Part shown: positions 1 to 20,000 of the stretch, piece by piece
Layout: every line of letters starts with the position of its first letter
Position numbering within the stretch: the first letter of the stretch is position 1
From: an uncultured virus (IMG/VR IMGVR_UViG_3300030419_004292)
Taxonomy: Duplodnaviria; Heunggongvirae; Uroviricota; Caudoviricetes
Direction: 5' to 3' (one strand)
Length of the DNA: 20,000 nt
IMG/VR virus record: IMGVR_UViG_3300030419_004292
Program-made: the position numbers and the translations under genes
The notes under the pieces: generated by a model
Databases searched by the model: none
Told to the model about the DNA's origin: nothing
What the model saw: only the letters and a program-made list of their open reading frames with translations

Positions 1-223
1 GCTGGCGGGTGAGGTCGATATCAACCATGTCATTGAGCAGCAGGCCAACAGCGACCTTGCCTGAAGGTACAGCAGCGTAGGTTACTACGGCCTTACCCTG
101 ATCCATAGCAGCACCAGAACCAGTGGTCGAACCGTGACTTACAACACCGCCTCTGGTAGCAGCTTCATCCATAAAGAAACTGATATCGGTCTGTAGTTCA
201 TGTCTGTCTGATTTAAGAGCCAT
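1..223 (-). CDS. Probable head structural protein (capsid decoration/cement-like), 5' part only; runs off the window edge
   Basis: Manual translation MALKSDRHELQTDISFFMDEAATRGGVVSHGSTTGSGAAMDQGKAVVTYAAVPSGKVAVGLLLNDMVDIDLTRQ, open to base 1. AAGGAG RBS at 240-235. Lies directly downstream of protease/scaffold, where decoration or capsid genes usually sit. Confidence 0.6.
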   Translation of the reverse strand, partial: MALKSDRHELQTDISFFMDEAATRGGVVSHGSTTGSGAAMDQGKAVVTYAAVPSGKVAVGLLLNDMVDIDLTRQ

Positions 224-241
224 GATATTGTTTACTCCTTA

Positions 242-919
242 TTAGTTATTATCTAAGTTAGCTGTTGAACGAAGAACGTTGTTCTCCAACCACTCGCTAG
301 CAGTAGATCGTGCCGAAACGACAGAGTCGTCTTCAACAGTGTCCGCTAGGGCGATCTCTTCAGCGCTTTCTTCAACTTCTTCTAAGGAGTCAGCAGTAGC
401 TTCTGCCTCATCAATCTCCTCATCAGAAACAGTTTCGACGACTGAAGCTTCTTCTTTTTCTTCTTCATCGTCTTCAGTCTTCTTCTTGTCATTCCACTTC
501 GCAGTTAGCAAAGCAACAATTTCATCGAACATTTCGTCGTCTGCACTAGCAAACTTTTCGATGATTTCGTCTACTTCTTCTGCGCCAGCTTCGACCAGAG
601 CAGCCTTACGGGCAGCTAGCTTAATTTCGACTTCGTGAGCCTCAATCTTCGCTAGAGCTTCTGTAAGCTCTTCCTGCTTCTGAGTGATTTCGGCTTCTAG
701 AGCTTCAGTCTTCTCAGTAGCTTCTGTAAGCTGTGCTTCAAGAGCGGCAGCAGCTTCATCTTTTTCAGAAATAGTAGCTTCAAAAGCTTCTACCTGAGCC
801 TTAACTTCTTCTTCTTGTTTTGCAAGAATTTCTTGTTTGGCGGCTTCCGCAGCTTCCCTTGCACCAGCAAGTTCAGCTTTTAGCTCGTCCACCTGCATTC
901 GCAAACTATCGTCGGACAT
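242..919 (-). CDS. Nested in-frame scaffolding protein (225 aa, MSDDSLRMQ...)
   Basis: AAGGAG at 931-926, 6 nt upstream of an in-frame ATG at 919, at the protease/coiled-coil boundary. Confidence 0.6.
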   Translation of the reverse strand: MSDDSLRMQVDELKAELAGAREAAEAAKQEILAKQEEEVKAQVEAFEATISEKDEAAAALEAQLTEATEKTEALEAEITQKQEELTEALAKIEAHEVEIKLAARKAALVEAGAEEVDEIIEKFASADDEMFDEIVALLTAKWNDKKKTEDDEEEKEEASVVETVSDEEIDEAEATADSLEEVEESAEEIALADTVEDDSVVSARSTASEWLENNVLRSTANLDNN

Positions 920-1720
920 ATTAATCTCCTTGATATTAGTGTCACTAATAAGCGTTGCTTTAGAGTTTTGAAAAGGATCGGTTGTATTAGGAAGTATGAC
1001 GCTTCTTGGATTAGCTGGATTATTTACTAAGCCCTTACCAGAAAATGAAATATTTCTCAGCATACGCCCCACTTTGTAGCCTTCATACTCACCAGTACCA
1101 CCATAAGCCCTCAAATGTTTAGTCAAAAATGCTGAAGCCTCGTCTCTCTGGACAATCTGGTTGTTACCTTCGGGAGAAACTACAGCGTAATCAAAATTAT
1201 TAAATAAGCATTCCATGGATACAAACCATTTACCATCTTCAATTTCAGCGATAAGCCTTTCCATGCGTTCTTTTAATTCTGGATCACTCCAACTATTGTA
1301 TAGCACTGCGCTTGTTACAATATTGAAGGACTCTGGAACTTCGGTTTGGTCGTCACTGATAACATTGCCCTCAAAATCAGTAACAACGTTTGCGGTAATA
1401 TGCCCGATGATATCCGATTCATCGTGCATAAAATTAAACTGTTTATCTTCTGGAGTATTTCTTGCGGCCCAAGTTTCTGCAATGTCAAAGACATCGTCGT
1501 TTTTATTCCAGCCGGTAGAAACTAGCACAGAATTTAGATAATATAAATCAACCTGATTTAAATTACTTTTCCCCTGTGACTTAGTAGCCAGAAGTTTTGC
1601 CCTCTCCACCTGTTCCTCAGAAGGAACATAAGCACATGCAACAGATGCGTAACTAATTGCACCAGCTTTTGCTAAAGATGACTCAAGGCCATCCGCTATT
1701 TCTTTGGGATATATATTCAT
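242..1720 (-). CDS. Prohead maturation protease fused to C-terminal scaffold (492 aa)
   Basis: N-terminal half has FNFMH, VSME and FSGKGLVNNPA motifs typical of HK97/herpes-fold head proteases. C-terminal half is an acidic Ala/Glu coiled coil. Follows the portal gene. Confidence 0.75.
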   Translation of the reverse strand: MNIYPKEIADGLESSLAKAGAISYASVACAYVPSEEQVERAKLLATKSQGKSNLNQVDLYYLNSVLVSTGWNKNDDVFDIAETWAARNTPEDKQFNFMHDESDIIGHITANVVTDFEGNVISDDQTEVPESFNIVTSAVLYNSWSDPELKERMERLIAEIEDGKWFVSMECLFNNFDYAVVSPEGNNQIVQRDEASAFLTKHLRAYGGTGEYEGYKVGRMLRNISFSGKGLVNNPANPRSVILPNTTDPFQNSKATLISDTNIKEINMSDDSLRMQVDELKAELAGAREAAEAAKQEILAKQEEEVKAQVEAFEATISEKDEAAAALEAQLTEATEKTEALEAEITQKQEELTEALAKIEAHEVEIKLAARKAALVEAGAEEVDEIIEKFASADDEMFDEIVALLTAKWNDKKKTEDDEEEKEEASVVETVSDEEIDEAEATADSLEEVEESAEEIALADTVEDDSVVSARSTASEWLENNVLRSTANLDNN

Positions 1721-1742
1721 TTTGTATTACCTCTACAAAAAA

Positions 1743-1751
1743 TATACACCA
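1743..1751 (-). promoter_or_regulatory. Candidate late-promoter motif TGGTGTATA upstream of the protease gene
   Basis: GG(T/G)GTA followed by AT-rich sequence recurs in the minus-strand intergenic gaps at about 1750, 4019 and 11804. Confidence 0.4.
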
Positions 1752-1774
1752 CATTTGAAAAAAATCACTTTTTT

Positions 1775-3964
1775 TCACTTATTTTCCATAGAGATGGCAT
1801 AAGCAGACGATTGAATTTGACGCATTTCTTCTATAGAGGGCTGCTTTTCATTCAACTCCACAAAATCCTGCTTTAGATTTTTACAGGCGGATGTCATTTC
1901 TGCGGTAATGGGAGTACCATCGTCCAACAATTCCTTAACGACCGTTGGATCTACCTCCATATACGGCTCCATGCCGCACAAAACGCACAGCTTAATATAT
2001 TCTAGTTCATCCATTTGAGACTTAGTTAAACTGCGTACATTTTTTTTGTCGTAGTGAGAAAGGAGGGCTGGAGTTATGAGATCAGCAATTTTTTTCTGAG
2101 CATCGTTAGCCCATAAAATAATATTAACTAGATCAGCGCTAGTTCTCGGTTTAACTTCTTTTTGCTTTCTTTTTTGCTGGTCTTTAGAATTTCTCGGTCT
2201 GCCGTCTTCGGGTCGACCAACAGGCTTCTGCTTCTGCTGCATTTGAAAATCTCTCTCTTCCTTGAGCTTTCTTTCTTCCTCTGCCTTATCATATTTTGGC
2301 CGGTCAGCAGGCATGGTAAGAGGATGATCCCCGGCTTCATCGGCTGGAATTATACCGAGATCGTGTGGAGCAACCGTATCTTTACCCAAAGCAATTTTCT
2401 CCAAATCTTCTCTGTGTTGCGGATTGTGATATGGGCTGGCTTTAGATGGCAAAGTTTCCATGTTTCTACTTCTTGCCTCTCTCTTAACCCTGATCTTTTC
2501 GATCTCTGGAAGCTCACCGAATCTTTCTACAATGGTTTCATCACTAACAATGTTTCTATCTGCCAATTGAATCAACAGAGTCTTTTCTGCTGCTTCATCG
2601 GATAGAATCATTTGATCAAAATGAATCTTTGCTGGAAATCTAAATCCCATAGCCTTTTGAACAATTTCAATTTCCGAATTCCAAAACTCAGTCAAAACAT
2701 CTCTACCATACTCCAGTCTTTCAACTAAAGTCTTAAGGGAGATAAAGTTGTTTGTGAATCCTCCACCATTGCTAGCCAGACCGGTTAGAGTTGGAGGAAT
2801 ACCAAGTCCTGCGTAGATATTATTTAGAACTGGCTTATATTTTTCTTCCCCCAAGAACCGGAAAACCTGCGTGCTGGATTCTTTGAAATCAAGTTCTGGA
2901 CCCCATACGAGATCCATAGTTCCCCCACCAACATTACTAGCAAGAATATTTCTTAGCTTGTTGATGGCGGCTTTCGTCGGGAGAATCTTTTCTTCTAGAC
3001 TGCCAAGCTTCCAAAGTCTGATATTGGAAATGGCTCCATCTAACGCGGCGATATCAGCTAGCTTCATTTTTTCTAGCATCATAATATCGTCTAAGATAGC
3101 GTAGATCATTGGATTGGACCAAAGCATCCAATCATCTTTTTTATAATAATAAGCAGACACCTTTTCCTCGTCTAGAGGAATAAGTTGATCACCGTTTTTG
3201 AGTCTTTGACTTATGTCCTTTGGTAGTGCTGACAAAAGATACTTGTTATTTCCCACCTTGTCGTTGACCATGTTACGAACCATCTTAGACACACGTAACG
3301 CAAACTTAGGTTGTCCGACAAAAGTTGACAGGTAATCATCTCCGATTACCTCTACAGACAAGGGGTTTAAAATATCATATTGCCAAGGAATAACCCTGCT
3401 CTGCACCTTGATATCTTCTATCTTCATATCGGGGGCAGCGGCAGTCTTTCGCATCTCCTGCTCTTTACGCGCACTTAACTTGGCGGTACGCCTCTTAACT
3501 ATGACGTTGCCACACCTATAAAGAGTGTTGAGAAATCTTTCTGATCTCGCCTTGCCGTCGACCTTAGAGAACCACTTCTTGTAGAACTTCTCTATGTTTT
3601 TATTTGGATGTACTAATGTAATCCCCTGAGATGAAAAGTCACCCATCAAGTCTATAACGTTACGAATAATGCCCACTCTATCATAGGCATCCATACACAT
3701 CTTGATGATATCTTTTTGTCTTTTCGGGGTCGCTTCAGAAGCTCTAAATCTATTGTAATCCTGTCTACCAAACTCTGGACGAACAGACCTGTTTGGCTCT
3801 ATATCTAGAAAATTACGATACCCAAAAGCTTGTGCCTTCTGAATGCCATCATAATAATCTACAGATTCAGAAAAACTGCCCAAAGCCTGATGCTTCTCGG
3901 ATTCACTATTCCAAGTTACAAAGGCTGGTTCTGGAGAGTGATTTTTGATTATCTCGTCTGCCAT
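1775..3964 (-). CDS. Probable portal protein (729 aa)
   Basis: Lies between terminase large subunit and protease. Helical core of portal-like size with a GLGIPPTL motif and a charged low-complexity C-terminal extension. The call is mainly syntenic. Confidence 0.7.
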   Translation of the reverse strand: MADEIIKNHSPEPAFVTWNSESEKHQALGSFSESVDYYDGIQKAQAFGYRNFLDIEPNRSVRPEFGRQDYNRFRASEATPKRQKDIIKMCMDAYDRVGIIRNVIDLMGDFSSQGITLVHPNKNIEKFYKKWFSKVDGKARSERFLNTLYRCGNVIVKRRTAKLSARKEQEMRKTAAAPDMKIEDIKVQSRVIPWQYDILNPLSVEVIGDDYLSTFVGQPKFALRVSKMVRNMVNDKVGNNKYLLSALPKDISQRLKNGDQLIPLDEEKVSAYYYKKDDWMLWSNPMIYAILDDIMMLEKMKLADIAALDGAISNIRLWKLGSLEEKILPTKAAINKLRNILASNVGGGTMDLVWGPELDFKESSTQVFRFLGEEKYKPVLNNIYAGLGIPPTLTGLASNGGGFTNNFISLKTLVERLEYGRDVLTEFWNSEIEIVQKAMGFRFPAKIHFDQMILSDEAAEKTLLIQLADRNIVSDETIVERFGELPEIEKIRVKREARSRNMETLPSKASPYHNPQHREDLEKIALGKDTVAPHDLGIIPADEAGDHPLTMPADRPKYDKAEEERKLKEERDFQMQQKQKPVGRPEDGRPRNSKDQQKRKQKEVKPRTSADLVNIILWANDAQKKIADLITPALLSHYDKKNVRSLTKSQMDELEYIKLCVLCGMEPYMEVDPTVVKELLDDGTPITAEMTSACKNLKQDFVELNEKQPSIEEMRQIQSSAYAISMENK

Positions 3965-4001
3965 TATCTAATTCCTGTAATGGGATTACATTCGGATTGC
4001 A

Positions 4002-4020
4002 ATTATAATATACTACACCA
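4002..4020 (-). promoter_or_regulatory. Candidate late-promoter motif TGGTGTAGTATATTATAAT upstream of portal
   Basis: Shared GG(T/G)GTA...TATAAT motif in the terminase-portal gap. Confidence 0.4.
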
Positions 4021-4023
4021 AAT

Positions 4024-5991
4024 TCAATACACATCCTTCATTTTTTCCGTCCACCAAGATGGACCCATAAACATTGGCCCCTCTTCTTTGGATTGCAGAC
4101 CTCCCACAAACCCCCCAACACTCTCATAATCTATGGGCGGTGGAGTCCTACGCATAGTTCTGGCGGCCATATTGGCCATAATTAAAGCCGAATACCTATC
4201 CTTTCTCAAACGGTCCTTTCTTCCCCCCGGCAACTTAATTTCCGGCGTATCCCACTTATCTCTACCTGAAGGGGTTTGACTCATCATAATGAGGGACAAC
4301 TCGTTTTTTAACTCCTCTATTTCCATAACACAATCTTCCAAGGTGTCCATTTTTCTCTTAGTCATTTTATCATCAGACAAGGCCAAACCTAGACTAACGG
4401 AATCAAAGTACGGAAACAATAGCACTCTATCTTCAAAGTCTTTTCTTGTTCCGTGATTAGCTTCTGATACCCAGTCCGCTTTTGCAAACTGACACATTTC
4501 TAATATATGTAAACCCGGATTTCCGTCCGTATCCTTTTCCTTGTCGTCATCTATTATTTCCCAGATAGGAAGTTCTCCATCCTGAATTTTATCTGGGTCA
4601 TGAAGAGCTTCCATAATGGCAATACCGCCGCCTTGAGCATCCAAAGCAATCCTTTCACATGGAAAGAGCTTCATTAAATCTCGTATCTTTCTTGAGCAAT
4701 AAGAATAAAAATCGCTCTCTTTTACCAAACCCCTCTTTAACTTGTCTTTATGCTCACTTCTATTGGTAGTCCAACAATGCACTATTCTACTATGATCTAT
4801 GTGCTGCTCTAAAACTATGATACTAAAGTTGTCAACCTCGGAAGCAGGGTCTATACCAAAAACATATCTCTTATTTGGATCTCCTCTTAGTACCGATTCA
4901 AAAAATACTTCACCACTAGGCAAAACAACTGGTTCATTTTTCTTAACAACGCAAGACTCTATCAGAGATCTCTTGAAGAACCCTTGACTATCTGTCGTAA
5001 AACACGCCCCAAACTCCATCTGATAAATGCCAGAATGAACAGTGGCCTTTGACCTAGCCACTTGAGCAGCGTCCATAAAACCCTCTGGAAGCAACTCATA
5101 CGGGATTCTAATAATACTATATTCTTTCCAGTCAAACCCAGAAGGAAGTTCCTCCTCCTCTCCAAATATTTCCTTTAATTTAGAAGGATTTCCTTTGCTG
5201 TTTATTATCGCCTTCCACTTCTTCCAGTACTCTGCGAAATGGTTGAAATCATAGTAAGCAGTACCGGATAAAATAATTTGGTTAGCTTTTACTAGCTCGT
5301 CTTCTTTAATGGCTTCTTGTTCTTTTCCGAGTTCTTTAGCCTTCTTTCCAGCGGCTATTCTTTTGACATTTTCAACAGGAGAAGAACTAACTGCGGCAAA
5401 ACCAGCAACCACATTTTCAAAAATCTCTCGTGGAATAGAGGCGAATTCATCGGCAACAATATCATTGGCACGCTGACCTCTAATCTTACTGCCGTCACCA
5501 AGAGGGAGGCATGTAATGGTACTATCACCTATATGCATAACACATCTGTCAACGTCTCTTCTGGGACCACTATTGCTAGCAGAGAGATCTCTTAATATGG
5601 GGGCATTTTTCCATATCGTATCCATATACTCAAACAAAACCTTAGATTGCCGGAAAGCAGCGCCCACAATCACGATCTTGCGTCTGGGCATAAAAAAAGC
5701 CCTCATCATCGAATAGAGTGAGAGGACAAAAGATTTACCGAAGCCACGACTCGCTATAAGCATGGGAAACTTTCTGTTCCACATTTCTTTTAGCATCAAA
5801 GCCTGAACTGGAAGTAAATCTATATTAAATATTTGCTTGCAGACCATTGAGAAATATTCTGGCTGCATCATCAACCAAGACAACCTCAAGTGTAAGTCGT
5901 CTGTGTTTCCTTGTCTAAATATAAAATCTACCGGATCAAACAGAGAGTCTTCTTCTACGTCTATATTCAGCCAAGCATCTTCTAGCTTCAT
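4024..5991 (-). CDS. terL: Terminase large subunit (655 aa)
   Basis: Walker A ASRGFGKS, RGQRAN, Walker B IVADE, coupling motif LSGT, RNase H-fold nuclease motif GIDPA and C-terminal KDRYSA. Confidence 0.92.
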   Translation of the reverse strand: MKLEDAWLNIDVEEDSLFDPVDFIFRQGNTDDLHLRLSWLMMQPEYFSMVCKQIFNIDLLPVQALMLKEMWNRKFPMLIASRGFGKSFVLSLYSMMRAFFMPRRKIVIVGAAFRQSKVLFEYMDTIWKNAPILRDLSASNSGPRRDVDRCVMHIGDSTITCLPLGDGSKIRGQRANDIVADEFASIPREIFENVVAGFAAVSSSPVENVKRIAAGKKAKELGKEQEAIKEDELVKANQIILSGTAYYDFNHFAEYWKKWKAIINSKGNPSKLKEIFGEEEELPSGFDWKEYSIIRIPYELLPEGFMDAAQVARSKATVHSGIYQMEFGACFTTDSQGFFKRSLIESCVVKKNEPVVLPSGEVFFESVLRGDPNKRYVFGIDPASEVDNFSIIVLEQHIDHSRIVHCWTTNRSEHKDKLKRGLVKESDFYSYCSRKIRDLMKLFPCERIALDAQGGGIAIMEALHDPDKIQDGELPIWEIIDDDKEKDTDGNPGLHILEMCQFAKADWVSEANHGTRKDFEDRVLLFPYFDSVSLGLALSDDKMTKRKMDTLEDCVMEIEELKNELSLIMMSQTPSGRDKWDTPEIKLPGGRKDRLRKDRYSALIMANMAARTMRRTPPPIDYESVGGFVGGLQSKEEGPMFMGPSWWTEKMKDVY

Positions 5992-6482
5992 TGATTTTTT
6001 TCCGCATGAACTAATTCATTTACTCTTTTGAAGATACTGTTTGTTACAAGAAATGCGTTATGCTTACTTCCACAGAAAAGTATTTTTGTGTCATACCACA
6101 TCTGAAACTCTAACAAAGACTTCAGCATATATCTTCCGGTAACCTTTACCTTAGATTGTTGAGCTTTAGGAATTCCAGAGTTCTCTGGAAAATTAATTAT
6201 ATCGTCCATATCAAATTCACATACCAAGAATGAGAATCTAAAATCCTTCATTCTTTCCATCTCATTCTGAAAAGGCTTCTTTTTTCTTCCAAGGTTAGTA
6301 GATATTTCAGCCGTGCTAGCCTTACGCTCTATGCATATAATGTCTTCACATCCCTTTATGGTATAGTCACCCGTCTTCATGGTTTCAACAACCATTCCCT
6401 CGCAGCGATCATACGGCTTAAAGAAATATCCGTCTTTTTCTCTTGTGTCTTTTATGACAGTGTAATTAGGAACCTTTTTCAT
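5988..6482 (-). CDS. ERCC4/XPF-type PD-(D/E)xK nuclease (164 aa)
   Basis: DTRE, TGDY and IERK motifs of the ERCC4 nuclease domain. ATGA overlap with terL. Confidence 0.8.
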   Translation of the reverse strand: MKKVPNYTVIKDTREKDGYFFKPYDRCEGMVVETMKTGDYTIKGCEDIICIERKASTAEISTNLGRKKKPFQNEMERMKDFRFSFLVCEFDMDDIINFPENSGIPKAQQSKVKVTGRYMLKSLLEFQMWYDTKILFCGSKHNAFLVTNSIFKRVNELVHAEKNQ

Positions 6483-6738
6483 TTCTCCAAGCTATATCAG
6501 ATAATAGCGCCTCATAAAAATGTTCTTTATTTGTCACCTCTTTGTGGCACATATAACACAAAGATATCCCATTAGATGTTTCATACCTTAGACCAGATGC
6601 AGTGCTCCACTTTTTTATGTGGTGTACCTGAAGCTTGCATTTACGCTTGCCACATCCCGGCATTTGGCATTTAAATCTATCTCGTTTTAAAACTTTGATT
6701 CTCCAGTCTTTGTAGACCGGATCGTTGAAGTTCCTCAT
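6466..6738 (-). CDS. HNH endonuclease (90 aa), possibly packaging-associated
   Basis: RDRFKCQMPGC...LQVHHI...NGISLCYMCH: Zn-binding HNH signature, located near terL. Confidence 0.88.
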   Translation of the reverse strand: MRNFNDPVYKDWRIKVLKRDRFKCQMPGCGKRKCKLQVHHIKKWSTASGLRYETSNGISLCYMCHKEVTNKEHFYEALLSDIAWRNEKGS

Positions 6739-7262
6739 TTTGAAACCAAATTTTCTTGACTATTATTGCTAAGACAGTCAGGACACATCTTATGTTTCTG
6801 CTTGTGCATCTTAAGATGGTGCTGCGTCCTTAAAACATTTTGTATAATAGCCGTGTCTCGCATCACCGAGTGCTTATGCACATTCTGCAAAGCAACGGCT
6901 AAAGCGGCAGTTCCAGCATCAACTTTAACAGTTGGTTCTTCTCTGATAATAACGGCTTCTTTAGTTTTAGTTTTACCTTCTCCCTTAGACTTATCGTGAA
7001 TTTCAGAGCATTCTGGACAATTCCAAGTTGGTCCTTTGTGCGGTTTAGCGTAATGGAAGATTCTAATAATCGTATCCATTATGGTGTAAGTTCGAGCATT
7101 CTCTCTTGCGCTGTTTCCGTATATGTCCTCAAGATGCTCTTTAATAAAGGCCATATCCTGCTCTTGTCTGTCAATTACTACCTGTTGCTGGTAAAGAGTG
7201 TAACCCATAGAAATAGCTACACAGAAACATAGAGTAGCCATCACAACGTTTTTATTTTCCAT
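6735..7262 (-). CDS. Membrane-anchored hypothetical protein with two His/CPxC repeats (175 aa)
   Basis: N-terminal hydrophobic helix; repeated units RIFHYAKPHKGPTWNCPEC and RTQHHLKMHKQKHKMCPDC; overlaps both neighbours. Confidence 0.7.
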   Translation of the reverse strand: MENKNVVMATLCFCVAISMGYTLYQQQVVIDRQEQDMAFIKEHLEDIYGNSARENARTYTIMDTIIRIFHYAKPHKGPTWNCPECSEIHDKSKGEGKTKTKEAVIIREEPTVKVDAGTAALAVALQNVHKHSVMRDTAIIQNVLRTQHHLKMHKQKHKMCPDCLSNNSQENLVSK

Positions 7263-7512
7263 TTGGTTTAATCCTCTCGACCTTCTTAACTGAAATATTC
7301 TCTTTTATAAATATAACGAATTTTTTCCTAGTTGAGTTCCTCTTTAGCTTATAAATATTTTGGCAAATCTCCTCTATCGCTTTTTTACAAGCATCGTCTG
7401 GATCAATTGCCTCGATATACACAAAAGCTATTTTGTTTTTATATATTCTAATATTTTTTTTCTTAAGCTCTGTAAGAACTTTCGACATATCTACTGTGAC
7501 TTTGTATATCAT
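7252..7512 (-). CDS. Small basic hypothetical protein (86 aa)
   Basis: Fills the gap in a tightly packed operon; Lys-rich with an EAIDPDDAC motif. Confidence 0.6.
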   Translation of the reverse strand: MIYKVTVDMSKVLTELKKKNIRIYKNKIAFVYIEAIDPDDACKKAIEEICQNIYKLKRNSTRKKFVIFIKENISVKKVERIKPNGK

Positions 7513-8587
7513 TTTTAACCATACGTTCTACTAGTTGACTAAAAGATATGTTAGGTTCCCATCCTAGCTTATCCTTAGCCTTACAATAGCTCCCCTTGAG
7601 ATAAGGAACTTCGCACGGCCTAAAAAATTCTGGATCGATGACTACGTATTGTTTGTAGTCTTCAATATCAATACACTTAAATGCCACTTCAAGGAAGTTT
7701 CTTATGGAATATGCCTCTCCAGTGGCTATAACATAATCGTCTGGAACATCCTGCTGTAACATCAGCCACATTGCGTAAACGTAGTCTTCAGCATGACCCC
7801 AATCCCTGTACGCATCCAAATTACCCAATCTCAACTTTGGAAATGAAGGATTCCTTACGGCGTCCAGAAACATTCTTTCTTGTGGAATTCCTATATCTTC
7901 ATATGTGTTGTCAAATGTGAACCTGTCGCCTTTTGATGGTAGTTCTATAGCGCTTTCTTTTTCCCAATTAATAAACTCTCCAATCCACTTTGTTATCTTT
8001 CTAGTTACAAATTTCTCTCCCCTTCTTTCGCTCTCATGATTAAACAAGATGCCACAACTTCCATGGAGATTATAAGACTCTCTATAAACCCTAACCAAGT
8101 TGTGTGCTGCCAGCTTTGCTACAGCATAGGGGGAATTAGGTGAAAACTCCGTAAGCTCATCTTGATACTTATCATCTTCATCATATGTAAAATTACTACC
8201 AAACATTTCACTTGAGCTTGCTTGATAGAATCTAATGCTATTGTCGATAGAATTTATTGCCTCTAGTATATTCAGACACCCTTTAGCTGTTATGTCCCAT
8301 GTCAAACTCGCTTGCTTGAAAGAAGTTCCTACATGTGACTGAGCCGCCAAGTTATAGATCTCCTGCGGCCTATACTCCATAATGAAGTTGCTCACACAGA
8401 AAGCGTCTGTAATATCCCCTTCTTTAAAGATGAAATTTTTATTTTTTAGAACCTCAGTTAATCTCTCTGTGTTATCGGTACTAGACCTTCTAGAAACCCC
8501 AACAACCTTATAGTCCTTTTTGAGTAACAGTTCCGCCAAATAAGATCCGTCTTGTCCAGTTACTCCAAAAACAATCGCCGTCCTCAT
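7463..8587 (-). CDS. gmd: GDP-mannose 4,6-dehydratase
   Basis: GVTGQDGSYLAELLL, NLAAQSHV, YQASSSEMFG, SPYAVAK, LFNHESERRG.KFVTRKI and LGNLDAYRDWGHAEDYV motifs. AAGGAG 7 nt upstream of ATG 8587. Confidence 0.96.
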   Translation of the reverse strand: MRTAIVFGVTGQDGSYLAELLLKKDYKVVGVSRRSSTDNTERLTEVLKNKNFIFKEGDITDAFCVSNFIMEYRPQEIYNLAAQSHVGTSFKQASLTWDITAKGCLNILEAINSIDNSIRFYQASSSEMFGSNFTYDEDDKYQDELTEFSPNSPYAVAKLAAHNLVRVYRESYNLHGSCGILFNHESERRGEKFVTRKITKWIGEFINWEKESAIELPSKGDRFTFDNTYEDIGIPQERMFLDAVRNPSFPKLRLGNLDAYRDWGHAEDYVYAMWLMLQQDVPDDYVIATGEAYSIRNFLEVAFKCIDIEDYKQYVVIDPEFFRPCEVPYLKGSYCKAKDKLGWEPNISFSQLVERMVKNDIQSHSRYVESSYRA

Positions 8588-8589
8588 TC

Positions 8590-9171
8590 TCACTCTCCTT
8601 TATCCGGTAACTTAGTTGGAGGTAGTTCCTGAAATGTGATACCTCCATTTTTTGTAAGACTTCCGCCCCCCTGACCTCCTGTCTCTCCACCATCTCCCAT
8701 TGGCCCTTCTGAGCCGTCTCCTTCGCCCTCCTTAGCCTCCCCCATTCCGTTCTTGCCCACGACACCCTTTCCAGCTTGAAGGCGTTCTAGAGCCTCCTGA
8801 GCGCGTTCATGGAGTTCTCTGTCATAGGGTAACTTGTAAGCTCTTGGAGCGTCTGTATCGTCCTTCTCAAAAGAAAGCCACCATTCACCCTTTTTTTCTT
8901 CAGCTTCAAGTCTTTCAGCCCAGATATACACAGCCCCTTCTCCCCCCTTCTTGTCTGGTTCTTCTATCACTATCCAATGAACTCTAAATTCTTCTGGCAA
9001 AGAAGTATTAGAAGGCCAACCTTCAAAATTCTCTAGAGAGAAGTTGATAGACAGACAGAAGTAAAGGGCCGCAGCTATAGTTGCCGCTTTTAGTCCCCAC
9101 ATTCCACGAGAACCTATAACGAACCATAGAACAAGGCTAATAATTATAATGAAAGATGCGATTATTATCAT
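8590..9171 (-). CDS. Membrane protein with two N-terminal TM helices and a Gly-rich C-terminus (193 aa); third gene of the ExbB/ExbD-like module
   Basis: Hydrophobic residues ~1-45, a soluble GWP...IYW-like/PRAYKLPY domain and a Gly/Glu-rich tail. ATGA overlap with the upstream gene. Confidence 0.75.
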   Translation of the reverse strand: MIIIASFIIIISLVLWFVIGSRGMWGLKAATIAAALYFCLSINFSLENFEGWPSNTSLPEEFRVHWIVIEEPDKKGGEGAVYIWAERLEAEEKKGEWWLSFEKDDTDAPRAYKLPYDRELHERAQEALERLQAGKGVVGKNGMGEAKEGEGDGSEGPMGDGGETGGQGGGSLTKNGGITFQELPPTKLPDKGE

Positions 9172-9773
9172 AGTGGCGTTTGCTGTCCTTTAACAGCTAA
9201 TTTTTTTGGTAACTCATTTACATCCACAACTTTACCCTCGTTATCTAGAGTAAATCTAAAGGCTGTCTCCTCGTCTCCGGTAACTCTTAGTACAACCCTC
9301 TTGATTGTGACCGTCTTGTATGGGTTAAGTTTTTCCAACTTTATAACAACCGGAATCTCTGTTGCGGTACTACGCTTCATGTAGAGATGAACGTTTACAA
9401 TATACTCGCCCTTGGCTATCCCTCTTAAAGTAACTAACTCTCTATTCTCTGTATATTCTATAACCCCAAACTCTGTCAAGACACTATCGTTTCTATGTCC
9501 CAAATCATCTCTATCCAAATGCATCAAGCCTTCTTCTCTTCTCATGAAGGCTACTAAATTTCCACTGGGGTCTTCTACGTATGTATCAACATCGTCATCC
9601 AAATCACTTGGCCACTCAACGACCACCATAAACTCTGCTTTTGTTTCAGTATTGTTTTCTTGTTTGGTTGGGTTTATTAAAACTATAGCCAAAACAAAAA
9701 ATGCGGCGAAAGCCAATAAAGTGTTAAATAGTAAATCTAGGAACGCTAGATTAGTATGATAATTTCGCTTCAT
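9168..9773 (-). CDS. ExbD/MotB-like single-TM protein with intramembrane Asp and a YfaP/DUF2135-like beta domain
   Basis: TM segment LAFLDLLFNTLLAFAAFFVLAIVLINP with Asp near its start; soluble motif W...DDDVDTYVEDPSG...LDRDDLG...E.VTL...GEYIVNVHLY. Start placed at MKRNYH. Confidence 0.65.
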   Translation of the reverse strand: MKRNYHTNLAFLDLLFNTLLAFAAFFVLAIVLINPTKQENNTETKAEFMVVVEWPSDLDDDVDTYVEDPSGNLVAFMRREEGLMHLDRDDLGHRNDSVLTEFGVIEYTENRELVTLRGIAKGEYIVNVHLYMKRSTATEIPVVIKLEKLNPYKTVTIKRVVLRVTGDEETAFRFTLDNEGKVVDVNELPKKLAVKGQQTPL

Positions 9774-10278
9774 TTTTCTGGACCCTATCAACAGCTTGGT
9801 TAAGGTTAAAGTATTGAATCTTAAGCAATAAGCTACAGATTAGTCCTGCTAAAGTCGTATAGAGTGCTGTAGACATACCAGTCCCCAACTCTTTGATAAG
9901 AGCCTGAACTGTGTCTATTTCCGATATGTCGAGATTGGCGAATCCAGATAGCATCATAATAAAACCAATTACGGTTCCCACCATACCCACGGTTAGGCAA
10001 AGATCACTCGTAAACCAGCCTATCTCCGTGAGATGCTCTATATGCTCCACTAGACCCTTCTTAGGCTCCTCGCTGTCTACTATCTTACTCATTTGCCATG
10101 TTTTGTATCCACACCACACAGACATGAATGCAAGGACTCCAAACAGGAGGAAGCTTAGCTTTGTGACATCATTCTCCCAAACTGTATGAACCAGCCCTCT
10201 AGTAAAGGCAAATATTGAGGCAACAATGACTATTGTAAAAAATAGCCACCATTTAAGGAAAAGAGTGTGTTTAATCAT
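9751..10278 (-). CDS. MotA/TolQ/ExbB proton-channel family protein (175 aa)
   Basis: Signatures VGMVGTVIGFIMML and GMSTALYTTLAGLICS, plus two N-terminal TM helices. Confidence 0.85.
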   Translation of the reverse strand: MIKHTLFLKWWLFFTIVIVASIFAFTRGLVHTVWENDVTKLSFLLFGVLAFMSVWCGYKTWQMSKIVDSEEPKKGLVEHIEHLTEIGWFTSDLCLTVGMVGTVIGFIMMLSGFANLDISEIDTVQALIKELGTGMSTALYTTLAGLICSLLLKIQYFNLNQAVDRVQKNEAKLSY

Positions 10279-11071
10279 CTTCGACGGTCTCCGGTGTTAA
10301 AAACGGTTGATCAATTAGACCATCTTCGTATTTATGGAATTCAGACAGCCTTACTTTTTCTTTCTCCATAGCTAATCTCATCTTTTCCATATTCGCCCCA
10401 ATTTCCTTTCTCATGCCCTTGTCTTGGATTAGCGCTCTAACCCATGCGGCAAAAGTTTCCTTGGAGTCCTCTAGAATTTTAATTCTCTGTTCTCTAGTAC
10501 CCTTAAGCTCCTTAAGCATCGTATTTTTTTTAGACTGCATCTCTTTGTAATCCTTGCCCAATGATTCTTGGGCAGCCCTCAAAACGGCGATCTGTCTCTC
10601 CATGTTCAGAATGTAGTCTCTATCTCGTTCGTCTCTATCTTTTTGTTTTTCAGTCAGGATAAGCATCTCCATGTCCCCTATGTCGTTCATGGACTTCTGC
10701 TGCTCTTTTAGTGTCCTGTTCATAAGTATATCTAGCTTGATAACATCTACCACTTGCATTTCTTCCGTATGAAATACATCGTCTTTAAACTGAGATATCA
10801 TTTCAGTCCAATGGAATAAAAACATTTCTAATTCTTCATCATTAAACTGAGATCTTAAATCCTTCCAGTAAGGACGGGACTTTAGATCGTACTCTGCATT
10901 TCTCAGTGCTTCTTCTTGTTTAGATATGCCCTTACCCAACTTTGTCTTAATAAAATTATCTACACTGGATGCATCTCGATCCAGAGCCTCTGCGATCTTT
11001 TCGAGGGGCATAGTCTCGCAATTCTGCTCGATAAATTGCTGCTCTTCTTTGCTAAATCTTCCCTTCTTCAT
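10271..11071 (-). CDS. HTH/Myb-like N-terminus plus coiled-coil protein (266 aa); candidate terminase small subunit or regulator
   Basis: GRFSKEEQQFIEQNCETMPLEKIAEALDRDASSV resembles an HTH; the remainder is helical coiled coil. Confidence 0.5.
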   Translation of the reverse strand: MKKGRFSKEEQQFIEQNCETMPLEKIAEALDRDASSVDNFIKTKLGKGISKQEEALRNAEYDLKSRPYWKDLRSQFNDEELEMFLFHWTEMISQFKDDVFHTEEMQVVDVIKLDILMNRTLKEQQKSMNDIGDMEMLILTEKQKDRDERDRDYILNMERQIAVLRAAQESLGKDYKEMQSKKNTMLKELKGTREQRIKILEDSKETFAAWVRALIQDKGMRKEIGANMEKMRLAMEKEKVRLSEFHKYEDGLIDQPFLTPETVEDD

Positions 11072-11600
11072 CCAAATTCTCTCTAAGCAGGTCTCGGATT
11101 GTTTCTATGATTTCATCTCGTCGCGGTTTCGGTACATGCACGCCATGAAGCATTCGCAGGTAATCGCCCCTGTATGACATATCCAGATGCCGGTCTATAA
11201 ACTCTAAGTATTCTTTCGTATGAATAACATCTATGAAGTCGTCTGGCTGCTTCATGCTGTCGCTTGAGTAATCCATGACTTTATCCAGATTCACTGGCTC
11301 CATCAGGGATTTCTTAGCCATCTTGCGCACATCCTTGTTCCAAGGCTTCTCAGGTTCGTATCTAATGTAATTATCCCGCTTAAAGTTTTTCAGGCGGTTC
11401 TTTATGTGTACAAATAAGAAGTTCTCTAGAGGACGCTTTTCGTCGTAACGGTCGAGCGCCTCCATACCTATAATAAAAGCCTCCTGTTCAATGTCTTCGA
11501 CATCGTAGAAGGCAAACTTGAAATTATATGATACGCGCCGCACAACCTTCTGAATCGTCTCTATAACTTCCTCTTCAGTCATGTTCTTCGGTATCTTCAT
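11052..11600 (-). CDS. Phage-encoded RNA polymerase sigma-70-like factor
   Basis: Region-2-like DVEDIEQEAFIIGMEALDRYDEKRPLENFLFVHIKNRLKNFKR. Start uncertain (11600-11612). Confidence 0.72.
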   Translation of the reverse strand: MKIPKNMTEEEVIETIQKVVRRVSYNFKFAFYDVEDIEQEAFIIGMEALDRYDEKRPLENFLFVHIKNRLKNFKRDNYIRYEPEKPWNKDVRKMAKKSLMEPVNLDKVMDYSSDSMKQPDDFIDVIHTKEYLEFIDRHLDMSYRGDYLRMLHGVHVPKPRRDEIIETIRDLLRENLDEEGKI

Positions 11601-11739
11601 CTTCACCATCATCGTTATCGATAAACTCCGCTAGACTCTTTCCTTCAGGATCTTTGGCCTCCATGTCCTTCTCTACGGATCTCTCAAGATCTGCTGATGC
11701 CTTGGTGTGCATCTCACTTTCTACTCTCTTACCCTTCAT
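11575..11739 (-). CDS. Small acidic hypothetical protein (54 aa)
   Basis: ATG at 11739 preceded by a G-rich SD-like sequence; first gene of the minus-strand operon. Confidence 0.5.
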   Translation of the reverse strand: MKGKRVESEMHTKASADLERSVEKDMEAKDPEGKSLAEFIDNDDGEDEDTEEHD

Positions 11740-11784
11740 GTTGCTAACGCCCCCTAAAAAGGTGTGCAATTAATAAATTTGGCC

Positions 11785-11805
11785 ATTATAGTATTATATA
11801 CCCCT
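11785..11805 (-). promoter_or_regulatory. Candidate promoter AGGGGTATATAATACTATAAT in the divergent intergenic region
   Basis: Same GG(T/G)GTA...TATAAT architecture as at 4002-4020; sits at the head of the minus-strand operon. Confidence 0.45.
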
Positions 11806-11821
11806 ATTGTGGAAAAAACCC

Positions 11822-12019
11822 ATGAAAAAGTTAAGCAAGGTAGAACGGGAATATATCAAAGAGGTCAGTGAGTTCAGGGCGGATGATTATATTGCGATGG
11901 AATTGACGAGAATAAGACATGAAATGGGCAATAAAACCCCAGTTGGTGTAAGTCAAGTAAAGAGGGCGCGTATAGGTATGGGAATCAAGAGACCGCCGGG
12001 TAGAAGACGAGGTAGTTAG
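11822..12019 (+). CDS. Small basic, possibly DNA-binding protein (65 aa)
   Basis: MKKLSKVEREYIKE...DDYIAMEL...VKRARIGMGIKRPPGRRR, HTH-like; divergent from the late operon. Confidence 0.6.
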   Translation: MKKLSKVEREYIKEVSEFRADDYIAMELTRIRHEMGNKTPVGVSQVKRARIGMGIKRPPGRRRGS

Positions 12020-12020
12020 T

Positions 12021-15000
12021 GTGGGTGACGTAGATCAAACTAAAACCAAGATAACCGATGGTGGTTATACTACGGAGATAACAGAAAAAGTAGAGGAAAA
12101 CCTCGGCACAGAGACTGATGTCAGTCCGTGTGATACTTACTGTACATATACATGGAATGGTACATTTCCCGAATGTACATCGGCAGGAACTATAACCAAT
12201 GCTATCGGAAACTATGACAAGGCGTCTGACAACTGCCCTGATGCTACTCAAACAGCGGGACAGGGCACCGTCGATTCAAGCCGATGTAGTTGTCCACCCA
12301 TCGGAGCCGTGGGGGGATCTGTCAATCCGGTCACCGGAAACGTCGTCGGTGGCCTCCTCAGTCACCCAATAACGCAAGATATTCAAAACATGTGGAGTGG
12401 AGGGCAGCCGCCCACAGTTTTACACACCTACAACACAGTAACCAGAGACTTATCGGCTTGCGGCGGGGACGCAGCAGCAAAGTTTGTAGATAGTATCTCG
12501 TTCAAGTGCCACGATGCCCACTATATCCCCCCGCCTGCCGCGCCAACTCCAACCCCCGAAGAACCATCTCCAGATGAAGACGATTGTTATTACTCTGAGT
12601 GTTACTACGCATGGGATGGTTCTAGGTACGTGTTCACGGATGAATGCTCCTCCCTCCCCTGTCAGTGTCCCGCCGGTGGAATAGCACAGTCTCTTTTTGA
12701 TCTAGCTACTGGACAACTTACAGTACAAGATATAGCTAACGACGCTGGAGTTATTGGTCCCGGTCCATTTCTTCCAAGCTTTCTCGGCCTCGAATATATC
12801 AATGCGGGCACAGAACCCGCTAACGCAGCGGATCTAGTCGCTAGAGCGTCATGGGATTGCAAAGGTTCCAATTTAGACCCCACTGACCCCGCCCCAGAAC
12901 CCCCTCCGGGCGACGATGCGGAACCCGATGGAGACTGTACCGGGAGTTGTACGTGGGAGTGGACATGGGGAGACGCGAGCCTTCCGGGGTCAGGTGGCGA
13001 ATATAAAGTAACCAGTAATGACTGTAGCGGTGAGGGCTGTGGTTGTATATGGCCCGGCGCGTGGGCAATAACGACTTACTATGGACTTACTCCAGTAACG
13101 GGAAATCTTACCGAGAATTGCGAGCCAACCACCAGCACTGGTTTCACCGACTGCGATATATCAGCGGCTACAAACGTTCCCGGTCTAAAGGTGAGTGGGT
13201 CGAGAAGTGGCAACCCGTTTAATGCGGATGACTGGTTTAAAAGCGGTACAATAAGAAGTGTAACCGCCCCCTGTAGAAAAGGAGGGGCCGAACCTCCTGT
13301 AGCACCACCCCCCTCCGATGATTGCGAACAGGAAGCCTGTATTTATAGGTGGAGTGGCGAGATGGACCCATTTACTGGGACACCCGCCACTTACATGGGG
13401 GGTGGCGGTTTCAATGATTACTTTAGATATGGCGGGACTGTATTTTTCGGGGGTTTAGATCCTTCTAAGCTAGATCCCGGATCACAAGGCAGTATTGTAT
13501 GCTGTTGGCCAAGTTTCGGAAATAAACCTGTTTGTCAAGCTCATATAAAAGGATGCACGCTAGATATATCCGGGCAACCAAGAGATATGTCTGGGGTTGG
13601 GAGTGGTCCATACGGACCCGGCGATGGATATGCGTTACATCGCAAGTGTGGCGGTGTCACTCCCGGTTCCAACATTCAAAACAAATGCGGATGCGACACA
13701 ACCCATGCGTTATATAAAATGGCCGAAGAAGGTGCTACGCAACAATGGATGGGTAATCCATTTGGTGGATCGTCTATAGATCAAGCTACGGGCGCTCCAA
13801 AAAATGTAGAAGCCAATCGTTTATCACAAGTTAGCTGCGTAACTGCTGACGAAGAGGCTGTGACGGGAGATCTAGAAGGAGGGGCGGCGAGTGTTGTTGA
13901 TGGGGCTTCCGATAAGGCACATGCAGCGCCAATATCAACCGGGGAAAAACCCGTCAAAGATGACATCGTGAGTGTGGATATTCCAACCAGAACACCAACA
14001 GACGATGTTAATACCGAAAGCGGTCATCAAAATTGCATGGAGTCTAACCAGAACTCCAATGCAGTACAGCAAGTAACAAATCAGGCGGGAGCAGGATGCT
14101 TTGATTGTCCTCCAAGGGTGGGGCAAAGGCTTGTGGCTGGGACCACGGTTTCGGGAGTTAGTGTCGGGGACTCCGATGGTGAGGGTGGAACATATGCGGA
14201 GGGTGATTGTGTTGTGTCGTCAAGCTCTGAATTCACGAAGGGTGGGTCGTTACGCTTTGATAAACAAAAATATGTGGCGACGGCGTTAACTGAAGTATCA
14301 AACTTCCAAGCAATGCAAAATGACAAGAATTATGTGCAGATTAGGGGCGGAAATTATCCAGAGCAAAGGTATCCTTCGCATGATACTAATGGGAACGCTA
14401 TAGAGAACACCCTTGATAACAGAAGGAGATTTAGATCAAAGGGTAACTTCCTATCGGGATTCACTGTAGATGATATTAGTGTCACCCCGAATTCTTCTAA
14501 TAAAGACAAGTATGACATTACTATTAGTTACAGAAACAGAAATAACGAACCTGCTCGTGATCCAGTAGTACAACAGGCCGTGTGGAATGAAACTCTGTCT
14601 GGTCTTAATAATGGTTCTGACATTTACTTGGCTCCCACCGGAATCATTCCTTCTCCCGATGGAGGTGGCCATGGAAGAAAGACTGACCGATATCCGTGTA
14701 AGAGTACCAGATGTATCTATAAGTTTATAGTGGCAGAAGAAAGATACGAACTTTCGACGGGATGTGGAAAAGCCACTTGCGAGTGCGATCCAGAAGCCGA
14801 GGTGGTACAACTTGTGGCTTCAGGTAAAACTGGCAAGCACATTGGAGATACGGCGGCTGCGAAGTGCGTAAAGAAAAAGCCTACCACCCCGCCCGGTTTT
14901 CCTCCAATTACACCTCCTGAACCACCGCCTCCACCAAGTGGAGAACCGCCTCGCATCGATCCACCTGTATTTGAAGACAACAATCCTCCAGTAGCAGGAA

Positions 15001-15641
15001 GTGGCGGGTCTGTTGGTACGTCAGCACATCTTTTTGGTAACCAACAAATAAAGAAACCCGGTCCTGATGGCTGGGCTATTGCGGCTGGTTCGTCCCCAAC
15101 AACTTCAACCACATGGAAACCGCCAGCATTTCAGGATATTGTGCCCGAAGGTATACCGGAAAAGGCTCCCACGAGCGACACGCACGATGTTAGTGAAAAT
15201 ACCTCGTTCTACAAACCGTCCGTTTCTGGACAGATTGTAATAGATCCTAACGGAAACGTGGTGAGAATTAGCGAATCGTCTTATAAGGGTAGAATAGCAT
15301 ATGGCAAAATGACTACGCAGTCTCGATCCATGTCCGTTGGAGCGGAATCACTGCTAATCCAACACATTTTTGCTTCTCAACATGAAGCTGAAACGGATGC
15401 GACATCAATTGGACTCACCGGATCTCACTCTATAGTTATGTCAGACGGAGCAACAATCTGGCTACCCGGCTCAAACACCTCATTTACACAGTGGTTTAGG
15501 AATAACACCTTCAATACCATGGGTTTTGGGAGTGAAACTGCCTCAAGTAGCGGTGGAGGGACCACATCTGGGTCCGGTGGGACCGGGGGAAGTACCGGAA
15601 CTAGCTCTACCGGCTCAAGTTCAAGCGGTTCAGGCTACTAA
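12021..15641 (+). CDS. Large Cys/Pro/Gly-rich repeat protein (1206 aa), possibly virion-surface or adhesion protein
   Basis: Long ORF with a GTG start. Five C-x3/4-C-x-[YW]-x-[WF] modules, mostly preceded by Pro-rich linkers, and a Ser/Gly tail. Confidence 0.8.
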   Translation: MGDVDQTKTKITDGGYTTEITEKVEENLGTETDVSPCDTYCTYTWNGTFPECTSAGTITNAIGNYDKASDNCPDATQTAGQGTVDSSRCSCPPIGAVGGSVNPVTGNVVGGLLSHPITQDIQNMWSGGQPPTVLHTYNTVTRDLSACGGDAAAKFVDSISFKCHDAHYIPPPAAPTPTPEEPSPDEDDCYYSECYYAWDGSRYVFTDECSSLPCQCPAGGIAQSLFDLATGQLTVQDIANDAGVIGPGPFLPSFLGLEYINAGTEPANAADLVARASWDCKGSNLDPTDPAPEPPPGDDAEPDGDCTGSCTWEWTWGDASLPGSGGEYKVTSNDCSGEGCGCIWPGAWAITTYYGLTPVTGNLTENCEPTTSTGFTDCDISAATNVPGLKVSGSRSGNPFNADDWFKSGTIRSVTAPCRKGGAEPPVAPPPSDDCEQEACIYRWSGEMDPFTGTPATYMGGGGFNDYFRYGGTVFFGGLDPSKLDPGSQGSIVCCWPSFGNKPVCQAHIKGCTLDISGQPRDMSGVGSGPYGPGDGYALHRKCGGVTPGSNIQNKCGCDTTHALYKMAEEGATQQWMGNPFGGSSIDQATGAPKNVEANRLSQVSCVTADEEAVTGDLEGGAASVVDGASDKAHAAPISTGEKPVKDDIVSVDIPTRTPTDDVNTESGHQNCMESNQNSNAVQQVTNQAGAGCFDCPPRVGQRLVAGTTVSGVSVGDSDGEGGTYAEGDCVVSSSSEFTKGGSLRFDKQKYVATALTEVSNFQAMQNDKNYVQIRGGNYPEQRYPSHDTNGNAIENTLDNRRRFRSKGNFLSGFTVDDISVTPNSSNKDKYDITISYRNRNNEPARDPVVQQAVWNETLSGLNNGSDIYLAPTGIIPSPDGGGHGRKTDRYPCKSTRCIYKFIVAEERYELSTGCGKATCECDPEAEVVQLVASGKTGKHIGDTAAAKCVKKKPTTPPGFPPITPPEPPPPPSGEPPRIDPPVFEDNNPPVAGSGGSVGTSAHLFGNQQIKKPGPDGWAIAAGSSPTTSTTWKPPAFQDIVPEGIPEKAPTSDTHDVSENTSFYKPSVSGQIVIDPNGNVVRISESSYKGRIAYGKMTTQSRSMSVGAESLLIQHIFASQHEAETDATSIGLTGSHSIVMSDGATIWLPGSNTSFTQWFRNNTFNTMGFGSETASSSGGGTTSGSGGTGGSTGTSSTGSSSSGSGY

Positions 15642-15663
15642 AACTTTATCGAGCGTTAGCGAG

Positions 15664-15894
15664 ATGCATATTTACGAATCAAAATTCGAATACGACAACA
15701 AGTTTATCTATACAGACGTATTCTATTCAGAAACGGACAAACTTTTTTACATAAGCCAATGTAAAACAGATAAAGATCAAACAATTCTGTCCACGCAGAA
15801 CACGGAACTGACTCTTGGACAGATAGCGAAAATATCGGAAGCGGCAGGACGTGTCTATTTAATGGATTTTCTAGATGATTATAAAATCGAATGA
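15664..15894 (+). CDS. Hypothetical protein (76 aa, MHIYESKFEY...)
   Basis: ATG shortly after the upstream stop; overlaps the start of the next gene. Confidence 0.6.
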   Translation: MHIYESKFEYDNKFIYTDVFYSETDKLFYISQCKTDKDQTILSTQNTELTLGQIAKISEAAGRVYLMDFLDDYKIE

Positions 15895-16918
15895 TATTAT
15901 CGAATCGGATGTGTGGAAAAAAATAGCTAATTGCCACTACGCAGGAGGCAATCTTCCCCCCAAGGGTCTCGTTCACTGTCGAGTAAAGTACCTTTACGAG
16001 TTTTTACAAAGGTGTGGGCAAGAAAAAGGGGCGGGGCCGTATGTGTTGGTTACGAGCGATGAAGATTATGGGGTTGTTTATCAGGATAGACACCCGGTTT
16101 GGCGGGATGTATTAAAATACGTGGCGATGAGACACTTCAGGGACAAGCTGGGAATGATGGCTGCTGCGGAATTGGCGGCGTATCGGGCGGGATCGCGGGT
16201 AATGAGAAATCCAGAGGACAAGACGGGAATTGATCCATCTGAGAACGAGGGTGGATACAGTGACGTGATTATTCCGGCACGGTGTGATGCGAGACAGTGT
16301 AATGTGAAACACTTGTACTCTTTTAAAACTTATGCGCACACTGAATTGACTTTCGACAGACTGCCAAGTAATATAAGTCACTGGTTCGCAGTGAATAGTG
16401 CGGTCGAAGAGGATTTTCTGACGCCAATACCGCTAGGAGTGCAGAGGGGGCAAGCAGAATTGTTGGGCAGTATAGAAAGGGGGGCGGGGAACCTCCTGTA
16501 TATCAACTTCAGCATGTATACGAAGCCGAGACTTGATGCGCTCAACTACTTTTCGATGAAAGAGTACGACTGGGTGACACTGGTTAAGGATCAGGGGCGC
16601 ACGGAGGGGGAATTTTTAGAAGATATCGCATCTCATGACTTCGTTCTGTGTCCACAGGGGAACGGGGTGGATACGTACCGGCTGTGGCAGACGCTTTACT
16701 TGGGATCGATACCGATAGTGAACAGCACGATGCAAGAAAGTTTCTTTAGCGAGTTGCCAATTATGTGGTGCGAGGACTTGGATGCGATAAAGCCGGGTCC
16801 GTTAGGAAGCGCCAAGGAGTTGGCTCCTAAGCTGCCTGTGAGCTTCGAGAAGGCACGCTTATCCTACTGGAAGGGTCAGATAGCGGATAAGGTGCGCGAG
16901 GCGTTAGAAGGGGCGTAG
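15875..16918 (+). CDS. Exostosin (GT47)-like glycosyltransferase (347 aa)
   Basis: C-terminal FVLCPQGNGVDTYRLWQTLYLGSIPIV signature, with upstream PIPLG and LLYINF motifs. Confidence 0.78.
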   Translation: MIIKSNDIIESDVWKKIANCHYAGGNLPPKGLVHCRVKYLYEFLQRCGQEKGAGPYVLVTSDEDYGVVYQDRHPVWRDVLKYVAMRHFRDKLGMMAAAELAAYRAGSRVMRNPEDKTGIDPSENEGGYSDVIIPARCDARQCNVKHLYSFKTYAHTELTFDRLPSNISHWFAVNSAVEEDFLTPIPLGVQRGQAELLGSIERGAGNLLYINFSMYTKPRLDALNYFSMKEYDWVTLVKDQGRTEGEFLEDIASHDFVLCPQGNGVDTYRLWQTLYLGSIPIVNSTMQESFFSELPIMWCEDLDAIKPGPLGSAKELAPKLPVSFEKARLSYWKGQIADKVREALEGA

Positions 16919-16978
16919 GGGATTAGTTTAGGTAAGACATTGAAAATTCTGCCGACTTAATTTTGTCTGCACCACCCC

Positions 16979-17225
16979 GGCAATTTGGGTAAAATAGGGA
17001 GGATAGGCAGGGTAGCGAAAAAGCACCCTATGGGGGGGGAGGGGGGTGTTGGGGGTTTGGGGGGTTTGCCTAGTCTGCGACGACTGGGGAAACGTGGCGG
17101 TTTGGGGATTCTGGGGTGACCGACCGCCAGCCAGTCAGCAGGCCAGAAAGTGTAGCATATTGCTATACCATATGTGGTATGCGAGACGACGAATTGCCCA
17201 TCTTGCCCATCTTACCCAGAGTGCC
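16979..17225. repeat. Imperfect 31-bp inverted repeat (16979-17009 / 17195-17225) enclosing a G-rich tract
   Basis: GGCAATTTGGGTAAAATAGGGAGGATAGGCA versus the reverse complement of the right arm, GGCACTCTGGGTAAGATGGGCAAGATGGGCA (24/31). The right arm contains tandem TGCCCATCT(T) units. Confidence 0.6.
17032..17064 (+). other. G-quadruplex-forming motif G8-A-G6-TGTT-G5-TTT-G6
   Basis: Four G-runs of 5 or more with 1-4 nt loops, in intergenic sequence. Confidence 0.7.
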
Positions 17226-17255
17226 AAATGGGAATTCCGAGGATTTTTCGGAAAC

Positions 17256-17284
17256 CCGAACTCGTTACGTGGCAACGACTTACG
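17256..17284. repeat. Palindromic 11-7-11 site 1
   Basis: CCGAACTCGTT ACGTGGC AACGACTTACG. Confidence 0.75.
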
Positions 17285-17362
17285 TCGAATTGTATCAAAG
17301 TAATACACTGTCATAATGGCCGAAAACGGCGTTTTTCCCCGTTGCCAAAATGGCAGTTTTGA

Positions 17363-17391
17363 CGTAACTCATTGACTACCAACGACTTACG
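17363..17391. repeat. Palindromic 11-7-11 site 2
   Basis: CGTAACTCATT GACTACC AACGACTTACG. Confidence 0.85.
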
Positions 17392-17458
17392 GAAAGCGGA
17401 CGGCAAAAACCCGTTTCTGTATAGGTAGAGAGCCGAATAAAACGCAACGGAGAAAGCC

Positions 17459-17644
17459 ATGACGATCAAAGAAGGCGACAGAGTGAGACTGACGGACGGA
17501 CGGACGGCCAACGTGCTGAGCGTGATCACCGCTCCCGGTTGGGACAACATGCTACTGGTCGACGAAGGCCACATGACCCGCGAGGGGTTCGCCATGGGGA
17601 CGTGGCAGCACGTCCACGCCGAGGACGTGGAGGTGGTCAGCTAG
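17459..17644 (+). CDS. Small hypothetical protein (61 aa), SH3/KOW-like beta pattern
   Basis: GGAG RBS upstream; IKEGDRVRLTDGRTANVLSV pattern. Confidence 0.7.
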   Translation: MTIKEGDRVRLTDGRTANVLSVITAPGWDNMLLVDEGHMTREGFAMGTWQHVHAEDVEVVS

Positions 17645-17646
17645 GG

Positions 17647-17675
17647 TTTACAGTCAGTCGGTCAGTCGCTACAAT
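17647..17675 (+). promoter_or_regulatory. Sigma70-type promoter TTTACA-N17-TACAAT
   Basis: Near-consensus hexamers with 17-bp spacing, followed by an AC-rich leader and AAGGGC. Confidence 0.75.
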
Positions 17676-17712
17676 CAACCAGTCAGACAACAACACTACC
17701 AAGGGCAAAACT

Positions 17713-18015
17713 ATGACAGTCATCAACGTCGACAATCTGGAACAGATTCAAGTCCTGCCGATGGACTTCGCTTGGCAGTCAGGCGACACCGATGCCGCCG
17801 GGAATCCGGTTCCTCTGCGGTTTGAAAAGCCAGACCACCAGTACGTCAGCGAGGCGATACTGGAGGCGGCGGTTCTCCGAGTCGGGATCGGTGACAACGT
17901 CACCAAACGAGATCTCACTGACGAGGAAGTGGACTGGGTGAACGAGAACGAACCGGAGTGGGTGGCCGAGATCTGTGACGAGGAATGGCAGCAAGAGAAC
18001 AACCCCGAGTACTAG
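17713..18015 (+). CDS. Highly acidic small protein (100 aa, MTVINVDNLE...)
   Basis: Leader CAAGGGCAAAACT-ATG shared with the other cassettes; D/E-rich C-terminus. Confidence 0.75.
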   Translation: MTVINVDNLEQIQVLPMDFAWQSGDTDAAGNPVPLRFEKPDHQYVSEAILEAAVLRVGIGDNVTKRDLTDEEVDWVNENEPEWVAEICDEEWQQENNPEY

Positions 18016-18186
18016 TCGGGGTGTGCGGCGACGGGCGAAAGCTCCCCAAGCTCCGGGGTCGGCCCGTACTAGCTAAGCTAGCCGCATGGCTATGGGTGGC
18101 TATAGTCAGCAGTCAGCGAGGTCAGAGTATCACCTAAGCCAGCCGCTTGGGCTACATGTGGCGAAGCCAGCTATCTAGCGTTGTGC

Positions 18187-18424
18187 GACCTTTGAAGCAT
18201 TGTTAGTTACCAAACGACGTAAGTACTTGTCAGATAACGACTTACAACAATTCGCGGCGGCGAATTGACGTAACTCCTTTGATACCAACGACTTACGACG
18301 ATTCATAATTAACTTTTATTTACCTCGATTTTGTTCACGTTTGGCACGGAATTACTTTGGAGAAAATTCCGTTATCTGTGGAGATTGGGGTTGTGCAATG
18401 CCGATAAGTTTGTATAATGGGGGC
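18187..18424 (+). repeat. Composite direct repeat copy A: paired 11-7-11 sites (18218-18246, 18269-18297), TTTGGCACGG box, promoter
   Basis: Aligns with 19579-19850 at a constant 1392-bp offset across both sites; the 22-bp linker contains CAATTCGCGGCGGCG in both copies. Confidence 0.85.
18391..18418 (+). promoter_or_regulatory. Sigma70-type promoter TTGTGC-N16-TATAAT
   Basis: Perfect -10 hexamer; shares CGATAAG spacer motif and downstream GGGGG with the promoter at 19817-19844. Confidence 0.65.
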
Positions 18425-18448
18425 ATGACAAGCGCAAAGGGAGAAACG

Positions 18449-18616
18449 ATGAACGCAAACAGCTACTATGGCTCAATCGCAAACTATCTTCTCCGCAAGT
18501 ATCAACCGACGACGGTTGAAGGCTTGACGTTGCTCATGATTCGGCATGGTCGTTTTGTCCGATTCGTGGCGAGAGAGTGGGCAGAGAAAAGTTTTGAGAA
18601 TCGTCAGAAAAGCTAA
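18449..18616 (+). CDS. Small hypothetical protein (55 aa, MNANSYYG...)
   Basis: AAGGGAG RBS before the ATG, downstream of the promoter. Confidence 0.7.
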   Translation: MNANSYYGSIANYLLRKYQPTTVEGLTLLMIRHGRFVRFVAREWAEKSFENRQKS

Positions 18617-18625
18617 CGACTAGGG

Positions 18626-18654
18626 TTGACAACGGCGGGCATACTTGACACAAT
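18626..18654 (+). promoter_or_regulatory. Sigma70-type promoter TTGACA-N17-CACAAT
   Basis: Repeat of the cassette promoter (GGCGGGC.TACTTG spacer) followed by an ACACAC leader. Confidence 0.7.
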
Positions 18655-18685
18655 ACACACACACAACACACACAAGGGCAACACA

Positions 18686-18925
18686 ATGACAACCACCATC
18701 ATCGACGCACTGATCGCACTGGCCGCACTCGCACTGATCGTGGTTCCGATACTGCTGATTGCGGTTCAGGACTTCTGCCGATTCAACCCGTTCAAGCCGA
18801 CCAACAAGCACAAGCGGTTCGGTGTGGATAGTGATTACATGGCAGCGGTGAAGGGCGGAAGCAAGACACTGGCCGAGTATCACCGCAAGGCACTGGCCGA
18901 AGGCGTTGAACGACGCAAGTGGTAG
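18686..18925 (+). CDS. Small membrane protein (79 aa, MTTTIIDALIALAALALIVVPILLIAV...)
   Basis: Conserved leader ACACAAGGGCAACACA-ATG; N-terminal TM helix. Confidence 0.8.
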   Translation: MTTTIIDALIALAALALIVVPILLIAVQDFCRFNPFKPTNKHKRFGVDSDYMAAVKGGSKTLAEYHRKALAEGVERRKW

Positions 18926-18927
18926 GC

Positions 18928-18956
18928 TTGACGGTGGCGGGCGTACTTGGTACAAT
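18928..18956 (+). promoter_or_regulatory. Sigma70-type promoter TTGACG-N17-TACAAT
   Basis: Near-consensus; begins 2 nt after the upstream stop codon. Confidence 0.8.
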
Positions 18957-18989
18957 ACACTCTCACAACAACGACACAAGGGCAACACA

Positions 18990-19061
18990 ATGACAACCTT
19001 CACAATCGTCGCCATCATCGCCATCTGCTACGAGGCCGCACTTGGCAATGCGGACTGGTGA
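18990..19061 (+). CDS. 23-aa hydrophobic micropeptide MTTFTIVAIIAICYEAALGNADW
   Basis: Has its own promoter and the conserved leader ACACAAGGGCAACACA-ATG; below the ORF-track cutoff. Confidence 0.6.
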   Translation: MTTFTIVAIIAICYEAALGNADW

Positions 19062-19113
19062 GACGTGGGCTGGCGGGCCTATATCGCTGTCCAACACACA
19101 CAAGGGTAACACA

Positions 19114-19272
19114 ATGCTGACCATCGACAACGCAACAGTTCAGACACTTGACCAAACACAAGCCCGCCCAACGGGCAAGACAGTATTGAGTGTGACAATT
19201 GGTGATCACACGTTCGATATGCTGGTCGATGAGGATGAGTTGATTCAGGCTCTTGCATCACAGCACGCTTGA
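19114..19272 (+). CDS. Small hypothetical protein (52 aa, MLTIDNATVQ...)
   Basis: Leader ACACACAAGGGTAACACA-ATG. Confidence 0.72.
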   Translation: MLTIDNATVQTLDQTQARPTGKTVLSVTIGDHTFDMLVDEDELIQALASQHA

Positions 19273-19296
19273 CACTCACCACGTACTTGGTACAAT
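19269..19296 (+). promoter_or_regulatory. Sigma70-type promoter TTGACA-N16-TACAAT
   Basis: The -35 hexamer overlaps the upstream TGA stop; shares CGTACTTGGTACAATACAC with 18942-18960. Confidence 0.78.
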
Positions 19297-19326
19297 ACAC
19301 ACACACAACACGACAAGGGCAACACA

Positions 19327-19443
19327 ATGACAATCGCACGCTTCACCAACTACATCCGATACAGCACCACTTGCCCCACGGGTATCACTTCCGCACGATG
19401 GGGTGGCATGCTCAAGTGGGCACGCACTAACGGCTACCTGTAG
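19327..19443 (+). CDS. 38-aa peptide MTIARFTNYIRYSTTCPTGITSARWGGMLKWARTNGYL
   Basis: Has its own promoter and the conserved leader ACAAGGGCAACACA-ATG. Confidence 0.65.
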   Translation: MTIARFTNYIRYSTTCPTGITSARWGGMLKWARTNGYL

Positions 19444-19453
19444 GGTGTACCAC

Positions 19454-19554
19454 CTAACCCTGCCCCCTAACCTTGCCCGTGGGGGGTGGGGTTAGTAGCT
19501 GGGAGTGGCCTATCTAATCCTACCCCCTAAGCCGGCCTATGGTGGTGGGGTGAG
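19454..19554 (+). repeat. Two tandem imperfect hairpins with a 60-bp period; possible terminator or processing sites
   Basis: CTAACCCTGCCCCC...GGGGGTGGGGTTAG (19454-19495, 14-bp stem with two G-U pairs) and CTAATCCTACCCCC...GGTGGTGGGGTGAG (19514-19554). Confidence 0.55.
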
Positions 19555-19578
19555 TGTGGCCCGTTTATAGCCCTGTTT

Positions 19579-19850
19579 GACCTTTGGAGAATAGTTAATT
19601 AACAATTGACGTAAGTGGTTGGTACTAAAGGACTTATGGCAATTCGCGGCGGCGGTTTGACGTAAACCCTTGTCAGATAACGACTTACGTCGATTTGAAA
19701 TTAACTTTTGAATTTGGGCATTTTTATTCACGTTTGGCACGGCATTTTGTGACGGTTTGGCACGGTATTACTTTGAAAAAATGGCCGAATTGACCCCCTG
19801 AGAATGGTGCTTGGGCTTTACTTCTGACGATAAGTAACTATAATGGGGGA
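19579..19850 (+). repeat. Composite direct repeat copy B: paired 11-7-11 sites (19610-19638, 19661-19689), two TTTGGCACGG boxes, promoter TTTACT-N16-TATAAT (19817-19844)
   Basis: Homologous to 18187-18424. Confidence 0.85.
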
Positions 19851-19884
19851 CATACGACACGCAACCAACACAAGGGCAAACACA

Positions 19885-20000
19885 ATGCAACACAAACCGA
19901 AGACAGGCGACTTGTTCGACATGGGGCCAAGCGGAAACTACAAGTTGGTCCCGCTGAAGGCTCACCGACACTACAAGCGAATCACCATCCTGCACGAGAA
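19885..20000 (+). CDS. Small hypothetical protein, partial (MQHKPKTGDLFDMGPSGNYKLVPLKAHRHYKRITILHE...)
   Basis: Leader ACACAAGGGCAAACACA-ATG; open to the window end. Confidence 0.68.
   Translation, partial: MQHKPKTGDLFDMGPSGNYKLVPLKAHRHYKRITILHE

Follow-up and report, generated by a model that had tools for sequence, protein, structure and literature searches.

The palindromic sites that lie near the end of this viral DNA belong to a family of paired elements that is apparently widespread among large marine phages and undescribed. We favour, with modest confidence, the reading in which each pair combines four half-sites into one composite target of a sequence-specific DNA-binding protein and is part of a repeated regulatory cassette. 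In a preliminary description of the 20,000-nucleotide stretch analysed here (the window), the sites were proposed to be tyrosine-recombinase sites driving cassette exchange, with operators for a dimeric protein as the alternative. The first proposal gained no support, as recombinases were absent from the site-bearing contigs, the cores were mostly unique and both orientations were found, and it should be corrected: the recombinase-site layout is here a look-alike. The alternative is the better supported one, since the half-sites are symmetric and conserved without compensatory change and stand in a fixed, phased geometry to the promoters. In exact-word and topic searches of the literature, in which subscription journals were thinly covered, no account of such palindrome pairs was found, and the sole relevant exact-word match was the cultured phage DLP6.

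Six sites in the window

All six 29-bp palindromic sites were found where the preliminary description had placed them (Table 1), with the same 7-bp cores. With a threshold of 12 bits, a two-arm weight matrix made from relatives matched exactly these six across the 20 kb, compared with none in 20 shuffles, confirming that the sites are confined to 17256..19689. The right arm AASGACTTACG, with at most one mismatch, was met 10 times where 0.50 were expected (0/200 shuffles reached 10); nine of the matches lay within 17274-19689, and the tenth, at 13070, had no left arm. The 11-7-11 layout was present in every site, although the symmetry often runs one base further inward to give 12-5-12, as G12 was found in 106 and C18 in 111 of 182 related sites. 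The sites had also been described as three pairs. This holds for pairs 2 and 3, whose members are 51 bp apart from start to start, but sites 1 and 2 are separated by 107 bp and thus form no standard pair. Words resembling the second palindrome between sites 1 and 2 (TGCCA-N3-TGGCA) were seen by eye to adjoin sites in loci L060 and L135 too.

Sites 3 and 6 indeed have the core GTCAGAT in common. They are direct repeats at a distance of 1443 bp, and five small ORFs lie in the interval; but they hold different places in their pairs, site 3 being upstream in pair 2 and site 6 downstream in pair 3. As described before, the window is without a recombinase, no such domain being found by a Pfam scan of its 15 large ORFs. 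None of the seven ORFs of modules 1 and 2 has a Pfam or PHROG family (0/7 in the window), and a family could be assigned to 12/71 cassette ORFs overall. The promoter after pair 2 has a spacer, GCCGATAAG, that is the same in relatives, where homologous promoters are present.

Table 1. Sites, spacers, promoters and small-gene modules of the window (positions in the 20,000-nucleotide stretch)
Feature	Position	Strand	Details
Site 1	17256..17284		left arm weak (8/11 letters), right arm strong; 5.9 / 19.9 bits
Second palindrome, TGCCA-AAA-TGGCA	17343..17355		between sites 1 and 2; read by eye
Site 2	17363..17391		15.8 / 19.9 bits
Module 1	17459..18015	+	two small ORFs, 17459-17644 and 17713-18015; the second has its own promoter, 17647-17675
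Site 3, A (upstream) member of pair 2	18218..18246		core GTCAGAT; weight matrix
Pair 2 spacer	18247..18268		G+C-rich, self-complementary, CAATTCGC-GGCG-GCGAATTG; sequence and fold
Site 4, B (downstream) member of pair 2	18269..18297		weight matrix
TTTGGCACGG word	18340..18349	+	like a sigma-54 -24 element, without GC at -12; copies also at 19733-19742 and 19756-19765
Sigma-70-type promoter after pair 2	18391..18418	+	TTGTGC-16-TATAAT; read by eye, below the promoter-scan threshold
Module 2	18449..19443	+	five small ORFs, 18449-18616, 18686-18925, 18990-19061, 19114-19272 and 19327-19443
Module 2 internal promoters	18626, 18928, 19269		promoter scan
Site 5, A member of pair 3	19610..19638		weight matrix
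Pair 3 spacer	19639..19660		G+C-rich; sequence and fold
Site 6, B member of pair 3	19661..19689		core GTCAGAT; weight matrix
Sigma-70-type promoter after pair 3	19817..19844	+	TTTACT-16-TATAAT; promoter scan; like the DLP6 CTTTACTT...GGTATAAT promoters
Module 3, first ORF	19885..20000	+	leaves the window

The site family in related phages

Sites of the pattern YGTAAgtcsTT-N7-AAsgACTTAsR occupy one region of 17-20 kb per phage in many uncultured large phages, and at least 166 loci of the viral collection carry the element. The site-bearing phages are marine and aquatic, have genomes of 166-232 kb and range from 39 to 46% G+C. In five complete genomes the strict pattern gave 19, 6, 17, 25 and 9 sites, every one of them inside a single region per genome, compared with 0, 0, 0, 0 and 1 for the reversed control. 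Within the region there is one pair per 0.9-1.5 kb, amounting to about 16 cassettes, and the pair spacing is fixed: it is 53 bp in phages G009, G017 and G021 and 50 bp in G024 and G025; the window has 51 bp. Conservation is also seen at positions outside the search pattern, with T10 in 146 and T11 in 165 of the 182 distinct related sites. Across 50 oriented pairs nine columns are invariant, and each arm has letters of its own (ACCC in A-left, GTCC in A-right, GTSC in B-left and GTCG in B-right).

Promoters and helical phasing

Along the cassette the order is the end of a gene unit, the pair and a sigma-70-type promoter. Among 130 pairs with enough flank, a strong promoter (at least 10/12 consensus letters) was found on one side only in 73, on both sides in 2 and on neither in 55. 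Where site B lies no more than 60 bp from the -35 element, 38/41 cassettes, in 21 contigs, fall into classes near 18, 28.5, 39 and 50 bp. The Rayleigh R at a 10.5-bp period was 0.66, and 0/5000 uniform draws were as high, a statistic that is inflated to some degree because it counts cassettes of related phages, which are not independent. Counting against a binding site are the overall distances from pair to promoter, which run from 4 to 227 bp, the 55/130 pairs without a strong promoter and the fold of the pair, which is a long hairpin.

In its simplest form, a dimer would sit on each palindrome and thus two dimers on each pair. The cassette runs from the end of the upstream unit through site A, the G+C-rich spacer, site B, an A/T-rich stretch and the sigma-70-type promoter to the small genes on the same strand, and about 16 such cassettes punctuate one region of 17-20 kb of small orphan genes, the window holding the first three. 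The putative bound protein, whose identity and direction of effect are conjectural like the binding itself, would act on transcription. It may set the activity of the downstream promoter from one helix face, by shut-off or stimulation, or it may insulate one unit from the next.

Sequence recognition and hairpin folding

Whether the palindromes are kept for their letters or for their fold was judged from 50 pairs, among which no compensatory change was found in the arms. When read as two local hairpins, 74.0% of cells were paired, compared with 74.7% after partners were shuffled (467/500 shuffles reached the observed value); as one long hairpin the figures were 74.8% and 75.0% (328/500). Several stem positions were mismatched in 60-84% of the sequences, and at some positions 35-42 of the 50 sequences were unpaired. 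The lack of compensatory change, the arm-specific letters and the steps of about 10.5 bp together fit a DNA-bound protein better than a hairpin.

Nonetheless, it was considered possible, if unlikely, that the 82-bp pair acts through its nucleic-acid structure, as an extended composite hairpin or a cruciform resembling in form a PeSL stem-loop or a REPIN doublet and serving as a terminator, an insulator, an RNA 3'-end protection or an RNase processing site. The minimum-energy fold of the pair is a single long hairpin (z of -4.3, -6.1, -4.2, -1.8, -4.8 and -2.1 in six cases, at or below -4.2 in four of them), and on this predicted fold a structural role may be given a small chance. The spacer is G+C-rich and frequently self-complementary, and in bacteria palindromes matching the pattern lie 4-20 nt 3' of tRNA/tmRNA genes at no fewer than eight loci (7/60 loci by ARAGORN, and the tmRNA locus L279 by Rfam). 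Moreover, the G+C hairpin 3' of the DLP6 repeats is a rho-independent terminator by its authors' scoring (PMC5349666, Table 1). In addition to pairing no better than with shuffled partners, the element keeps its sequence across phages of different G+C content, has no T run behind it in the window sites and has no Rfam family match at E up to 1, and its phasing to the promoter would not be expected of an RNA element. The homology between G024 and G025 bears on both readings. The conserved blocks span from about the promoter to just past the next pair and stop right behind it, as though the pair belonged to the upstream unit, an extent that would fit a 3'-end element of that unit no less than a site upstream of the following promoter.

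Identity of the proposed binder

A different question is which protein would read the site. A host nucleoid protein of the IHF/HU kind is a doubtful though serious candidate, which would alter the identity of the binder and not the kind of element: each half-site would be an IHF-type core, the palindrome a symmetric double IHF site, and DNA bending upstream of the early promoters would tune them. The IHF core consensus is WATCAANNNNTTR. Of the half-sites of the 50-bp class, 71/240 match all nine specified letters and 167/240 at least eight, whereas in the 53-bp class the match is full in 17/388 and averages 6.2 of 9. The half-sites of the window match 5-8 of the 9 letters, but 5/9 consensus letters are already part of the site definition, and the letters left free in the consensus (ACTTA and the outer CG) show the highest conservation here. 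Every DLP6 unit examined contains AAATCAACGACTTA, and on one Verrucomicrobiae chromosome a similar palindrome precedes a transposase promoter six times. The motif is common to phage lineages with almost no genes in common, which would follow from a binder of host origin, and a phage HU/IHF gene was found in 0/26 site-bearing contigs.

When lineage I, lineage II and DLP6 were compared by BLASTP, no DNA-binding protein present in all three was seen. We consider improbable a broader proposal, that the four-half-site element is recognised in deeply different lineages by a single protein, which would be a nucleoid protein of the host or else a small regulator that has moved between unrelated phages, and that its binding couples an upstream stop, the setting of the early promoter and a protein-held synapsis for module exchange. 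The lineages would include two uncultured marine groups and the T4-type phage DLP6 with its direct repeats. If true, the early region would be an integron-like cassette platform without an integrase.

Module borders and the recombinase question

The claim that the sites divide the region into modules stands. The pair elements alone are common to relatives, and homology blocks break right after the sites, with 5/10 blocks ending 3-29 bp past one (p ~1e-4). An extra module of G025 is bounded by pairs, and the switch of homology maps to site B, at its right arm or its edge. As the cassettes are the sole conserved sequence in a fast-changing region, they may also be the points at which modules are exchanged, and the most likely route is ordinary homologous recombination, which was shown for the promoter-early stem-loop (PeSL) cassettes of T4-type phages.

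These same borders could be taken to indicate crossover sites at which a site-specific recombinase of the phage or host, whether Xer-, integron- or other type, moves gene modules, which we regard as very unlikely. Tyrosine-recombinase core sites have inverted arms of 11-13 bp flanking a spacer of 6-8 bp, a layout that 11-7-11 repeats, and the two inverted 'simple sites' with a variable spacer between them that make up an integron attC are echoed by the pair; the core common to sites 3 and 6 would also agree with crossover. Yet the search for a tyrosine recombinase in relatives that the preliminary description had suggested gave PF00589 in 0/26 site-bearing contigs and 0/7 complete genomes, and the serine recombinase (PF00239) and Y1 transposase (PF01797) families gave the same counts. 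Shared cores are rare: 100 distinct cores were found among 140 sites, and a core is shared by 1/15 site pairs in the window and by 5/496, 2/561 and 1/465 in lineage-I genomes, where inverted pairs are about as frequent as direct ones. The extension of symmetry to G12 and C18 leaves the core with little polarity, and the position of the site is fixed and phased relative to promoters. It had also been suggested to look for breakpoints in the 7-bp core; the homology breaks come after the site and not inside the core. Among the joints listed from assembled contigs of four runs, the exact site 3/site 6 junction left by a 1443-bp deletion was not found, a result of little weight when it comes from assembled contigs; the joints observed there are replacements with other letters between.

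Also very unlikely is a role of the pairs as enhancers (UAS) from which a sigma-54 activator would drive TGGCAC-N5-TTGC promoters between pair and genes: good words lie behind some relatives' pairs (TTTGGCACGGCTTTTGC in L002, CTGGCACGATTTTTGCA and TTTGGCACGGTATTTGC in G017) and TTTGGCACGG lies behind window pairs 2 and 3, but the -12 GC is absent in all three window copies, the three matches (1.18 expected) are reached by 24/200 shuffles and so are not significant alone, of 73 oriented cassettes 7 have the word in forward and 13 in reverse orientation, the PF00158 matches are weak (7/26 contigs; the G024 match, when checked, proved to be a RuvB-like AAA+ protein), and most cassettes have a sigma-70-type promoter only. 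A sigma-54 system would be expected to combine a PF00158-family activator with a downstream GG-N10-GC promoter on the same strand as the genes.

Significance

In large uncultured marine phages a region of about 20 kb is filled with tiny orphan genes that probably serve host take-over or anti-defence, and the element is the one conserved landmark there. It can locate the region, orient its units and delimit modules in metagenomic contigs, and it offers a defined 82-bp bait for the candidate regulator. Since a half-site version is present in the cultured phage DLP6, laboratory experiments on the question are feasible.

Comparison with known systems

Like dif, pdif, loxP and FRT, the sites have 11-bp inverted arms around a 7-bp centre, and they flank gene modules of about 1 kb; unlike those systems, they come with no recombinase, have variable, non-polar centres and a promoter-phased position, and bound modules with their own promoters. 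Integrons are made up of an integrase, promoterless cassettes and R''/R' core sites (RYYYAAC / GTTRRRY). The elements here resemble attC in having two palindromic units each, but no integrase is present, and every module has one or more promoters of its own. REP/REPIN elements with RAYT are inverted palindrome doublets that form a long hairpin and are accompanied by a Y1 (RAYT) transposase. The pairs share the long-hairpin fold but show no compensatory change, and PF01797 was absent as given above.

Control of many operators by one phage regulator is known from the C1 operators of P1, the gp71 'stoperators' of mycobacteriophage L5 and the p4 site pairs of phi29. As in those phages, a short conserved site recurs at many intergenic borders of transcription units, sometimes in pairs that bend or loop DNA; here the sites lie upstream of the promoter and not over it, and the regulator is only a candidate. 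No sign of lysogeny was seen in the site-bearing phages, an integrase being absent by profile search of 26 contigs.

In DLP6 the half-site AACGACTTA occurs 21 times forward and 3 times reversed, compared with 0 and 1 for the control. It shares with our elements this core word, present twice per cassette ahead of gene clusters and beside a G+C hairpin and a -35/-10 promoter. The DLP6 words, however, are same-strand direct repeats 25 bp apart, followed by the hairpin and a CTTTACTT...GGTATAAT promoter; the palindrome pattern has 0 matches in that genome, and its cassettes are spread genome-wide and control large operons. Its authors list 25 'phage promoters', 22 of them paired ahead of gene clusters (Peters et al. 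2017, PHIRE; PMC5349666). Although they read the words as promoters, the sequence suggests that these lie upstream of the real -35/-10 elements.

Similar in anatomy are the PeSL cassettes of the T4-type phages RB49 and phi1 (Arbiol et al. 2010, PMC2839356). As described in that paper, these are repeated intergenic cassettes in which a stem-loop, G-rich and then C-rich, is combined with a strong promoter of sigma-70-like type and A/T-rich DNA upstream of it. They are concentrated in hyperplastic regions, where they precede small orphan genes and coincide with the edges of segments that are inserted, deleted or replaced when relatives are compared. A predicted promoter, a G/C-rich stem-loop, an A/T-rich stretch, orphan genes and a plastic region were all found here, again between genes. 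Demonstrated promoter and terminator activity and the formation of mini-circles also belong to the PeSL type. The difference is that two conserved 29-bp palindromes at 50-53 bp flank the stem-loop, without compensatory change, and that the phages are not T4-type, their TerL being 23% identical to that of DLP6. By analogy, this suggests that the T4 'regulatory cassette' mode of small-gene shuffling reaches far wider than the T4-type phages.

Paired sites in the window

The six palindromic sites are best read as a conserved paired operator-type site within a PeSL-like (promoter-early stem-loop) terminator-promoter cassette, which punctuates the small-gene region of a large marine phage family. 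Direct reading of 16800-20000 and a matrix scan both placed the 29-bp sites (two 11-bp arms around a 7-bp core) and their cores where the preliminary description had put them. Allowing at most one mismatch, the window has 10 copies of the right arm, AASGACTTACG, where 0.50 would be expected, and 0 of 200 shuffles reach that count; nine of these matches lie inside 17274-19689, and the remaining one has no partner arm. A weight matrix of both arms, derived from related sites and used with a cut-off of 12 bits, returned exactly these six sites in the window and none in 20 shuffles, in agreement with the claim that the first 17 kb is free of them. The proposed grouping into three pairs holds for sites 3/4 and 5/6, spaced 51 bp start to start, and fails for sites 1 and 2, where the spacing is 107 bp. 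Sites 3 and 6 do share a core, as had been noted, and are the sole such case in the window. An Rfam scan of 16800-20000 (E up to 1) gave no family.

A palindrome, TGCCA-N3-TGGCA, was seen immediately upstream of sites both in the window and in two further contigs (loci L060, L135 and L136). At the border between the block of large genes and the array lies a G-rich tract with runs of 5-8 G (GGGGGGGGAGGGGGGTGTTGGGGGTTTGGGGGGTTTG), and contigs of one metagenome run (X1) break there (16998 / 17040).

Coordinates of features in the window (for sites and words, the position given is the start)
Feature	Position	Strand	Description
GDP-mannose 4,6-dehydratase	7463-8593		
Channel protein	9751-10278		MotA/ExbB-like
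P0001	10271-11071	minus	266 aa; HTH-like N-terminus and long coiled coil
Sigma-like protein and P0001 gene pair	10271-11612	minus	186-aa Sigma70_r2 gene overlaps P0001 start by 20 bases
Lone right arm	13070		
Glycosyltransferase-like protein	15875-16918		
G-rich tract	17032-17068		
Site 1	17256		left arm poor
Palindrome TGCCA-N3-TGGCA	17343-17355		
Site 2	17363		
Module promoter	17647-17675		palindrome-free
Site 3	18218		pair 2
Site 4	18269		pair 2
Word between pair and promoter	18340		
Promoter after pair 2	18391-18418		
Module promoter	18626-18654		palindrome-free
Module promoter	18928-18956		palindrome-free
Module promoter	19269-19296		palindrome-free
Site 5	19610		pair 3
Site 6	19661		pair 3
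Words between pair and promoter	19733, 19756		
Promoter after pair 3	19817-19844		

Cassette structure and promoters

A common order emerged when 13 cassettes of genome G017 were aligned, along with 73 oriented ones drawn from 31 contigs. First comes the upstream gene's stop, in many cases accompanied by a small G+C hairpin; it is followed by (T)TGA and the upstream site (site A), a G+C-rich spacer of 21-24 bp, the downstream site (site B) and an A/T-rich stretch. Some cassettes then carry extra words (GCAAA-N5-GTGCCAA, TTGGCACGG-N4-TTGC, TGCCA-N3-TGGCA) ahead of a sigma-70-type promoter. This promoter frequently reads TTGACA-N17-TAGAAT, with its -10 preceded by TG and its spacer containing GCCGATAA. 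A leader and then small ORFs, on the promoter's strand, complete the cassette. In the window, the promoters after pairs 2 and 3 have in common a GATAAG spacer word and a TATAATGGGGG end. The sigma-70-type promoter matches of the region number seven, against 2.2 ± 1.8 in shuffles, and all of them, as well as the small ORFs, are on the plus strand. A Pfam match (E up to 0.01) was obtained for 12 of 71 cassette ORFs and for none of the window's seven.

A second promoter family, lacking palindromes, was seen inside the modules, where TTGACR-N17-TACAAT followed by a ACACACAAGGGCAACACAATG leader precedes almost every micro-ORF. The words TTTGGCACGG and GCAAA-N5-GTGCCAA were seen between pair and promoter in the window, in locus L002 (3042-3081) and in the G017 cassettes; among the 73 cassettes they are forward in 7 and reverse in 13, sometimes as an inverted pair, and are possibly a second operator. 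These words are sigma-54-like in some relatives, yet they occur in both orientations, and a sigma-54 reading was rejected.

Gene content and spread of the element

The first 17 kb of the window encodes the large terminase and a small sigma-like protein (Sigma70_r2), along with an ERCC4-type nuclease, an HNH protein, a GDP-mannose dehydratase and a MotA/ExbB-like protein; several further proteins have no family. The dehydratase, channel-like and glycosyltransferase-like genes are placed between the packaging genes and the array. Searches of cultured phages by blastn with 16900-20000 and with the consensus pair gave no match, and tblastn with TerL, P0001 and the 729-aa portal-like protein yielded distant matches or none; by these comparisons the window has no close cultured relative. 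A search for related loci with the 347-aa glycosyltransferase-like protein found nothing, and the nearest record (G001, 8 kb) has neither a site nor a match to 16900-20000. The window stretch is present in marine metagenomes (20 of the 24 runs listed), and none of the runs listed as carrying it is an RNA run.

Scanning a viral contig collection for CGTAA-N13-AACGACTTA gave at least 166 loci. Across the 182 distinct matches, positions that the pattern leaves free show conservation (T10 in 146, T11 in 165, G12 in 106 and C18 in 111), which argues that most of these matches are true members and not chance. Neighbour spacing is mostly 50 or 53 bp (73 and 71, respectively, of the locus-level spacings below 200 bp, counts that include overlapping loci). 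Five complete genomes of 166-231 kb hold 19, 6, 17, 25 and 9 sites of the strict symmetric pattern and 0, 0, 0, 0 and 1 of a reversed control pattern, with all strict-pattern sites confined to one 17-20 kb stretch per genome. By weight matrix, pairs are spaced exactly 53 bp in G009, G017 and G021 (the 53-bp clade) and exactly 50 bp in G024 and G025 (the 50-bp clade), and one pair occurs every 0.9-1.5 kb. A further class of array with a 42-bp pair spacing (19 such spacings) was seen at L232, L288 and L289, in bins labelled Enterobacterales and others.

The large terminase of the window is 68% identical to those of G011 and G018, 55% to that of G017, 27% to that of G024 and 23% to that of the cultured Stenotrophomonas phage DLP6. 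Since the terminase has diverged to 27% in G024, and G024 and G017 have 35 ORFs in common (a DnaE-type polymerase, DnaB, a primase and the sigma-like protein among them), the element spans at least two deep lineages. Apart from the half-site described below, DLP6 has almost nothing in common with the other lineages.

Protein site or hairpin

The sites could instead act as a structured nucleic acid, as the whole 82-bp pair can fold as one long hairpin in which the outer arms are paired, the inner arms are paired and the spacer lies at the top. Fold z-scores are -4.3, -6.1 and -4.2 for the window, while relatives score -1.8, -4.8 and -2.1. In 50 oriented 53-bp pairs, pairing in this long hairpin was 74.8% against 75.0% with shuffled partners (328 of 500 shuffles as high), and pairing in two local hairpins was 74.0% against 74.7% (467 of 500). 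At several stem positions, 30-42 of the 50 sequences lack a pair, and an independent count over 194 pairs had the same outcome, with no excess pairing. Moreover, each of the four arms keeps its own preferred letters. Because pairing does not exceed that of shuffled partners and the letters are arm-specific, the apparent pairing follows from the conserved symmetric consensus. A consensus of this kind, without a pairing excess, has the look of a protein site.

Geometry is a further argument for a protein site: the gap between the end of site B and the -35 clusters at 18, 27-30, 37-40 and 46-54 bp. These clusters take in 38 of the 41 cassettes, from 21 contigs, whose gap is at most 60 bp. The Rayleigh R is 0.66 at 10.5 bp (0 of 5000 uniform draws as high), a statistic inflated by the kinship of the cassettes. 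Even so, the same distance classes come back inside individual genomes and in both lineages.

Proposed recombinase mechanism

The main claim of the preliminary description, that a tyrosine recombinase acts on these sites to drive module exchange, is not supported. Tyrosine-recombinase, serine-recombinase and Y1-transposase families were found in none of 26 site-bearing contigs, 7 of them judged complete, and the same searches gave matches in 14, 12 and 6 of 14 control genomes, respectively; likewise, no recombinase is among the proteins of the first 17 kb of the window, as had been stated. The cores are diverse (100 distinct among 140 sites from six genomes or regions), and in lineage I site pairs with a shared core number 5 of 496, 2 of 561 and 1 of 465, about half of them inverted. 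A GTCAGAT or ATCAGAT core recurs in other phages, and thus looks like a favoured centre and not a private crossover sequence. Many joints at repeats are present in the contigs of four runs; they have other letters between or short sides, and the best reading is that they are other cassettes with the repeats in common. The precise 1443-bp deletion between sites 3 and 6 is not among the joints listed from these assembled contigs, which are neutral on excision, and the X1 depth of 167 at 18278-18411, against about 22 alongside, counts neither for nor against it.

Candidate binding proteins

For an operator-type site, P0001 was considered as the binder because its gene, paired with that of the sigma-like protein, is conserved beside the array in 13 of the 26 contigs. 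It has no Pfam or PDB match, and a profile search did not find it in the 50-bp clade or in DLP6. In G024 the corresponding position, one gene away from TerL, is taken by a 370-aa protein whose N-terminal word is similar. Given this position near the terminase, a small terminase suits both proteins at least as well as a binder, and P0001 might alternatively partner the sigma-like protein. The half-sites were also compared with the core consensus of IHF, all nine letters of which are matched by 71 of 240 half-sites in the 50-bp clade and 17 of 388 in the 53-bp clade; the DLP6 half-site also fits, and window half-sites match 5-8 of the nine. No phage HU/IHF gene was found in the 26 site-bearing contigs. 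The CIRCE/HrcA operator was rejected, as the AGCACT word it shares lies in the opposite arm.

Matches in bacterial genomes

The symmetric pattern was found at no fewer than 124 loci in bacterial genomes, many in Planctomycetota bins; a rough estimate for random sequence is about 9. This set is mixed, including mis-binned phage arrays (L228/229, L232, L249, L265 and L288) and single intergenic palindromes adjoining housekeeping genes, and it gave no clear host or binding factor. At least eight of the loci have a CGTAAGT..TT-N7-AA..ACTTACG palindrome 4-20 nt past the 3' end of a tRNA or tmRNA. Such linked palindromes were seen at L221 and L279 (Planctomycetota) and at L215, L218, L239, L260, L263 and L268, in several phyla and always on the 3' side. 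In a Verrucomicrobiae chromosome (G029), one perfect palindrome is present six times, counting either orientation; at the one locus examined (L235, 1501-1529) a DDE transposase gene lies about 80 bp downstream of it, and the interval contains a TTGACT word. One Acidobacteria genome has sites resembling the BirA operator, TGTAAACC-N-GGTTTACA.

Modules and comparison with known phages

In the published description of DLP6, a phage of Stenotrophomonas maltophilia, 25 "phage promoters" were identified by PHIRE, 22 of them grouped in twos before gene clusters (PMC5349666). The palindrome pattern is absent from the DLP6 record, in which AACGACTTA occurs 21 times forward and 3 times reverse (control, 0 and 1), arranged as two copies of CCCTGTAAAATCAACGACTTA in direct repeat 25 bp apart, then a G+C hairpin, CTTTACTT and GGTATAAT. 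Since these are direct repeats without a palindrome, the recognition unit is the half-site, usable direct or inverted; it is direct in DLP6, whereas the palindromes of the uncultured phages have it inverted.

The division of the small-gene region into modules by the sites, as first proposed, is borne out by the homology patterns among relatives. The array region of the window aligns with its nearest relatives, G018 and G011, at the pair elements only. Between G024 and G025, five of ten homology blocks (85-91% identical) stop 3-29 bp past a site, and do so in both genomes (p about 1e-4), and G025 has one extra module with a pair at each border, where homology switches at the right arm or the edge of site B. 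The blocks start near the promoter and end past the pair, a pattern on which the pair may functionally be part of the preceding unit. According to the published account of the PeSL cassettes of T4-type phages (PMC2839356), recombination between cassettes shuffles modules and yields mini-circles, and module borders that lie at cassettes, as in the window family, are the behaviour described there for PeSL.
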